Shown here: one piece after another, positions 1 through 64,000 of the stretch
Layout of the letters: each line of letters opens with the position of its first letter
Position numbering within the stretch: position 1 is the first letter of the stretch
The notes under the pieces: generated by a model
Databases searched by the model: none
What the model saw: only the letters and a program-made list of their open reading frames with translations
Told to the model about the DNA's origin: nothing
Translations under genes and position numbers: made by a program
From: Gemmatimonas sp.
Lineage (GTDB): Bacteria; Gemmatimonadota; Gemmatimonadetes; Gemmatimonadales; Gemmatimonadaceae
Assembly: GCA_031414535.1 (NCBI GenBank)
Contig: JANNVQ010000030.1
Coordinates: forward strand, 128,001 to 192,000
DNA length: 64,000 nucleotides
Direction: 5' to 3'

Positions 1-883
1 CACGTTCCACAAGAGCGCGCGCCGCCGCTTCGGTGGCGATGTTGCCAGCAATCAACTGCACCTGCGGGAAGGCCTCGCGCACCTTGGCGGTGGCGTCGAG
101 TACGCCCTGTGAGTGCCCATGCGCGGTGTCAACAATGAGGGCGTCCACGCCCGCATCAATGAGCGCCTTGGCGCGGGCCAGATAGTCGCCGCCGGCGCCA
201 ATCGCCGCGGCCACGAGGAGCCGACCTTCGCCATCCTTGGCCGCGTTCGGATACTGCCGACGCTTGTGGATGTCCTTCACCGTAATGAGACCAATCAATC
301 GCCCGTCCTTTTCCACCACCGGCAGCTTCTCAATGCGATGCTTGCCCATAATCTGCTCGGCTTCGTCCAGCGAGGTGCCGTGCGCGGCGGTGATCAGACC
401 CTCTTTGGTCATGGCGTCCGCGAGCGGGCGGTCGAGCTGACGCTCAAACTGCAGGTCGCGGTTAGTGATGATGCCAACGAGCTTGCCGTCCGCGTCTACG
501 ACGGGAACGCCACTGATGTGAAAGCGCGCCATCAAACCGACAGCTTCACGCAGCGTCGCCGAGGGCTGTAGGGTGATGGGATTGCGAATCATGCCGCTCT
601 CTGACCGCTTCACGCGGTCCACTTCGGCGGCCTGCCGATCAATCGCCATATTTTTATGAAGCACGCCGATGCCACCGGCGCGGGCCATGGCGATGGCCAT
701 CTCGGATTCGGTCACGGTATCCATCGCCGCAGAAACGAGCGGCACTTGGAGCGTGATGCCGCGCGTGAAGCGCGTGCCGGTGGTGACGTCCTTTGGATGG
801 ACGAGCGAATGGCGCGGGACGAGCAGAACGTCGTCGAAGGTCAGCGCTGGTTCGGTACGGATGCGGTCAGACAGGTGTCCCAT
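1..883 (-). CDS. guaB: IMP dehydrogenase (5' part; runs off the window edge)
   Basis: Manual translation from ATG at 883 gives [23 protein letters not shown]...[12 protein letters not shown]...GGIGVLHKN...(CBS pair)...VDTAHGHS...IAGNIAT. Absent from the ORF track because it has no stop within the window. Confidence 0.95.
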
Positions 884-959
884 CTCTCAAGCTAATCGTG
901 CGGGTAGGGCAATTTCCAGCCAAAGACCGCAGCGATTGAAGTGGCTTGCTAGGGTTGCT

Positions 960-1340
960 TTAGGGTTGCTCGGGCTCGGAACCTGGTGCGGGCGGCGGGG
1001 TCGGCGCAGGCGGGCTGGTGCTGGGCCCCGCGGGCTTGGCACTCGCCGTGCCGACGATGTCGCTCGCCACGGAGGCACCGGCAGCTGCCACTCCGCTCAA
1101 CACGCCCATCGCCTTGCTCATGAAGCCCATCGCCTCTGCCACGGTAGACGCCGAGAGGTTACCGGCGCGCAGGGTGTCTTCCACACCCTCCGCAAAACGC
1201 TGCAAGACGTTCGGCGCGGGCGCCTGACGCTGCGCGTACTTGGACTCAAGGAACTCGACGTAGTCGAGCACCTGATACAGCCGGTCTTCGGGGAGCGCCT
1301 CAAGGCGGCGCAGGATACGGTCGCGCAGAATCTCGTGCAT
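960..1340 (-). CDS. small hypothetical protein, DUF2281-like N-terminus
   Basis: [23 protein letters not shown] helix pair and a Pro-rich tail. Confidence 0.6.
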
Positions 1341-1349
1341 GCCTTGAAG

Positions 1350-2243
1350 CTACTGCAGTCCCCAGCGGGCGCGCTCGCCTCGGGCGTCCACGTGCACGAA
1401 GGGGCCCGCGAGCCCGGTGCTCCGATACACGCCAATGCCGCCCACGAGTTCTGGGTGGGCCGCCTCGACGGCGAGCACAATTCGCACGAGGTACCGGGCG
1501 TCGGCAATATCCACCCGCCCGTCGCGCGTCAGGTCGTCCATGCGGCCGTCACGATTGGCGTCCACCACAATGTCCGCGGCGTCGCCATACTGGTGCCGTG
1601 ATTCCGGAGCCCGGGCAGTGCGCGCATTGGCGAGCGTCACGGAAGGAGAGCGGAACGCAGACATCACCTTGAGTCGCGGGGCGGCGAATCCCGAGTCCGC
1701 CAACGCTTGAATGATGAGTTCCAGCTTATCCACTAATCTCAGGTCGAGCACCAACGGCTTGGGCCAAACCTCTCGCTGGCTACGCTCCGACAGAAACTCA
1801 CCCAGGCTGAAGTGCGCGGAAATGGCCAGCGACTGAATTTCGGGCGTGACTTCGATGAAGCCGACGGGCAATCGGTACAAGGGCGACAGCGGCGCGTGGC
1901 GCTCAGCCGGCCAGCGTCCGACTCGGAATGTCCCGACCCGCCCGTTGTGCTTCTCTGAGAAGGGCAGGAGTGAAATAAAGTGGAACAGCGACTTCGTGCT
2001 TGAGTCGGGGATGCTCCAAACGGCTGGTAACGGCGACCCACCCGCCGCTACCGCCTCGCTGTCGGCCGGCGCGAGAAGGATCGCCACCCTCAGCTCGCCG
2101 CTCCGTCCCCGAAGAGAATCCGGGATGGTCAGAACCGTGTCCGCCGCGGGGCTGCGCTCGCTAGCGAGGGTCGGGGATACCGATCCCCCAGCCGCAGCAA
2201 GGGCGAGCAATAGAAATAGAGCGAGTGCTCTCGGGCGACGCAT
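1350..2243 (-). CDS. secreted peptidase M15A-type (D-Ala-D-Ala) Zn metallopeptidase with an EF-hand/dockerin-like insert
   Basis: Signal peptide [35 protein letters not shown] and FVHVDARG motifs; [21 protein letters not shown] insert. Confidence 0.75.
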
Positions 2244-2334
2244 CCCGATAAAAGTACACTTGCCCCGACACTCGGCGGGAGTGCGAGAACTATACACCTA
2301 GCACGAGATCCTATACTAACCTTTCGGTCAGTTA

Positions 2335-3438
2335 CTACTTCTTTACGAACGAAATCAACTCAAGGATTGGCGCGCCAGTCGGATTTGATCGTCCCGTTCT
2401 TACCCGAGCGGTCAGGATTATATGTGTGAGTGGAGAAATCGCTCGCGATTGCGAGATAAGACCTTGTGGGACAGTCACATACACCGTCGCGTTCTCGCCA
2501 GCTGGACCCATGGTCAATAGAAACGGCTCGTCCACGGCCATGTCGCGGCGAAGCGGATCGGCCAGCTGCATTCCTATGACCTGAACTTCCCAGCGTACGA
2601 CCTTTCCTTTGTGAGCGTCTGGGGCAGCCCGAAGATCCGCTGCGGTCAGGTTGGCTCCGTAGCCCGAGTCGGCCGGAACGAACAAGGACTCGGGCACCCA
2701 GGCCTCGACCTGCACCTTCACCCATCCGCGCTCACGCGCCAGAGGAGACACCACAGCGCCGGCGGACAGGGTGCCAATGTTCGTCCCGCCAATTCCCCTA
2801 TGCAGCGGGACTGCGCTTTGCGCTTGTAGCGAGCCGGCCGCTTGCCCACGACTGGAGGTCTCTGTCGCGGCGCTTGGCGCCACAGGGGCTGATGGAGACT
2901 GAACCGGGGGACGCGCCGCCGCTTGCGGCCGTTGAGCCGGCGCAGTTGCGGGTGCCGTGGCCGGTCGGCTCGATGGGGGATTTGCCGAACGGTTGGGTGT
3001 GGACGTGGCCGCACCGGACGCGGCGACCGTCACGGCAATGGCCGAGCTCGGGACCCAAACCTCTCGGCGAACCCGAGCCCACGTTTCGCGGGTTTCGATG
3101 ACGCGAAGCCCCGCGCCCGCGCGGAAGCTGCCAAGAATCCGCCCCTGGAGGGACGGCGTCTCGCGAATTCGCAGGGTCTGCGTGCCTCCGATTGTAGCCG
3201 GAAAGGAGTCCCGCGCCGCGCCAAATCGGGAGTTGTCCACCCAGGCGGTAATCACCACGGAGGTGAATCCTTCACGGGTGCGCCCAGTGGTCCAGGTGGT
3301 GCCGGAGCGCAGTTGCGCCACGACGCTGCCGCCCGGCGAGGCGCGCACGTCGGTGTCGGCGGTGATGCGACCCTGCTGACCCGCGAGCGGGAGAGCGGTC
3401 GAGACGAGCAGAACGAAAAGGCGGCGCAGGAGGCGCAT
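2335..3438 (-). CDS. secreted multi-SH3-like domain protein with Pro/Ala linker
   Basis: Signal peptide; three SH3b-like units ending in motifs such as GWVKVQVEAWVPES; start chosen at MRLLRRLF. Confidence 0.6.
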   Translation of the reverse strand: MRLLRRLFVLLVSTALPLAGQQGRITADTDVRASPGGSVVAQLRSGTTWTTGRTREGFTSVVITAWVDNSRFGAARDSFPATIGGTQTLRIRETPSLQGRILGSFRAGAGLRVIETRETWARVRREVWVPSSAIAVTVAASGAATSTPNRSANPPSSRPATAPATAPAQRPQAAARPPVQSPSAPVAPSAATETSSRGQAAGSLQAQSAVPLHRGIGGTNIGTLSAGAVVSPLARERGWVKVQVEAWVPESLFVPADSGYGANLTAADLRAAPDAHKGKVVRWEVQVIGMQLADPLRRDMAVDEPFLLTMGPAGENATVYVTVPQGLISQSRAISPLTHIILTARVRTGRSNPTGAPILELISFVKK

Positions 3439-3544
3439 CGCTGGATGGGGGGCGTGTGCGAGAATAGATTGCGCGAGCGGTTGTGCCGTCTCCACGCGCG
3501 ACGCTGAGATAGAAGTTATTACCCCTCATAGGCAGCGGCCAAGT

Positions 3545-5095
3545 ATGAGTTCCCGGGTTGATCGCCCCGTTGTGCTCGTCGTACTCGACGGGTGGGGTTA
3601 TCGTGAGTCCCTTGAAGGCAACGCAGTCCGGCTGGCGAGCACCCCAACGTGGGACCGCCTCTGGGCGCGTGCGCCGCGCACGCTGCTCTCGGCCAGCGGC
3701 CTCGCGGTCGGCCTCCCCGAGGGGCAGATGGGCAACTCCGAGGTGGGCCATCTCAATCTCGGCGCCGGACGCGTGGTCATGCAGGACTTGGTGCGCATCG
3801 CCGAGTCCATCAAGAGCGGGACCTGGTACCGCAATGAGGCCCTGCGCTCCGCCTGCGCGCGGCTACGCGGAACCGACAACACCCTGCATCTGCTGGGCCT
3901 TGTGGGCGATGGCGGCGTGCACGGTCACGACGAGCACCTGCTTGCCCTCGTGGAACTGGCCGTGCGCGAGCAAGTGCCGCGGGTGGCCCTGCACCTCATG
4001 CTTGATGGACGCGATACGCTCCCGAAGTCGGCGCTGGGCTATGTGCGCGCGCTCCTCGAGAAGACGCGGGGCCGCGCCGAGATCGCGAGCATTGGCGGGC
4101 GCTACTTCGGGATGGATCGCGATCAGCGCTGGACGCGCACGGAGAAGTGCTTCAACGCGGCGGTTCGCGGCACGGGCCCAGCCACATCAGATCCACTGGC
4201 CTTCATCCAAGGCAATTACGAGCGCAACGTCACGGATGAATTCATGGAGCCGGCGGTGGTGATGCGGGATGGACAACCCGTGGCGCCGATGCGCGATGGT
4301 GATTCCCTCATCGCGTGGAATTTCCGATCGGACCGCATGCGGCAGATGACCCGCGCGCTGGCAATCTCCGGTTTTGACGGCTTCGACGTACGCGATCGGC
4401 CCCGCCTGCATGTGGCCACGATGACGCAGTATGACCAGACCTTCGGATTGCCGGTGGCCTTTGAGCCATTCTCGATGGCGAAGATCGTGGCCGAAGTGCT
4501 GGACGAGGCGGGTATGACGACGCTGCGCACGGCGGAAACCGAGAAGTATCCGCACGTGACGTACTTTTTTAACGGCGGCAACGAAGTGCCATACCGCGGT
4601 GAAGAGCGTTTGCTGGTGCCGAGCCAGAAGGTGGTGACCTACGATTTGATGCCAGAAATGAGCGCGCCGGGTATCACGGACGTGCTGTGCAAGTCCATTG
4701 AGGCGAAGTCGCATCACTTCACGCTCTGCAACTACGCCAACGGCGATATGGTCGGCCACAGCGGGAACATGGCCGCCACCATCCGCGCCTGCGAAGTGGT
4801 GGACGAGCAGTTGGCGCGCGTCGTTGCGTCGGCGGAGAAGTCCGGGGCGCGCCTCCTCATCACGGCAGACCACGGCAATTGCGAAATGATGATTGATCCC
4901 CAGACTGGTGGCCCGCACACGGCGCACACCACGAACCCTGTTCCCTTCCTCCTCGTCGAGGATGGAGAGTCGGTGGCCCTGCGCAGCGGCGGTGCGCTCT
5001 GCGATGTGGGCCCCACCGTGCTTTCCCTGCTCGGCGTCGAGCGGCCGTCGGAAATGACGGGCCGCGACCTGCGCCTTATTGGAGTCACCGCGTGA
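3545..5095 (+). CDS. gpmI: 2,3-bisphosphoglycerate-independent phosphoglycerate mutase
   Basis: VLDGWG, GQMGNSEVGHLN, ETEKYPHVT, DMVGH, ADHGN, HTAHT. Confidence 0.97.
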   Translation: MSSRVDRPVVLVVLDGWGYRESLEGNAVRLASTPTWDRLWARAPRTLLSASGLAVGLPEGQMGNSEVGHLNLGAGRVVMQDLVRIAESIKSGTWYRNEALRSACARLRGTDNTLHLLGLVGDGGVHGHDEHLLALVELAVREQVPRVALHLMLDGRDTLPKSALGYVRALLEKTRGRAEIASIGGRYFGMDRDQRWTRTEKCFNAAVRGTGPATSDPLAFIQGNYERNVTDEFMEPAVVMRDGQPVAPMRDGDSLIAWNFRSDRMRQMTRALAISGFDGFDVRDRPRLHVATMTQYDQTFGLPVAFEPFSMAKIVAEVLDEAGMTTLRTAETEKYPHVTYFFNGGNEVPYRGEERLLVPSQKVVTYDLMPEMSAPGITDVLCKSIEAKSHHFTLCNYANGDMVGHSGNMAATIRACEVVDEQLARVVASAEKSGARLLITADHGNCEMMIDPQTGGPHTAHTTNPVPFLLVEDGESVALRSGGALCDVGPTVLSLLGVERPSEMTGRDLRLIGVTA

Positions 5096-5796
5096 GCGTT
5101 CGCCTGCGTAGCATCTTCGTCATCCTGCTTCTTGCCATCACGGCGCCGCTCTCGGCACAGGTGGTGGGTCACCTGCCGGAGCAGAGTCCGTTCACGGACG
5201 CTACCGGGCGTCACATCTTCACGGGATACCTCGGCTACCTGTCGAGCGTGGACGATCCAGCGGGTGTGGGGCCCAAGGGCAGCCTGCTCCTCGCGCTCGA
5301 GTACGACTACGATTTTCCGAGTGCGTTTTTTCTGACCTCGCGCGTCGGCCTCGCGCCGCTCGCCGAGCGCAACGTGCTCGACCCACTGTTCACGGGTCCG
5401 CAGCGCGACTTCGGCACGCGATCCGAACCGTTGTTCTTCTTCGAGACCGGCCTCGCGGCCTCGCTCACGGGCGATAAGGCCTGGCGTGGCATCGCACCGC
5501 GCGTGTTCACGAACATCGGCGTCATTGGCTCACTGAATCCCGACTACGACATCGGACAGTATCGCTTCGGTCCCAAGTTCGCCTTCTCCTACGGACTCAA
5601 CATCCGTGGCGTGACGGGCAAGGACTGGGAGTGGCGGGCCGACATCACGCGGCTCAATTACCGGCTCAATTATCCCGGCACCTACCGCGGTGATGGCAGT
5701 GCCACCGACGAATCCGTGATCGGTGACGGCCGCGCGAACCCGTGGGCACCGCAGACGATGCTGTCATTTGGCATCGCGCGAATCTGGGGTCGCTAA
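5092..5796 (+). CDS. secreted hypothetical protein, probable outer-membrane beta-barrel
   Basis: Signal peptide and alternating aromatic beta-strands; GTGA overlap with gpmI. Confidence 0.55.
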   Translation: MSVRLRSIFVILLLAITAPLSAQVVGHLPEQSPFTDATGRHIFTGYLGYLSSVDDPAGVGPKGSLLLALEYDYDFPSAFFLTSRVGLAPLAERNVLDPLFTGPQRDFGTRSEPLFFFETGLAASLTGDKAWRGIAPRVFTNIGVIGSLNPDYDIGQYRFGPKFAFSYGLNIRGVTGKDWEWRADITRLNYRLNYPGTYRGDGSATDESVIGDGRANPWAPQTMLSFGIARIWGR

Positions 5797-5800
5797 GCAG

Positions 5801-6220
5801 GTGCGCGCCACGCTAACGCGGCGCATCGGCTTCTCGGCGGCGCATCGCTATCGCCGCCCGGAATGGGATGACGTACGCAACGCTGCGGTGTTTGGCGCCT
5901 GTGCGCATCCCAATTGGCACGGCCACACCTACAGCGTGGAGGTGACGGTGGGCGGTGAGATTGACCCCATCACAGGCTTCTGCGCGGATCTCGGCGCGCT
6001 CGATGCCGCGCTGCGCACGGAAGTGTTTGAACGCCTCGACCATCGCAACCTCGTACTCGACGTTCCAGAGTTCGCCGAGGGCAAGGAGATTCCCACGAGC
6101 GAGAATCTCGCGTGGTGGATTGCCCGGCGTGTGCAGCAGGCACTGGGCGAGGCCACGAGGGTGCTACGCGTGCGCGTGGCAGAAGAGCCCGGCCTCTGGG
6201 CCGAAATCGAACCGGGATGA
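5801..6220 (+). CDS. 6-pyruvoyl-tetrahydropterin synthase / QueD family (COG0720)
   Basis: FSAAHRY, CAHPNWHGHTY, LDHRNL, PTSENLA; GTG start at 5801 inferred. Confidence 0.85.
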   Translation: MRATLTRRIGFSAAHRYRRPEWDDVRNAAVFGACAHPNWHGHTYSVEVTVGGEIDPITGFCADLGALDAALRTEVFERLDHRNLVLDVPEFAEGKEIPTSENLAWWIARRVQQALGEATRVLRVRVAEEPGLWAEIEPG

Positions 6221-6948
6221 TGGACGCGCCGGAGGGCACCTCCCGCCTCGACGCGGTGGACGAGGTCCCCGTCTGGCTTGAAGTCAACGGCGAGCCGGCT
6301 GTCACCTGGATGTGTACGCCGGAGCAACTCCCGGAGCTCGTGGTGGGCTGGTGTTTTGGCGAGGGCTACATAGACGCCAGGAGCGATTTGCTCAGCATGC
6401 GGCCTTGCGCCAAGGAACCGGGCTTTTGGGTGACGGTGCCTGAGGAGCGCTATCAAACCGTCGAGGGTCAGGAGCGAAGGCGCGTCCTCGCGTCGGGCTG
6501 CGGTGCGGTCACGACCATCCTGGGCTCGCTCTCCAATGTGCCGCGTCGCAAGGAACTCCCCAGTATTCCCGATCTCGCGCACACGCGCGTGCTCTTTAAG
6601 GAGCTCTTCGCGCGCGGTGAGCGCTATAAGGACACGGGTGGCATCCACGCGGCCGCGCTGACGGATGGGCAGACGCTATTGGTGCACGCGGAGGACATCG
6701 GTCGGCACAACGCGGTAGATAAAGTCTTGGGTGCGCGCTTGCTGGCAGGTGAGCGCCCCGATGATCTCATCTTGCTGGTGACGGGTCGCATCTCCGGGGA
6801 ACTTGCGTTCAAGGCGGCGCGAGCGCGCATCAGCGTGGTGGCCACGCCGAGCGTACCGAGTTCGATTGCCGTGGACATCGCGAAGGCGGCAGGGATGGTC
6901 TTGATCGGCCGCGCGGTGTCTGGGACTCCGCAGGTGTGGAAGCCGTGA
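6217..6948 (+). CDS. fdhD: formate dehydrogenase accessory sulfurtransferase
   Basis: SGCG, TGGIHAAAL, EDIGRHNAVDKV, TGRIS; ATGA overlap with the upstream gene. Confidence 0.9.
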   Translation: MMDAPEGTSRLDAVDEVPVWLEVNGEPAVTWMCTPEQLPELVVGWCFGEGYIDARSDLLSMRPCAKEPGFWVTVPEERYQTVEGQERRRVLASGCGAVTTILGSLSNVPRRKELPSIPDLAHTRVLFKELFARGERYKDTGGIHAAALTDGQTLLVHAEDIGRHNAVDKVLGARLLAGERPDDLILLVTGRISGELAFKAARARISVVATPSVPSSIAVDIAKAAGMVLIGRAVSGTPQVWKP

Positions 6949-7586
6949 GCTGCACGGGCGTGATTCTCGCTGGCGGCGCGGCGTCTCGCTTTGGCGGGTT
7001 GCCCAAGGGGCTCGAGCGTGTGGACGGGCGGCGCATTATTGATCGCGTGGCAAAGCCCCTTGGCGAAGTCACGGATAGTCTCCTGTTGATTGCTAATGTG
7101 CCCGAGGCGTCTGCATGGCTCGCGGGCGTGCGCACGGCCTCAGATGTGCGAGCGGGGTTGGGCGCGCTTGGTGGTTTGCACGCCGCACTCACGCATGCGG
7201 CCACTGACATTGTCCTTGTGGCCTGGGATATGCCCTTTGTGTCTGCAGCGCTGCTGGGTGAATTGCGACGTATTGGAGAAGGCGGCAAGGACGAAAGCCA
7301 TCACGCCCTGTCATTCATCGAATCACCAGACCTCGTGATCCCCGAGAGCGATGGCTCTCGCCGCGGCGTGGAGCCGCTCTGCGCCTGGTACTCACGGCGC
7401 TGCCTTCCCGCTGTGGAGAACACGCTCGATGCGGGAGACTTACGCGTGATTGGATTCCACGATCAGGTGCGCGTGCAGCGTCTCTCGCTTGCGCGCGTTG
7501 AAGACTTCGGTGCTCCCGCTCGGTTGTTTTCCAACGTGAACACACCGGATGATCTTGCCGCAGCCGCTCGAGTCACACATGCCTGA
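6945..7586 (+). CDS. mobA: molybdenum cofactor guanylyltransferase
   Basis: ILAGGAASRFGG.PKG, DMPF, EPLCAWY, NVNTPDD. Confidence 0.9.
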   Translation: MSCTGVILAGGAASRFGGLPKGLERVDGRRIIDRVAKPLGEVTDSLLLIANVPEASAWLAGVRTASDVRAGLGALGGLHAALTHAATDIVLVAWDMPFVSAALLGELRRIGEGGKDESHHALSFIESPDLVIPESDGSRRGVEPLCAWYSRRCLPAVENTLDAGDLRVIGFHDQVRVQRLSLARVEDFGAPARLFSNVNTPDDLAAAARVTHA

Positions 7587-8121
7587 GCGGGCCGCTGATG
7601 CTTTGCCTCCGATGTTGGGGATTGTTGGCCGTAAGCACGCGGGTAAGACGACGCTGGTGGTGCGCTTGTGCGCGGAGCTCGCGCGGCGTGGTCACCGGGT
7701 GATGACGCTCAAGCACGGCACGCACACGTTCAATCTTGATCCTGCTAGCACGGACACCTACCGGCACTATCACGAAGGTGGTGCCGAGCGCGTGGCGATG
7801 TTGTCGCCGGACAAATTCGCGCTGGTGGAACGCTGGGCTCAGGAGCGAACGCCAGAGGACATCGTGGCCGAGCATCTCGCGGACGCGGACATCGTGCTCT
7901 GCGAGGGCTTCAAGGCGCACCCGATGCCGAAGGTGGAGATTCATCGCATCGCGGCGCACGCGACGGCCCTGTGGCCAGCGGACGCGCCACATGCGGATGC
8001 GTGGAAGGCGATGTTGACTGATGCGCCGCCGTCTGGATTCAGCGGGCGGCTGTTTGATTTGAACAATTCCCAGTGGCTGGATTATCTCGCGACGTGGGTG
8101 GAGACTGAGGTGATGAAATGA
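7579..8121 (+). CDS. mobB: molybdopterin-guanine dinucleotide biosynthesis protein B
   Basis: GRKHAGKTTL P-loop, LKH, DTYRH, EGFK. Confidence 0.9.
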   Translation: MPERAADALPPMLGIVGRKHAGKTTLVVRLCAELARRGHRVMTLKHGTHTFNLDPASTDTYRHYHEGGAERVAMLSPDKFALVERWAQERTPEDIVAEHLADADIVLCEGFKAHPMPKVEIHRIAAHATALWPADAPHADAWKAMLTDAPPSGFSGRLFDLNNSQWLDYLATWVETEVMK

Positions 8122-9743
8122 GGAGAAGCTTGATCGCAGCGGCCAGCGGGCTGCTACTTGCGTCGGCGACGCAGGCCTGTTCCGGCGCTGCCGGCCGGAA
8201 TGTGACGCCAACGCCTGCCGACTCCGCCGTCTTCAGCCCGCGCATCATCACGGAGAACGCACCGCCGCAAACCGATACCGCAGTGTTCGCGCCGGTCATC
8301 ATCACGGAAACCACCGACATCCTCACGGCACCGCCAGAGCCGCGCCTCCGCTCGCCGCTGACGAATCTTGCAGATTCCTTGCTCAGCGACCCGATGTTCC
8401 GCTCCATGCATTGGGGCGTGCTCATTGTTGATCCAGTCCGCGGCGACACGCTCTACTCGCTGAACGCTGAGAAGCTGTTCGTGCCCGCATCCAACACCAA
8501 ACTCGTCACGGCAGCCGTGGCCCTGACGCAACTTGGCCCTGACTATCGCTACACCACGCGCGTGCTCGGGCGGGTGCCGCGAGCCGGCGTCATCACGGGC
8601 AACCTCGTAGTGATTGGCGAGGGCGACCCCTCCTTCAGCGATTCGCTCAGCGGCTCAGCGATGGCGCCGCTGCTAGAACTCGCCGACTCGTTGCACGCGC
8701 GTGGAGTGCGCCGCGTGAGCGGACGCCTCGTCTCGGGGTCCAACAGCTTCCCAGGTGACACCATCGGCGCTGGCTGGGCGTGGGATGACCTTGATGAAGG
8801 CTATGCTGGCGCGGTGGACGAACTCACCTTCAACGAAGGCTTCGCGCGCATCACCATTCTTGGTGGCTCACGGCCCGGCGCGCCGGTGACGGTGCGCCGC
8901 GAACCGGCGACGACGGTGCCTGTGCTCGGACGTGTGGCAGTGACCACCATCGGGTGCTGCTCGCTGCGCCGCGGCGTCTCGCACCGATTCGACATGCGTG
9001 GCGCGCGTCCCGTGCTGCACCTCGAAGGCGCCGTGCGCAGCAACGACTCCATCACCATTAACGTCGCGCTCCGGAATCCCAACACCGCGTTCCTCGATGC
9101 CTTCGCCGAAGCACTACGCGCGCGGGGCATCACGGTGAGCGGTGGCGTGGCCATTGATTCGGTGGCCGACACCACCGGGCTCATCCTGCTCGCGTCACGC
9201 AGGTCGCCGCCGCTTTCGGCCATGCTTCCGGCGTTTCAGAAGCCCTCGCAAAACCAAATTGGCGAGTTGCTGTTGCGCACATTGGGACGCGTGAAGGGTG
9301 GATCAGGCACTGCGGACAGCGGACGGATGGTGGTGAAACGGCAGCTCGCGGCTTGGGGCATTGATTCGTCGCAAGCCGCCATCAGAGACGGGTCGGGCCT
9401 TTCGCGACGCAACTTCATTTCTCCGCAGGCCGTGGTGCGCATTCTCGACCTAATGCGCGCGAGTCCCTCATTTGATGCGTGGTACCAGGCGCTGCCCATC
9501 GGCGGCGTGGATGGTACGATTCGCGAGCGCATGCGCGGCACACCCGCTGCTGGGAACGTGCGAGCCAAGACCGGAACGCTCGATCGCGTGCGTTCGCTCT
9601 CGGGCTACGTCACCACCGCAGACGGCCACACGTTGCTCTTCTCCATGTTGGCCAACAATCAGGCCGTGCCAACGCGCGAGGTGGAGCGCGTGCAAGACGC
9701 CATGCTCTCGCACTTGGCCGCGATGACACTCGTCCGCCGCTGA
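8118..9743 (+). CDS. dacB: D-Ala-D-Ala carboxypeptidase/endopeptidase PBP4 (S13), lipoprotein
   Basis: PASNTKL (SxxK), SQN, DGSGLSR, AKTGTL; lipobox TQAC. Confidence 0.92.
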   Translation: MRRSLIAAASGLLLASATQACSGAAGRNVTPTPADSAVFSPRIITENAPPQTDTAVFAPVIITETTDILTAPPEPRLRSPLTNLADSLLSDPMFRSMHWGVLIVDPVRGDTLYSLNAEKLFVPASNTKLVTAAVALTQLGPDYRYTTRVLGRVPRAGVITGNLVVIGEGDPSFSDSLSGSAMAPLLELADSLHARGVRRVSGRLVSGSNSFPGDTIGAGWAWDDLDEGYAGAVDELTFNEGFARITILGGSRPGAPVTVRREPATTVPVLGRVAVTTIGCCSLRRGVSHRFDMRGARPVLHLEGAVRSNDSITINVALRNPNTAFLDAFAEALRARGITVSGGVAIDSVADTTGLILLASRRSPPLSAMLPAFQKPSQNQIGELLLRTLGRVKGGSGTADSGRMVVKRQLAAWGIDSSQAAIRDGSGLSRRNFISPQAVVRILDLMRASPSFDAWYQALPIGGVDGTIRERMRGTPAAGNVRAKTGTLDRVRSLSGYVTTADGHTLLFSMLANNQAVPTREVERVQDAMLSHLAAMTLVRR

Positions 9744-10999
9744 TGCTCTCGGTACCCGAAGCCGCGACGCGCATCGCCGCGGCCGTTACGCCGCTCCCCG
9801 TGGAGCAACTCGCGCTTGGAGAGGCCCTTGGCTGCGTGTTGGCTGCCGATGCCGTGTCGCCGATTACCCTGCCCCACTGGGACAACTCGGCGATGGATGG
9901 TTATGCCGTGCACGGTGCCGACGTGGCGAGCGCCAGCGAGGGAATGCCTCGCGTGCTCCCTGTTGTTGGTAGCATCGCGGCTGGCGCGCCGGTGCCGCCT
10001 CCCTTGGCACGCGGCGAGGCCATGCAGATCATGACCGGTGCGCCGATGCCGCCTGGCGCCGACACGGTGATTCGCGTGGAAGATACGGACGCCGGTACGA
10101 GCGCGGTGCGCGTGCTCAAGGACCGCGACGTCGGCAAGAACATTCGTCGTGCTGGCGAGGACGTCACCAAGGGGCAAGTCGCGATTCCCGCCGGCACCGC
10201 GATTGGCGCAGCCCAGATTGGCGTGTTGGCCAGCATTGGCTGCGCGAGCGTGGCGGTACACCGACGTCCGCGCGTGGCGATTTTTGGCTCTGGCGATGAG
10301 CTCGTGGAGCTTGATGGATTTAGCGAAGTGCTCGCTGGGCGTCGGATTGTGAGTTCCAACCGCTACACGCTTGAGGCGCTCGTGCGCTTGAGTGGTGGCG
10401 TTCCAATTTCACTTGGCCACGCGCCTGATTCGCTGGAAGCCGTGCGCGCGATGTTGCAGCACGCCTTGGATGCAAAGCCCGACCTCATCATCACGTCAGC
10501 TGGCGTGTCGGTGGGCGAACACGATCACACCCGCAACTCCATCGAGTCTATGGGGACCACGCTCGACTTCTGGCGGGTGCGCATGCGGCCTGGGGCGCCG
10601 CTCGGCTTCGGACACGTGCAGGGCATTCCCTGGATTGGCCTGCCCGGCAACCCCGTGAGCGCGATGGTGACCTTTGAACTCTTCGTACGCCCCGCCATTC
10701 GCCGCCTGCTTGGTCACGCGCGCCTGCATCGTCGGCCGGTGCCGGTGCTACTCGAGGAAGCGGTGAGCATCGGTGCCAAACTCACGCATTTTTATCGCGC
10801 CGTCGTCTCCACGCGCGACAACGGCGTTCTCACGGCACGATTGACTGGCCCGCAGGGGTCAGGGATTCTCACGTCCATGAGCATCGCCAACGCCTTGCTC
10901 ATCGTGCCCGAGGATTCCACAACCGTTCCCGCTGGCCACACGCTTCACGCCATTCTCTTGGGCGAGGACGCGGCTCTCACAGAACACTTCTCGCTTTGA
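9743..10999 (+). CDS. moeA: molybdopterin molybdotransferase
   Basis: SAMDGYAV, IMTGAPMP.GADTV, GDEL, GVSVG, LPGNPVS; start at the TGATG overlap. Confidence 0.95.
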   Translation: MLSVPEAATRIAAAVTPLPVEQLALGEALGCVLAADAVSPITLPHWDNSAMDGYAVHGADVASASEGMPRVLPVVGSIAAGAPVPPPLARGEAMQIMTGAPMPPGADTVIRVEDTDAGTSAVRVLKDRDVGKNIRRAGEDVTKGQVAIPAGTAIGAAQIGVLASIGCASVAVHRRPRVAIFGSGDELVELDGFSEVLAGRRIVSSNRYTLEALVRLSGGVPISLGHAPDSLEAVRAMLQHALDAKPDLIITSAGVSVGEHDHTRNSIESMGTTLDFWRVRMRPGAPLGFGHVQGIPWIGLPGNPVSAMVTFELFVRPAIRRLLGHARLHRRPVPVLLEEAVSIGAKLTHFYRAVVSTRDNGVLTARLTGPQGSGILTSMSIANALLIVPEDSTTVPAGHTLHAILLGEDAALTEHFSL

Positions 11000-11718
11000 C
11001 CACTCCATTGCCTGTGCCAACAGAGATCTCGCGTCGCTTCACGCTCGCAGAAAGCGAGGTGGAGTTGCCGGGTCTCAGGGTCACGCTGCTGAAGCCGCGA
11101 AACGCGGACGATCTCATCTCCGAAGCGGACTACGTGCGCGATGAGCGTTTGCCCTACTGGGCAGATCTCTGGGCCTCTGCGGAGGTGATGGGCCAGCATC
11201 TCGTGGAATCGCGCGAGCAACTCTGGGGCGGTCTCGCGGTACAGGAGGCGCTCAGCCGAGGCCAGACGCCGGCGGCAATCGAACTCGGATGCGGACTCGG
11301 GTTGCCAAGCATCGCCGCCAAGTTCGTGGGCTACGATGTGCTCGCGACGGACTACTACGACGACGCCCTGCTCTTTGCGGCGTACAACGCTGAGCGCACG
11401 CTTGGCACGAGCATTCGCACGCGCATGGTGGACTGGACCGCGATGCCACCGGAGATCGGAAAGTTTGCCTTGGTGCTTGCGGCCGACGTGCTCTACGAGA
11501 TGCGCTACGCCGCGCTGGTGGCGGGTGCCGTGGTGCGGACGCTTGCGCCGGGTGGCGTGTTTGTGCTGGCGGACCAAGGTCGCATCGCGCTAACGTCCTT
11601 TTTGGAAGAAACAGGGCGCCTCGGCCTTGAGTGGCGTGCCGTACGGCGCGTAGAGCCGCCACCGGGTGTGGCCAAGCCAAGCATCACCATCTATGAACTG
11701 CGATGGAGGGCCGGATGA
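10996..11718 (+). CDS. class I SAM methyltransferase, Methyltransf_16-like
   Basis: PYWADLWAS, ELGCGLG, ATDY, ADVLYE. Confidence 0.8.
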   Translation: MTTPLPVPTEISRRFTLAESEVELPGLRVTLLKPRNADDLISEADYVRDERLPYWADLWASAEVMGQHLVESREQLWGGLAVQEALSRGQTPAAIELGCGLGLPSIAAKFVGYDVLATDYYDDALLFAAYNAERTLGTSIRTRMVDWTAMPPEIGKFALVLAADVLYEMRYAALVAGAVVRTLAPGGVFVLADQGRIALTSFLEETGRLGLEWRAVRRVEPPPGVAKPSITIYELRWRAG

Positions 11719-11831
11719 GTGACAAGATATTTGGGACCATCGTTGCCATCGTGATTGTCATTGCGGCGGCTTGGGCGATGCGACGGGCGGGGAATGCGCT
11801 CCGTGAGACGCTGAAGGACGGACGGAAGTAG
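11715..11831 (+). CDS. 38-aa single-TM small protein (not in ORF track)
   Basis: MSDKIFGTIVAIVIVIAAAWAMRRAGNALRETLKDGRK; GGAGG at 11705-11709; ATGA overlap with the methyltransferase stop. Confidence 0.6.
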   Translation: MSDKIFGTIVAIVIVIAAAWAMRRAGNALRETLKDGRK

Positions 11832-11885
11832 CAGCTAATCACTCGATGGACTCGGTGCGGCCCATCTCCCTTGCAAAGGCTCCCC

Positions 11886-12374
11886 ATGCGTCACTCGCTC
11901 CTCGCGGTCCTCGCCCTCGCCTCCTCCGCGGGTGCAGCTACGGCGCAGAATCCTGCGCCGCCGCATGACGTCTCTCGAGCCAGCTGGATGGCCGGCTGCT
12001 GGGAGATGCGGGCGGGACCACGCGTCACGGAGGAGCATTGGCTGGCGCCATCAGGAGGCGCGATGCTCGGTATGAGCCGCACGGTCATCAACAACGCGTT
12101 GCGGGACTGGGAGTTCGTCCTGCTCGGCCCAAGCGCTGCCGGCCTCGCGTATCAGGTGACTCCGTCGCAGCAGGCCCCGACGAGCTTCCCCGCTACCGTG
12201 GTGTCGGACACGCTGCTGGTGTTTGAGAACGCGGCGAATGACTTTCCCCAACGCGTGATGTACCGCCGCAGGGGTAGCGACTCTTTGCTCGCACGCATTG
12301 AGGGACCGATGGACGGACAGCAGCGCGGCATCGATTTCCCTTACGCTCGCGTGGCCTGCCCCACAGGACGCTAG
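11886..12374 (+). CDS. secreted DUF6265-like protein
   Basis: Signal peptide; WMAGCW, EEHW..P.GG.MLGMSR, FEN..DFPQR.Y. Confidence 0.7.
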   Translation: MRHSLLAVLALASSAGAATAQNPAPPHDVSRASWMAGCWEMRAGPRVTEEHWLAPSGGAMLGMSRTVINNALRDWEFVLLGPSAAGLAYQVTPSQQAPTSFPATVVSDTLLVFENAANDFPQRVMYRRRGSDSLLARIEGPMDGQQRGIDFPYARVACPTGR

Positions 12375-12398
12375 TGCTGGGGCATCAGGTGCGCGCGG

Positions 12399-12890
12399 CT
12401 ATAGCCAACGCCGTACCTGAGCGAGATAACCCTCGTACTCCGCGCCAAACTTGCGGAACAGGTACGACTCCTCGCGCGCAATGATCACGTTGTTGGTGAT
12501 GGCGATGCCGACGACGGTCATCAAGAGCACGGCGAGCTTGTCGCTCCACAGCCCAAGACCTACCTGAAACAGCGCAAAGCCTAGGTAGATGGGATTCCGC
12601 GTCAGCCCATACGGCCCATCGGCCACGATCGCCGTTGTGGGCTTCCACGGACGCACATCAGTGCGTCGGCGCTTCAGTACGAGCCAAGCCCAGGCCACGA
12701 GCGCTAGGGCCAAGGCGCAAAAGATGATGCCCAAGCCGCCCCAACGGTCGGGGCGAGCCGGCATCGGTTTGAACCAGTCCACCAGCAAGCCAAACAAAAT
12801 CGTCGCCACGAATATCAGCGGTGGCTTCACCGGCAGATTGGGATGATCGGGCGGCAACTCGATGAGCGAGGGCTTCTCTTCCACGTTCAT
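12399..12890 (-). CDS. isoprenylcysteine carboxylmethyltransferase / PEMT-family membrane methyltransferase
   Basis: GPY..TRNPIYLG and EE.YL..KFG.EY..Y...VRRW. Confidence 0.85.
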   Translation of the reverse strand: MNVEEKPSLIELPPDHPNLPVKPPLIFVATILFGLLVDWFKPMPARPDRWGGLGIIFCALALALVAWAWLVLKRRRTDVRPWKPTTAIVADGPYGLTRNPIYLGFALFQVGLGLWSDKLAVLLMTVVGIAITNNVIIAREESYLFRKFGAEYEGYLAQVRRWL

Positions 12891-14953
12891 CAGGCCAACT
12901 GCTGCGCCACGACCTCGGCAATGTCGTACACCGGGACTTCAGAGCCCTGCCCCTTCACGCCGTCGGACATCATCGTCATGCAGAATGGGCAGGCGACCGC
13001 GACAGCATCGGCCTTGGTGGCCAGCGCCTCTTCTGCGCGCTCCACGTTGATGCGCTTGCCGACCGTCTCTTCCATCCACATACGACCGCCGCCGGCGCCG
13101 CAGCAGAGACCCTTATCCTTGTTGCGTGGCATCTCGACAAGGTTCACCACCGGCAACGCGCGCTTGAGCGTCTCGCGCGGCGCGTCGTACACGTCGTTGT
13201 AGCGGCCCAAGTAGCAGGAGTCGTGATACGTGAACGTGCGCACCGGTGCGTGCAGGTCTTGGCGAATCGGCACACGGCCCTCGGCCATCAGGTGCTCGAT
13301 GTACGTCGAGTGATGGATGACATCGTACTCGCCACCGAACTGCGGATACTCGCTACCCAACTGATGGAAGCAATGCGGGCAGGCCGTGACCACGGTCTTC
13401 ACGCCGTACTTCGCGAGCGTTTCGACGTTGTCCTTGGCGAGCATCTGGTAGAGGTACTCGTTGCCCATGCGACGCGCCGGATCGCCATTGCACTTCTCCT
13501 CTTGTCCGAGGATGGCAAACTTCACGCCGGCGGCCTGCATGATCTGCGCGAAGGCCACGGTGGTCTTCTTGGCACGGTCATCGAAGGAGCCCATGCAGCC
13601 GACCCAGTACAGTACCTCGGCCGTCTCGCCACGCTGAGCCATCTCGGCCATCGTGGGGATCTCCATGCCATCGGCCCACTTGCCGCGATCGCCCGGATCG
13701 AAGGACCAAGGCGAGCCGCTGGTTTCCATGGCTTCGAAGGCCGGCATCATCTCTTCGGGGAAGCGCGACTCGCTCAGCACCAAGTTGCGACGCAACTCAT
13801 TGATGACGCTGAGCTGGTCAATGCTCACCGGGCACTCATAGACACAGGCGCGGCAGGACGTACAGGCCCAGAGTTCTTCGTCCGTGATGTAGCCGCCGAG
13901 CAGCGTCTTCTCGGCGAGCCCAGCAGGTGCGTCGGCGCGCAGCGTCGCGAATCCGCCGTCCTTGCCCGGCTCCATCCAAGGCAAGCGCTCTTCGAGCCGT
14001 TCGCGCACGTTGATCATGATTTTGCGCGGGCTGAGGAGCTTGCCCGTGATGTTCGCGGGGCAGACGCTCGTGCAGCGACCGCACTCTGTGCAGGCGAAGC
14101 CGTCGAGCAACGACTTCCAACTCAGGTGCTCCACGTCCGAGGCACCAAACTGCTCGGCGTCTCGGCCTTCGAAGTCCAGCGGGCGCATGGCGCCCACCGG
14201 GCCCGGGCCACTGGTGTTGGACAGGAAGGTGTTGGGCAGCGAGGCAACGACGTGCAGATGCTTGGAGAAGGGCAGGTAGTTCAGGAAGCCGAGCACGAGC
14301 AGGGCGTGCGTCCACCAGAAAAGATTGTGCATGAACAGCGGCCCAGGCATTCCCTCTTGGAAGCCCACCATCAGCATCATCTTGCCCAGCGGATACGAAA
14401 TAGGGAAAGCCGAGGCGAGTTCGTCTGGCGAGGAGATAAAGTGGAAGGCCTCGGAGAGGAACATCGTGACCATCAGCGCGCCGATCCACGTGAGGATGAG
14501 CAGCGGATCGTTCGGGTGTGTCTCGGCACCTTGAAGGCGCGGCACGCGCTTGGTGAGGCGGCGCCAGAGGGCCATGCCGATCATCGCTAACACGACGGCA
14601 GCGAAGCCTTCTTGGCTCAGCACGTACAGCCGATACACTGGCTCTGGGAGGAAGTGCTCATATCCGAACGCCGGCAAAACGCCCGCGATGAGCATCTCTG
14701 TGGTGCTGGCGCCGAGGATGACGAAGCCCCAGAAGATTAGGGCATGCATCGGTCCGGCGACGGAGTCGCGGAAGATCTTCTCTTGGAAGATGCCGATGCG
14801 CAGGAAGTTACCGACGCGGGCCGGGATCGCATTCCAGCGGACATCGTCGAGGCGGCCGAGGCGGAGGTAGCCGATAAGGCGCTGGACGTTGTAGCTGAAG
14901 TAGCCCAACGAGAGGACGAGGACTGCGAGGAAGAAGCCGTTGACTGGGGGCAT
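12890..14953 (-). CDS. membrane Fe-S oxidoreductase, FadF/EtfD-like (cytochrome b-like TM + 2x[4Fe-4S] + CCG domains)
   Basis: TM N-terminus with His residues, [45 protein letters not shown]; downstream of etfBA. Confidence 0.88.
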
Positions 14954-15144
14954 GTTGAAAAAGCTACTTCCGAGTAGGGGTGGGCACCACGGGCTCTCCC
15001 AGCCTCAGGACCAAGTGGTGCGACACTCCGTGTCTTGGAACGCGGAATGAGTGCCCTGAAGCACGTGCGGCGCAAGCAGATAATCTGCCTGCGCCGCAAA
15101 CGTCTTCCCTCTGCGAGGCTGACACGTCACGCCGCCTCCGGCAG

Positions 15145-16122
15145 CTAGGCCTTCGCTTTCTTCACAGCCTCGGTAAGCACTGGGAGAATCGTCAGCACAT
15201 CGCCGACAATCCCATAGTCCGCCAACTTGAAGATTGGCGCGTCCTTGTCCTTGTTGATTGCCACGATGGTCTTGGACGTGCGCATGCCGGCCAAGTGCTG
15301 AATCGCGCCAGAGATGCCGCAGGCCACATACAAATCCGGCGAGACGAGCCGGCCCGTCTGACCGATCTGATCCGAGTGCGGACGCCAGCCGTCGTCAGTC
15401 ACCGCGCGCGTGGCACCAACCGCCGCGTTGCCAAATGCCGCCGCGAGATCTTCAACAAGCTTGAAGTTGGCCGCTTCCTTGAGACCACGGCCACCGGAAA
15501 TGATGACGGGTGCCTCACCGAGGTCGAGCTTGGCCGTGTTACCAACGGCCGTCTCGGTGACCTTCACGCGCGATGCGCTAGGATCGCCACTCGGAGCGAG
15601 CGGCTGCACGCTGCCCGCCTTCGCGTTCTCCTTGGGGAGGAAGGCACCCGGACGCACGCTCACGACCGCCGGTGACGCCGTGAGCGTCACAGTCTGAATC
15701 ACCTTGCCCGTGTAGCCTGGGTGCGTGGCCGTGATGCCGTTGCCACTCACGCTGAGTGTCGTGACATCGGACGCCAGCGGCACACCAAGCTTGGCAGCTA
15801 CGCGCGGCGCGATGTCCTTACCCGACGCGCTCGCGGTGCACACAAAACCCGTGTAGCCGGACTTGATCTTCTCGGCGAGCGTGGCGCTCACCGCTTCTGG
15901 ATTGTTGTGCGTGAACGCGGCGTGCTCCACCACAAACACCACATCAGCGCCGTGCGCGCCGAGCGAGGCGGCGTGCGCAGCCATGCCCGAGGCGCCGAAG
16001 ATCATCGCGTGGACTTCCCCGCCCTTCGCGTCAGCAATCACACGCGCCGCGGCAACAGCCTCGAGTCCAGCACGACGCAGCTCACCACCGCGCGACTCAG
16101 CAAATGCAAGAATATTCGACAT
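15145..16122 (-). CDS. etfA: electron transfer flavoprotein alpha subunit
   Basis: SGGRG, QIGQTG, GISGAIQHLAGM, AINKD. Confidence 0.95.
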   Translation of the reverse strand: MSNILAFAESRGGELRRAGLEAVAAARVIADAKGGEVHAMIFGASGMAAHAASLGAHGADVVFVVEHAAFTHNNPEAVSATLAEKIKSGYTGFVCTASASGKDIAPRVAAKLGVPLASDVTTLSVSGNGITATHPGYTGKVIQTVTLTASPAVVSVRPGAFLPKENAKAGSVQPLAPSGDPSASRVKVTETAVGNTAKLDLGEAPVIISGGRGLKEAANFKLVEDLAAAFGNAAVGATRAVTDDGWRPHSDQIGQTGRLVSPDLYVACGISGAIQHLAGMRTSKTIVAINKDKDAPIFKLADYGIVGDVLTILPVLTEAVKKAKA

Positions 16123-16874
16123 TAGAGAACCTTCGCCTCTTCCTTGAGGAGACGGACGAGCTCAGGCACCGCATCCGGGCCCTCGCCGATGATTTTGCCA
16201 GCCGCACGCTCCGGCGGCAGCGCCATCGCGTCCAACGTGAGTCGCTCAGCGGGCACCTGCGCCGGCTTGGACTCGAGCGGCTTCTTCTTGGCCGCCATGA
16301 TGCCCTTCAACGACGGGTAGCGCGGCCGTGCGATGCCTTCGTCAATCGTGACCACAGCTGGCAGCGCGCACTCGAGCAGTTCGTAGGCGCCTTCGAGTTC
16401 GCGACGCATCTTGGCCGTGCGGCCATCGAACTCCAACTTCGAAATCGCCGTCACGACTGGTAGACCGAGCTGCTCGGCGACCATCGTGCCCACCGCGCCG
16501 TGCGCCGTATCAATGCTCATACGACCAAACATGATGATGTCGTAGTTACCAGTCTTGAGCTCGGCGGCCAGCGCAGTCGCTACGGCGTGCGAGTCCACGG
16601 AGGCGCCGTCGTGCTTCAGTTGCACGGCCTTGTGCGCACCCATGGACATCGCCTTCCGGAGCGTCTCCTGAACTGCATCGCCACCGAGCGAGATGACGGT
16701 CACCTCGCCGGCACCGGCCTTCTCGGTAATCTGGATGGCGGCCTCAACGGCGTAACCGTCGAAGTCAGACATATCGAATTTGAGCCCCGTTTCATCCACG
16801 GCCTTGCCGGAGGGGGCGATTTTGAAGCGGACGTCCATGTCGGGGACGCGCTTGAGGCATACTGCAATATTCAC
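16122..16874 (-). CDS. etfB: electron transfer flavoprotein beta subunit
   Basis: VCLKRVPD, AMSMGA, PRYPSLKGIMAAKKKP; GTG start at 16874. Confidence 0.95.
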   Translation of the reverse strand: MNIAVCLKRVPDMDVRFKIAPSGKAVDETGLKFDMSDFDGYAVEAAIQITEKAGAGEVTVISLGGDAVQETLRKAMSMGAHKAVQLKHDGASVDSHAVATALAAELKTGNYDIIMFGRMSIDTAHGAVGTMVAEQLGLPVVTAISKLEFDGRTAKMRRELEGAYELLECALPAVVTIDEGIARPRYPSLKGIMAAKKKPLESKPAQVPAERLTLDAMALPPERAAGKIIGEGPDAVPELVRLLKEEAKVL

Positions 16875-16910
16875 AGGGTATTCTCGGCAGAAAGTACGGC
16901 GTGAAAGATA

Positions 16911-16969
16911 ACAGGACGGATGGCGGATGACGGAAGCTACGGGCATCCGTCTTCCGTCATCCGTCCTGT
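16911..16969. repeat. palindromic REP-like element, family A (GACGGAT-type heptamers), copy 1
   Basis: acaggacggatggcggatgacggaag...cttccgtcatccgtcctgt; matches the reverse complement of 51372-51428 over about 57 nt. Confidence 0.75.
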
Positions 16970-18279
16970 CACATCAACGGTGCCAGTTCCGTCTCCGTCA
17001 GCCTGTCCCTATACCGCATCAGCACCAGCAGGGAGACCGCTGCGACACCCAGTCCGGCCCAGGCGAGCGCCTCTGGTCCGAGACCAGTCCAGAGCAGGTA
17101 CAGGCTGCCGAGGGCCAGGGTGAGCTGGCGAGCGGTCTCGAGCGTGGCGGCCCACTTGGCGCTTTCGAATACGCCGCCGACGCCCGCCAGGGCCACGGCG
17201 ATGAAGAAAGCGGCCGCGGCACTCTGCGCGAGCGGGAGCGCATTGGCCTGCTGCAGGAGTACGAAGGCCGCCGCGAGCGCCATCACGAACTGCGCGAAGG
17301 CGTACCACGCCAGCGGAGCCGGAAGCGGCGGATCGAATTTCTCGAAGGTCTCCGCGCTCACCTCGCGCGGACGTTCGACGTTCCCGAGCTCGGCGGGCCG
17401 CCAGCTCGGACGTCCAAACACGATGCGCAGCTTGTCCGCCCAGCGTGAGGCCCGCCAGGCGTCGCGTGCGATTTGTACAAAGACGTGCACGTTGGCCCAG
17501 AGCGGATTCCAGCTTTGGAGCGGCTTGGTGATGCCGTACACGGGCTCTTCTTCTTCCACCTGGAAGCTGCCGAACCAGCGGTCAAAGGTGATGAACACGC
17601 CGGCGTAGTTCTTGTCCTGGTACTTGGGATTCACGCCGTGGTGCACGCGATGATGCGATGGCGTATTCAGGATGTACTCGCCCAGCGGCGAGAGGCGCGC
17701 GATGGCGCGGGTGTGAATCCAAAACTGATAAATGAGGTTGATCGCGTTGCAGGCCACGAACATCCGCCACGGTACGCCGATGAAGGCGAGCGGCATGTAG
17801 AAGACCCAGCTCATCAGGCCGTGCAGGGCGCTCTGCCTGAGCGCCACCGGCAGGTTGTACTCCTCGCTCGAATGGTGCACCACGTGGCCCGCCCAGAGGA
17901 TGTTCACCTCGTGCGCGTAGCGATGGCTCCAGTAGTAGCAGAAGTCCACGAGCACGAACACCAGCGCCCAGCTGAGCAGCGCGGGCAGGTCCACACCGAA
18001 GTACGGGAAGATGTCGGCAGCAAACATCGGCGCGCGCTCGGGCCAGGACGGGAAGCCCGTCACGAACAGCTGTACCGACCAGTGCTCCGCCACCCAGATG
18101 AAGACTCCGATGGTGAGCAGCTTGGTGAAGATGCCGGAGAGCTGACTGAGGATTCCGCAGCTCAAATCACTCAGCGAGTCGTTCAAGCGCAACACGCGGC
18201 GCCCCGTCACGCGGCTCCAGAGGAGCTCCGCGCCAATGAGGAGAAAAAACAGCGGAATGGAAGCCTGGATGATGCCCAT
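16969..18279 (-). CDS. sterol desaturase / alkylglycerol monooxygenase-like di-iron membrane enzyme
   Basis: His boxes HRYAH, HVVHHSSE, HHRVHH; ALRQS; KNYAG; long TM C-terminal extension. Confidence 0.85.
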   Translation of the reverse strand: MGIIQASIPLFFLLIGAELLWSRVTGRRVLRLNDSLSDLSCGILSQLSGIFTKLLTIGVFIWVAEHWSVQLFVTGFPSWPERAPMFAADIFPYFGVDLPALLSWALVFVLVDFCYYWSHRYAHEVNILWAGHVVHHSSEEYNLPVALRQSALHGLMSWVFYMPLAFIGVPWRMFVACNAINLIYQFWIHTRAIARLSPLGEYILNTPSHHRVHHGVNPKYQDKNYAGVFITFDRWFGSFQVEEEEPVYGITKPLQSWNPLWANVHVFVQIARDAWRASRWADKLRIVFGRPSWRPAELGNVERPREVSAETFEKFDPPLPAPLAWYAFAQFVMALAAAFVLLQQANALPLAQSAAAAFFIAVALAGVGGVFESAKWAATLETARQLTLALGSLYLLWTGLGPEALAWAGLGVAAVSLLVLMRYRDRLTETELAPLM

Positions 18280-18304
18280 TGCCCGAGAATAGTAGATTAG
18301 TCGC

Positions 18305-19111
18305 GTGCCCAATACCAATCAGACGTTTTCTCGCCCCCTCGCCTGCATCACCGGCGCCTCGGCCGGGCTCGGCAAGGTCTTCGCCAAACAATTGGCGGAG
18401 CGCGGCTTTGACCTCCTGCTCGTGGCCCGCGACGTAGACCGGCTGACTGCTCTCGCCGACGAGCTTTCACTGCAGCACGGCATCGCGGCCACGGCGCATC
18501 AGGCCGACCTCTCGCGCGACGAGCCGATGCGAGCGCTCGCCGAGAAGCTGGCCAAGGAAGAGCGCCTGATGGTGCTGGTGAACAACGCCGGCTTCGGGAC
18601 CAAGGGAAAGCTCGCCACTCGCCCCGTGGGTGAGCAGGCGACGATGCTCGAGCTGCACGTGATGGCGCCGATGCTGCTCACGCGCGCGGTTGTACCAAAG
18701 ATGATTGAGCGCCGCGAAGGCTTCGTGATCACCGTAGCCTCAGTCGCCAGCTTCACCGCCAGCATGGGCAACGTGAACTACTGCGCCACCAAGGCGTATC
18801 AGCGCGTTTTTATGGAAGGGCTCGCGATGGAACTCGCTGGCACCGGTGTGCGCGTGCAGGCGCTCTGCCCTGGATTCACGCACACCGAGTTCCACGATCG
18901 TATGCAGATTGATAAGTCCAAAGGCATTCCCGCGTGGGCCTGGCTCTCGGCGGACGAGGTCGTGCGCGACTCGCTCGAGAATGCGTTCGGGAATGGCCCG
19001 ACGGTCGTGATTCCGAACTGGAAGTACAAGATGATTGTGCTGATGCTGCGCTACATGCCGATGTGGCTGCGCGGGATGATGCAGGAGCGGTACGGGCGGG
19101 CGCGGGTCTAG
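18305..19111 (+). CDS. short-chain dehydrogenase/reductase
   Basis: TGASAGLG, NNAGFG, YCATK, CPGFT. Confidence 0.9.
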   Translation: MPNTNQTFSRPLACITGASAGLGKVFAKQLAERGFDLLLVARDVDRLTALADELSLQHGIAATAHQADLSRDEPMRALAEKLAKEERLMVLVNNAGFGTKGKLATRPVGEQATMLELHVMAPMLLTRAVVPKMIERREGFVITVASVASFTASMGNVNYCATKAYQRVFMEGLAMELAGTGVRVQALCPGFTHTEFHDRMQIDKSKGIPAWAWLSADEVVRDSLENAFGNGPTVVIPNWKYKMIVLMLRYMPMWLRGMMQERYGRARV

Positions 19112-19117
19112 GATTAG

Positions 19118-20185
19118 CTACCAGCCACAGCGCGGTTCGCCTTCGCCCCATCCCCGCGGTGGCACGGCTCCGACGATCATTCCGCAGCTGTACCCGGACG
19201 ACAGCATCCAGATGCTTCCGCTCCAAAACCGGTTGTTTGCCTGCTGGACGGCGAAGCGCGTGCCTTCTGGAAGACGTATTGTCAGCGAGTCAGTGCGCAT
19301 TGTGTAGGTATTGTGCTGCGCGTAGAAGGCCTCTTGTGACATTACCGTTCCGCGGATCGCCGCGCGCAGTTGACTGCGCTGCCCAGAGTCCACTGGTGAC
19401 ACTGCCCGAGGGCTGGGGCGCGGGACCACACCATTGGGCCTGGAAAATCTAAAGATCGCAACTTGCTCGAAGTCATCGGCGTCGGTGCGTACGCCGACAA
19501 CTCGATTCCCGACGAACTGCGTGGGCCGGAATCCGCCGGGCAGCGTCACCTGACCGACGGCCCGACTACCTGCATATGCAATCCAGCTTCGCATTTCTCG
19601 ATCTCTGTGTACCCACAGGAGCGATGTCTCATCGAAGAACGCACGCCGCAACTCGGGTAATGAATCGACAAGGGCACGAAGCAGTGGCGGAGCCCAATTG
19701 GGCACAACGCCTTCACCCAGGACGAGTACGCCGGCGTGCGTCCACGCCGCGTCGCCTACGGTATCGCGCAGCACGGTCAGTTGATTGCTGCCGTGCCTGA
19801 CCTCAGTCCAACGCGACTGCGATGGATCCCAGACAGCGACGGCGCTGTTCCCAAAACTTGACATCGAAATGCGGCCGTTGAACTCGCCCGGTCCGCGCCC
19901 GCGACGACCGAGCTTGGCGACACGTCTCCCTGTGGAATCGAAGAAGAGCACCGCGAACTCGCCGCCATCCGCGATGGCGAGGACGCCGTTCGGCATCAGC
20001 CGGGCGTCGGCGACGCTACCGATGAGCGAGGTGTCCACCTCAGCGTTGTCTCCAACAATCAGCACCGGACGCGCATCGAGCGGCCACACGGGTGGACGCT
20101 GGCGCTGGGCCGCAAGCGGACTGATGGTGATTGCCGAATACAGCACCAACAGCGCGGCTAGTGAACGCGAAGGGGGAAACCTCAT
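19118..20185 (-). CDS. secreted 6-bladed beta-propeller-like protein with pilin-head-like C-terminal domain
   Basis: Signal peptide; FDSTG...LGRRGRGPGEF propeller motif; C-terminal QEAFYA..NTY...C...EGEPRC. Confidence 0.6.
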   Translation of the reverse strand: MRFPPSRSLAALLVLYSAITISPLAAQRQRPPVWPLDARPVLIVGDNAEVDTSLIGSVADARLMPNGVLAIADGGEFAVLFFDSTGRRVAKLGRRGRGPGEFNGRISMSSFGNSAVAVWDPSQSRWTEVRHGSNQLTVLRDTVGDAAWTHAGVLVLGEGVVPNWAPPLLRALVDSLPELRRAFFDETSLLWVHRDREMRSWIAYAGSRAVGQVTLPGGFRPTQFVGNRVVGVRTDADDFEQVAIFRFSRPNGVVPRPSPRAVSPVDSGQRSQLRAAIRGTVMSQEAFYAQHNTYTMRTDSLTIRLPEGTRFAVQQANNRFWSGSIWMLSSGYSCGMIVGAVPPRGWGEGEPRCGW

Positions 20186-20192
20186 CGACACC

Positions 20193-20222
20193 TCTAGTGT
20201 ATTAGTGTATCCATACACTAGA
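20193..20222. promoter_or_regulatory. inverted repeat, candidate transcription-factor operator (YtrA/GntR-like)
   Basis: TCTAGTGTAT-N10-ATACACTAGA perfect 10-bp inverted repeat abutting the RBS of the gene at 20185. Confidence 0.5.
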
Positions 20223-20251
20223 TGTTCCCTACACGACGCGCAAGGGCTTGC

Positions 20252-21487
20252 TCAGCCCCCGAACGCGTTCATCCCCGTCACGGCCTGCCCAAGAATCAGC
20301 GAATGAATGTCGTGCGTGCCTTCATACGTGTACACGCTCTCGAGATTCGCCATGTGCCGCATGCTCGCATACTCGGCGAGCACACCGTTGCCGCCGAGCA
20401 AGCGCCGCGCCTCGCGAGCGATCTCTGTGGCGATGTTGACGTTGTTCCGCTTGGCCAGTGACACCTGCTGGGGCGTGAACGTCCCCGCGTCCTTCATGCG
20501 GCCCAGGTGCAGCGAAACCAGCTGACCTTTAGTCAGTTCGGTGAGCATGTCGGCTAGGCGCACCTGCTGGATCTGGAAGCCACCAATCGGGCGGCCAAAC
20601 ATCACACGCTCCTTGGAGTAGCTCACCGCTTCCTCGAAGCAGGCCATCGCCGCGCCAAGCGCGCCCCAAGAAATGCCGTAGCGCGCCTGCGTGAGGCACA
20701 TGAGCGGGCTCTTGAGGCCACCGCTCTTCGGCAGGATGGCATCGGCCGCGAGATGCACACCATCAAACACGAGCTCAGCGGTATCCGACGCACGCAGCGA
20801 GAGCTTGCCTTTCACCTCCTTCGATGTGAATCCCTTGGCGTCCGTGGGGACGAGGAAGCCGCGAATCGAGTTGCCGGTTTCATCGTTGTCTTCGGTCTTG
20901 GCCCACACAACGCAGACGTGCGCCTGCTTGCCGTTGGTGATCCACATCTTGCCGCCGTTCAGAATCCAGCTGCCGTCTGCCTGCTTGCGAGCACGCGTGA
21001 TCATGCCGGCGGGATTGCTGCCGTAATCGGGCTCAGTGAGACCGAAGCAGCCAATCTTCTCGCCCTTCGCCATCTGCGGCAGCCAGTACTTCTTCTGTTC
21101 CTCGGAGCCAAACGCGTAGATCGGATACATCACCAGCGCGCCCTGCACCGACGCAAACGAGCGAATGCCCGAATCGCCGCGCTCGAGCTCCTGCATGATG
21201 ATGCCGTACATCACGTTGTTGAGGCCGGCGCAGCCGTACTCCTCAGGCAGGTTCGCGCCGAAGTAGCCGTTCTCGCCCATTTCGGCGATCAGCTCTTTGG
21301 GGAAGCGGCCGTCCACGTAGCACTGCCCGATAATCGGCAGGACTTTCTCGTCCACAAAGGCGCGCACGGAGTCGCGCACCGCGCGTTCTTCCTCTGTGAG
21401 GCCAGCGTCGATATTGAAAAGGTCGCCTTCGCGCGGCTTGAGTTGCGGCGAGGCGAGGTGGGTCTCGATTTCAGTCATGTGGGACAT
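20252..21487 (-). CDS. gcdH: glutaryl-CoA dehydrogenase-like acyl-CoA dehydrogenase
   Basis: ELERGDSG.RS..SVQ..LVM.PI, CFGLTEPDYGS, LESVYTYEGTHDIH; start at 21487 or 21478. Confidence 0.85.
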   Translation of the reverse strand: MSHMTEIETHLASPQLKPREGDLFNIDAGLTEEERAVRDSVRAFVDEKVLPIIGQCYVDGRFPKELIAEMGENGYFGANLPEEYGCAGLNNVMYGIIMQELERGDSGIRSFASVQGALVMYPIYAFGSEEQKKYWLPQMAKGEKIGCFGLTEPDYGSNPAGMITRARKQADGSWILNGGKMWITNGKQAHVCVVWAKTEDNDETGNSIRGFLVPTDAKGFTSKEVKGKLSLRASDTAELVFDGVHLAADAILPKSGGLKSPLMCLTQARYGISWGALGAAMACFEEAVSYSKERVMFGRPIGGFQIQQVRLADMLTELTKGQLVSLHLGRMKDAGTFTPQQVSLAKRNNVNIATEIAREARRLLGGNGVLAEYASMRHMANLESVYTYEGTHDIHSLILGQAVTGMNAFGG

Positions 21488-21582
21488 CGCGGGGTCCGAA
21501 AAAGGGTCCCCAAAATCTAACGCTCTGACCCACACTCCGGCGGGTGCCCCCGGACTCTGTCCGGGGGTATGTTCCGATGTAG

Positions 21583-23325
21583 ATGCCACACAGCGTCCCA
21601 CTGATCGCCACGATCGCCGGCGCTTTCGGCCTCGCCCTCTTGCTCGGCTTCATTGCCGTACGCCTCAAGATGCCGGCGCTGGTCGGATATCTCGTGGCGG
21701 GCGTCATCGTGGGACCGTTCTCTCCGGGCTTCACCGCCGACTTAGGCCTGACGCAGCAGCTCGCCGAAGTCGGCGTCATTCTGTTGCTCTTCGGCGTCGG
21801 ACTGCACCTCTCGCTTGACGACTTGCTCAGCGTCCGCGCCATTGCCGTCACTGGCGCGGTCGTGCGCATCCTCATCGGCACGACCGTATCCGTGGCACTG
21901 GCGCTGTGGTGGGAATGGGACCTTGGGGCCGGCATCATCTTCGGGCTTTCGCTGTCCGTGGCCAGCACGGTGGTGCTGCTGCGCGCCCTCGAAGCGGACG
22001 GTACGCTGCAGACGCTGACGGGCAAAATTGCGATTGGTTGGCTGGTGGTTGAGGACATCATCATCGTGCTGGCCCTCGTGCTCCTGCCACCGCTGGCCCT
22101 CGTGCTGGGCGCTGGCGCGGCACCCGACACGCTGGCGAGCGGGCGGGGTCTGGGAGTGGAACTCAGCATCACGCTCGGGAAGCTTGCGCTCTTCGTGGCG
22201 TTGATGCTGGGCGTGGGACGTCGCGCCTTCCCCTGGCTCTTGATGCAAGTTGCGCGCACGGGTTCGCGCGAGCTCTTCACGCTTTGCGTGGTCGCTGCCG
22301 CCGTGGGCATCGCCTACGGCGCCGGAGTGCTCTTTGGCGTTTCGTTCGCACTCGGCGCGTTCTTCGCTGGACTCGTGTTGCAGTCGTCGGAGTTCAGCCA
22401 GCGCGCGGCCGACGAGTCGCTCCCGCTACGCGATGCGTTCTCGGTGCTGTTTTTTGTGTCAGTGGGCATGCTCTTTAACCCATCTATCCTGTGGAGAGAG
22501 CCGGCGCATGTGCTCGCGACGGTTGGCATCGTAGTGGTCGGCAAGAGCATCGTCACGATCGCCCTAGTGCTCGCGTTTCGGTATCCGCTCAATACGGCCG
22601 TCACGGTGGGCGCAGGACTGGCACAGATCGGCGAGTTCTCGTTCATCCTCGCGGGGATGGGCGTCTCACTTGGTCTCCTACCAGTCGAGGGCCGCGATCT
22701 CATCTTGGCAGCCTCGGTGATTTCTATCGCGATCAATCCGTTGGTGTTCGGGCTGGTAGATCCCGTTCAGCAATGGATCCTCAAGCGCTCGCCCCAGGCG
22801 CGCTTCATGGAACGCAATCTGGACCGTTTGGCGGAACTCCCGCGCTCCATCACGCCGGCACAGCTGACTGGCCACGTCCTGATTGTCGGCTACGGTCGCG
22901 TAGGACGGCGGATTGCCGACGTGGTACGCGGGCTCGGCATCGCCATCGTTGTTGCTGAACAGAACCGGGAGATCGTCGCGCGATTGCGCGCGGAGGGGAT
23001 TCCCGCTGTGTCCGGTGATGGCTCCGAAGCGTCCGTGCTCATCCAAGGCCACGTGTCGCGCGCCCGGGCCCTTGTAATCGCCACGCCAGATGCAGCTGCG
23101 GCTCGCGCCATGTTGGAAATAGCGCGCCAGCTCAGGCCTGAGCTCCCCGTGATTATCCGGACGCACAATGATGATGAGACCTCGCTGCTCCGCGCCGCGG
23201 TAGGGCGTGGCAGCGTGGTGTTTGGCGAAGAAGAACTCGCCACCGGTATGACGCGGGCGGTATTGGAGCAGTTGGGCGATTTAAACACCACGGCACCGAC
23301 GCCGTCGTCTACACCGGCCGTTTAG
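21583..23325 (+). CDS. CPA2 cation:proton antiporter with TrkA-N domain (YbaL/RosB-like)
   Basis: LAEVGVILLLFGVGLH, SVASTVV, WLVVED, QIGEFSF, GYGRVG. Confidence 0.9.
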   Translation: MPHSVPLIATIAGAFGLALLLGFIAVRLKMPALVGYLVAGVIVGPFSPGFTADLGLTQQLAEVGVILLLFGVGLHLSLDDLLSVRAIAVTGAVVRILIGTTVSVALALWWEWDLGAGIIFGLSLSVASTVVLLRALEADGTLQTLTGKIAIGWLVVEDIIIVLALVLLPPLALVLGAGAAPDTLASGRGLGVELSITLGKLALFVALMLGVGRRAFPWLLMQVARTGSRELFTLCVVAAAVGIAYGAGVLFGVSFALGAFFAGLVLQSSEFSQRAADESLPLRDAFSVLFFVSVGMLFNPSILWREPAHVLATVGIVVVGKSIVTIALVLAFRYPLNTAVTVGAGLAQIGEFSFILAGMGVSLGLLPVEGRDLILAASVISIAINPLVFGLVDPVQQWILKRSPQARFMERNLDRLAELPRSITPAQLTGHVLIVGYGRVGRRIADVVRGLGIAIVVAEQNREIVARLRAEGIPAVSGDGSEASVLIQGHVSRARALVIATPDAAAARAMLEIARQLRPELPVIIRTHNDDETSLLRAAVGRGSVVFGEEELATGMTRAVLEQLGDLNTTAPTPSSTPAV

Positions 23326-24103
23326 CTCTCGGTAGCGCACCCACCTCACGGCACTTCCGCCGGAAGTCGAGCCCGTGATCGATCGGCAGGCCGTTCTCGT
23401 GCTGCCACTGGTGTACCATCTCGTGTAGCAGCGTTTCGACGGCGCTGGCGAATCCGTCCCGGCGAATGTGCCGTGCACTGAGGGCAATCTCAGCACCACC
23501 GCCCTCGACGCCGGGTGCGTAATGCCCCAGCCGACGCATCATCCGACGCGACACGCGAATCGCAATCTGTTGCAACTTTGCTTGAAAGCGCTCACCGTTC
23601 AACCGCGTGTGCCACTCCGCCAAGCGCTCGGCGAAGACTTCATCGTCGGGATGCGTGCGCTCAGGAGCACGAGGCGGTTTGGTGTGCTTGGGTAACTGAT
23701 AGGCGAGGATGGCCTGACGCGCCGTCTGCCGCTCCCAAGGCTTCTTGGCCATCACGAAGCGCACAATCTGCGCGTGCATATCCACCGGCGCCGTGCAGAA
23801 GCCCTCGTGTAGCCGCAACTCGTAGCCCTTGAGCGACACCACAACACTGCGATTGCGAGTCAGCACCAGCGAGCGCACGTGCTGCAGTCCCATGCCCTTC
23901 AAGGTGCCGAGGAGGAGGTCCGCCGCGCGTGCAGCATCCTCCGCGTCTTCGGCATCCTGCTCGTCCTCGCCATCGCGGTCATCGTCCGCGACTTGGGGGG
24001 CGGAAACGGGCGCGGCAGCACCAAAGAACTCCGACACCGCAGTCGCCGCCGCATCAAAGAGCAGTCCGAGCTGTGACCCATCGTCACTCGCGCGACGCTT
24101 CAT
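23309..24103 (-). CDS. SprT-like zinc metalloprotease
   Basis: TLLHEMVHQW...DHG..F motif. Confidence 0.75.
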   Translation of the reverse strand: MKRRASDDGSQLGLLFDAAATAVSEFFGAAAPVSAPQVADDDRDGEDEQDAEDAEDAARAADLLLGTLKGMGLQHVRSLVLTRNRSVVVSLKGYELRLHEGFCTAPVDMHAQIVRFVMAKKPWERQTARQAILAYQLPKHTKPPRAPERTHPDDEVFAERLAEWHTRLNGERFQAKLQQIAIRVSRRMMRRLGHYAPGVEGGGAEIALSARHIRRDGFASAVETLLHEMVHQWQHENGLPIDHGLDFRRKCREVGALPRAKRPV

Positions 24104-24918
24104 CGCGGGAACACGCGCGTGTTGCGCGGCGAGAAGTCCCGCTCCTCGGCGCTCCAAACGCAGGCGCGCACGCGGAACTCCTTGGGCTCGACCTCAATCT
24201 CCTGGAACGCCGCCGGCAGTCCGCCGCGCGTGCGCTCGCAGAAGCTGGTGCTGTGCGACACGACCATGCGTCGGCCCATCAGCTCAACCGGCTCAATGCG
24301 CGTCTGGTGATCGTGCCCGTTGAGCACGAGATCGGCGCCGGTCTCAAGCGCTTCACCGATGCCCGTGGCGCGATTCACCAAGCCCCAACGCCGCGAGAGA
24401 TCACCGCGCAGCAGGTTGTGGTGGAACACCAACACCTTCAAATGATCAGCTGGCGCTGCGGCAAAGATGGCCTTGGCCTTCTCCCATTGAGCCGGTCGAA
24501 TGGCTCCCACCACAGAGAGGTCACGAGCCCGCGTTGTCAGCGTGTACGTGCGCACACCGTGGCTGGAATTGAGCCCCACGATGGTGACGCCCGGCAACTG
24601 CAGTGTGGGCTCAAGCTCGCTGTGTATCCACTTGCGGTACCCAGCGAGCAAGGACGATTCCACGCCAAGACCCATCGGCTTCCACCACCAAGCCACATCG
24701 TGATTGCCTGGCACGGTAAAGACCGGCACAAGCGCCCGCAACGCATCTAACCAGGCTTTGGCCGCACGGAACTGCTCACGAAAGTTTCGCTGCGTGAGAT
24801 CGCCGGCCACCACCACGGCATCGTAGCGACCACTCGCCACGCGCCGCTCGACGGCATCGGTGTAGGCCGCCACGGCGTGACGGCCAAAGTGTACATCCGA
24901 CACCTGAAGCAGACGCAC
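24100..24918 (-). CDS. calcineurin-like metallophosphoesterase
   Basis: SDVHFG, GDLT, PGNHD, HH, GHDH. Confidence 0.9.
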   Translation of the reverse strand: MRLLQVSDVHFGRHAVAAYTDAVERRVASGRYDAVVVAGDLTQRNFREQFRAAKAWLDALRALVPVFTVPGNHDVAWWWKPMGLGVESSLLAGYRKWIHSELEPTLQLPGVTIVGLNSSHGVRTYTLTTRARDLSVVGAIRPAQWEKAKAIFAAAPADHLKVLVFHHNLLRGDLSRRWGLVNRATGIGEALETGADLVLNGHDHQTRIEPVELMGRRMVVSHSTSFCERTRGGLPAAFQEIEVEPKEFRVRACVWSAEERDFSPRNTRVFPR

Positions 24919-24926
24919 GGAGCGAA

Positions 24927-25955
24927 TCAGCTCTTGGCGAGACGCGCGATCACCGCGTCGGTGTACTCGTCCGTGCTTGCCGTGCCACCCACGTCGCGCG
25001 TGACGGTTTTCTGTTCACGCAAAGTGGCCTCGATGGCCGCCCGAATGCGATTGGCGCGCTCACCCTGACCGACGTGATCGAGGAGCTGACAGGCCGCGAG
25101 CATCACGGCTGTGGGGTTCGCGATGCCTTGCCCCACGATGTCGGGTGCCGTCCCGTGCACCGCTTCGAAGATGCCGCAGTCATATCCGATGTTGGCTCCC
25201 GGTGTCAGGCCGAGCCCGCCGACGAGGCCACTCGTGAGATCCGAGAGGATGTCACCGAAGAGATTTGTCGTCACAATCACATCGAAGCGCTCGGGACGCA
25301 TCACGAGCTCCATCGCGCAGGCGTCCACGATCTTGTCCTCGCAGAGCACGCGACCCTCGTACTCCTTAGCCACCACGCGCCCCGTCTCGAGGAACAATCC
25401 CTGCGAGTACTTGAGGATGTTGGCCTTGTGCACGATGGTCACCTTCTTGCGTCCGTGCTTGAGCGCGTACTCAAACGCATAGCGCACGATGCGCTCGGCC
25501 GCGTGCCGCGACACGATTGCCACCGACTGCGCCACCGCGTGCGGATCGTCACCGACCTTCACGTAGTTCTCGATGCCGACGTAGAGGCCTTCGGTGTTCT
25601 CGCGCACGAGCACGAGGTCCACATTCTCAAACCGTCCGCCCGGAATCACGGTCTTGGCAGGACGGAGATTCGCGTAGAGATCGAACTCCTTGCGGAGCGC
25701 CACGTTGATGCTGCGAAACCCCTTGCCCACCGGCGTCTCGAGTGGACCCTTCAGCGCAAGTCTGGTGCGCTTAATGGATTCGATGGTCGCGTCGGGCATC
25801 GGATCGCCGTGGGCCTTCACCGCCGCCATGCCGGCAAGTTGACGATCCCACGTGATGTCAGCGCCCGCTGCCGCGAGCAAGCGTAGGGTCGCTTCGGTGA
25901 TGGCGGGGCCGATGCCGTCGCCAGGAATCAGTGTGACGTCGAGTGACTTTGTCAT
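24927..25955 (-). CDS. icd: isocitrate dehydrogenase (short, NAD-type; isocitrate/isopropylmalate family)
   Basis: PGDGIGP, SINVALRK, RENTEGLY, HKANI, NLFGDILSD, FEAVHGTAPDI. Confidence 0.8.
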   Translation of the reverse strand: MTKSLDVTLIPGDGIGPAITEATLRLLAAAGADITWDRQLAGMAAVKAHGDPMPDATIESIKRTRLALKGPLETPVGKGFRSINVALRKEFDLYANLRPAKTVIPGGRFENVDLVLVRENTEGLYVGIENYVKVGDDPHAVAQSVAIVSRHAAERIVRYAFEYALKHGRKKVTIVHKANILKYSQGLFLETGRVVAKEYEGRVLCEDKIVDACAMELVMRPERFDVIVTTNLFGDILSDLTSGLVGGLGLTPGANIGYDCGIFEAVHGTAPDIVGQGIANPTAVMLAACQLLDHVGQGERANRIRAAIEATLREQKTVTRDVGGTASTDEYTDAVIARLAKS

Positions 25956-25970
25956 TTCTGTAAGAGAGCG

Positions 25971-26576
25971 TTACGGATCAACAACGAGATCGGCGATGCG
26001 CTTCGCCAGCGACTCTACCAGCGCAGTCGGCGAATCCGCTTCCACCGCGAGGTCAGCGTACCAGACCACCACACGCTGACGCGTGTCTACAATCACCAGG
26101 CGGAGCGTGGCCACGCCGCCGTACCCACGCAACTCCACGGGAATCAGGGCGTAGCGCGTGTCTCCAAGCGCCGAAATCGCGCGCAGGTTGTCGCCGAGGA
26201 GAGGCGGCAGGGGCTCGCGTGCGACAGGCGGAACCGTGCGCCAACGCCCGGCACCAAGTGCCGTGGGGTCCGAGCGTAGCGTGGGATTTCGGCGCGCGCT
26301 GCGCACCACGTCGCCTGCGAAGGCCCAGCGGCTGCCCATTCCGCGCTCACGAAACTCACGAGCAATGGCGGAATCGAGGTCGGCGCGCAGCATCGCGCCG
26401 TCTGCGGCCACGCTCCATCCCGCGGAATCGGCTCGCCAAAACTGCACTGGCGTGACCGCCATGCGCTCCGCCGCAAACTGGGCCAGCGGACGCCCCGCTG
26501 GTGGCGACTCAGCAGCCGATTGAGCCCCGAGCCAGACAGGGAGCAGCACCATAGCCAGCGCTCGGAGGGTTCGCAT
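25971..26576 (-). CDS. secreted hypothetical protein
   Basis: Signal-peptide-like N-terminus; co-directional with icd. Confidence 0.55.
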   Translation of the reverse strand: MRTLRALAMVLLPVWLGAQSAAESPPAGRPLAQFAAERMAVTPVQFWRADSAGWSVAADGAMLRADLDSAIAREFRERGMGSRWAFAGDVVRSARRNPTLRSDPTALGAGRWRTVPPVAREPLPPLLGDNLRAISALGDTRYALIPVELRGYGGVATLRLVIVDTRQRVVVWYADLAVEADSPTALVESLAKRIADLVVDP

Positions 26577-26700
26577 AGCGGAAATCTAACGGAGCGCCAC
26601 CATCACTCCCACTGCCTCGCCCTTACGCCGGAGGGGGAAAATCCGGTAGGATTGGCAGACCTCACGACACGCTCGGGCCACCCCCCCCTTTCCACCCCCG

Positions 26701-28773
26701 ATGCCACGCTGGATTTCTGCACTTATCTGGGCCGTCGTCGCCATCGTTGGCGCCTTCGCATTCGGCTACTTAGGCCTGCGCCGCGGGGAGACAATCTCCG
26801 CCGCCTGGCTCCTCACGGCTGCCATCTGCACCTACGCGGTGGCCTATCGCTTTTACTCCAAGATCATCGCGGCCAAGATCTTCGCGCTCGATGCCACGCG
26901 GGCCACGCCGGCGGAGCGCCTCGCCGATGGCCGTGACTTTGTCCCGACCAACAAGTGGATTGTCTTCGGACACCACTTTGCGGCTATTTCTGGCCCTGGT
27001 CCCCTCGTCGGACCAACGCTCGCCGCACAGTTCGGCTACCTACCTGGCGCGCTGTGGATCATCGTCGGCGTCGCGCTCGGCGGCGCGGTGCAGGACTTCG
27101 TGATTCTTTGCGCCTCTGTGCGCCGCGACGGCAAGTCGCTGGGCCAGATGGCAAAGGAAGAGATTGGCCCCATTGCCGGCTACACGGCGCTCGTTGCGGT
27201 GATGGGCATCATGATCATCCTGATCTCCGTGCTGGCGCTGGTCGTCGTCAATGCGCTGCGCGATTCCGCGTGGGCCACCGTGACCGTTGGCCTAACGATA
27301 CCTATCGCCATGCTGATGGGCGTGTACATGCGCTACATCCGTCCCGGTGCCGTGCTGGAGACCAGCCTGATTGGACTCGTGTTGCTCGCCCTTTCGCTGT
27401 ACGCGGGGCGCTGGGCCGCGGAGCACGCCGTACTCGGGCCGATGTTTACGCTCGATGCCAAGACCCTAGCGTGGTCAGTGATGGTGTACGGCTTTGCGGC
27501 GTCAGTGATTCCTGTGTGGCTGCTGCTTGCGCCTCGCGACTACCTCTCGGCGTTCGTGAAGATCGGCGTAGTTGTGGCGCTCGCGGGCGGCATCCTCTTC
27601 GTGCTCCCGCCTCTACAGATGCCCGCGGTCACGCAGTTCATTGACGGCACAGGGCCCGTATTCGCGGGCAAGCTCTTTCCATTTGTGTTCATTACAATCG
27701 CCTGCGGCGCCATCTCTGGATTCCACGCGCTGATTGCCAGTGGCACCACGCCCAAGCTGCTCGACAACGAAGCCGACGCGCGCATGGTCGGGTACGGTGC
27801 AATGCTCACAGAATCGCTCGTGGCGGTGATGGCACTCATCGCGGCCTGCGTACTCACGCCGGGCATCTACTTCGCGATTAATGCACCCGTTGGCATCATC
27901 GGGACTACGGCGGAGAGCGCCGCGCAAGTGATTGCCACCTGGGGCTTCGTGCTCAACCCCGCCGATCTCACCGCGCTCGCCGTGCAGGTGGAGGAGAGTT
28001 CCCTGCTCTCGCGTACCGGCGGCGCGCCTTCGCTCGCTGTTGGCATGGCCAAAATCTTTGCTGATGTGCTCGGCGGCGACACGGCGATGGCGCTCTGGTA
28101 CCATTTCGCGCTGATGTTCGAGGCCCTGTTCATTCTCACGACGGTTGATGCGGGCACGCGTGTGGGCCGCTTCATGCTGCAAGACCTCGGGAAGCACATC
28201 TGGGAGCCCTTTGGTCGCACGGGGTGGTATCCCGCGGTCTTGCTGTCCTCGGCGATGGTCTGCGGCATGTGGGGCTGGTTCTTGTATCAAGGTGTGACCG
28301 ACCCGCTCGGCGGCATCAACTCGCTCTGGCCGCTGTTTGGCATCTCCAATCAGTTGCTCGCCACGGTGGCGCTCTGCGTGGGCACGACCATCATCATTCG
28401 CATGGGCAAGGCGAAGTACGTGTTCGTCACGCTCATTCCCATGACGTGGTTGGTGATTGTCACGAGTACCGCAAGTTTGCAGAAGATCTTCGATGCCAAC
28501 CCTCGCGTGGGATTCCTCTCGCACGCCCAGTGGGTGCGCGACAAGCTGGCGGCGGGAGAGTTGCCGCCCGGTGTGGCGGATGCAGCGGGCGCGGCTCGCA
28601 TGATCCTCAACGACAACATCAATACGGGCGTGGCAAGCTTCTTCTTGATTGCCACCCTGATCATCCTGCTCGACTCGATGCGGACCTGGTACTTGGTTCT
28701 CAGTGGTCGGATTCCGGCGACGACGAACGAAGCGCCATATCAGGTTTCAGCGCGGGCGAAGGTAGCTGCGTAG
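26701..28773 (+). CDS. cstA: carbon starvation protein A family transporter (peptide/pyruvate)
   Basis: FGHHFAAISGPGPLVGP, LLAPRDYLS, IACGAISGFH, GGAPSLAVG, LWPLFGISNQ. Confidence 0.95.
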   Translation: MPRWISALIWAVVAIVGAFAFGYLGLRRGETISAAWLLTAAICTYAVAYRFYSKIIAAKIFALDATRATPAERLADGRDFVPTNKWIVFGHHFAAISGPGPLVGPTLAAQFGYLPGALWIIVGVALGGAVQDFVILCASVRRDGKSLGQMAKEEIGPIAGYTALVAVMGIMIILISVLALVVVNALRDSAWATVTVGLTIPIAMLMGVYMRYIRPGAVLETSLIGLVLLALSLYAGRWAAEHAVLGPMFTLDAKTLAWSVMVYGFAASVIPVWLLLAPRDYLSAFVKIGVVVALAGGILFVLPPLQMPAVTQFIDGTGPVFAGKLFPFVFITIACGAISGFHALIASGTTPKLLDNEADARMVGYGAMLTESLVAVMALIAACVLTPGIYFAINAPVGIIGTTAESAAQVIATWGFVLNPADLTALAVQVEESSLLSRTGGAPSLAVGMAKIFADVLGGDTAMALWYHFALMFEALFILTTVDAGTRVGRFMLQDLGKHIWEPFGRTGWYPAVLLSSAMVCGMWGWFLYQGVTDPLGGINSLWPLFGISNQLLATVALCVGTTIIIRMGKAKYVFVTLIPMTWLVIVTSTASLQKIFDANPRVGFLSHAQWVRDKLAAGELPPGVADAAGAARMILNDNINTGVASFFLIATLIILLDSMRTWYLVLSGRIPATTNEAPYQVSARAKVAA

Positions 28774-28777
28774 TTGT

Positions 28778-28911
28778 TCACCACGGAGGCACGGAGACGC
28801 GGAGACTGCGACCGCAAGGAGTACGGGGGGGGGTGCCCAAGACGTTTCATTTGCGTTTTTCCCCAAGTCCTTGCCTTTGTCATTCTCTGAGCCTCCGTGC
28901 CTCCGTGGTGA
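28778..28911. repeat. REP/MITE-like element, family B (CACCACGRAGGCACGRAG termini), copy 1
   Basis: 19-bp perfect terminal inverted repeat tcaccacggaggcacggag / ctccgtgcctccgtggtga. Confidence 0.75.
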
Positions 28912-28942
28912 TTGTCTTTTCTTTCTTAACGGACCGATTCTC

Positions 28943-31279
28943 ATGCGTCGCGTAGCACTCGCGCTCTCACTCCTCGCTGTACCGCTCGCGGCGCAGCAGC
29001 AGCCCGCCTTTGACCTGTCGGTGCGTAACATCATGCGCGGCCCAGAGCTCTACGGGCGCGAACCGGCACAGGTGCGCTGGACTGCTGATGGTCAGTGGGT
29101 GTACTTCCGCTGGCTCGCGCCGGGCGCGGCGTGGAACGAGAGTCTCAAACCGTACCGCATCGCGCCGCGCGCTGGCGCCACACCTGAACTGCTCACCGAA
29201 GCACATCTGGATTCCGTGGCGCCCATGCTCGGCACCGGCCCGCGCTCCCGCGACGGCCGCCTACGCGTGGTGGCCGCTAATGGCGATATCTGGGTGCAGC
29301 AGCGAGACCAGCAGCAACGCGTTGGATTGCGCCGCATCACGCAAACCGCGGCCACTGAATCGGGTCCCCGCATCGCCCAAGACGGCCGTACGCTGTACTT
29401 CGTGCGCGAGAACAACGCTTACGCGTTTGACCTCGCGACGGGCCTTACACGGCAACTCTCCGATATCCGCAGCGGGGTGGCCCCGCGTGATCCCGCTGCT
29501 GCCACTGGGCAGCGCGGTGCAGTCGCCGAGCAACAGAGGATTCTCCTCGAGTATGTGCGCGAGCAGTTGCGTGCCGATTCCATTCGCCGCGCTGATCGCC
29601 GCGAGGCCGACGCGCGAGCACTGCCCGTCGTGTGGATTCCAACCGCCGAGCGCATCACTTCGCTTTCTATTTCGCCGGACGGCCGCAGCGCGCTGATCGC
29701 CACGACCACACCGGCGCAAAACACCAAGGGCAGCGACGTACCGGACTACGTCACCACGGACGGCTACCCGCGCATGATTCCGGGTCGCACCAAGGTGGGC
29801 GACGCGCAAGGCACGCCAAAGGTTGGTCATCTCGACTTCGCCAGCGGCCGCGTCACGTGGCTCAAACTCACGCCGGATTCCGCCGCAGTCGTTGGCGGCG
29901 CACAGATTGGCGACTGGAGCGCTGATGGCGCATTTGCCATCGTGAGTTCCACGAGCGCGGACTTTAAGCATCGCTGGCTCTTCAGCGTAGCCTCGGCGAA
30001 CGGTGCAACGGTGCTCGTGGATGCCCTGCGCGATGAAGCCTGGGTGAACGGTCCCTGCTTTGGCTGCAACGGATTCACGCCCGAGGGTCGCATCTGGTTC
30101 GTGTCCGAGCGCACGGGATTCTCGCAACTCTACGCCGTGAAGCCGGACGGTTCGGACAAGGTCGCAATCACCAGCGGTCGCTGGGAAGTGCTTGAGGTCG
30201 CCCTCAGCGACGACGGCCGCAACTTTGAGTTGAACACCAGCGAGCCAACGCCCTTCACGCGGCAGGCGTATCGGGTGTCCACCACCGGGGGAGCGCGTAC
30301 GCGCATTACGAGCGGCGATGGCGGCCACAGCGTGAGCTATGCGCCAGATGGCCAGCGCTATGTGACGGTGTACTCTGAAGCGAACACACCGCCCGAACTG
30401 TATCTGGGCCGGGTCGGGCAGGCCGCAACGTCGCGCCTCACGACGTCCACCACCGAGGAGTTCCGTCGTCAGGCGTGGATCAAGCCAGAGATTGTGATGG
30501 TGCCCGGCGAGGATGGCACGCCTGTCCCCGCACGCATCTATCGTCCGCGTGATGTGGGCGCGCAGGCCAATGGCGCTGGCGTGATCTTTGTGCACGGCGC
30601 GGGCTACCTGCACAACATCCATAACTGGTGGTCCACGTACTCGCGCGAGTACATGTTCCATCACCTGCTCGCCTCCCAAGGCTATACGGTGCTCGACATC
30701 GACTACCGTGGCAGCGCAGGCTACGGCCGCGATTGGCGCACCGCCATCTATCGTCACATGGGCGGATGGGACTTGAACGATCATGTGAGTGGCAGCAAGT
30801 ATCTCACGGCCAACTTCGGCATCAATCCTGAGCGCATCGGCATTTACGGCGGCTCCTACGGCGGATTCATCACACTGATGGCGCTGTTCAACAAGCCAGA
30901 GTACTTCGGCGCCGGTGCCGCGCTACGCTCCGTGACCGATTGGGCCAACTACAATCACGGCTACACGGGCCGCATCCTGAATCTTCCGCAGGACGACACG
31001 CTCTCGTACCGTCGTTCTTCGCCAATCTTCTTCGCCGAAGGCCTGCGCGACCCGCTGCTCATCGCCCACGGCATGGTGGACACCAACGTGCAGTTCCAAG
31101 ACGTGGTGCAGCTCGCGCAACGCTTGATTGAACTCGGGAAGACAGATTGGGAGATGGCCGTATATCCCACAGAAGATCATGGCTTCGTGCGTCCGAGTTC
31201 GTGGACGGACGAGTATCGTCGCATTCTTGAGTTGTTCAATCGCACGATTGGGCCCAACGGGAGCAAGACACGCCCGTGA
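28943..31279 (+). CDS. secreted S9 family (DPP-IV-like) peptidase
   Basis: Signal peptide, beta-propeller, GGSYGG nucleophile, HGMVDTNV, EDHGF. Confidence 0.92.
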   Translation: MRRVALALSLLAVPLAAQQQPAFDLSVRNIMRGPELYGREPAQVRWTADGQWVYFRWLAPGAAWNESLKPYRIAPRAGATPELLTEAHLDSVAPMLGTGPRSRDGRLRVVAANGDIWVQQRDQQQRVGLRRITQTAATESGPRIAQDGRTLYFVRENNAYAFDLATGLTRQLSDIRSGVAPRDPAAATGQRGAVAEQQRILLEYVREQLRADSIRRADRREADARALPVVWIPTAERITSLSISPDGRSALIATTTPAQNTKGSDVPDYVTTDGYPRMIPGRTKVGDAQGTPKVGHLDFASGRVTWLKLTPDSAAVVGGAQIGDWSADGAFAIVSSTSADFKHRWLFSVASANGATVLVDALRDEAWVNGPCFGCNGFTPEGRIWFVSERTGFSQLYAVKPDGSDKVAITSGRWEVLEVALSDDGRNFELNTSEPTPFTRQAYRVSTTGGARTRITSGDGGHSVSYAPDGQRYVTVYSEANTPPELYLGRVGQAATSRLTTSTTEEFRRQAWIKPEIVMVPGEDGTPVPARIYRPRDVGAQANGAGVIFVHGAGYLHNIHNWWSTYSREYMFHHLLASQGYTVLDIDYRGSAGYGRDWRTAIYRHMGGWDLNDHVSGSKYLTANFGINPERIGIYGGSYGGFITLMALFNKPEYFGAGAALRSVTDWANYNHGYTGRILNLPQDDTLSYRRSSPIFFAEGLRDPLLIAHGMVDTNVQFQDVVQLAQRLIELGKTDWEMAVYPTEDHGFVRPSSWTDEYRRILELFNRTIGPNGSKTRP

Positions 31280-31449
31280 TCGCACGGATTGCCGCCATCC
31301 TGCGCCGGATTATTGGCGCGCCCGACTACGCCGCGTATGTAGCGCATGTGCGGGCGCATCATCCGGAGCGGGAACCGCTCTGCGAGCGGGACTTTTTGAC
31401 CGAGCGCCTAAGTGCACGCTACGAGAAGCCGGGGGCACGTTGTTGCTAG
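31276..31449 (+). CDS. ybdD: YbdD/YjiX (DUF466) family small protein (not in ORF track)
   Basis: MIARIAAILRRIIGAPDYAAYVAHVRAHHPEREPLCERDFLTERLSARYEKPGARCC; GTGA overlap with the peptidase stop. Confidence 0.85.
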   Translation: MIARIAAILRRIIGAPDYAAYVAHVRAHHPEREPLCERDFLTERLSARYEKPGARCC

Positions 31450-31473
31450 AGGGATGCGTGCGCAGCATGGTGG

Positions 31474-32721
31474 CTAGGCCTGCGTGGAGCGTGGAGTCGG
31501 TACAAACATGGCAAAGAGCAGGCAGGATAGCACGGCGATGCCAGCACCCATCTGGAACGCAGCGGCTGAGCCGTGTGCATCCCACACCAGTCCAAATACA
31601 ATCGATGCCGGCAGCGCGGCGATGCCAATCGCCGCATTGAACCAGCCAAACGCCGCACCTCTGCGCGACGCAGGCACCAAATCCGCCACCAAAGCCTTCT
31701 CGGCGCCTTCACTCATGCCGAAGTACAAGCCGTAGACCACAAACAGTGCCCACACATGCCAAGCATCGGTGGCCGTGGCGAACCCCAGATACACCAGCGC
31801 GTATACGCCCCATCCCCCGAGAATCAGCGGGCGACGACCAACCTTATCGGCTAGCGCTCCACTCAGCACTGAGCTCGACGACTTCACCACGTGCAACGCC
31901 GCCCACAGAATGGGAATCAGCGAGGTGGCCACGCCAAGCTGAGAAGCGCGAAGCAAAAGGAACGCGTCTGTAGAAAGGCTTAGCGTGAAGAGGAACATCA
32001 CCGCCAGCATCCGCCAGAACGCAGAACCCAGCGGAGTGTCATTGGAGCTACCACGCGCGGCGATTGGCACTGCGAGTGGCGCGACGCTCGCATCCGCTTC
32101 GTCCTTCGGCAAAGCGCCTGACACAATCTTCAACCTCTGCCCTGTGTCCCCCGGCTCGCGCACGAACAGCACGAGCAACAGCACCGAGAGCATGCCAGGC
32201 AGCGCCGTCCAATAGAACAGCGTTCTGAGCTCAGCCCAGCCATAGGTGAGAGCGGCCCAAGCGATGAGCGGGCCAAACACAGCGCCAAGGTTGTCCGCTC
32301 CGCGGTGTACGCCATAGGCATATCCGCGTTGCGACGCCGGTACAGAATCGGCAATAAGCGCGTCGCGAGGCGCGCTGCGTAGTCCCTTGCCGAACCGATC
32401 GCTCATGCGTATTGCCAACACCTGCCCGGCGCTCTGAGCGAGGCCAAGCAGGGGACGGGCCAGCCACGCAATGGTATATCCAATCACCACCAGCGGCTTT
32501 CGCCGCTTCGTTCGGTCTGACCACCATCCCGCGGGTAATCGCAGCAGCGAAGAGGCCGACTCGGCGAATCCCTCAATCACCCCGAGCCCCACCGCGCTCA
32601 CGCCAAGCACCGTCGAGAGAAACAGCGGTAGCAAGGGATACACCATCTCGCTGGCCACGTCCGTAAGAAACGAGACCGCCGCGAGCACTTTGACGTTTCG
32701 TGGCAGGGGGGCGCGTTTCAT
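31474..32721 (-). CDS. MFS transporter
   Basis: About 12 TM segments; WSDRTKRRK, DRFGKGLRSAPRDALIA, LADKVGRR. Confidence 0.9.
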   Translation of the reverse strand: MKRAPLPRNVKVLAAVSFLTDVASEMVYPLLPLFLSTVLGVSAVGLGVIEGFAESASSLLRLPAGWWSDRTKRRKPLVVIGYTIAWLARPLLGLAQSAGQVLAIRMSDRFGKGLRSAPRDALIADSVPASQRGYAYGVHRGADNLGAVFGPLIAWAALTYGWAELRTLFYWTALPGMLSVLLLVLFVREPGDTGQRLKIVSGALPKDEADASVAPLAVPIAARGSSNDTPLGSAFWRMLAVMFLFTLSLSTDAFLLLRASQLGVATSLIPILWAALHVVKSSSSVLSGALADKVGRRPLILGGWGVYALVYLGFATATDAWHVWALFVVYGLYFGMSEGAEKALVADLVPASRRGAAFGWFNAAIGIAALPASIVFGLVWDAHGSAAAFQMGAGIAVLSCLLFAMFVPTPRSTQA

Positions 32722-33929
32722 CAGAGCCAACGCACGCCGTCTGACGGCGCTAGGTGTAACCACTCGCTCTTGGCAGCCCGCGAGGGGTAGGCCTGTGCGT
32801 ACAATGCGCGCCAACGCTCGCGCACCTCCTCAAGCTGCGACGCATCGCACACAGCCCACACAGCACCACCGAAGCCCGCGCCGAAGGCCGACGCCGCGTG
32901 TGCGCCCGCCGCCATCGCCGCGCGCGACAGAAACATCGTCTCCGGCACCTGATTGCGCAGTGCGAGCTCCGCTCCTTGCTGCGACTCCACAGCCCAGCGC
33001 CCGAGGGACTCACCGTCGGCGGCTGAAATCGCCGCCAACGCCGCGGGGACCACAACGGTGGTCTCACGCCGAAACTGCGCGAGACGCGCCAACAGCATGG
33101 GCGCATCATTCGAGCGGCCAGCCAGAACTTCTATCTGCGACGGCGCGTCTGTTGATGAACCCAATGCGGCCGCCAAGGATCGATCCTCGCGCCCCGTCAC
33201 CACATTCCAGTGGGCGAGCAGTCCGTGCACCAGATCGGCGGCGCGATTGTAGTCGGCCTGCGCCCCACCAGTCTTCGTGGCCCGCACGCCGCTCACGGCC
33301 ACCAAGAGCGCCCACGACTTGGGAAACGTCGCTTCGCCGATCAGCGTTGCGGGTAGATACCCATACGCACCAACACGCCCCGCGGTATTGCAAAGAATCG
33401 CCACGTGGTCCTGTGCGCCACCACGCGTACCCACACCGCGTTCACCGGGCCACGGGCCAAACACACCGCCGGTCTCCACCGCGCCGCAATATTCAGCGAG
33501 CGCCAAGCGATTGCCCAAGTACTGCTGCCACTCCGGCCGCTCCGTGAGCCCGTTGGTCTCCGCAACTGCCATCGTCAGCATCGTGACGAACGCACTAGAA
33601 CTCGAGAGTCCCGCCGAACGTGGCAGTGTGCTCACCGACACAAGACGGACACCGTGCTTGAGCGGACCAAAGTCCCGCGACAAACGGCGCGCTACCGCCG
33701 CGATATAGGTCCCACCGTGCGCACCGCCTGGACGCGCGTCTCGCCTGAGCGGTACGCGAGCCCGCCGACCCGTGCGCCCATCCTCAAGATCAATGACCGG
33801 CACATCCAAAGGCTCCACATCGGCCGTGATGCCCTCATTGATGGCACAGGTCATCGAGATGCCACCGCCGTAATCCACGTGCTTGCCGAAGAGTTCAATT
33901 CGGCCGGGCACAAAGAGCCGGCGTGTCAC
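32721..33929 (-). CDS. galactokinase-family (GHMP) sugar kinase
   Basis: PGRIELFGKHVDY, PRSAGLSSSSA, GAGFGG. Confidence 0.85.
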   Translation of the reverse strand: MTRRLFVPGRIELFGKHVDYGGGISMTCAINEGITADVEPLDVPVIDLEDGRTGRRARVPLRRDARPGGAHGGTYIAAVARRLSRDFGPLKHGVRLVSVSTLPRSAGLSSSSAFVTMLTMAVAETNGLTERPEWQQYLGNRLALAEYCGAVETGGVFGPWPGERGVGTRGGAQDHVAILCNTAGRVGAYGYLPATLIGEATFPKSWALLVAVSGVRATKTGGAQADYNRAADLVHGLLAHWNVVTGREDRSLAAALGSSTDAPSQIEVLAGRSNDAPMLLARLAQFRRETTVVVPAALAAISAADGESLGRWAVESQQGAELALRNQVPETMFLSRAAMAAGAHAASAFGAGFGGAVWAVCDASQLEEVRERWRALYAQAYPSRAAKSEWLHLAPSDGVRWL

Positions 33930-34771
33930 GGTCGTGGGACCACGCCGCTCAGTCGCTCGCTCAGGGCCGCCACATCCCTTCGATGCGTGAGGTCCAGCAC
34001 CGCTTCGGCGCGCGTCAGTGCCCGATACTGCTCCCCGCGTTCCATCGAGATACGTACTGCATCCGCCAGCTCAAGCTCACCGCGAGGTGACGGCTGCACG
34101 GAGGTACAGGCGTCGAAGATTGCCTCGGTGAACCGCCAAAGGTTCATTGACACCCAGCGGGGCTTCGCCTGCATCAGCGGATGGTCTGCACGAGGCTTCT
34201 CCACGATGGCGTTCAGCATGCCATCCTTGGAGATGTCCACGAGCGCGAAACTCCGCACGCGCTCCGCTTCCATGCCGCCCTCACGGACCAGCACATCGGC
34301 GTCATACGCCACGAGACCAGGGCCACGCAAATCCACCAGCGACTCTATCGCAGCTGTAGAATACAAATTGTCGGCGTTACACATCAGGAAGTGCCGCACG
34401 CCCTCAGCGTCGGTGCTCGCGCCAAGAGGTGCCGCCACCGCATCGCGAGCGGAGAGGAGTGCGTGGGCCGTGCCCCTCGGTTCATCCTGCACGGCGAATC
34501 GCACACGAATGCGGCTCGGCTCTGCGTCCTCTTCGTAGCGCTGCCTGAGCGCCGAGTCACCGGGCGGTACGACGAAGACCACATCACGGACTCCGCCGTC
34601 GGCCAGCGCGTGCAAGGCATAGTCCAGCAACGGCCGGCCGGCCAAGGGCATAAGTCCCTTCACGCCCGCATCTGCAGCTGACGACTGCGCCGCGTCGAGC
34701 TCGGCCCCGTCATCGTCGCGCAACCGCGAACCCAAGCCGCGCGCTAAGATCACCGCGAGTGTGGCGCGCAT
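33926..34771 (-). CDS. sugar-1-phosphate nucleotidyltransferase
   Basis: ILARGLGSRL, Q.EPRGTAHA, NADN, EKP, SPRGELEL. Confidence 0.85.
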   Translation of the reverse strand: MRATLAVILARGLGSRLRDDDGAELDAAQSSAADAGVKGLMPLAGRPLLDYALHALADGGVRDVVFVVPPGDSALRQRYEEDAEPSRIRVRFAVQDEPRGTAHALLSARDAVAAPLGASTDAEGVRHFLMCNADNLYSTAAIESLVDLRGPGLVAYDADVLVREGGMEAERVRSFALVDISKDGMLNAIVEKPRADHPLMQAKPRWVSMNLWRFTEAIFDACTSVQPSPRGELELADAVRISMERGEQYRALTRAEAVLDLTHRRDVAALSERLSGVVPRP

Positions 34772-36534
34772 CAGGCGGCGCGCCGGAACCCCTGCACCAC
34801 GCGCCACGCCACCGTCCCGCTCACCACAAACACCACCGCCCATATGCTGGCCAAGCGGGTATTGCCCATCAAGTACGCGCCGACGCCGAAGAGCGAGGCA
34901 TAAACAAAGAACACGCCGGCCAGCCAGCCGAGCAGCGCCTGCGAGAACGAATCCGGCGACGCCGTCACGCCAGACTCCGCGCGCACCGCCGCCCAACCAG
35001 GCCCGGCCGGGCGCACCAACTCATAGAAGCGCCGCAGCACCATGGGATCCGTCTTCGGGCCCATGAAGGCTGCGACCATCCAAATGGCCGTGGTTGCTCC
35101 AACCGTAATCAGCAGAGAGATGTGCGCCGGTACCTCGGCGCCGCTCCGCCGCGCTACCTCAAAGCCAATCGCAATCGCAAACGAACCCACCATCGCCGCC
35201 ACCTCGGCGGCAGCGTTCACGCGCCACCAGTACCAGCGCAGCAGGTAGAGAAGACCCGTACCGGCGCCGATTGAGAGCAGCAGCGTGAAGCCCGCTCGCG
35301 CTGTCTCGAGATAGAAGGTGAGGCCAGCCGCGACGACCATTAGCCCCGCGGTCACGAGGCGACCAACGAGCACATAATGTGCCTCGCTTGCTGAAGGCTG
35401 CACAAAGCGGCGATACAAATCGTGCACGAGGTAGCTCGTGCCCCAATTGAGGTGGGTGACGATGGTAGACACGTAGGCCGAGAGCAGACCAGCAACCATC
35501 ACGCCCAGCCACCCAACGGGCAGGAAGGTTAGCATCGCGGGGTACGCGATATCATTACCAATCAGATTGCGGGGCACGTCGGGGAACGCGCGCGCGATAT
35601 CGTCCAGCGTGGGGAACACGAGGATCGAACTCAGCGCCACGATAATCCAAGGCCAAGTGCGCAGGCCGTAGTGCGCCACGTTAAAGAACAGCGTACCAAA
35701 GAGGGCATCCTGTTCGCTCTTGGAGGCCAGCATGCGCTGCGCGATGTAGCTGCCGCCACCGGGTTCGGCGCCGGGGTACCACACGGACCACCACTGCACG
35801 GTGATTGGCAGCACGAACACGGCGAGTGCCACCGTCCAGTCCGAGAAGTCCGGCATGAAGGCGATGGTCTGCGCCGGAAGTTGGCTGAACAGGCCGCTCA
35901 AGCCACCGACCTCCGGGCGCTGCAGCGCAAAGTAGGCTGCCGCCACTGAGCCCGACATCGCGATGCCAAACTGAATGAAGTCGGCCACGAGCACGCCCCA
36001 GAGGCCGCTCACCACCGCAAACAACACGTTCAGTACGGCACACACCGCCAGCGTCTGCCACATCGGCCAACCGAGCAGGATGGACGCAATCTTCGCCGCC
36101 GCGAGATTCACCGTCGCCATGATGACGACGTTGAACACCAAGCCGAGGTAGATGGCGCGGAATCCACGCACGAAGCTCGCCGCCTTGCCCGAGTAACGAA
36201 TCTCGTAGAATTCGAGGTCCGTCAGCACACCCGAGCGCCGCCACATCCGCGCGTAGAACATGACCGTCGCCATGCCTGTGAGCAAAAAGGCCCACCACAC
36301 CCAATTGCCCGACACGCCACCGCCACGCACGAGATCCGTGACGAGGTTCGGCGTGTCTGTCGAGAACGTGGTCGCAACCATCGAGACGCCAATCAACCAC
36401 CACGGCGCCGAGCGACCGCTCGTGAAGAACTCTGCGGTGGATTCTCCGGCGCGGCGCGCCAGCAACAACGCCGGCACGAAGGCAACCAACAGCGAGGCGA
36501 CGACGATGACCCAGTCGAGTGTCGTGAGTCTCAT
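34771..36534 (-). CDS. sodium:solute symporter (SSS)
   Basis: SMVATTFSTDTP, GGSYIAQRML, ST..THLNWG; many TM segments. Confidence 0.9.
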   Translation of the reverse strand: MRLTTLDWVIVVASLLVAFVPALLLARRAGESTAEFFTSGRSAPWWLIGVSMVATTFSTDTPNLVTDLVRGGGVSGNWVWWAFLLTGMATVMFYARMWRRSGVLTDLEFYEIRYSGKAASFVRGFRAIYLGLVFNVVIMATVNLAAAKIASILLGWPMWQTLAVCAVLNVLFAVVSGLWGVLVADFIQFGIAMSGSVAAAYFALQRPEVGGLSGLFSQLPAQTIAFMPDFSDWTVALAVFVLPITVQWWSVWYPGAEPGGGSYIAQRMLASKSEQDALFGTLFFNVAHYGLRTWPWIIVALSSILVFPTLDDIARAFPDVPRNLIGNDIAYPAMLTFLPVGWLGVMVAGLLSAYVSTIVTHLNWGTSYLVHDLYRRFVQPSASEAHYVLVGRLVTAGLMVVAAGLTFYLETARAGFTLLLSIGAGTGLLYLLRWYWWRVNAAAEVAAMVGSFAIAIGFEVARRSGAEVPAHISLLITVGATTAIWMVAAFMGPKTDPMVLRRFYELVRPAGPGWAAVRAESGVTASPDSFSQALLGWLAGVFFVYASLFGVGAYLMGNTRLASIWAVVFVVSGTVAWRVVQGFRRAA

Positions 36535-37916
36535 GCGCGAGCCTTCCTCCACTCACCACGCGTGAAGTCCGGGAAGCGCATCGGCTGCGATCCACGGGCC
36601 ACGCTCATCTGTGACAGCGGCAGCGGCGCGCTCCAAGCAGCGGCATCGTACACATCGAAGTCGGGCGCCAAGCCTTCGCGGATGCATTCCACCAAGCGCC
36701 ACATCATGACGTAGTCCATACCTCCGTGGCCGCCGTTCGTACGCGCCATCTCACCGATCCGCGTCCATAGCGGATGCTCGTGCGTGGTCTTGTACTCATC
36801 AATCGTCGCCCAGCGGTGCGACTGCCCGCGCCCTTCTATATAGATGCGAGCCGGATAGTCTTCGAAGGTCCCCTTGGTGCCGCTCACATGATTGAGCCGC
36901 GAGTAGGGCCGCGGGCTCGAGACATCATGGGCCAAATGGATGGTGCGCCCCTTCTTCGTGCGGATGAGCGTCGTGTTGAGGTCGCCGTTGACATAGCGCT
37001 CCCGCCACTTGGGATTGCTGCGGTCCGGCACTGTCGCCTCGCGATACAGCGTCAGGCCGCGTTCCTCGGTGCTCATCGAAACCAAGTAGTCGAAGGCATC
37101 CCCATTATGAATGTCCATATACCACGACACCGGCCCGAGCCCGTGCGTGGGGTAGAGATTGCCGTTGATGCGCGTGTGCCACTCGCGGCGCCACAGGCCT
37201 TCATCACGATCCTCAAAGAGGATGCTCCGGAGGTCGTGGATATACGCCGCCGCCCCGTGCTGAATCTCGCCAAGCACACCATCGTGCACGAGGCGATTCA
37301 CCATCATCTCGTTGTAGCCGTAGTTGCAGTTCTCCAGCTGCAAGCAATGCTTGCGGCTACGCTCCGAGGCATCCACCACCGCCCAGAGGTCAGTGAGCGT
37401 GATGCCCGTGTTGCACTCGGTACCACAGTGCTTGCCGGCGCGCATTGCCGCGAGCATCACGGGCGTATGCCACTGCCAAGGCGTCGCCGTGTACACGAAA
37501 TCAATGTCGTCGCGTTGTACCAGGCGCTCGAAGTCGCGTTCGCCGTTGGTGTAGACGGCCGGTTCGGACTGGCCCGCGTCCGTGCACATCTTCACCGCGC
37601 GTGCGGCCTTCTCTGGCGCGATGTCAGCGACAGCGACGATCCGCACGTTCGGAATCGCCAGCAGTTCCGAGATGATGGACCGACCGCGGAGGCCCGTGCC
37701 GACGACGGCGAATCGCACCGTCTCGTTGCGCTCAAACGGGACACCGCGCATCGTGCGGGCATTGGCGGCACGTGGCGGAGCCGCGTCGGGCACATTGATC
37801 GCGTCTATGGACTCCGCGAGCGCAACGTGGGGCGTGAGGGCGGAAACTCCGGCCAATCCTGCGCCTGCGAGCAGCGCCTGCTTCAGCAGGTCGCGGCGAT
37901 CCATCGCGTCGGTCAC
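36531..37916 (-). CDS. Tat-exported GH109-like NAD+-dependent glycosidase (Gfo/Idh/MocA fold; alpha-N-acetylgalactosaminidase-like)
   Basis: DRRDLLK Tat motif; TPWQWH, LENCNY, YPTHGLGP, GGHGGMD, DVYDAAAWS. Confidence 0.85.
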   Translation of the reverse strand: MTDAMDRRDLLKQALLAGAGLAGVSALTPHVALAESIDAINVPDAAPPRAANARTMRGVPFERNETVRFAVVGTGLRGRSIISELLAIPNVRIVAVADIAPEKAARAVKMCTDAGQSEPAVYTNGERDFERLVQRDDIDFVYTATPWQWHTPVMLAAMRAGKHCGTECNTGITLTDLWAVVDASERSRKHCLQLENCNYGYNEMMVNRLVHDGVLGEIQHGAAAYIHDLRSILFEDRDEGLWRREWHTRINGNLYPTHGLGPVSWYMDIHNGDAFDYLVSMSTEERGLTLYREATVPDRSNPKWRERYVNGDLNTTLIRTKKGRTIHLAHDVSSPRPYSRLNHVSGTKGTFEDYPARIYIEGRGQSHRWATIDEYKTTHEHPLWTRIGEMARTNGGHGGMDYVMMWRLVECIREGLAPDFDVYDAAAWSAPLPLSQMSVARGSQPMRFPDFTRGEWRKARA

Positions 37917-38004
37917 GTGCGCTCCGGGGGCTTACGGGTGGTACCAGTGGGGTCCTGACCCGCTGAATCTGTGTCCGATTCCGCCGGAAAGGAACTGCAC
38001 CGGC

Positions 38005-38128
38005 TTTCACCACGAAGGCACGAAGGGAGCCGGAACACATCTCGGCCCCGCAACCCCAAGAAGAAATTCTTCTTTGGCGTTGCGGGGCCGAGAGTTCACT
38101 GGGAGCCCTTCGTGCCTTCGTGGTGAAA
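38005..38128. repeat. REP/MITE-like element, family B, copy 2 (long hairpin)
   Basis: 23-bp inverted repeat tttcaccacgaaggcacgaaggg / cccttcgtgccttcgtggtgaaa, plus inner stem tctcggccccgcaac / gttgcggggccgaga. Confidence 0.75.
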
Positions 38129-38134
38129 AAGCAG

Positions 38135-39115
38135 CTACCGTTTCACCTCGGAATTATCCCCAACCGTCACGACCCCGCTCACGCCCTCAAGCAGCACGCC
38201 GTCGCCAATCATCGAATCGTGCAGCGTGCAGCCGTCGAGCGTGGACTTGTCGCCGAGCACGGTGTCACGGAGCGTGGAGCCCCGAACCACCGACCCCGCG
38301 CCGATCACGACGTTCGGCCCAACCGTTGAGCCTTCCACCACCGCACCCGCCTCAATGCGCACCGGCTCCACAATCTTGGAATCCTTCACCGTACCCATCA
38401 CGCCCGTGCGACCCTTCTCCAGCATCGTGCGGTTCGTCTCAAGCAGCGTGTCGAGCTTGCCGGCATCGTACCAACCCTTCACGTCCACCACGCGAATCTT
38501 CGCGCCTTTATCAATCATGTACTGAAAGGCATCCGTGAGATAATACTCGCCCTTGTTCGTCGGCTGCTTGAGCACGTGCGCGATGCCTTCGTACAGCAGC
38601 TTCCAATTCTTGATGTAGTACAGCCCGATGTTGGCCCGCTTGGAGATTGGGGTGCTCGGCTTCTCCACAATCTTCGTCATGTGGCCGTTGGCATCCGTGA
38701 CCACCACGCCAAAGCGCTGGTAATCCTCCACCTCCTGCGTCCAGATGATGCCGTCGTCGGTGCTCGTCTCCACGATCGAGAGATCAGCATCGAAGACCGT
38801 ATCCACGAAGATGATGAGCACCGGCTGGTCTACGTACGGACGCGCCAACTCTACCGCGCCCGCCGTGCCATCCTGAACCTTCTGCTCCACGAACACGCCC
38901 GGGAACTTGTAGTGCGCCTTCGCGTAGGCTTCCACCTTCTCCTTCAAGTGCCCCGTGATGTAGACCACCTGCTCCACACCATGGAGTTTCGCCACGTCTT
39001 CCATCACGTAGTCCATCACGGGCTTACCCGCCACCTTCAACATCGGCTTCGGCACGGTGTGCGTATGCGGCCTCAGGCGCGTGCCCTTGCCGGCCAACGG
39101 AATGATCACTTTCAC
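38135..39115 (-). CDS. sugar-phosphate nucleotidyltransferase with C-terminal hexapeptide repeats
   Basis: PLAGKGTRLRPHTHTVPKP, EKP, EYYLTDA, WYDAG, left-handed beta-helix tail. Confidence 0.9.
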   Translation of the reverse strand: MKVIIPLAGKGTRLRPHTHTVPKPMLKVAGKPVMDYVMEDVAKLHGVEQVVYITGHLKEKVEAYAKAHYKFPGVFVEQKVQDGTAGAVELARPYVDQPVLIIFVDTVFDADLSIVETSTDDGIIWTQEVEDYQRFGVVVTDANGHMTKIVEKPSTPISKRANIGLYYIKNWKLLYEGIAHVLKQPTNKGEYYLTDAFQYMIDKGAKIRVVDVKGWYDAGKLDTLLETNRTMLEKGRTGVMGTVKDSKIVEPVRIEAGAVVEGSTVGPNVVIGAGSVVRGSTLRDTVLGDKSTLDGCTLHDSMIGDGVLLEGVSGVVTVGDNSEVKR

Positions 39116-39492
39116 GGCTTGCTCGTCCCCTCTCGCCCGTAGCGGTCAGTGAGTCGCACCACGTCATCGAGGTGCGGTGTGGAGGCTTCCAATACATCGC
39201 AATCGGTTACGGCTTCCATCTGATGGATCTGGCCAGGCGTGTTGCGAAAGCTTTGCCCCGCCTTGAGCGGGAAGTCTTCGAGCCCGTTGCCTTGGTCAAT
39301 ACGATAGATCATCTCACCGCTCAGCAGGTGGATGGTCTCGTCCTTGAGGTTGTGGTATTGCACGGAAAGCGCGTGCCCCGCCTTGATGTGAAGCACCTTG
39401 CCCACGTACTGCTCCGTGTGCGCCCAGTGCACCTCGTGTCCCCACGGCTTGGGAACAATCCGCACATCCTGCACTCCTGAACCCGGTTTCAC
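39112..39492 (-). CDS. cupin protein (mannose-6-phosphate isomerase-like)
   Basis: KPWGHE, LSVQYH..KDET, H, EASTP.LDDVVR. Confidence 0.8.
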   Translation of the reverse strand: MKPGSGVQDVRIVPKPWGHEVHWAHTEQYVGKVLHIKAGHALSVQYHNLKDETIHLLSGEMIYRIDQGNGLEDFPLKAGQSFRNTPGQIHQMEAVTDCDVLEASTPHLDDVVRLTDRYGREGTSKP

Positions 39493-40064
39493 TAGTTCAT
39501 CTCCAAGGGACGCGCGCTTATGCTCGTTGGCGTCGTCACGCACGCATTCAAGCACTGCCCGCATCCGGTACAGGCCGCCCCGATTACGGGCCGACCACGG
39601 TCATCCATCTTGAGTGCGTCTTCGCCAATCGGACACACCCTCGCGCAGATCCCACACTCCACATCGCGATACGTGATGCATCGCGTCTCATCAATCGCAA
39701 TCGTTGCCACTCGTGCGTCGCGCCAACCCCAGGGCGGCACATCCAAAGCCGGCGTCGGACACGACGCCGCACAAGGCATGGTCTCGCACATGATGCAGGC
39801 CATCACGCTGACGTCCAGCACTGGTGTGCCGGCTGCCAAACCCGCCGACGAGGGCAGTTTGCTGATGGCATGCACCGGACACACATCCGAGCAGGCGCCG
39901 CAACGCGTACACGCCGCCACGAACGCTGCTTCCGGTAAGGCACCCGGCGGCCGCTGATACTTGGTCTGCACTACACGGCTCTCTACCGCGCCGACGACCT
40001 CACGCAGGGCCCGCGTGAGGCCCTGGGTGAAAAAGGAGCGGCGATCGAGTGGTGAATCTGTCAC
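39492..40064 (-). CDS. NapG/MauM-like polyferredoxin
   Basis: RPPGA, CTRCGACSDVCP, CIMC...C...CP, CGICARVCP, CTGCGQC. Confidence 0.8.
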   Translation of the reverse strand: MTDSPLDRRSFFTQGLTRALREVVGAVESRVVQTKYQRPPGALPEAAFVAACTRCGACSDVCPVHAISKLPSSAGLAAGTPVLDVSVMACIMCETMPCAASCPTPALDVPPWGWRDARVATIAIDETRCITYRDVECGICARVCPIGEDALKMDDRGRPVIGAACTGCGQCLNACVTTPTSISARPLEMN

Positions 40065-40128
40065 GACATAATCTCGCTTGCTTCGCTAGGGCCGGGTACC
40101 TGGCTGGAAAAATCAACTGACCCAGGAA

Positions 40129-40144
40129 AATGACCTAGGTCATT
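40129..40144. promoter_or_regulatory. perfect 16-bp palindrome in divergent promoter region
   Basis: AATGACCTAGGTCATT between the ferredoxin gene and the giant Ig-protein gene. Confidence 0.4.
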
Positions 40145-40277
40145 GTCAACGAATAATACATCTCGGCGCCTGTAACGAGGCGCCCTAGGCCGATCGTCAC
40201 ACTTCATTAAAAGGAGAGGGTATTGCGCAGAGGAAAAGATTGGTCGCAGATTTTTGCGGTCATATATGGGGAGGTAC

Positions 40278-43200
40278 ATGCGCGCTCGGAGCTGGTCGTC
40301 GTGGTTCGTCTTCACTCCTGTCGTTCGCTTCACCGCGCTGGCGGCCACGGTTTTTTCGACAGCAACGTGCGCGCTTGAGTCGCTGACGGCTCCTGAGAGC
40401 GATCTCGCACTCTCAATTGCTGCCGACACGGCCCTGATCGTCGGTGAGACCGTTACGATTGCGACGCTGACTTCGGGCGGCGCCCCAGTAGTCGGAGTAC
40501 GTATCCGCTACAGCAGTGAATCGCCTAGTATCATTCGCGTCGACAGCGTCTCTGGTGAGATGACAGCGCTGCTCGACGGCGTGGCGGTGGTCCGCGCGCG
40601 GGCCGATGCTCCTTCACTTCCTCCGGGCGGCGTCACCGCTTCTGTCTCGGTGCGTGCGCGCTACGCTGGCGTTGCCATCGATCCGATCGACTCGCTGACG
40701 GGTTTGGGGCAGATGGTGACGCCCGTGGTCCGAGGATTGGGTGTGAGCGGCGCCCCAGCCGGCATCGTCACCGCCACGCTGACCGTCTCTGATACGACCG
40801 TACTCCGTCGCAACGGAAATCAGTTCTTTGCGCGTGCCAATGGCACGACCAACATCGTGGCGACCTATGGCACGCTGACCGCAACGCGCGCCGTGCGCGT
40901 CCGACGTGTGGCGAAGTCGGTGAGCGCTGCCGCTCAGCCCTTCGTATTCACGGCCATCGGTCGCGACACCAACCTCATCGTCGTAGTGCGCGATACGCGG
41001 GACTCCATCATCGCGAGCCCTGCGCTTGTGGTGCAAAGCCTCGACGCCGCTGCCATTCAAGTTGGTGCCGGCAATGTTCTGCGTTCACTGCGGACTGGGA
41101 CCTCGACCGTCCGCGTCAGCGTGGACACGGCTTCTCTCACCGTCAGCACCTCCGTCTCACAAGTGCCGACGCAGCTCGTCAAGCTATCCGGCGACGCGCA
41201 GACGGGAGTCGTTGGGAGCGCACTGCCTGAGTCTCTCAGCGTGCAGGTGCGGGACGCAGGCGGCACGAGCATCGCCGGTGCGAGCGTAGCCTTCTCCCTG
41301 GGCTCGGGTGGCGGCAGCGTACAGACCGCCACCAGCGTCGCGGATGCGCAAGGTCGCGCCTTTGCAGGAGCTTGGACCCTCGGCACCGTTCCCGGCACCG
41401 CCACGCTCAGCGCTGCAGTCGGGGCAGCGGTCACCTCGTTTTCTGCTACGGCGCAGCCGGGAGCCGCGGCCAGCCTCGTGCTCAGTGCATCGCCGATCAG
41501 CGGAAGTGCGGGTCAAGTACTCACGCCAATTCAGGTGACGCTGCGCGATCAATTCGGGAACATCGCAACGCTCGCGACCGCAACGGTGAGTCTCACCGTG
41601 TCGGAAGGAACGCTGAGCGGCACGACCTCTAGGGTCGCGACGGCTGGCATAGCGCATTTCAACGATATCGTGTTCGGACGCCCCGCTTCCCAGATACGAC
41701 TCAGTGCGCAGGCTACTGGCGTTTCAAACGCAGTGCTCAGTGGCCCGTTCAACGTGGTGGGCGCGCCGTTCCGTCTCCGATTCTCGAGCCAGCCGACGAG
41801 CATCGTCGCCAATGCCCCATTCGCTCCCGGCGTGACCGTCGCGATTGAGGATTCCATTGGAAACGCACTTCCCGCTGCGACGAACCAAGTGACCCTCACA
41901 CGCGGCGCGGGTGGCGACTCATCAGCAGTATTGCTCGGCGGTTTGACTTCCAACGCGGTTGCCGGCTCTGTCACATTCGGCACAGCCACGTTGCAGCGCG
42001 CCGGAACTGGCTACACGCTGGTCGCATCGGCGACCGGACTGGCGAGCGCCACGAGCAATCCCTTCAACGTCTCGGCAGGCACCGCTTCGCGCTTGGAGTA
42101 TCGAGTCCAACCGACGACCATAGGCCCCAACGTGCCCATCACCCCCGCGCCGCAAGTCGCGGTGACGGACGCCTTCGGCAACCAGACGACCAGCAGCGTC
42201 TCGGTGGCGATGGCCTTCGGTGCGAACGCTACCGGCGCCACGTTGTCGGGCACAACCAGCACGACCTCCGCATCCGGCCTCGCGACCTTCAGCAACCTCC
42301 GCCTCAACACGGTGGGCAGTGGCTACACCCTCGTGGCCGCGAGTGCGGGCCTTACCTCGGCTACGAGCGACACCTTCCGAGTCCTTGGCCCTGGAACGCC
42401 GCGCGCGCTGATCTTCAGCACCCAGCCGAGCACGGCGACCGCTGGAGTTGCGAATCCTGCATCTATTACGGTGCGGGTCATTGACAGCGTGGGTGTCACG
42501 GTGAGTTCGTCGTCGGCGTCTGTCACGTTGGAGTTCGCGGACAATCCCAATGCCGGAACTCTCTCCGGGACCCTGACTCGCAGCGCAGTCAATGGAGTGG
42601 CGACGTTCACTGACGTGCGAGTGAATCGCTCAGGGACTGGAACCACCTTGCGCGCCATCTCAGCGGGTCTCACCCCTGATACCAGCGCCGCTTTTGCCGT
42701 GGTGCCGGGAGCGATCTCTAACCTTGCATGGCAGGTGCAGCCGGATTCCGGGATTGCAGGAGAAGCGATGTCGCCCGCCCCCGTCGTGGCCTGGCGGGAC
42801 GGACAAGGAAACGTCGTGTCCAGTGCTACCGACACCATCGTCGTGAGCCTGAGCGGCCAGCCTGGAAATGCGACACTGACTGGAACGCTCAGAGTTGCCG
42901 CCGTTAATGGCGTTGCCACCTTCTCGAACCTCGTGCTCGACAGGGCGTACACGAGCTACAGCTTGCGGGCGGCGAGCGTCTCAAATTCACCCGCCGCTCT
43001 CAGCTCGAGCTTCGTAATCGTCGGTGGTGCACCGGCGGGCGTGGAGCTCACGAGCGAGCCAGCTCTGCGTGCGGTCAACGCAGACCTACCGACCATATCA
43101 GCGCGCGTCGTCGATGCCTTCGGTAACCTTGCGGCGGGTTCGACGAATGAAGTTTCGCTTACGCTGGCCACCAACACGTTCAACGCGGCTCTCGGCGGAA

Positions 43201-45305
43201 CGACCACGAGAAGCGCGGCGAACGGCAGCGTCTCCTTCAACAGCTTGTCGGTGGCGCTGCCCGGGCGTGACCTTCGCATCGTCGCCACAAGCCCACTGCT
43301 CGCGCCCGATACGTCGGCGGTGTTCAACATCTACGGCGCACCCCACAGCATTTCCTTCTCGACTCAGCCCGTAAACGGTATCCGCAACGCGATACTTGCG
43401 CCTTCAGTTGTCCTGCAGGTGCTAGACTCGGTGGGGAATCTCGCACTCGGTGCTTCTGGCAGCGCCACCATCTCGCTTGCCGTCAATACCAATGCCGGGT
43501 CGTTGAGTGGAACCCTTTCCCGCGGGTTCAGCTCTGGCGTTGCGACCTTCGACAACCTTCGCGTCGACTCGGCAGGCATCGGATATCGGTTGGGCGCCAG
43601 CTTCTCCTCACTTCCGACGGTGCAGAGCTCCACATTCAACCTTGCCGCGTTTGGCACTGCGACGCAGTTGCGGGTGCTCGATCAACCTGCGTCGGCCGAT
43701 GTGGATTCGATCATTCGCCCAGCGGTGCAAGTCGCGATTTTGGACGCGGTGCAGAATCGCGTGACGAACTCTACGGCGAGCGTGACGATTGCGCTGGGCT
43801 CCAACAGCGGCAGCGGAACCCTCAACGGCACAAGGACAAAAGCTGCCGTGAACGGTGTTGCGACATTTGATAGTCTCTCGGTCAGTGCCGCAGGAACCGT
43901 GACGCTTGCGGCCAGTTCTGCGGGACTGACAGCCACGGCCACATCGGCATTCGGTATTGTGAATCCAGGCCAACCCGTACGCTTCGTGTTTGACGTGCAG
44001 CCCTCGAATCAGGTAGCGGGAAACATTATGGTGCCCGCCGTTCGCGTGTGCGCCGTCAACAGCGCTGGGGCACTGACGCCAAGCTATTCCTCCTCCATCA
44101 CTCTTTCCGTACGTAGTGGCCCGCTGAGTGGTTCGATCACGGGAACTACTTCAGCGGTGGCAGGCTCGGGCTGTGCCACATTCTCGAACATCAGTTTCCG
44201 CAAGGTCGGTGTGTACTCACTTCGCGCCGCACAAGGCGGGTTGCTTGGAGAGAGCGCGACGTTTACGGTGACACACGGATTTGCACATCACCTTGCGTAC
44301 ACCGCAGCTCCCTCGATTGTGGTCGCCGGCGACACCATCACTACGCCAGTTACCGTCGAAGTACGTGATGAGTTTGGCAACACTGTTGAGAACGCCGCGA
44401 ACAACATCACCATCTGTTACGGGACAAGCTATCCGCAGAGTTCTTGCTTAACCCCAACCTACCTCGATGGAAATGTCACCGAGACAGCAATCAACGGAGT
44501 CGCAAACTTTTCAGGCCTAAGAGTGCGACTCGGCACAAATTACCAAACATTTACGGCTTTTTCCGGTGCTCTTTCAACCTACGAGTATTCAACGTCGAGA
44601 AACGAGTATATCGAAGGGTACACCTTACCAACTTTCAGGCCGGGCTCGCCGTACACTTTGTACATCGACCCCACTCATCCGCGGTCAAATCAAGGCGCGC
44701 TTGTCGTCATCGCTCGCGAGGCAATTCCAACTTTTGTCGTGGAAGTAAGGGACTCACTCGGAAACAATGCAGCTGCTTGGAACCTCCCCGTTGTTATCGC
44801 ATTGAATTCGAATCCAACGGGGGCCTCTCTTAACGGCGTGACCGCACGGTTGCCCGCCAGTGGCTATTACGCCAGTTTCTCTGGCGTCGGCATTGACCGA
44901 GTCGGTACCGGGTACACAGTAGTCGCGAGCAGCGCAGGCCTCGTTTCAGCGGAGACTGCGCCATTCAACGCAGTATCACGCACGGCAAGCTCGCTGCGCT
45001 TCGCAACACAGCCGGCAAGCGCCGCAGTCGGAGCCGCCATCTCGCCCGCAATCCGCGTCCAAGTCGAGGATGAGCTCGGTAATACAGTCACCTCGTCATT
45101 CGGTACCATCACGCTTGCCATCCAGACAAACCCAGGCGGAGCCACGCTCGGCGGCACCCTCACAGTCAACGTCGTAAACGGCGTCGCCCAGTTCCCCAAC
45201 ATCACTCTCTCCGCCGCCGGCACCGGATACACGCTCCGCGCCACAACCAACATCTCCGGCGTCACAGGCACCTTCGTCAGTCAATCCTTCAACATCACGC
45301 CCTAG
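40278..45305 (+). CDS. giant Ig-like tandem-repeat surface (lipo)protein, about 1,675 aa
   Basis: GGGAGG RBS; signal peptide ending TATC; Big-like N-terminal domains, then about 12 repeats of ~100 aa (L.F..QP...V.D..GN...L.GT....NGVATF..L....G.GYTL.A...S..F). Confidence 0.85.
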   Translation: MRARSWSSWFVFTPVVRFTALAATVFSTATCALESLTAPESDLALSIAADTALIVGETVTIATLTSGGAPVVGVRIRYSSESPSIIRVDSVSGEMTALLDGVAVVRARADAPSLPPGGVTASVSVRARYAGVAIDPIDSLTGLGQMVTPVVRGLGVSGAPAGIVTATLTVSDTTVLRRNGNQFFARANGTTNIVATYGTLTATRAVRVRRVAKSVSAAAQPFVFTAIGRDTNLIVVVRDTRDSIIASPALVVQSLDAAAIQVGAGNVLRSLRTGTSTVRVSVDTASLTVSTSVSQVPTQLVKLSGDAQTGVVGSALPESLSVQVRDAGGTSIAGASVAFSLGSGGGSVQTATSVADAQGRAFAGAWTLGTVPGTATLSAAVGAAVTSFSATAQPGAAASLVLSASPISGSAGQVLTPIQVTLRDQFGNIATLATATVSLTVSEGTLSGTTSRVATAGIAHFNDIVFGRPASQIRLSAQATGVSNAVLSGPFNVVGAPFRLRFSSQPTSIVANAPFAPGVTVAIEDSIGNALPAATNQVTLTRGAGGDSSAVLLGGLTSNAVAGSVTFGTATLQRAGTGYTLVASATGLASATSNPFNVSAGTASRLEYRVQPTTIGPNVPITPAPQVAVTDAFGNQTTSSVSVAMAFGANATGATLSGTTSTTSASGLATFSNLRLNTVGSGYTLVAASAGLTSATSDTFRVLGPGTPRALIFSTQPSTATAGVANPASITVRVIDSVGVTVSSSSASVTLEFADNPNAGTLSGTLTRSAVNGVATFTDVRVNRSGTGTTLRAISAGLTPDTSAAFAVVPGAISNLAWQVQPDSGIAGEAMSPAPVVAWRDGQGNVVSSATDTIVVSLSGQPGNATLTGTLRVAAVNGVATFSNLVLDRAYTSYSLRAASVSNSPAALSSSFVIVGGAPAGVELTSEPALRAVNADLPTISARVVDAFGNLAAGSTNEVSLTLATNTFNAALGGTTTRSAANGSVSFNSLSVALPGRDLRIVATSPLLAPDTSAVFNIYGAPHSISFSTQPVNGIRNAILAPSVVLQVLDSVGNLALGASGSATISLAVNTNAGSLSGTLSRGFSSGVATFDNLRVDSAGIGYRLGASFSSLPTVQSSTFNLAAFGTATQLRVLDQPASADVDSIIRPAVQVAILDAVQNRVTNSTASVTIALGSNSGSGTLNGTRTKAAVNGVATFDSLSVSAAGTVTLAASSAGLTATATSAFGIVNPGQPVRFVFDVQPSNQVAGNIMVPAVRVCAVNSAGALTPSYSSSITLSVRSGPLSGSITGTTSAVAGSGCATFSNISFRKVGVYSLRAAQGGLLGESATFTVTHGFAHHLAYTAAPSIVVAGDTITTPVTVEVRDEFGNTVENAANNITICYGTSYPQSSCLTPTYLDGNVTETAINGVANFSGLRVRLGTNYQTFTAFSGALSTYEYSTSRNEYIEGYTLPTFRPGSPYTLYIDPTHPRSNQGALVVIAREAIPTFVVEVRDSLGNNAAAWNLPVVIALNSNPTGASLNGVTARLPASGYYASFSGVGIDRVGTGYTVVASSAGLVSAETAPFNAVSRTASSLRFATQPASAAVGAAISPAIRVQVEDELGNTVTSSFGTITLAIQTNPGGATLGGTLTVNVVNGVAQFPNITLSAAGTGYTLRATTNISGVTGTFVSQSFNITP

Positions 45306-45309
45306 CGCA

Positions 45310-47088
45310 GTGGCAACCACACTCGCTTGCCCGCGTTGCACCACCGCCAACTCGAGTGGCGCAACGTTTTGCGTGTCCTGCGGAGCAAGCCTGACCGCTG
45401 ACGCGCACGACGAACCCACGGTACCAGGCGCGCCGAGCACGCCAAGCGCTCGTCGCAACGACGCCGCAATGCTCGAGCGTCTGCGACACGCCACGCTCGG
45501 CAACTACGACGTCGCCATGGAGCTCGGTCGCGGCGGTATGGCCGCCGTGTATCTCGCACATGACCTGCGCCTCGACCGAAAGGTCGCCATCAAGGTGATG
45601 CTCCCTGAGCTCACCCACGGCGAGGAGATGGTGGAGCGCTTCCGCCGCGAAGCGCGCACGGCCGGCAACCTCTCGCATCCGCACATCATCCCGATCCACG
45701 ACGTGCACGACGAGGATGGACTCGTCTTCTTCGTGATGAAGTTCGTGGAAGGCCGCAGCCTCGACTCCGTCGTGCGCGAACTCGGGCCACTGCCCATCAA
45801 GATGGTGGAAACCATCCTCACGCAGTCAGCAGGCGCCCTCGCCTACGCGCATCGCAAGGGCGTCATCCACAGAGACATCAAGCCCGCGAACATCATGCTG
45901 GACGAGGAGGGCTGGGCAGTGGTGACGGACTTTGGCATTGCCAAGGTCACGGACGCCGCGATGCTCACCACCACCGGCTCGACGATGGGCACGCCCTACT
46001 ATATGAGTCCGGAGCAGTGCTCATCCAAGCCGGTCACCGGTGCCTCTGATCAGTACTCGTTGGGCGTCACCTGTTACGAGTTGCTGACCGGCTCACCGCC
46101 GTTCAACGGCCCCTCGCTGATGGAAGTGATGAGCGGCCACTTCTTCACGGCGCCCACACCCATCCGCCAAGTTCGCCCTGAGTGCCCGCACGAGCTCGAG
46201 GCAATCGTGATGCGGATGCTTGAGAAGAATCCCGAGCAACGCTTCGCGCACCTGAATGAGGTTGTCAGCGCGCTCAAGGCTCCCACTCTCGCACACGATG
46301 ATCCTGTTCGCGAACAGATGATTGACCTGGCGCGTAGCGGTGCCAAGCTCCGTGAGCGCCTCAGCGTGCCCATTTCGCCCATTCCGGCGGTGCGCCCGGC
46401 AGGCAGACGGCCCTCACAGTCCCCGCGAGCGGGCACTGGCGAGGCGGCCGTTCCGTCGGTGTCGCAGGACGCCGAGACGCTGCGTCAGGCCAAGAAACCC
46501 AACTGGATACGGAATGCGGCGGCAGGCGTAGCGGTGATTGTGGTGGCCGCCGTGGCCGTGACGCAGTGGCCCGCAGACAAGACCGCCGGTACAGATCTAT
46601 CTCAGCCGGCGGCCGCAGTAGAGACAACGCCGACGCCGCTTCCTGCACTAGGACTCGAAAGCGGTACAGGCGTCAAGCCGGCCTCGGAAATGGAGACCAC
46701 GACCGTGGCGCCCACAAAGACCCCACCCCCCCCTGAGCCGAGACCTCGTGAACCGGCGGCAAGAACGCGTCAGGTCGTGACGCCACCGCCGGCGCCAGTT
46801 GTCCTAGATACGCCAGTAACCGTACCGGAGCCGCAAACGCCGGCGCAAACCACCGGTCGCATCCAACTCGCAACCCGCACACCGGGTGCGATGCTCTACC
46901 TGAACGGCGAACCACTGCAGGTGATGGGCACTCGCCCTCAGGTCATTTCACTCCAGGTTGGCCGGAACCAGATCAGCCTCGTGGCCGAAGGTTGTACCTC
47001 GTGGGATACCACCATCACGGTCGTTGCCTCTACAACCCAAAGCATCGGCCGCCGAGAACTGCGCTGCGGTGCGGATCCCAGAGACTGA
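45310..47088 (+). CDS. Hanks-type Ser/Thr kinase (N-terminal zinc ribbon, TM, Pro-rich linker, PEGA-like C-terminus)
   Basis: CPRC...CVSC; LGRGGMAAV, VAIK, HRDIKPAN, DFG, GTPYYMSPEQ. Confidence 0.93.
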   Translation: MATTLACPRCTTANSSGATFCVSCGASLTADAHDEPTVPGAPSTPSARRNDAAMLERLRHATLGNYDVAMELGRGGMAAVYLAHDLRLDRKVAIKVMLPELTHGEEMVERFRREARTAGNLSHPHIIPIHDVHDEDGLVFFVMKFVEGRSLDSVVRELGPLPIKMVETILTQSAGALAYAHRKGVIHRDIKPANIMLDEEGWAVVTDFGIAKVTDAAMLTTTGSTMGTPYYMSPEQCSSKPVTGASDQYSLGVTCYELLTGSPPFNGPSLMEVMSGHFFTAPTPIRQVRPECPHELEAIVMRMLEKNPEQRFAHLNEVVSALKAPTLAHDDPVREQMIDLARSGAKLRERLSVPISPIPAVRPAGRRPSQSPRAGTGEAAVPSVSQDAETLRQAKKPNWIRNAAAGVAVIVVAAVAVTQWPADKTAGTDLSQPAAAVETTPTPLPALGLESGTGVKPASEMETTTVAPTKTPPPPEPRPREPAARTRQVVTPPPAPVVLDTPVTVPEPQTPAQTTGRIQLATRTPGAMLYLNGEPLQVMGTRPQVISLQVGRNQISLVAEGCTSWDTTITVVASTTQSIGRRELRCGADPRD

Positions 47089-47093
47089 GGAGT

Positions 47094-48176
47094 ATGCTCC
47101 AGACCCTTCGAAGATTCATCGTGGTCATTGCAGCCTTGCCGCTCGTGGGAACCCCAGCGCAGGCTCAACGCTCGCCGATCGTGGACGTGATGTTGCGCGC
47201 TCGCACGGCGCTCAATGACTTTCGCTTCGCCGAGGCGGATTCGCTCTCTACGCTGGTTCTCACGGCCTTTGACCGACAGCTGAATCGTCAGCAACGCATC
47301 GAAGCGCTATCAATTGCGGCGGCGGCCAGATTCCCGGATGCGGTCGAGGGCGCAGTCCAGCGCCGCGAATCCGCGCTCGAAGCGCTACGCCAGTTGGTTC
47401 GTCTGGATCCGGAAATTCGCCTCCGTGAGGATCTGAGCTGGAGCGGCCTCGACGTCCTGCTCGATGAGGCAAGAGCATCGACCTTCGTGCCGCGCGCCGC
47501 CCATGTCGCCCAGTCATCACTACCATCTGGTCAGGTGCAGAACGTTGTCACGGGTACCTCAACACTGCCCGCGCGCTGGACTTGGCGCCTCACACCGGAC
47601 TCAGGCGCCGCACCGGTCCTGCAAGACAGCAGCGGTCCCGCGCTCACCGCGACCGTGCCTCTACGCTTCACGCTCGGCGAGGAAGCCAGCAGCATTCGCG
47701 ACGGCAGCTACCGCTTGCTCGTCACCGCGCGCAATGTGTCGGCGAGGACGGACAGCGCGACTTGGGCTTATCGCGTGATTGTGAGCGCGCCAGTGCTTGA
47801 GCGCGTCCCTGTCCCCGCTGCGCTCGACCCCGCGACGCTACTTCCCGAAGTCGCGCCTCGTGCGCGCACGCGAGGCGTCGTCGCTGGCCTAATCGCCGGC
47901 GCCGTGACTATCGCCGGCACATCGGCAATTCGTGCGAGCTCTGACTTATCGTCCGCAGTCTCAGTCGATTCGCGTTCGGTGATGGTGGGGGTCCTGATTG
48001 CGCTCGGAGCGGGCACTGCGGGGTTCTTGGATAAAGGGCAGGCGCTACCAGAGAACGCGGCCGCGAATCTCCAAGCGCGGACGCAGCGCACGAACGAGAT
48101 CCAAGCCGCTATCGCAGAGAACCGCCGGCGCAACGAATCGTACAGAGCCACTGTCACTGTCGAGGCTATCCCGTGA
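47094..48176 (+). CDS. secreted TPR-like/Ig-like protein with C-terminal Gly-rich hydrophobic hairpin and coiled coil
   Basis: GAGGAG RBS; signal peptide; helical N-terminus (LVRLDPEIRL); GVVAGLIAG...GVLIALGAGTAG; ENAAAN...AENRRRN. Confidence 0.6.
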   Translation: MLQTLRRFIVVIAALPLVGTPAQAQRSPIVDVMLRARTALNDFRFAEADSLSTLVLTAFDRQLNRQQRIEALSIAAAARFPDAVEGAVQRRESALEALRQLVRLDPEIRLREDLSWSGLDVLLDEARASTFVPRAAHVAQSSLPSGQVQNVVTGTSTLPARWTWRLTPDSGAAPVLQDSSGPALTATVPLRFTLGEEASSIRDGSYRLLVTARNVSARTDSATWAYRVIVSAPVLERVPVPAALDPATLLPEVAPRARTRGVVAGLIAGAVTIAGTSAIRASSDLSSAVSVDSRSVMVGVLIALGAGTAGFLDKGQALPENAAANLQARTQRTNEIQAAIAENRRRNESYRATVTVEAIP

Positions 48177-48826
48177 AGCTCCGCCTGACGCATCTCTTCG
48201 CCGGGCTTGCAACCTGCCTCGCCTCAGTCACCGCGCAGGCTCAGGAGCCGAAATTCGAGTTTCGACTCGGTGGCGTATCGCAGCTCAGCGTGCGCAACGC
48301 CCTGCTTGCCAGCGATGCCAGCAGCTCCAACGGCAGCACCGGCGGTGTGGACCTCGGACTTCGATGGAAGCAGTTCGGATTCGCCGTGCGAGCCCACGGC
48401 GGCACCTTCGATGACAGCGGTCCCGCTGGTGGCAGCATTGGCGATCTCGCCTTTGCGGATGCAATGCTGCTGATGGGGCCTCGCGTCACGGCCCTCCACC
48501 TCGGCTACGGCCTGCGAGGCAGCAGTTCCGTCCTCGGCGCGAGTTCGTTCTCGTTCGCCCGCGCGGGCCTCACCTCAGCGATTGAAATCGGCGGCACCGG
48601 CATATCCGCGGTCTTTTCGGGTGGGCTCTTGGTGCCGTCCTTCGGTGAGACTGAAGCCACAGGATTCGAACTCGAGACGTCCTTGATCTGGGCCCCGCGT
48701 CGCTTCCCGGTCTTTGCGCAGTTCGGTTACCGCCACGAGCAATTCAACTTGGTGTCAGGCGACTTTGAGCGTCCTGAAGAGACCGGGAGCGTCGTGCTAA
48801 GCGGCGGCCTCCGACTCAGCCGATGA
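48173..48826 (+). CDS. probable small outer-membrane beta-barrel
   Basis: Signal peptide AQA; amphipathic strands; C-terminal LSGGLRL; GTGA overlap. Confidence 0.6.
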   Translation: MKLRLTHLFAGLATCLASVTAQAQEPKFEFRLGGVSQLSVRNALLASDASSSNGSTGGVDLGLRWKQFGFAVRAHGGTFDDSGPAGGSIGDLAFADAMLLMGPRVTALHLGYGLRGSSSVLGASSFSFARAGLTSAIEIGGTGISAVFSGGLLVPSFGETEATGFELETSLIWAPRRFPVFAQFGYRHEQFNLVSGDFERPEETGSVVLSGGLRLSR

Positions 48827-48839
48827 GCCCGAGCAGGCC

Positions 48840-49328
48840 TCAGCGAAGTCTTCGAATCTCCTCAAGCACCACAATGTCCGCTACATCCTGCGGCCGCCCC
48901 GTTCGCTTAGACGCAATCAGGTCATCGAGCGACAGCGTGGGGATGTCCACGCCCTCCACTTCGAAGTGCACAACACTGCGCACGGCATCCCGGTACCGTA
49001 CGCTCCACGCCAACGTGAGAATGTCTACCCGAGGATCGTCACCAATGATGGTCACGAACTTCCGCGCCACCTCCGCCGCAGCCCACTCCTTGGCGAAGCC
49101 GTAGCCCATCGTCGCAAGCGCATCCAGCACGCGCTGCGCGTTGGGCGCGTTGGCTTCAATCAGGATATCAATATCCCGCGTGGCGCGCGCTGAACCCCAG
49201 AGTTGTAGTGCGCGCGCGCCGGCTAAGAGGTAGTGGGCGCCCGCCTGATTGAGCCGCCAGCACACATCAGCGAGCTCAGTACGAAACGGCGGCTTTAACG
49301 TAAACCCAGCGCCTCCGCGCGCTTCCAC
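48840..49328 (-). CDS. Pol-beta-like nucleotidyltransferase (DUF6036/AbiEii-like), putative toxin
   Basis: GA.AL..WG..RAT.DIDI and DLIASK.TGR.QD.AD motifs; start uncertain. Confidence 0.75.
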   Translation of the reverse strand: MEARGGAGFTLKPPFRTELADVCWRLNQAGAHYLLAGARALQLWGSARATRDIDILIEANAPNAQRVLDALATMGYGFAKEWAAAEVARKFVTIIGDDPRVDILTLAWSVRYRDAVRSVVHFEVEGVDIPTLSLDDLIASKRTGRPQDVADIVVLEEIRRLR

Positions 49329-49642
49329 TCCAAGAAATCCTCGAAGCGTTCGAAGCTCACGAACAAGGATCCATACCGACGCGTCGGCACTTCGCGCGCC
49401 GTGCGCTCCGCCGCGGCCACGCGCTCGGTCGGCGTCATCGCGAGATCAGCCTCGAGCTGCACACGTCGCGAATCGTCCAGCCGCGGTGGCTTCGCCGGAG
49501 CGGGCTCCTCCAGATGCCGAACCGCCTCGGCCAGCACCCAACTCCGCGAGCGTCCCTCGCGCTTCGCAATCCGATCGGCCCGCCGGAGGACGTCGGGCGG
49601 GATAGTCATGCTGATACGAGCGAGGGAGGATTCATTAGACAT
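49295..49642 (-). CDS. ribbon-helix-helix (CopG-like) protein, putative antitoxin/regulator
   Basis: RISMTIPPDVLRRADRIAKREGRSRSWVLAEAV; C-terminal MTPTERV. Confidence 0.75.
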   Translation of the reverse strand: MSNESSLARISMTIPPDVLRRADRIAKREGRSRSWVLAEAVRHLEEPAPAKPPRLDDSRRVQLEADLAMTPTERVAAAERTAREVPTRRYGSLFVSFERFEDFLEWKRAEALGLR

Positions 49643-49690
49643 ACTTAGTAATACTCAGTACTACCTTCCCAGAGGTCAAGGCCCGAATGC

Positions 49691-49723
49691 AAAAGGGGCC
49701 GGCTCACGTCGTGAGCCGGCCCC
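49691..49723 (-). terminator. rho-independent terminator after atpH
   Basis: 13-bp stem ggggccggctcac/gtgagccggcccc followed by T4 on the minus strand. Confidence 0.8.
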
Positions 49724-49746
49724 CATTGCAACCCAAGAACAGCGTC

Positions 49747-50289
49747 TCAGCCCTGCCCAACCAACGCCGTGCGCAGCTTGCTGATCTTACGCTTGATAGA
49801 CCCATCCATCACCTGGTCGCCCACGCGCACCACCACGCCACCAATGATCCGCTCGTCCACCGTCACGTGCGGCACCACGTTCTTGCCCAGCGCCTTCGAC
49901 AACGCCTGCGCAAGCGACTCCGTGGCCGCCGCATCGTACGGACGCGACACCGTCACACGCGCATGCACGCGGCCCTCGGCCGCATCCAACAGCGAGTGGT
50001 ACTCCGTGGCCACCTGCGGAAACAGCGTCTGACGACGGTTCGAGACCAGCTTCTGCACGAAGAGCACAAACGAGCGCGGCGCCTTGCCTGCAAGCGCCCT
50101 GCCGAGCACCGCGTTCTTCTCGGAGGCGCTCACCTGAGGCGCCGCGAGGAAGGCCTGCAGCGTGCGGTCGCCGCTCACCGCATCGCCAAGCGCGCTGATG
50201 AGCACGCCGTAGCCAGCCTGGTCATTCGCCTTGGTGGCGAGGACCAGCAGGGCCTCAGCGTAATTGCGGGCGATTGAAGCGTCGCGCAT
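49747..50289 (-). CDS. atpH: ATP synthase delta subunit
   Basis: ARNYAEAL, IIGGVVVRVGDQVMDGS. Confidence 0.95.
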   Translation of the reverse strand: MRDASIARNYAEALLVLATKANDQAGYGVLISALGDAVSGDRTLQAFLAAPQVSASEKNAVLGRALAGKAPRSFVLFVQKLVSNRRQTLFPQVATEYHSLLDAAEGRVHARVTVSRPYDAAATESLAQALSKALGKNVVPHVTVDERIIGGVVVRVGDQVMDGSIKRKISKLRTALVGQG

Positions 50290-50859
50290 TTACTTCTTCC
50301 CGAGCGAAGCGAGATAGGTCTCAACAATCTGACGGTCAGCAGCGCCATCGAGCTTCTGCCCAATGAGCTTGCCAGCGCCGGCCAGCGCGAGGTCCACCGC
50401 TTCGCGGCGGAGCTCTTCGATGGCCTTCAGCTTCTCCGTCTCGATTTCCTTGCGAGCGCGGTCGAGCAACTCCGCCTGCTGCGTGCGCGTCTGCTCCAAC
50501 ATCTCCGAGCGCATGGACTCGGCGGTGGCGCGGCCTTCAGCGATGAAACGCTGCGCCTCGTTGCGAGCCGTCTCGATGGCCGCCCTTTGCTCCATAATCA
50601 TCTTGGCGGCTTCGTTGCGATCGCGCTCAGCGGCGGCGATGGCGTCGAGCAGGGCCTGCTCGCGGCCGCGCACGGCAGCGAGGATCGGGCCCCACGCGAA
50701 CTTGCGCAGCAGCAGCAGCGTGATCGTGAAGACCACGATGGTCCACGTAATCAGGCCGTAGTGCGGCTCGAGCAGATTGACCTTGCCACCTTCAGCGGCG
50801 GCAAAAGCCGGCGACGCCGAGAGCGCGAGGAGCGAGAGAGCGGAGAGGAGCTGACGCAT
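50290..50859 (-). CDS. atpF: ATP synthase F0 subunit b
   Basis: W..V.F..LL..L.KFAWGPI..A...R followed by a coiled coil. Confidence 0.93.
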   Translation of the reverse strand: MRQLLSALSLLALSASPAFAAAEGGKVNLLEPHYGLITWTIVVFTITLLLLRKFAWGPILAAVRGREQALLDAIAAAERDRNEAAKMIMEQRAAIETARNEAQRFIAEGRATAESMRSEMLEQTRTQQAELLDRARKEIETEKLKAIEELRREAVDLALAGAGKLIGQKLDGAADRQIVETYLASLGKK

Positions 50860-50982
50860 TGAGAAATCCAATTGGAAATCGGTCACTGCGGACCGACGTT
50901 GGAATACTTGGAACAGCTATTAAGAAAGCGGAGGGTGGCGTGGAGCGGACCGTTTAGCCCGCTCCACACCGGTACAAACAGT

Positions 50983-51258
50983 TTAGAACTTGCCCTGCAC
51001 CGAGAACGCGACGACGATGCCGAACAGCGCAGCGCCCTCGATGAAGGCCGCGAGAATCAGCGCAGCCGTCTGGATCTTACCAGCAGCTTCCGGCTGACGA
51101 GCCATGCCTTCAACTGCCGAGCCGCCAATGCGGCCAATGCCCATGCCAGCGCCGACAACGGCGAGACCGGCGCCGAGCGCGGCACCTGCCATCGCAATGC
51201 CATTGCTGTTGGTGGCGGCCACTGCTGCTTCCTGAAGCATCGGAACGAACGAGATCAT
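50983..51258 (-). CDS. atpE: ATP synthase F0 subunit c
   Basis: GAGMGIG, ARQPE, FIEGAALF (no E-S/T Na+ signature, so probably H+-coupled). Confidence 0.95.
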   Translation of the reverse strand: MISFVPMLQEAAVAATNSNGIAMAGAALGAGLAVVGAGMGIGRIGGSAVEGMARQPEAAGKIQTAALILAAFIEGAALFGIVVAFSVQGKF

Positions 51259-51371
51259 TTGGAGAATCCTGTAGAGTGATGGTCCAGCATTTTCTTACTG
51301 CGCGTTGCTGATGACGCTTCTCGCCGGCGGGCATTTCTGCCCAGCGAGATTCTCCCAGCGCTCGCTGGGAT

Positions 51372-51428
51372 ACTGGACGGAAGACTGATGACGGATGCTT
51401 GAAGCGTCCGTCATCCGCCATCCATCCT
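51372..51428. repeat. palindromic REP-like element, family A, copy 2
   Basis: Reverse complement aggatggatggcggatgacggacgcttcaagcatccgtcatcagtcttccgtccagt aligns without gaps to 16913-16969. Confidence 0.75.
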
Positions 51429-52358
51429 TTAGTGGTGCGCCTCGCGAATCAGCCCAATGAACACGCTCGACAGCAGCGTGAACACGAATGCTTGGAGGAG
51501 CGCCACAAACAACTCGAGAAACATGATGGCCACGGCCATGCCAAGCGGCGCGACGCCAGCCGGGAACCCGAAGCTGAAGAAGAGACCCATCATCGCGAGC
51601 AACACGATGTGGCCGGCCGTCATGTTGGCGAAAAGACGAATGGCCAAGGCGAACGGCTTGGTGAACTTGCCGAGGAGTTCGACCGGCGAGATGATGACAA
51701 ACATCAGGGGCCGCATCACCACCGGCAGATCCTTGTTCCAATAGAAGATCGTGCTGAGGTAACCCCAGCCATTGGCGCGGATGCCGGCGATCTCCACCGT
51801 GATGAACGTGATGAAGGCCAGCGTCGCCGTCACCGAGATGTTGCCGGTAGCGGTACTGCCGTAGGGCACGAGGCCCAACAGGTTCAACGTCAGGATGAAG
51901 AAGAACACCGTGAGCAGGTAGGGCACGAAGCCTTCACCGTGGTGTCCCACGTTGGGGAGGATGACCTCGTTGCGGATATAGAGGATCATCGCTTCGATGG
52001 CATTGGTGGCACCCTTGGGAGCGGTGCCCTGCGCGGCCGTGCGCGCGTGCGCCCGAGCCGTCAACGTCATCACCAGCACGAGCAGCGTCGCGCCAATCAG
52101 CAGAAAGTACACGTGCTTGGTGGGCGAGAGATCAATCTCCAAGCCACCCACGTGGAACTGCAGCGCCTCGTACTTGGGGAGATGAATCTCCTTGAAGAAC
52201 GGCGGCAGAATCCAGGGGACCTCCATATGGTCCCCGTCCGTGATGTGCGGCGTGATGATGTCCACTTTCTCGGCCTGCGCCGGCGTCTCCGAGGCGCCAG
52301 CGAAAGCAGGCGCGGAGACGAAAACGAGGGCGGCGGCCAGTATGCGTGCGATCTTCAT
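51429..52358 (-). CDS. atpB: ATP synthase F0 subunit a
   Basis: NLLGLVP, LAIRLFANMTAGH, ELFVALLQAFVF. Confidence 0.96.
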   Translation of the reverse strand: MKIARILAAALVFVSAPAFAGASETPAQAEKVDIITPHITDGDHMEVPWILPPFFKEIHLPKYEALQFHVGGLEIDLSPTKHVYFLLIGATLLVLVMTLTARAHARTAAQGTAPKGATNAIEAMILYIRNEVILPNVGHHGEGFVPYLLTVFFFILTLNLLGLVPYGSTATGNISVTATLAFITFITVEIAGIRANGWGYLSTIFYWNKDLPVVMRPLMFVIISPVELLGKFTKPFALAIRLFANMTAGHIVLLAMMGLFFSFGFPAGVAPLGMAVAIMFLELFVALLQAFVFTLLSSVFIGLIREAHH

Positions 52359-52702
52359 TGCTTCAGGAAGAGGGGCTCAACGAGCATCGTGACGAACAGG
52401 AATCCCACCAAACTCAGCAGCGCCGGCCCCGACTCAAGCCCCAACGCCTTCGTTCCCACCACCGCGTACAGAATCAGCACCAGCATCCGCAGGAGGGAGC
52501 CGAGTCCCCAGCCCGCAATCGGATTCGTCTTCACAAACGGCCGCGCGATGGCAAATGCGATGATCTGCACAAACAGCGAAATCACTGCCGACGTCCACAC
52601 TGCCCGGGCAATCTCAGGCTCAGGACGCAACGTCGTGATGCCCCAGGCCCCACCCAGCGTGATGAGCGCGGCGATGGCCGCAAACGCCAACGCCTTGTTC
52701 AT
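52355..52702 (-). CDS. AtpI-like 4-TM membrane protein
   Basis: Four hydrophobic segments with LLR motif; position directly before atpB. Confidence 0.65.
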   Translation of the reverse strand: MNKALAFAAIAALITLGGAWGITTLRPEPEIARAVWTSAVISLFVQIIAFAIARPFVKTNPIAGWGLGSLLRMLVLILYAVVGTKALGLESGPALLSLVGFLFVTMLVEPLFLKQ

Positions 52703-53052
52703 CGGTCCTTCCCATCCTTTGCCGACTCAGCGCGTTTTCGAGCCGCTTCCGCTTCTTCTTCCCGCCGTTGGTCGGCCATCAGGCTTCGATAAATCGAGTA
52801 GAAAGCCGCACCGAAGCCCACCAGCACTCCCAGCAGCATGAAAATTGAGTTGGTTCCGAGCTTCCGGTCCAGCCACTGCCCGAGATACAGGAAGAGGAGG
52901 ATCGAGAGCGTGAACTGCATCCCAATTCCGGCGTATTTACCCGCCCCACCCATGGATCCGATGCCGCCCGAGTGCTGAGCCAGCCCCTTCAGCGGATCCA
53001 CATCCCGAGGGCGTGGTCCCGATGGTTCTTCCGGGGGAGAATCAGGCTGCAT
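52699..53052 (-). CDS. atpZ: AtpZ/AtpI family (ATPase gene 1) protein
   Basis: G.QF...I..F..LG.WLD..LGT. Confidence 0.8.
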   Translation of the reverse strand: MQPDSPPEEPSGPRPRDVDPLKGLAQHSGGIGSMGGAGKYAGIGMQFTLSILLFLYLGQWLDRKLGTNSIFMLLGVLVGFGAAFYSIYRSLMADQRREEEAEAARKRAESAKDGKDR

Positions 53053-53073
53053 TTAGCCTCTAAGAATATGAGC

Positions 53074-53091
53074 TTGTGAAATATTTCGCAA
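53074..53091. promoter_or_regulatory. Rex-type operator upstream of the atp operon
   Basis: TTGTGAA-ATAT-TTCGCAA versus the Rex consensus TTGTGAA-N4-TTCACAA (1 mismatch), 21 nt upstream of the atpZ ATG. Confidence 0.65.
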
Positions 53092-53319
53092 GCAAAACCC
53101 CAGCGCGAGAACACGTCCTCGACCGGCCATCGTTGGCAGCCGCCGAAACGTCCCGTGACATTCGAGCAACCGAGGCGTCCACGCATGAGAGCCGCGGAAC
53201 CGAAGAAACCCGAACAGACACAGAAAGAGACTTTTGCACACCTGCCATACTGCCAGCCGCAGATAAGTGATTTGGCGTCAAGTGACGGCGCCGCTTTCAG
53301 TTAGCTGTTACCTAGCTGT

Positions 53320-53348
53320 TTGACGAATCGTCCAACTGTTGATAAGTT
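53320..53348 (+). promoter_or_regulatory. sigma70-like promoter for the BsuPI-like gene
   Basis: TTGACG-17 nt-TAAGTT, ending 28 nt before the ATG at 53377. Confidence 0.5.
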
Positions 53349-53376
53349 ATTCATCACCCCCACTGGTACTGTCTAG

Positions 53377-53844
53377 ATGCGTGACAAGGTCCCATTCACT
53401 CTTGTGTGTATTGCGGTGCTCGCATTTGCGTGCGGACCGCGTCCACGTGGTGATGGAACACCGGATCGCAGCACCGCAAAGCGTAGTAGCGCAACAATTG
53501 ATGCGCGCGCACCACTCGCACCAACGCTTGACGTTGCCGTGAACGACGGTGTGCGGTTCAACTTCGACGTCACCAACGCGGGCGCGCGAAAAGTCGAGTT
53601 GCTTTTCAATGATGGTCGCACGCACGACATCGTCGTGATTGATTCACTCGGCCGCGAAGTATGGCGTTGGAGCGAAGGCCGCATGTTCACGCAGACGGTG
53701 CAGAACAAAGTTCTGCGAGCAGACGATACGATTAGCTTCGCGGAGTCGTGGACCGACGCAACACCAGGTTCCTACGTCGCCGTCGCATCAATGCCCTCGC
53801 GCAACTTCCCAGTCGAACATCGCGTCGCATTCGTCGTACGCTGA
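53377..53844 (+). CDS. lipoprotein with BsuPI (intracellular proteinase inhibitor)-like domain
   Basis: Lipobox AFAC; V.L.F..G..HD.VV.D..G.EVWRWSEGRMFTQ. Confidence 0.75.
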   Translation: MRDKVPFTLVCIAVLAFACGPRPRGDGTPDRSTAKRSSATIDARAPLAPTLDVAVNDGVRFNFDVTNAGARKVELLFNDGRTHDIVVIDSLGREVWRWSEGRMFTQTVQNKVLRADDTISFAESWTDATPGSYVAVASMPSRNFPVEHRVAFVVR

Positions 53845-53869
53845 GCTCGGATTTCACTCGAGAAACTTC

Positions 53870-53898
53870 AAAGGCCGCGCAGGATTGCGCGGCCTTTT
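53870..53898. terminator. bidirectional terminator hairpin
   Basis: aaaggccgcgca-ggat-tgcgcggcctttt between convergent genes. Confidence 0.75.
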
Positions 53899-53901
53899 CG
53901 T

Positions 53902-54633
53902 TTACGCGTCGCTCGGTTCTTCACCGGCAGCAGTAAATCGATATCCGACACCGCGCACGGTGTGAAAGTGCCGCGGTCGCTCGGGCTCTCGCTCAAATCG
54001 CTTGCGCAGCCGCACGATGAAGTTGTCAATCGTGCGTGAGCTCGGGAGCACTTCCCCGCCCCACACGCGCTCCAAGAGATCCTCGCGCCACACCACGCGC
54101 CCATCGCGCTTGGCCAGCTCAGCGAGAATGAGCGCTTCCTTCGGCGTGAGCTGCTGCTCCTCGCCATCGAACGAACGGCCACGGAAACTCGTGAAGTCAA
54201 ATTCGTTACCGCCAAAGTGCAGTAGCTCTCGGCTGCCGAGTAGCGCATCGAAGCGCGTACGCCGACGCACGATGGCGGCCACGCGCAATAGGAGTTCGCG
54301 CAGATGAAACGGCTTGGGCAGGTAATCGTCGCCACCGGCCTCGAGCCCTCGAATGCGATCGTGCGCGCCACCCTTGGCCGTGAGAAACAGCACGGGCGTG
54401 TCATTCCCCTCACGACGCGCCGTCTCGCAGACGGTGAAGCCGTCTAGGCCTGGCAACATCACGTCGAGCACTACCACCGCGTAGTCGTGCGCGCGCATCT
54501 TGGCGAGCGCCGTCGGGCCGTCGCCCACGAGCTCAACGTCGTAGCCCTCGTGCACGAGGTTCTCACGAATCCCGCGCGCGAGATTCGGTTCGTCTTCCAC
54601 CAAGAGCACCTTGGCGCCTGGGACTGCGCTCAC
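53902..54633 (-). CDS. OmpR-family response regulator
   Basis: LVEDE, LDVMLP, FLTA, DDYLPKPF, wHTH RTIDNFI..LRK, TVRGVGYRF. Confidence 0.93.
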   Translation of the reverse strand: MSAVPGAKVLLVEDEPNLARGIRENLVHEGYDVELVGDGPTALAKMRAHDYAVVVLDVMLPGLDGFTVCETARREGNDTPVLFLTAKGGAHDRIRGLEAGGDDYLPKPFHLRELLLRVAAIVRRRTRFDALLGSRELLHFGGNEFDFTSFRGRSFDGEEQQLTPKEALILAELAKRDGRVVWREDLLERVWGGEVLPSSRTIDNFIVRLRKRFEREPERPRHFHTVRGVGYRFTAAGEEPSDA

Positions 54634-55658
54634 GATTGATTCTCCGGCTTGTCGAATGTGGGGCGAGGCCAGCGCACGCTGAAAACTGCGCCGAGTCCGT
54701 GGCCCGCGCTCTGTGCACGCACGCGGCCTCCCGCGTGCGTCACCAAGCGCTCAACGAGGTAGAGGCCCAGTCCGGTGCCCTGCATGCGACCTCGACCATC
54801 GCCCTCAACCCTATAGAACTGCTCGAAGAGCCGCGGCGCTTCCCTGGGCGGAAAGCCAACGCCATCGTCGCTCACCTCGACGAGCACGTCGTGAGCCTCC
54901 ACCTCGCCGTGCACGCGCACCACACCCTCGCGGGGCGAGGCCTTGATCGCATTGTGCAGCAGATTGCGCACCACGGTGCGTACGCCATCGCGGTCGGCGA
55001 GCACGACCAACCCGTGCGGCAACACGGCATCCACACGCACGCCGCACTCAGCGGCGAACTCGCGCAGCTCTTCCGTCATCTCTAGTACGATGTCATCCAG
55101 CGGCACGCGCTCGGGATGCGCTTCGCCGCCGCTCGCCAAGCGCGACGTGTCGAGCGTGTTGGCCACCATGCGCTCCAAGCGACCGAGCTCCACCAGTACG
55201 CGTCGCACCAACTCAGCGCGCTCGGCGGGGCCGGGGTTGCGCAGCGAGAGCGTTTCGACCGACAGACGTAAGCTCGCGAGCGGTGACTTGAACTCGTGCG
55301 ACACGGCCGCGAGAAATTGATCTTGACGGCGCCGTAGCTCCGATTCTTCGCGCAGCGCCTTGAGGACCACGACCATGGCGGCCAGCAACACGCCGAGGAA
55401 GAAGGCCCCTTCCCACGCGTAGCGATTGAGTCGCTGCGCGCGCTCGGTGACCAGCGAGGCAATCTGATCTGGACCCGCACCGTTGGCCACGAGCGCCGCG
55501 GCGAGCCGTTCCGTCATCAGTTGCGTGTACCGCCACTCATCCCATATCCAGAAGGCGAGCTGGGCCGCACAAACGAGCAGCAGGACGATAAAGCCAAGCT
55601 GCACGGAGCGCGTGGAGGGGGTGCGCCCGGTGGGGGCGCTGGAGCGCGATGAAATCAT
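54630..55658 (-). CDS. membrane sensor histidine kinase
   Basis: Two TM segments, SHEFKSPL, NLLHNAIK, DDGVG, GTGLGL. Confidence 0.92.
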   Translation of the reverse strand: MISSRSSAPTGRTPSTRSVQLGFIVLLLVCAAQLAFWIWDEWRYTQLMTERLAAALVANGAGPDQIASLVTERAQRLNRYAWEGAFFLGVLLAAMVVVLKALREESELRRRQDQFLAAVSHEFKSPLASLRLSVETLSLRNPGPAERAELVRRVLVELGRLERMVANTLDTSRLASGGEAHPERVPLDDIVLEMTEELREFAAECGVRVDAVLPHGLVVLADRDGVRTVVRNLLHNAIKASPREGVVRVHGEVEAHDVLVEVSDDGVGFPPREAPRLFEQFYRVEGDGRGRMQGTGLGLYLVERLVTHAGGRVRAQSAGHGLGAVFSVRWPRPTFDKPENQS

Positions 55659-56959
55659 GCACGAAGTCTAGCGCGTAGGTCGCGGGCGAGGTCGGGAGCG
55701 GCAACTTCGAGAAAGTCTGCCGCTGCCTCTGGACCGGCCGCGGCGGAGAGGTCGCGCAGTCCGCGCGACGGGATGTGCGCGAGTTGGTGCGAGAGTCCGT
55801 CCGCCCAGAGGCGCAGCGCTGTGCGCTGTACGGCATCGAGCGAACTCAAGTCGGACTTTAAGGCCCGCTCCACTTCGCGTTGGGCGCTGTCCGCGTAGCG
55901 GCGACGCAGCTCCACAATGGTGGGGTTCACCACGTCGGTCCGTGCGCGTCTGCGACGCTCGTCGAGCGCCGCATCAACAATCGCGCGCGCTTCGCCGAGG
56001 GTCTCCAGTGCCAGCTCTCGCTCCGCTTCGGCGCTGCGCGTGATGCAATCCATCCCTACGTATGGCATGCCTGCCGCCGTGGCGTCCTCAGCGCGTAGCG
56101 AGGCGGGCACGCTCAAGTCCACCACAAGTGGAGGGATGCCCGTGGTGCCGTTCTTGGCGATCCGCAGGCAGTCCGCCTGGGAGAAGAGCGGTTCTTGCGC
56201 TGCGGTGGCAATGAGTAGCGCGGACACCGCATTCGGTGCGCCGCGGAAGTCCTCAAGTGAGCGCAGCCGCGCGTCGGGCGGCGCAATTGCCTCAGCGCGC
56301 GCCAGTGTGCGATTCACCATCACGACTGGGATGCCGCGCTGAGTGAGCGACGCAGCGCAGTGCGCCATCATGGGCGACGCCCCAACGAGCGCAACGGCTC
56401 CTGGCTGCACGGCGAGCCGTTGCGTCACATGCTCGAGGGCGATATCCGCGAGCGACGCTCGACCAATGCGGCCATCGGTAGCGGGGCGAACGCGCTTTGC
56501 AACCTGCAGGGCATCATGCAGTACGGCGCGCAACGCATCGCCGAGGAGTCCCGCTGCCTCGGATTCGGCGGCGGCAGTCTTCAGTTGCCCCGCAATCTCA
56601 CTCTCGCCCGCGCGAGCGGAATCGAGGCCACTGGCCACGAGATACAGATGCTCGATTGCCCCTTCGGCGTCCCACGCACGCAATACCCGATTCGCGGCGA
56701 GCACTCCAAAGAATTTCTGCAGTCGGACGCGGCGCTCGGCGACGCCAATATCGGCTCCGCCCGTAAAGGCGACTTCCACGCGATTGCAGGTCGCCAAGTA
56801 AAGGAGCCCATCCACCTCAAGCGCCGACGCAAGCTCGCGCAACTGCTCCTCGCGCCGTTCCCGCGGAAGCGTGAACTGTGCGAGCAGGTCTGCGCTGGCG
56901 TGTCGCCAAGAGATACCGAGGAGGCCGAGCGAGTTGTGCATCGTGCCGCTGGCGCTCAC
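55655..56959 (-). CDS. hemA: glutamyl-tRNA reductase (divergent)
   Basis: ATCNRVE, HLY.VASGLDS...GE.EI.GQ, NRT..RA, VDLSVP. Confidence 0.85.
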   Translation of the reverse strand: MSASGTMHNSLGLLGISWRHASADLLAQFTLPRERREEQLRELASALEVDGLLYLATCNRVEVAFTGGADIGVAERRVRLQKFFGVLAANRVLRAWDAEGAIEHLYLVASGLDSARAGESEIAGQLKTAAAESEAAGLLGDALRAVLHDALQVAKRVRPATDGRIGRASLADIALEHVTQRLAVQPGAVALVGASPMMAHCAASLTQRGIPVVMVNRTLARAEAIAPPDARLRSLEDFRGAPNAVSALLIATAAQEPLFSQADCLRIAKNGTTGIPPLVVDLSVPASLRAEDATAAGMPYVGMDCITRSAEAERELALETLGEARAIVDAALDERRRRARTDVVNPTIVELRRRYADSAQREVERALKSDLSSLDAVQRTALRLWADGLSHQLAHIPSRGLRDLSAAAGPEAAADFLEVAAPDLARDLRARLRA

Positions 56960-57909
56960 GCTACCGCGAGACGCGCGAGAGCGCGGATGAAGGCGGGATG
57001 CGTATCCACGGCCGCCACGCGAACGAAGCGTTCACCGCCCGCTTCCATGAATGACTCGCGACCGCGATCGCCAATCTCCTCGATGGTTTCCAATCCGTCT
57101 GTCACGAAGCCCGGCGTGACGACGGCTACCGACTTGATGCCGCGCTTCGGCAAGTTCTCGAGCACAGCGTCGGTGGCTGGCGTGAGCCACTTCTCGGGGC
57201 CGAACTTACTCTGGAAGGTGAGCGTGGACTTCTCCACCGGCCACTTGATGGCCTCAAGCAGGGCCGTGGTGGTGTGGCAGCAATCGGAGGAGTAGGAGCG
57301 GCGCTCGTTGCGGTCGTAGCGCTCGGGGATGCCGTGGTACGAGATCACGACGTGCTGTGGCGGCTCGTCGCCGATGGCTTCGAAGAATCGCTCCGCCTGC
57401 GCTTCGATGTAGCCGGGATCGGCGGCGGGAATTACGCGGTCAATGACCGGCACGCCGAGCTCCATCGAAACCGCAGATTCGAATGCGCGCCTGAATGCCG
57501 TGCCTGTGGTGCTTGAGGTGCGCTGCGGGAACAGCGGCACGACGATGAACTTCTCCACACCGGCATCCTTCATCCTCTGCTTCTCGGACGCGATGCTTGG
57601 CTCGCCGTACCGATACGCCGCGCTCACCGTGAAGTGCTCATTGGCCACGGCGCGCACTTCGGCGACGATGCGCTCTGTGGAGGCGCGCAGTGGCGAGCCC
57701 TCGGGCGTCCAGATGGACTCGTAGGCGTGGGCCACCTTCTTGGGCCGCGTGCGCAGGATGATGCCCTGCAGGATTGGCTGCCAGAACCACTTCGGAAAAT
57801 CGATGACGTCGGGGTCGGAGAGGAATTCGTCGAGGAAGCGACGGACGGATTCCGCCGTGGGGGCGTCGGGGGTGCCGAGGTTGACGAGGAGCAGGTGTGG
57901 GCGGGGCAT
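56956..57909 (-). CDS. hemH: ferrochelatase
   Basis: LLVNLGTP, GSPL, PLFPQ, SYHGIP, FQSKFG..WL.P, F.TDGLETIEEI. Confidence 0.95.
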   Translation of the reverse strand: MPRPHLLLVNLGTPDAPTAESVRRFLDEFLSDPDVIDFPKWFWQPILQGIILRTRPKKVAHAYESIWTPEGSPLRASTERIVAEVRAVANEHFTVSAAYRYGEPSIASEKQRMKDAGVEKFIVVPLFPQRTSSTTGTAFRRAFESAVSMELGVPVIDRVIPAADPGYIEAQAERFFEAIGDEPPQHVVISYHGIPERYDRNERRSYSSDCCHTTTALLEAIKWPVEKSTLTFQSKFGPEKWLTPATDAVLENLPKRGIKSVAVVTPGFVTDGLETIEEIGDRGRESFMEAGGERFVRVAAVDTHPAFIRALARLAVA

Positions 57910-58046
57910 GTGTGTAATTGTCGGCACCTGCCGCCAGCGAGTGTCATCGAACTGTCATGGATGACGGGCCCCGTTCTCTTGAGCGTCTGGCGGGGGCTGT
58001 GCGTTAGATTCCCGAACCCCTGCCGCACCCCCATTCGAGGACGCTT

Positions 58047-59063
58047 GTGAGCCAGACTGTTGGGCGCGACGCTGCGGCGGACGCGCGGGACCTGGAGATG
58101 TTGGCACGCCTCGCCGAGGCGCGGAAGGAGATGGGCCGTCAGATTGCCCAGCGCATCGTGGGCCAGACGGACATCGTGGATATGATGACGAGCGCGGTGC
58201 TCGCGGGCGGCCATGTGTTGCTCGTGGGCGTGCCGGGCCTCGCCAAGACCCTACTGATCTCTACGCTGTCGCAGGCGCTGGATCTGGAATTCAGCCGCAT
58301 CCAGTTCACGCCCGACCTCATGCCGAGCGACATCACGGGCACGGAACTGCTTGAGGAAGACCACGGCACAGGCAAGCGCGCGTTCACGTTTGCGCGTGGG
58401 CCTGTGTTTGGGAACATCGTGCTCTCGGACGAGATCAACCGCGCGCCGCCAAAGACGCAGGCGGCGCTGTTGCAGGCCATGCAGGAGCACACGGTGACGG
58501 TGGCCGGCAAGACATACTCGCTGCCTGAGCCGTTCTTTGTGCTGGCGACGCAGAATCCGATTGAGCAGGAAGGCACGTATCATCTGCCTGAGGCTCAGCT
58601 GGACCGCTTCATGTATGAACTGCGTATGGGCTATCCCAGTGCGGCGGAGGAAGAGGCGATCGTCGCGACGACTACGGGCGTGCTGAAGGGCGTGGTGAAG
58701 CCGGTGTTGACGGCCGCTGAGGTGCTGGAGATGCAGAAGCTGGTGCGCCGCTTGCCGGCTCCGCCCTCGCTGGTGAGTTATGCGGTGGGTCTTGCTCGTG
58801 CCACGCGTCCGGGCGAGCCAGAGGCGTCGGCCGCGGTAAAGAAGTACGTGAGCTTTGGCGCGGGGCCGCGTGCTGGGCAGAATCTTGTGCTTGGCGCCAA
58901 GGCGCGGGCGGCGATGGATGGGCGCGCGGTGCCGGATCTTGAGGATGTGGATGCGGTGGCGTTTAGCGTGCTGAGGCATCGCGTGGTGCTCAACTTCCAG
59001 GCTGAGGCTGAGGGGATGGGGATTGAGCAGATTTTGGGGTTGGGGAGTCGGGCTGGCCGCTAG
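58047..59063 (+). CDS. moxR: MoxR-family AAA+ ATPase
   Basis: GVPGLAKT, RIQFTPDLMPSD, DEINRAPPKTQAALL, ATQNPIEQEGTY.LPEAQLDRF. Confidence 0.93.
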   Translation: MSQTVGRDAAADARDLEMLARLAEARKEMGRQIAQRIVGQTDIVDMMTSAVLAGGHVLLVGVPGLAKTLLISTLSQALDLEFSRIQFTPDLMPSDITGTELLEEDHGTGKRAFTFARGPVFGNIVLSDEINRAPPKTQAALLQAMQEHTVTVAGKTYSLPEPFFVLATQNPIEQEGTYHLPEAQLDRFMYELRMGYPSAAEEEAIVATTTGVLKGVVKPVLTAAEVLEMQKLVRRLPAPPSLVSYAVGLARATRPGEPEASAAVKKYVSFGAGPRAGQNLVLGAKARAAMDGRAVPDLEDVDAVAFSVLRHRVVLNFQAEAEGMGIEQILGLGSRAGR

Positions 59064-59084
59064 CGCCCCCTAAGAAGGTTTTCG

Positions 59085-59118
59085 CCGCCGCCGGATGACT
59101 TCCGGCGGCGGTTTTTTT
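59085..59118 (+). terminator. rho-independent terminator after moxR
   Basis: ccgccgccgga-tgact-tccggcggcgg followed by T7. Confidence 0.85.
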
Positions 59119-59219
59119 GCCGTTGGCCTTCTAGCGGGCCGAGCCTGTCGAGCGCATTCTAGCCGTGGCGGCTGGCACAGGTGACGGCCGAGTGACGGGC
59201 TCTGCGAGGATATGGCTAC

Positions 59220-62200
59220 ATGGCGCGCAAACAGGTGAAGCCGGATCGAGTCCGTGTGCGAGTGCTCGGGGCCACCGAGCTCCAGATTGGCTCGCGCCGC
59301 GTGGGAATGAATACGGAGGCGCTATTTGCGCTTGCGCTGTACCTGACGACGCGCGCCGGGGAGCGAATCGCGCGGGAGCAGGTGTTGGAGATTTTCTGGA
59401 CCGACGGTGCGGAGGAGAGCCGCCGCCATGCGATGCGGCAGATGATGTATCGACTGCGGCAGAAGGGTTTGGAGCTTGATGAGGATGGCGAGTTTCTCCG
59501 GTTGGACCCGGCTCATATTGAGAGCGATTTGCGGGATTGCCTGCAGGCGGATTGGCCGGAGCGAGCGGGTGCTGCTGCGGTGGAGGCAGCCCTAGCTTTG
59601 GGTCCCACGTTTAGCGCTCGCCTTGCAGCACCGTTTTTGGATTGGTTTGATGGGGTGCGGGCGGAGGTGGCGGCGCAGCATCGGAAGGCGGCTGCCAAGC
59701 AGATCACGCTTGCCCGGCGCGAGGGGCGCTGGTCGGAGTTGGAGCGCTGGGCGCGTTCCGTCCTGCAATCAGACCCGCTGAATGAGGAGGCGACGTTAGC
59801 GCGGGCTGAGAGCGCAGCGATGTCGGGGTCGAAGGTCGCGGCGTTGGAGATACTGGATACTTATTTGGCGGAGATTGGGCAGGTGGCGCCGGAGTTGGGG
59901 AAGCCGGCGGTGGTGCTGCGGAAGCGGATTGCGGAGAAGAGGGCGGATTGGACTCAACGAGGGCCACGCGAAGTCCGGTTGATTGGGCGGTCCGACCTTA
60001 TGCGGAAGCTGAATGCGTTCGCGGACTCCGTAACGGCCGGAGACTCTAAACACTTAGTCCTCGAGGGTCCACCCGGTAGCGGAAAGTCGCGGTTGCTCGC
60101 AGAGGCCGGTGAATATTCCCAGCTCAGAGGACTAAGAGTGCTGGGTGTTCGAGCAGAGAAAGTCATGGAGGAACATCCTCTGGCGTTTTGCAGAGAAATA
60201 GCAGCGCAGCTTGTCAGAGTACCGGGAGCTGCTGGAGTTTCCCCAGCGACAATGAAGGTGGCATCTAGCCTGGCCGAAGAAGCGGCACAATTTCGGACGG
60301 ATGCAATACGCCCGACACCACAACTATCGGTATCGAGTATTGCGGGAGCATTATCCGGCCTGCTATCTGCTATTGGGTCAGAGCAGCGTTTCGTGCTGGT
60401 TTTGGACGATCTTCAATGGGCAGACGACTTATCTCTGAAGATCCTAGGCGAACTCATTCGCGCTGCCAGCCACAGCCGCGTCGGGATAGTAGCGGGCACC
60501 AGACCCCATTCAAGCGGATTGCAGCTCAACTCCGTAGCGGCGGCGTTCGACCAACTGCATCGAGTCAATCCACTCGTAGACGAGTACGCAACAGATCTTG
60601 CGAACGAGACTGCGAAGTCGCACGGCCGAGTGCTAGACGCCGCCGCGCTGGCGGCAATACTGCGCACTGCAGGAGGTAACCCTCTCTTTGTGAGAGAACT
60701 AACAATTGCTCGAAGCGCATGGCCCCATCGCACATCGCTACCAGATTCGCTATCTCAGATTGTAGAGGATCGGATTCGAACTCTCGACGCTCGGGAGCAG
60801 CGGTTGCTGAGGATTACCGCGCTACTCGGAGACGTCGCAGCGCTTTCGAGAGTACGCGCGACAGCAGCACTCTCACACTCAGAGCTACAGCACTCGCTCG
60901 AGAGACTTGAGGCAGAGTCGATGATTCGCATGTCTGGCGAGCGCACGTTAAGCGTCCACGACTGCTGGTCTGAGGTGTTGCTCCAGCAGACCCCAGCCAC
61001 GTCTCTCGCCGCCTTGGCCCTCGAGTGCGCCGAACGGCTCATTATTGACTCCGCCGCACGATCACACGCCGTCCAGCGAAGAACCGGCCACCTACTCCGA
61101 CTCGCCGGCGAGAACGATCGAGCTCTCGAATACTTCTTGGCAAGCACCGATTCTCTCCATGCAATCGGCTTGCCTCGTGAGGCGAGGGATTCGATGGCCT
61201 CGTACTCTGAGCTAGCCAACCATCCGACGGCCCAGGCACGCCTGAAGTATCGATCCGCTCGAAGTCTGTCTACCCTTGGAAATCCAGAGTCGGCGATTGC
61301 AATCGTGGAAGAGCTTCGGAGACATGGTTGGCTTCGCCAGAATGCGCTCTGGCAGGAGCACCTCGACTCCATTCTCATTCTCGCGGAAGCGTACATCAGA
61401 ACCGAGAATGCGGATCATGCCCCAACAGACGAAGCACTCACACTCGCTTTTCACCCCAACTTGGGCGCAGACGACCAACAGAAGGCATGCCTACTAGGAG
61501 TACGAATCGCGAGCAATCGAGCCGACGCGCGGCTGATGAGGGACTTCGCTGAGCGCTCCAAGGAACTCGACGGGACTGGAGCTAGGAGCTATGCCAGCTG
61601 GATGACGGCCCTCGTTCACGCAACTGAGTGCGGATCTGCAGCAGACATTCTCGATATTATTGACAGCGCCTCCGTAATCGACCGGAGCGACCTCACCGTG
61701 CATCAGACCTACCTAATGCACCGATTCGCTTGCCAAGCCCTCAGAGTCGCGAGGAAGTTTCACAGGTCCTTGGAACACGGCACCGCAGCGCATGACCTAG
61801 CAATCGAACACGGGCTATACCATCAGGCACGAGTCGGGGCGGAGCTGTTGGCCCACGTGTGCCTAGACTATGAAGAGATCACCGCTGCTCGCGAATGGAT
61901 TTCCCGAAGCGAGCACTTGTCGACTGAGGCCGCGGTGGCAGCCACAACAAGATCTCACGACCACGTCAAGGATCGCCTAAGTGTACAGGAGGGGAAATTC
62001 GACGAGGTGTGTGGGCGAATTCTCGCACGGCTACCCTCGTCGAGAGTCGCAGGAACTCCTACGGCACGGCTAGGCGAGCTGTCACTGGCGGCGCTGTGCC
62101 TCTCACAACTTGGACGTCACGAAGAGGCGGAACTCGTGATTGCTGAAACGCTCGAGGCCGTCAGTCCAATCCTTGGTCAATATTCCAGTAACTTCGCAGT

Positions 62201-62366
62201 TGAACTCACCGCGCGTTCGCTTCGACTTATTGGCAATGGCAAGCGAGCTGATCAGCTCTTGCGGGACCACATGCATTCGAGGATTGCGAAGAATCCCCCG
62301 ACGCCGCCCCCGTTCTTCATGCAGCTCATGTCGGTGGAAAACAGCCTATCGCTGAGCGGCAACTAG
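59220..62366 (+). CDS. wHTH-BTAD (SARP-like) + STAND/AAA ATPase + helical-repeat regulator
   Basis: REQVLEIFW, DPLNEEA (BTAD); GPPGSGKS, LVLDDLQWAD, GGNPLFVRE. Confidence 0.85.
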   Translation: MARKQVKPDRVRVRVLGATELQIGSRRVGMNTEALFALALYLTTRAGERIAREQVLEIFWTDGAEESRRHAMRQMMYRLRQKGLELDEDGEFLRLDPAHIESDLRDCLQADWPERAGAAAVEAALALGPTFSARLAAPFLDWFDGVRAEVAAQHRKAAAKQITLARREGRWSELERWARSVLQSDPLNEEATLARAESAAMSGSKVAALEILDTYLAEIGQVAPELGKPAVVLRKRIAEKRADWTQRGPREVRLIGRSDLMRKLNAFADSVTAGDSKHLVLEGPPGSGKSRLLAEAGEYSQLRGLRVLGVRAEKVMEEHPLAFCREIAAQLVRVPGAAGVSPATMKVASSLAEEAAQFRTDAIRPTPQLSVSSIAGALSGLLSAIGSEQRFVLVLDDLQWADDLSLKILGELIRAASHSRVGIVAGTRPHSSGLQLNSVAAAFDQLHRVNPLVDEYATDLANETAKSHGRVLDAAALAAILRTAGGNPLFVRELTIARSAWPHRTSLPDSLSQIVEDRIRTLDAREQRLLRITALLGDVAALSRVRATAALSHSELQHSLERLEAESMIRMSGERTLSVHDCWSEVLLQQTPATSLAALALECAERLIIDSAARSHAVQRRTGHLLRLAGENDRALEYFLASTDSLHAIGLPREARDSMASYSELANHPTAQARLKYRSARSLSTLGNPESAIAIVEELRRHGWLRQNALWQEHLDSILILAEAYIRTENADHAPTDEALTLAFHPNLGADDQQKACLLGVRIASNRADARLMRDFAERSKELDGTGARSYASWMTALVHATECGSAADILDIIDSASVIDRSDLTVHQTYLMHRFACQALRVARKFHRSLEHGTAAHDLAIEHGLYHQARVGAELLAHVCLDYEEITAAREWISRSEHLSTEAAVAATTRSHDHVKDRLSVQEGKFDEVCGRILARLPSSRVAGTPTARLGELSLAALCLSQLGRHEEAELVIAETLEAVSPILGQYSSNFAVELTARSLRLIGNGKRADQLLRDHMHSRIAKNPPTPPPFFMQLMSVENSLSLSGN

Positions 62367-63689
62367 GTATTCACCCGTGTTGCCAATCGCGGGAAACGAT
62401 TCAGCAACATCACTGGCAGGAAACTCCCGCTGGGCGTCAGCGACTGCTCGCTCCAGAGCGCTCCACCCTGAAGCCGAAATCAACTTGGAACATACCTTTG
62501 GGTCGAACTGGCGCCCGCTCTCGCGCTCTAATTCGACTCGGACGTCGTCGAGTGAAAGCCCGGCGCGATAAGGGCGTGACGTCGTCATCGCGTCAATCGT
62601 ATCAGCAAGAGCGATAATTCGCGCCGACAGCGGTATGCTCTCACCGCTGAGCTGGTCTGGGTAGCCTGTTCCGTTCCAAGCCTCGTGATGAGCGCGGACC
62701 GAAGAGACCAAATCCGAAAAATTCGAGACCTTCGCGACTAGCTCAGCACTTCGGATTGGATGGAGCTTCATTCTTCCGAACTCCTCGTCCGAAAGACGAC
62801 CCGGCTTTCGCAGAATCGACGCGAACTCCTCGTGAATTTTGCCGACGTCGTGCAGTAACGCGGCAATCTCGACCCGCTCGACCTGACTTACCGTAAGTCC
62901 CGCCGTCCGCGCCACTTCCCGTGCATACCGCGCGACTCGCTGTGAGTGTCCGGACGTGTAGGGGTCACGCGCCTCGATCGATGCTACCATAAGCTGCAAG
63001 AGTTCTTCGTTGATTTTCTCTAACGCAAACACCATTCGGTACAACTGCCGGATGCCGAGCATCGGAAGCGCTGCCAGGGCGGTCCACATTGGCCCCTTCG
63101 ACACGTACATCAGCGCGAGAAGCACGATGAGGGGCAAGGAGAGTGCGTCGTACACGCCGGAACCCTTAATGCTCTTCGCCCAGTGCCTCAGCGTGTTGGC
63201 GTCAGAGGACGCCGCCACAACCGTGCTTACGGCGAGCTTATTGAGTGCAAAATAGGTCGCGCAGAGCCCGACGAAAGGAAGAATTTGAGAGACTTCGAGG
63301 GTCGCAGACTTTCCACCTAGTCCGAGGTACACAAACAATCCCACGGCGACAGCAAAAGTGTGCTGAGCCACATTGAACGCAATCTTTAGACGGGCTCTGC
63401 GGAGCATTAGTTCGCCCGCGAGTGTGCTCAAAGCGACTGAAATTAATGCGGCTCCGTTGGGGGCAACCAACGCGACGCTTAAGTAGGGCAAGAATACAAT
63501 CGAGCCTGTTGTGGCCTTGCCCACGGGATACGAGAGGACGGCGAACAACACGCCCATTCCAGTAAAGAACAGTGCCGATTGCCAGTCTGTATTGGTCGGC
63601 GATGGCGCAAGGGCAAACACGGCCGCCACGGATATTATGCATCCGGCGGCGACACCCTCTACGACGCGCTCGACTCGGCTCGCTGACAT
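62346..63689 (-). CDS. membrane-bound HD-GYP phosphodiesterase with multi-TM (MASE-like) sensor
   Basis: About 6-7 TM segments; EARDPYTSGHS.RV, LLHDVGK, HHEAWNGTGYP, ARIIALADTIDAMT..RPY. Confidence 0.9.
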   Translation of the reverse strand: MSASRVERVVEGVAAGCIISVAAVFALAPSPTNTDWQSALFFTGMGVLFAVLSYPVGKATTGSIVFLPYLSVALVAPNGAALISVALSTLAGELMLRRARLKIAFNVAQHTFAVAVGLFVYLGLGGKSATLEVSQILPFVGLCATYFALNKLAVSTVVAASSDANTLRHWAKSIKGSGVYDALSLPLIVLLALMYVSKGPMWTALAALPMLGIRQLYRMVFALEKINEELLQLMVASIEARDPYTSGHSQRVARYAREVARTAGLTVSQVERVEIAALLHDVGKIHEEFASILRKPGRLSDEEFGRMKLHPIRSAELVAKVSNFSDLVSSVRAHHEAWNGTGYPDQLSGESIPLSARIIALADTIDAMTTSRPYRAGLSLDDVRVELERESGRQFDPKVCSKLISASGWSALERAVADAQREFPASDVAESFPAIGNTGEYLVAAQR

Positions 63690-63739
63690 GTTGAGTTGTG
63701 CTCTTGGTAGAACCGGAGGACCCCTCGTCCCCAGCTGGA

Positions 63740-63811
63740 CTAGTTCCAGCTATGTGAATCGCCCATCACAAACGCCGCCATTGCAGCAATGATTGACGTG
63801 ATAATAGACAT
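63740..63811 (-). CDS. 23-aa hydrophobic peptide MSIITSIIAAMAAFVMGDSHSWN (not in ORF track)
   Basis: Strong Shine-Dalgarno AGGGAGGTGA 6 nt before the ATG; stop lies 50 nt upstream of the HD-GYP start on the same strand. Confidence 0.65.
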   Translation of the reverse strand: MSIITSIIAAMAAFVMGDSHSWN

Positions 63812-64000
63812 CGAGAATCACCTCCCTTTCGGTGAGATCACTGAATCCGAAGATCCAGCGCCCAGCCTAGGTCGGCTCCGCTCGTCGCACCCTTACGGTG
63901 CACCGCTTGTGTCCTCTCCGCTCAGAGAGAACGAGGGGTACCTCTTCGTGTCCTGTACGTACTGCACTTCCTAAAACAACTACACTTGCCCGTTCACCAA

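Follow-up and report, generated by a model that had tools for sequence, protein, structure and literature searches.

MgrB and SafA are tiny proteins that modulate a membrane sensor, PhoQ. In Bacillus ComQXPA, as in the locus described here, a small peptide gene lies beside the gene of a membrane receptor, and conserved flanks enclose a polymorphic cassette made up of the peptide and the sensor end of the receptor (PMC6334282). In the SHP/Rgg, ComS/ComR (PMC4162386) and Phr/Rap systems, again as here, a short hydrophobic propeptide carries specificity in its C-terminal residues and is recognized in allele-specific pairs. The receptor gene at our locus has the same Pfam domain pair, MASE9-HD-GYP, as TM1467 and HdgA, and a published study described the ligand of MASE9 as unknown, predicting that it binds inside the membrane (10.1101/2021.11.05.467447). 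The accessible text of that report names no ligand, does not use the word "peptide" in its main text, and describes no upstream ORF, RNA or fold. The S-component NikM has its pocket filled by its own 9-residue N-terminal peptide loop (PMC3945884). Our literature search found no paper describing a module of a peptide and MASE9-HD-GYP.

We followed up a sequence-only reading of a 64,000-nucleotide stretch of Gemmatimonas sp. DNA (the window), which had proposed that a tiny peptide is the ligand of a membrane HD-GYP sensor. The peptide gene (63740-63811, minus strand) is encoded as that reading stated: it is a 72-nt ORF specifying a 23-aa peptide with an amphipathic N-part and a tail, and 50 nt separate its end from the MASE9-HD-GYP gene (62346-63689, minus strand). 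The reading had also singled out the strength of the Shine-Dalgarno (SD) sequence, and rightly so. The extended SD (63818-63827, minus strand) scores -19.1 kcal/mol against a generic anti-SD (no 16S 3' end is assembled), its 10 nt occur twice in the 3.7-Mb genome, and no other ATG of the genome that passes the motif prefilter scores equally well or better. Three contigs (270, 240 and 214 nt) from the RNA runs of two studies map to 63712-63965; these are contigs only, with loose ends. The runs contained only relatives present at a small share, and the absence of cover elsewhere proves nothing.

The peptide had been described as a hydrophobic helix with a polar tail. The tail stands, but the helix of the N-part is, judged over the homologues, amphipathic and not plainly hydrophobic: its hydrophobic moment at 100 degrees is 0.305 in 69 peptides, versus 0.169 in shuffles (maximum 0.203 of 500). 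When the DNA upstream of homologous genes was translated, as the reading had suggested, a similar peptide ending in [D/E]-x-x-x-W-x was found in 98 of the 100 related loci whose upstream DNA was available. Of the G-x-W tail pattern proposed earlier, the Trp was retained, whereas Gly shares the position preceding the acid with two other common residues, the conserved tail being [AGS]-[DE]-x-x-x-W-x. Among 84 unique peptide genes, Trp is at -2 in 79, Asp or Glu at -6 in 70, and Ala, Gly or Ser at -7 in 76; the acid at -6 uses all four codons, all three stop codons are used, and Trp is the last residue in only 9. Trp is missing from several family-f2 and Bacillota peptides, which counts against the pairing of peptide and MASE9 that we favor below. 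Precursors are 16-35 aa long (down to 16 aa in Gemmatimonadota), and homologues from monoderm phyla resemble signal peptides with a short tail. NCBIfam gave no match for the window peptide or for two Bacillota peptides. The peptide gene is thus conserved and under protein-level constraint, and the codons for the last six residues, Asp18-Asn23 (63743-63760, minus strand), are the proposed specificity element.

The peptide gene is the middle member of a trio. The first gene encodes a conserved, uncharacterized 270-aa protein, UP270, whose end lies just beyond the window (G000:C30:192011-192823); the sequence-only reading had not mentioned it. It has no match in NCBIfam and falls only in unnamed clusters of the ESM Atlas. 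The trio of UP270, peptide and MASE9-HD-GYP is shared by Gemmatimonadota, Bacillota, Chloroflexota and Actinomycetota. The peptide is present at 21 of 26 MASE9-HD-GYP loci in Bacillota (versus 0 of 4 other MASE9 proteins), at 11 of 21 loci in Chloroflexota and at 14 of 15 high-scoring loci in Actinomycetota. The alignment search aimed at other phyla returned mostly Gemmatimonadota, and short contigs labeled as other taxa were excluded from these counts. Thermus thermophilus and Thermotoga maritima, which served as controls, have MASE9 as well, and the MASE9 Pfam model had no match in 26 genomes of the genus Streptomyces. Apparent losses of the cassette in five genomes (G223, G005, G026, G053 and G056) proved to be contig ends, and among the 120 stretches listed by a motif scan, matches beyond Gemmatimonadota-type loci were mostly due to chance, with neither peptide nor HD-GYP.

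The product of the third gene is a 447-aa protein with a fast-diverging MASE9 membrane domain (residues ~1-215; 63045-63689, minus strand), followed by a coiled coil and an HD-GYP phosphodiesterase (PDE) domain (62346-63044, minus strand). MASE9 (PF20972) scores 35.3 bits, above the curated cut-off of 24.3, and the HD-GYP domain matches HD_5 with an E-value of 1.2e-32. The metal and substrate motifs HD, HHE, GYP and RxYR are all present, and H248, H280-D281, H310, H334-H335-E336, G342-Y343-P344, D363, R372, Y374 and R375 are invariant in 117 sequences. The model of this domain superimposes on 4mcw (Z 25.1, rmsd 2.1, 193 residues aligned), and the protein is a predicted c-di-GMP phosphodiesterase. 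MASE9 (model pLDDT 93) models as a six-helix fold of the ECF S-component type, with Z-scores near 13, a borderline level that calls for caution with helical bundles: NikM, Z 13.2 (3.7 Å, 190 aligned); RibU, 13.0 (3.1 Å, 159 aligned; Foldseek E 0.055); the folate S-component, 12.7 (3.0 Å, 154 aligned); and BioY, 12.4 (3.2 Å, 167 aligned). From loop charges only, with L4 ambiguous, the face bearing the N106/Q109/N150/D181 pocket may be cytoplasmic.

We examined the co-variation of peptide and receptor, a test that the reading had proposed, and found that the tail tracks MASE9, its likely partner. In 30 disjoint pairs of loci, the number of tail changes fell as MASE9 identity rose (rho -0.62, p 3e-4); the corresponding values were -0.09 for the HD domain, -0.20 for the leader and -0.09 for UP270, and the N-part followed MASE9 more weakly than the tail did (-0.34). 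In a second set of 22 pairs, which overlaps the first, the tail again followed MASE9 (-0.89) and not the HD domain (-0.17) or the STAND (-0.01) and TPR (-0.33, p 0.13) parts of the neighboring regulator. Four pairs with the same tail retain 78-92% MASE9 identity while 0.60-0.73 of their fourfold sites differ, and recent shared ancestry alone is therefore insufficient to explain the match. Several results count against the pairing. Tail changes in the 22-pair set lean on UP270 as well (-0.42, p 0.05), leader identity follows MASE9 identity (0.49, p 0.006), and in partial Mantel tests across 42 modules the association was flat or marginal (r 0.013 for the six-residue tail and MASE9, 0.09-0.12 for the last 14 residues). 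L148 and L183 share a tail although their MASE9 domains are much diverged, and L004/L046 and L052/L059 differ by one tail change without having a much diverged MASE9. Because tail and MASE9 lie 50 nt apart, linkage contributes to the co-variation.

Co-folding, also proposed earlier, lends weak support: a homologous pair (L013) scored 0.54 and its best control 0.00. Among solved pairs, 116 of 157 reached the mark, as did 2 of 215 mismatched pairs, and 18 of the 157 solved pairs and both mismatches did so at 0.60 or under. Contacts coincide between runs to at least 82%, with a partner pLDDT of at least 67. The L013 peptide is unusually long, the co-fold yielded no contacts, and amphipathic helices can adhere to membrane domains in general.

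Alleles of the module are swapped. Two copies in one assembly (G390) have flanks that are 92-100% identical, whereas peptide and HD-GYP are 73-85% identical. Eight same-assembly pairs were examined, and in the three with both leaders the leader is identical and divergence starts at +18, +33 and +50 nt of the peptide ORF. Of 80 contigs, 21 break off in the 300 nt preceding the HD-GYP start, and at most 2 do so in any other upstream bin; such breaks are also explicable by k-mers shared between species or by G-rich sequence. We conclude that peptide and MASE9 allele are exchanged together between strains and that the crossover falls within the peptide ORF. The variable peptide-receptor cassette imagined in the sequence-only reading is thus borne out, both by the swapped alleles and by the co-variation of tail and MASE9, which point to an undescribed peptide-receptor signaling pair in many bacteria.

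The peptide ORF is also enclosed by a long-range RNA helix (median 17 bp), which the earlier reading had missed. Between UP270 and HD-GYP there are only the leader, single-copy and in a fixed core locus, and the peptide gene. The 5' arm (63924-63944, minus strand) can instead pair locally through its 3' half (hairpin 63932-63911), and the 3' arm (63716-63737, minus strand) lies directly past the stop codon. Between the arms and upstream of the ORF are three AGCGG motifs (63922-63918, 63907-63903 and 63882-63878; together 63878-63922, minus strand); such motifs number 3.3 per 130-nt leader versus 0.54 in shuffles, and 2.7 versus 0.41 in other phyla. A first duplex test with long segments separated cognate from control segments poorly (-40.3 versus -35.2 for non-cognate segments and -35.0 for CDS) and was replaced by one with anchored arms, in which L006 lacks a 5' arm and the mis-anchored L008 and L080 were retained. 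Invertible DNA was rejected as an explanation for the arms because they keep one orientation in 98 of 100 loci and are rich in U-G pairs. Rfam covariance models gave no match in 17 Gemmatimonadaceae loci and none at E ≤ 10 in 63600-64000 of the window; in 40 other sources they found only one tRNA and c-di-GMP-II riboswitches upstream of four Chloroflexota loci (L402, L404, L405 and L413). We found no promoter-like site, and the one terminator-like site is intragenic and at chance level. By analogy with the riboswitch in some Chloroflexota loci, the leader probably sets expression of the unit.

This arrangement raises the alternative that the ORF acts only in cis: a ribosome, perhaps delayed by the Trp codon or stalled on the stop codon, would open the closing helix and license HD-GYP expression, the peptide being incidental. 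In 58 of 73 loci the 3' arm begins between -3 and +6 nt relative to the end of the stop codon, and its far end precedes the HD-GYP start by a median of 13 nt. HD-GYP genes have weaker SDs than peptide genes (medians -9.4 and -16.8; -2.1 for HD-GYP here), and the local hairpin overlaps the 5' arm. We nevertheless consider a purely cis-acting role improbable. The amphipathic periodicity, the acid at -6 with its free choice of codons and the tail-MASE9 co-variation call for a function of the product, and both the final residue and the stop codon are free to vary. In this genome, a block spanning the stop, from 15 nt upstream of it to 10 nt downstream, keeps the helix core closed, and the start region is mostly unpaired in any case. 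In several family-f2 loci (L248, L257 and L260) the 3' arm, read by eye, is C-rich and hence not an SD. Trp attenuators and TnaC-type leaders target Trp metabolism and have a fixed residue-stop pair for arrest; we rejected this comparison, the target here being a PDE and the last residue and stop being variable. Action of the leader in cis can add to the role of the peptide as a partner of MASE9.

The reading had tentatively linked the peptide to the convergent gene (59220-62366, plus strand), which does overlap the HD-GYP gene by 21 nt. It encodes a 1048-aa regulator, a frequent neighbor in Gemmatimonadota, with wHTH/BTAD-like, STAND ATPase and TPR-like parts. The earlier wHTH-BTAD-AAA label holds for AAA_16 (E 2.9e-20), which marks a STAND-type ATPase in whose translation Walker A and B can be read; Pfam BTAD gives no direct match, the BTAD label coming from residues 10-235, which are homologous to a paralogue that is BTAD-positive (E 1.7e-11), and the wHTH and TPR matches are weak. 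A sequence search found no solved relative. The block described as AT-rich is indeed at 57.6% GC versus 63.8%, a level equally low in 0.34% of 3506 equal windows, but it begins inside the regulator gene, whose first 245 codons are at 64.4% GC and whose low-GC, fast-diverging part starts near 59955. The peptide might be a pheromone for this regulator, as XIP is for ComR, whose alleles differ in their C-terminal part along with their XIP (PMC4162386). Of 118 Gemmatimonadota-type loci with enough DNA, 98 have the regulator next to the module; within the swapped block, divergence peaks in the regulator's STAND/TPR part, and the genome holds one oligopeptide-type binding protein (SBP_bac_5). This link is unsupported, and we regard it as very improbable, because TPR/STAND identity does not follow the tail (the same tail occurs with TPR parts at 37-39% identity), because one genome (G110) keeps the RNA, peptide and HD-GYP with the regulator replaced, and because the four Bacillota genomes with the module that were tested all lack a BTAD match.

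Type I toxin mRNAs and phenol-soluble modulins resemble this leader and peptide, and type I toxin-antitoxin systems feature antisense RNA and toxicity. A toxin or kin-attack system, in which a membrane-active peptide is silenced by 5'-3' fold-back of its mRNA and MASE9 serves as immunity or alarm sensor, would suit the amphipathic helix, the closing helix and the allele polymorphism within populations, but it is most unlikely given the single-copy leader in a fixed core locus, the signal-peptide-like monoderm homologues and the specificity in the polar tail, not the helix.

We therefore favor a dedicated, allele-specific partnership of the peptide with the MASE9 sensor, which we consider probable. 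Our best reading is that the tail is an allele-specific MASE9 ligand that tunes c-di-GMP breakdown, its binding and activity being predicted from sequence. The amphipathic N-part, or the signal-peptide-like segment in monoderm phyla, would bring the peptide to the inner membrane. The Trp-containing tail, either attached or cleaved after the small residue at -7, would dock in the S-component-type pocket of MASE9; docking would shift the last membrane helix and the coiled coil, switch the HD-GYP domain and change c-di-GMP. Matching pairs of tail and pocket would form specificity groups like pherotypes. It is possible, though we put it somewhat below an even chance, that the tail, once set free, comes back to bind a pocket facing the cytoplasm, acting as a Phr/SHP-like cell-to-cell signal; the small residues at -7 and -9 and the SBP_bac_5 gene would be compatible with RRNPP-like export, processing and re-import. 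We give slightly less weight to a never-exported, membrane-bound subunit, which is rather unlikely. More tentatively, these loci could represent a new multi-phylum class of cell-to-cell peptide signaling that includes the diderm Gemmatimonadota: a Trp-tailed hexapeptide would be read by a receptor-PDE with an S-component fold, pherotypes would arise by recombination in the peptide gene, and the RNA with its AGCGG motifs and closing helix, read by UP270 or c-di-GMP, would close an autoinduction loop. If true, this would name a ligand for the orphan sensor family MASE9 and show that an ECF S-component fold has been co-opted to receive a peptide. It would also couple peptide signaling to c-di-GMP turnover directly, with no intervening kinase or transcription factor, extend pherotype-like peptide communication to Gemmatimonadota and contribute an RNA motif common to several phyla.

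Comparison with the known systems shows what is particular to this one. The analogy with ComX drawn in the sequence-only reading fails because there is no adjacent modifying enzyme or kinase. The ComQXPA receptor is a histidine kinase (ComP, with the regulator ComA), whereas here an S-component-fold domain sits on an HD-GYP enzyme, no modifying enzyme (ComQ) lies between UP270 and HD-GYP, the precursor has 16-35 aa, and the RNA enclosure is conserved. The near-terminal Trp recalls XIP. In contrast to SHP/Rgg, ComRS and Phr/Rap, the co-varying partner is a membrane enzyme and not a soluble TPR regulator, the output would be c-di-GMP, and the phylum is diderm. ComS type II peptides have a WW motif and a net positive charge (PMC4162386), and the window peptide, with one Trp, no Lys or Arg and no net positive charge, has neither. 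MASE9 shares its predicted fold with the ECF S-components NikM/CbiM, RibU, FolT and BioY, but differs in being fused to an enzyme, in its extra C-terminal membrane helix and in a pocket face that is apparently cytoplasmic by loop charge. As with MgrB/SafA and PhoQ, a tiny membrane-associated protein is co-encoded with or acts on a sensor; the present module differs in its allele-matched tail, swapped cassette and RNA leader, and in the amphipathic character of the Gemmatimonadota peptides.

In the window, the peptide ORF (63811-63740, minus strand), its Shine-Dalgarno sequence (SD), the 50-nt gap to the HD-GYP gene (63689-62346, minus strand) and the 21-nt overlap of that gene with the convergent regulator gene (59220-62366, plus strand) all match the description in the sequence-only reading. 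The SD, described there as strong, has the highest score in the whole genome among those before ATGs that pass a motif prefilter, scored with a generic anti-SD sequence. The reported AT-rich block is borne out by a GC content of 57.6% over 59961-63830 against 63.8%, and the drop begins near codon 246 in the regulator gene (about 59955). Pfam assigns MASE9 and HD_5 to the 447-aa HD-GYP protein. The wHTH-BTAD-AAA label given to the 1048-aa regulator held for its AAA part (AAA_16); the wHTH and TPR matches are weak, and the BTAD assignment is indirect. Six further BTAD matches, three of them within open frames of more than 1000 aa, lie on contigs C14, C17, C29, C32 and C38 of the same genome. Translations of the ORFs at 49747-57927 read as subunits of ATP synthase, a two-component pair and genes resembling those for haem synthesis.

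Relatives of the window unit belong to the Gemmatimonadaceae. Short ORFs precede the homologous HD-GYP genes, as the sequence-only reading would predict: among 110 homologous loci (duplicates included; 84 unique peptide genes), 100 extend 160 nt or more upstream, and an SD-led ORF of 16-35 codons is present in 98 of those. Of the two others, L051 has a variant SD with the peptide visible, and in L053 the upstream region is replaced. Unique peptides have W at position -2 (79/84), D or E at -6 (70/84, with both codons used for Asp and both for Glu) and A, G or S at -7 (76/84), and their final residue and stop codon are variable. The hydrophobic moment of the N-terminal part is maximal at 100 degrees, exceeding 500 of 500 shuffles. 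In a phylum-wide set, mostly of other families, a similar peptide occurs at 27 of the 29 loci whose upstream DNA is available, some without W; MASE9 is present in 91 of 201 genomes of Gemmatimonadota. A subtype (L111, L118, L140, L151-L153) has Trp about 5-7 residues before the end, instead of or besides the near-terminal one. L030 and L100, which lack Trp and have a long gap before the HD-GYP start, are possibly decaying copies. At L261:5994-7239 (G057), leader and peptide are intact and the HD-GYP gene behind them is in frameshifted pieces, through decay or sequencing error.

We think it probable, and the most likely reading, that the tail (the last six residues) is an allele-specific ligand of MASE9, whose binding would tune the phosphodiesterase. 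That the peptide is a released, returning signal has somewhat less than an even chance; that it is a resident membrane partner is more doubtful. Of 33 close pairs, 3 near-identical ones were left out; across the 30 disjoint pairs that remained, tail changes correlated with MASE9 identity (rho -0.62) and were uncorrelated with HD, leader or UP270 identity (UP270 being the conserved protein encoded ahead of the peptide). In 22 pairs with the regulator, whose loci overlap those of the 30-pair set, rho was -0.89 for MASE9, -0.17 for HD, -0.03 for the BTAD end, -0.01 for STAND, -0.33 for TPR and -0.42 for UP270. MASE9 identity was at most 0.06 behind HD in 6 of 7 same-tail pairs, and fourfold sites were near saturation in most pairs, including 5 of those 7. 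However, partial Mantel tests over the whole set were flat for tail versus MASE9, which counts against co-variation; tail and MASE9 are also tightly linked, and leader identity too tracks MASE9.

The 447-aa protein was modeled with pLDDT 93; its HD-GYP domain resembles 4mcw and 4r8z, and its membrane domain resembles the S-components of ECF transporters, best NikM and RibU. The conserved polar residues N106, Q109, N150 and D181 would map to the pocket-lining helices of S-components. Lys/Arg counts per loop are 1.4-3.3 on one side, for the N-end, L1, L3, L5 and the segment that follows the final helix, and 0.03-0.6 for L0, L2 and L6 on the opposite side (L4 is ambiguous); the pocket face is therefore predicted, under the positive-inside rule, to be cytoplasmic. 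In NikM, one of the protein's own loops, 9 residues long, is reported to occupy the pocket (PMC3945884), and the accessible part of the MASE9 paper predicts binding within the membrane and names no ligand (10.1101/2021.11.05.467447). Co-folding, applied to the homologous L013 peptide and its own MASE9 rather than to the window pair, gave weak support (0.54 versus 0.00 for the best control; 82% or more agreement in contacts between runs, and a partner pLDDT of 67 or higher). Among 157 solved pairs 116 reached the mark, as did 2 of 215 mismatched ones; 18 of the 157 and both mismatches did so with a score of 0.60 or lower.

Sequence comparison indicates that the cassette is exchanged between strains. 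Two copies in G390 have flanks 92-100% identical per 250 nt, with 73-85% identity over peptide and HD-GYP and 50-62% over STAND/TPR. Of eight same-assembly pairs examined, five lack the second leader; the other three have the leader and first codons in common, with divergence setting in at +18, +33 and +50 nt into the ORF. Of 80 contigs, 21 end no more than 300 nt before the HD-GYP start, and 10 of 14 contigs, chosen for ending nearby, end inside the peptide ORF. Among the UP270 matches listed (150 of 218, counted by hand), a contig end lies within 450 nt downstream of 12 of 79 minus-strand matches and upstream of 0 of 71 plus-strand matches. Such breaks could arise partly from k-mers that different species have in common or from sequencing artefacts. 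In L263 (G223:C46), the contig stops near residue 265 of the regulator, close to the window GC drop (about 59955), which suggests that the swapped block has its opposite boundary there. Short cassette contigs in assemblies labelled as other taxa (L044, L045, L090, L098, L115, L218, L229, L294 and others) probably reflect mis-binning of the low-GC block.

MASE9 also occurred in 35 of 101 genomes in a set centred on a Moorellaceae record, 20 of 101 around a Thermoflexus record and 38 of 81 around a Solincola record. In Bacillota a peptide lies upstream of 21 of 26 MASE9-HD-GYP genes versus 0 of 4 other MASE9 proteins; such peptides occur at 11 of 21 Chloroflexota loci, and in Actinomycetota at 14 of 15 high-scoring loci and once among 10 low-scoring loci. 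As read by eye, they seem to start with a basic N-end, followed by a hydrophobic core, a run of small residues and a tail of 4-6 residues (for example MKLWKVLTAIVTLILAGGANFRW, L371). L433 and L441 (Actinomycetota) have tandem identical peptide genes before a MASE9 protein, and in L402, L404, L405 and L406 an extra short ORF directly before the peptide shares its last three residues. A c-di-GMP-II riboswitch (Rfam) precedes the peptide in four Chloroflexota loci (L402, L404, L405 and L413), connecting the unit to c-di-GMP feedback at those loci.

Roughly 130 nt before the peptide start lies a tract that pairs with one directly after the stop, enclosing the ORF. Median values for this helix across 73 loci are 17 bp and -31.6 kcal/mol, a strength reached by 0 of 292 coding-region controls; mean arm pairing is -31.0 for cognate versus -24.2 for swapped arms, although the cognate arm ranks first in only 9 of the 73 loci and among the top five in 42. 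In a 48-row alignment, from which the tested structure was itself derived, 90.1% of cells pair and two-sided changes number 27 versus 12.8 in shuffles (0/500 reach this); two further measures on it gave no excess over shuffles. The window leader region has a folding z of -3.7, and in Bacillota and Chloroflexota the arms are unrelated in sequence yet pair, better than control in 21 of 23. AGCG[GA] repeats are enriched six-fold in leaders, and Rfam has no match to the leader. A leader acting in cis only is an unlikely explanation. At 63922-63878 and in homologous leaders, the repeats can be read as (G/T/A)AG triplets spaced by two bases, similar to the sites that the TRAP attenuation protein binds.

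UP270 (270 aa; G000:C30:192011-192823, just past the window end) models as a small alpha/beta domain with a LeuA-type allosteric domain (against 3f6g: Z 10.2, rmsd 2.9, 110 aligned); Pfam LeuA_dimer matches 4 of 96 family members. A homologue lies within the 1.5-kb flank at 20 of 30 loci in Bacillota, 2 of 21 in Chloroflexota and 9 of 25 in Actinomycetota. As a lead, UP270 is a candidate leader-binding protein. Its weaker Foldseek matches are double-stranded-RNA-binding domains. In most Gemmatimonadales loci, gcvT, a sigma-54 NtrC-type response regulator (both named from their translations) and UP270 precede the unit, as at G000:C30:192011-195683, past the window end; the response regulator could drive the peptide/HD-GYP unit.

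The regulator adjoins the unit at 98 of 118 loci, some absences perhaps being homologues too divergent to detect. In G110 its gene is replaced with the peptide intact, and none of four Bacillota genomes examined had a BTAD match; that the peptide is a pheromone for the TPR regulator is highly improbable. In the place of the regulator, L264:4149-10694 (G110) has unrelated genes in convergent orientation, one of them encoding 1044 aa. We consider a toxin/immunity pair just as improbable.

Genomes flagged as unpublished enter the peptide and helix counts (L015, G033; L016, G034; L024, G007), alignment A1 (L016 and L024), the tail/MASE9 pair and fourfold-site sets (L024/L028; L233/L237, G197), the twin-peptide examples (L441, G646), the Gemmatimonadota and Solincola-centred MASE9 tallies and the UP270 contig-end tally. 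L077 and L119 duplicate L016, and L069 is identical in sequence to L015; the +33 allele pair therefore depends on G033. None of the main conclusions depends on these genomes alone.

In the literature searched, which leaves most subscription journals outside its coverage, we found no publication on a peptide/MASE9-HD-GYP module. The module is like ComQXP in being a polymorphic cassette (PMC6334282) and like SHP/ComS in having a propeptide (PMC4162386), yet belongs to neither system.
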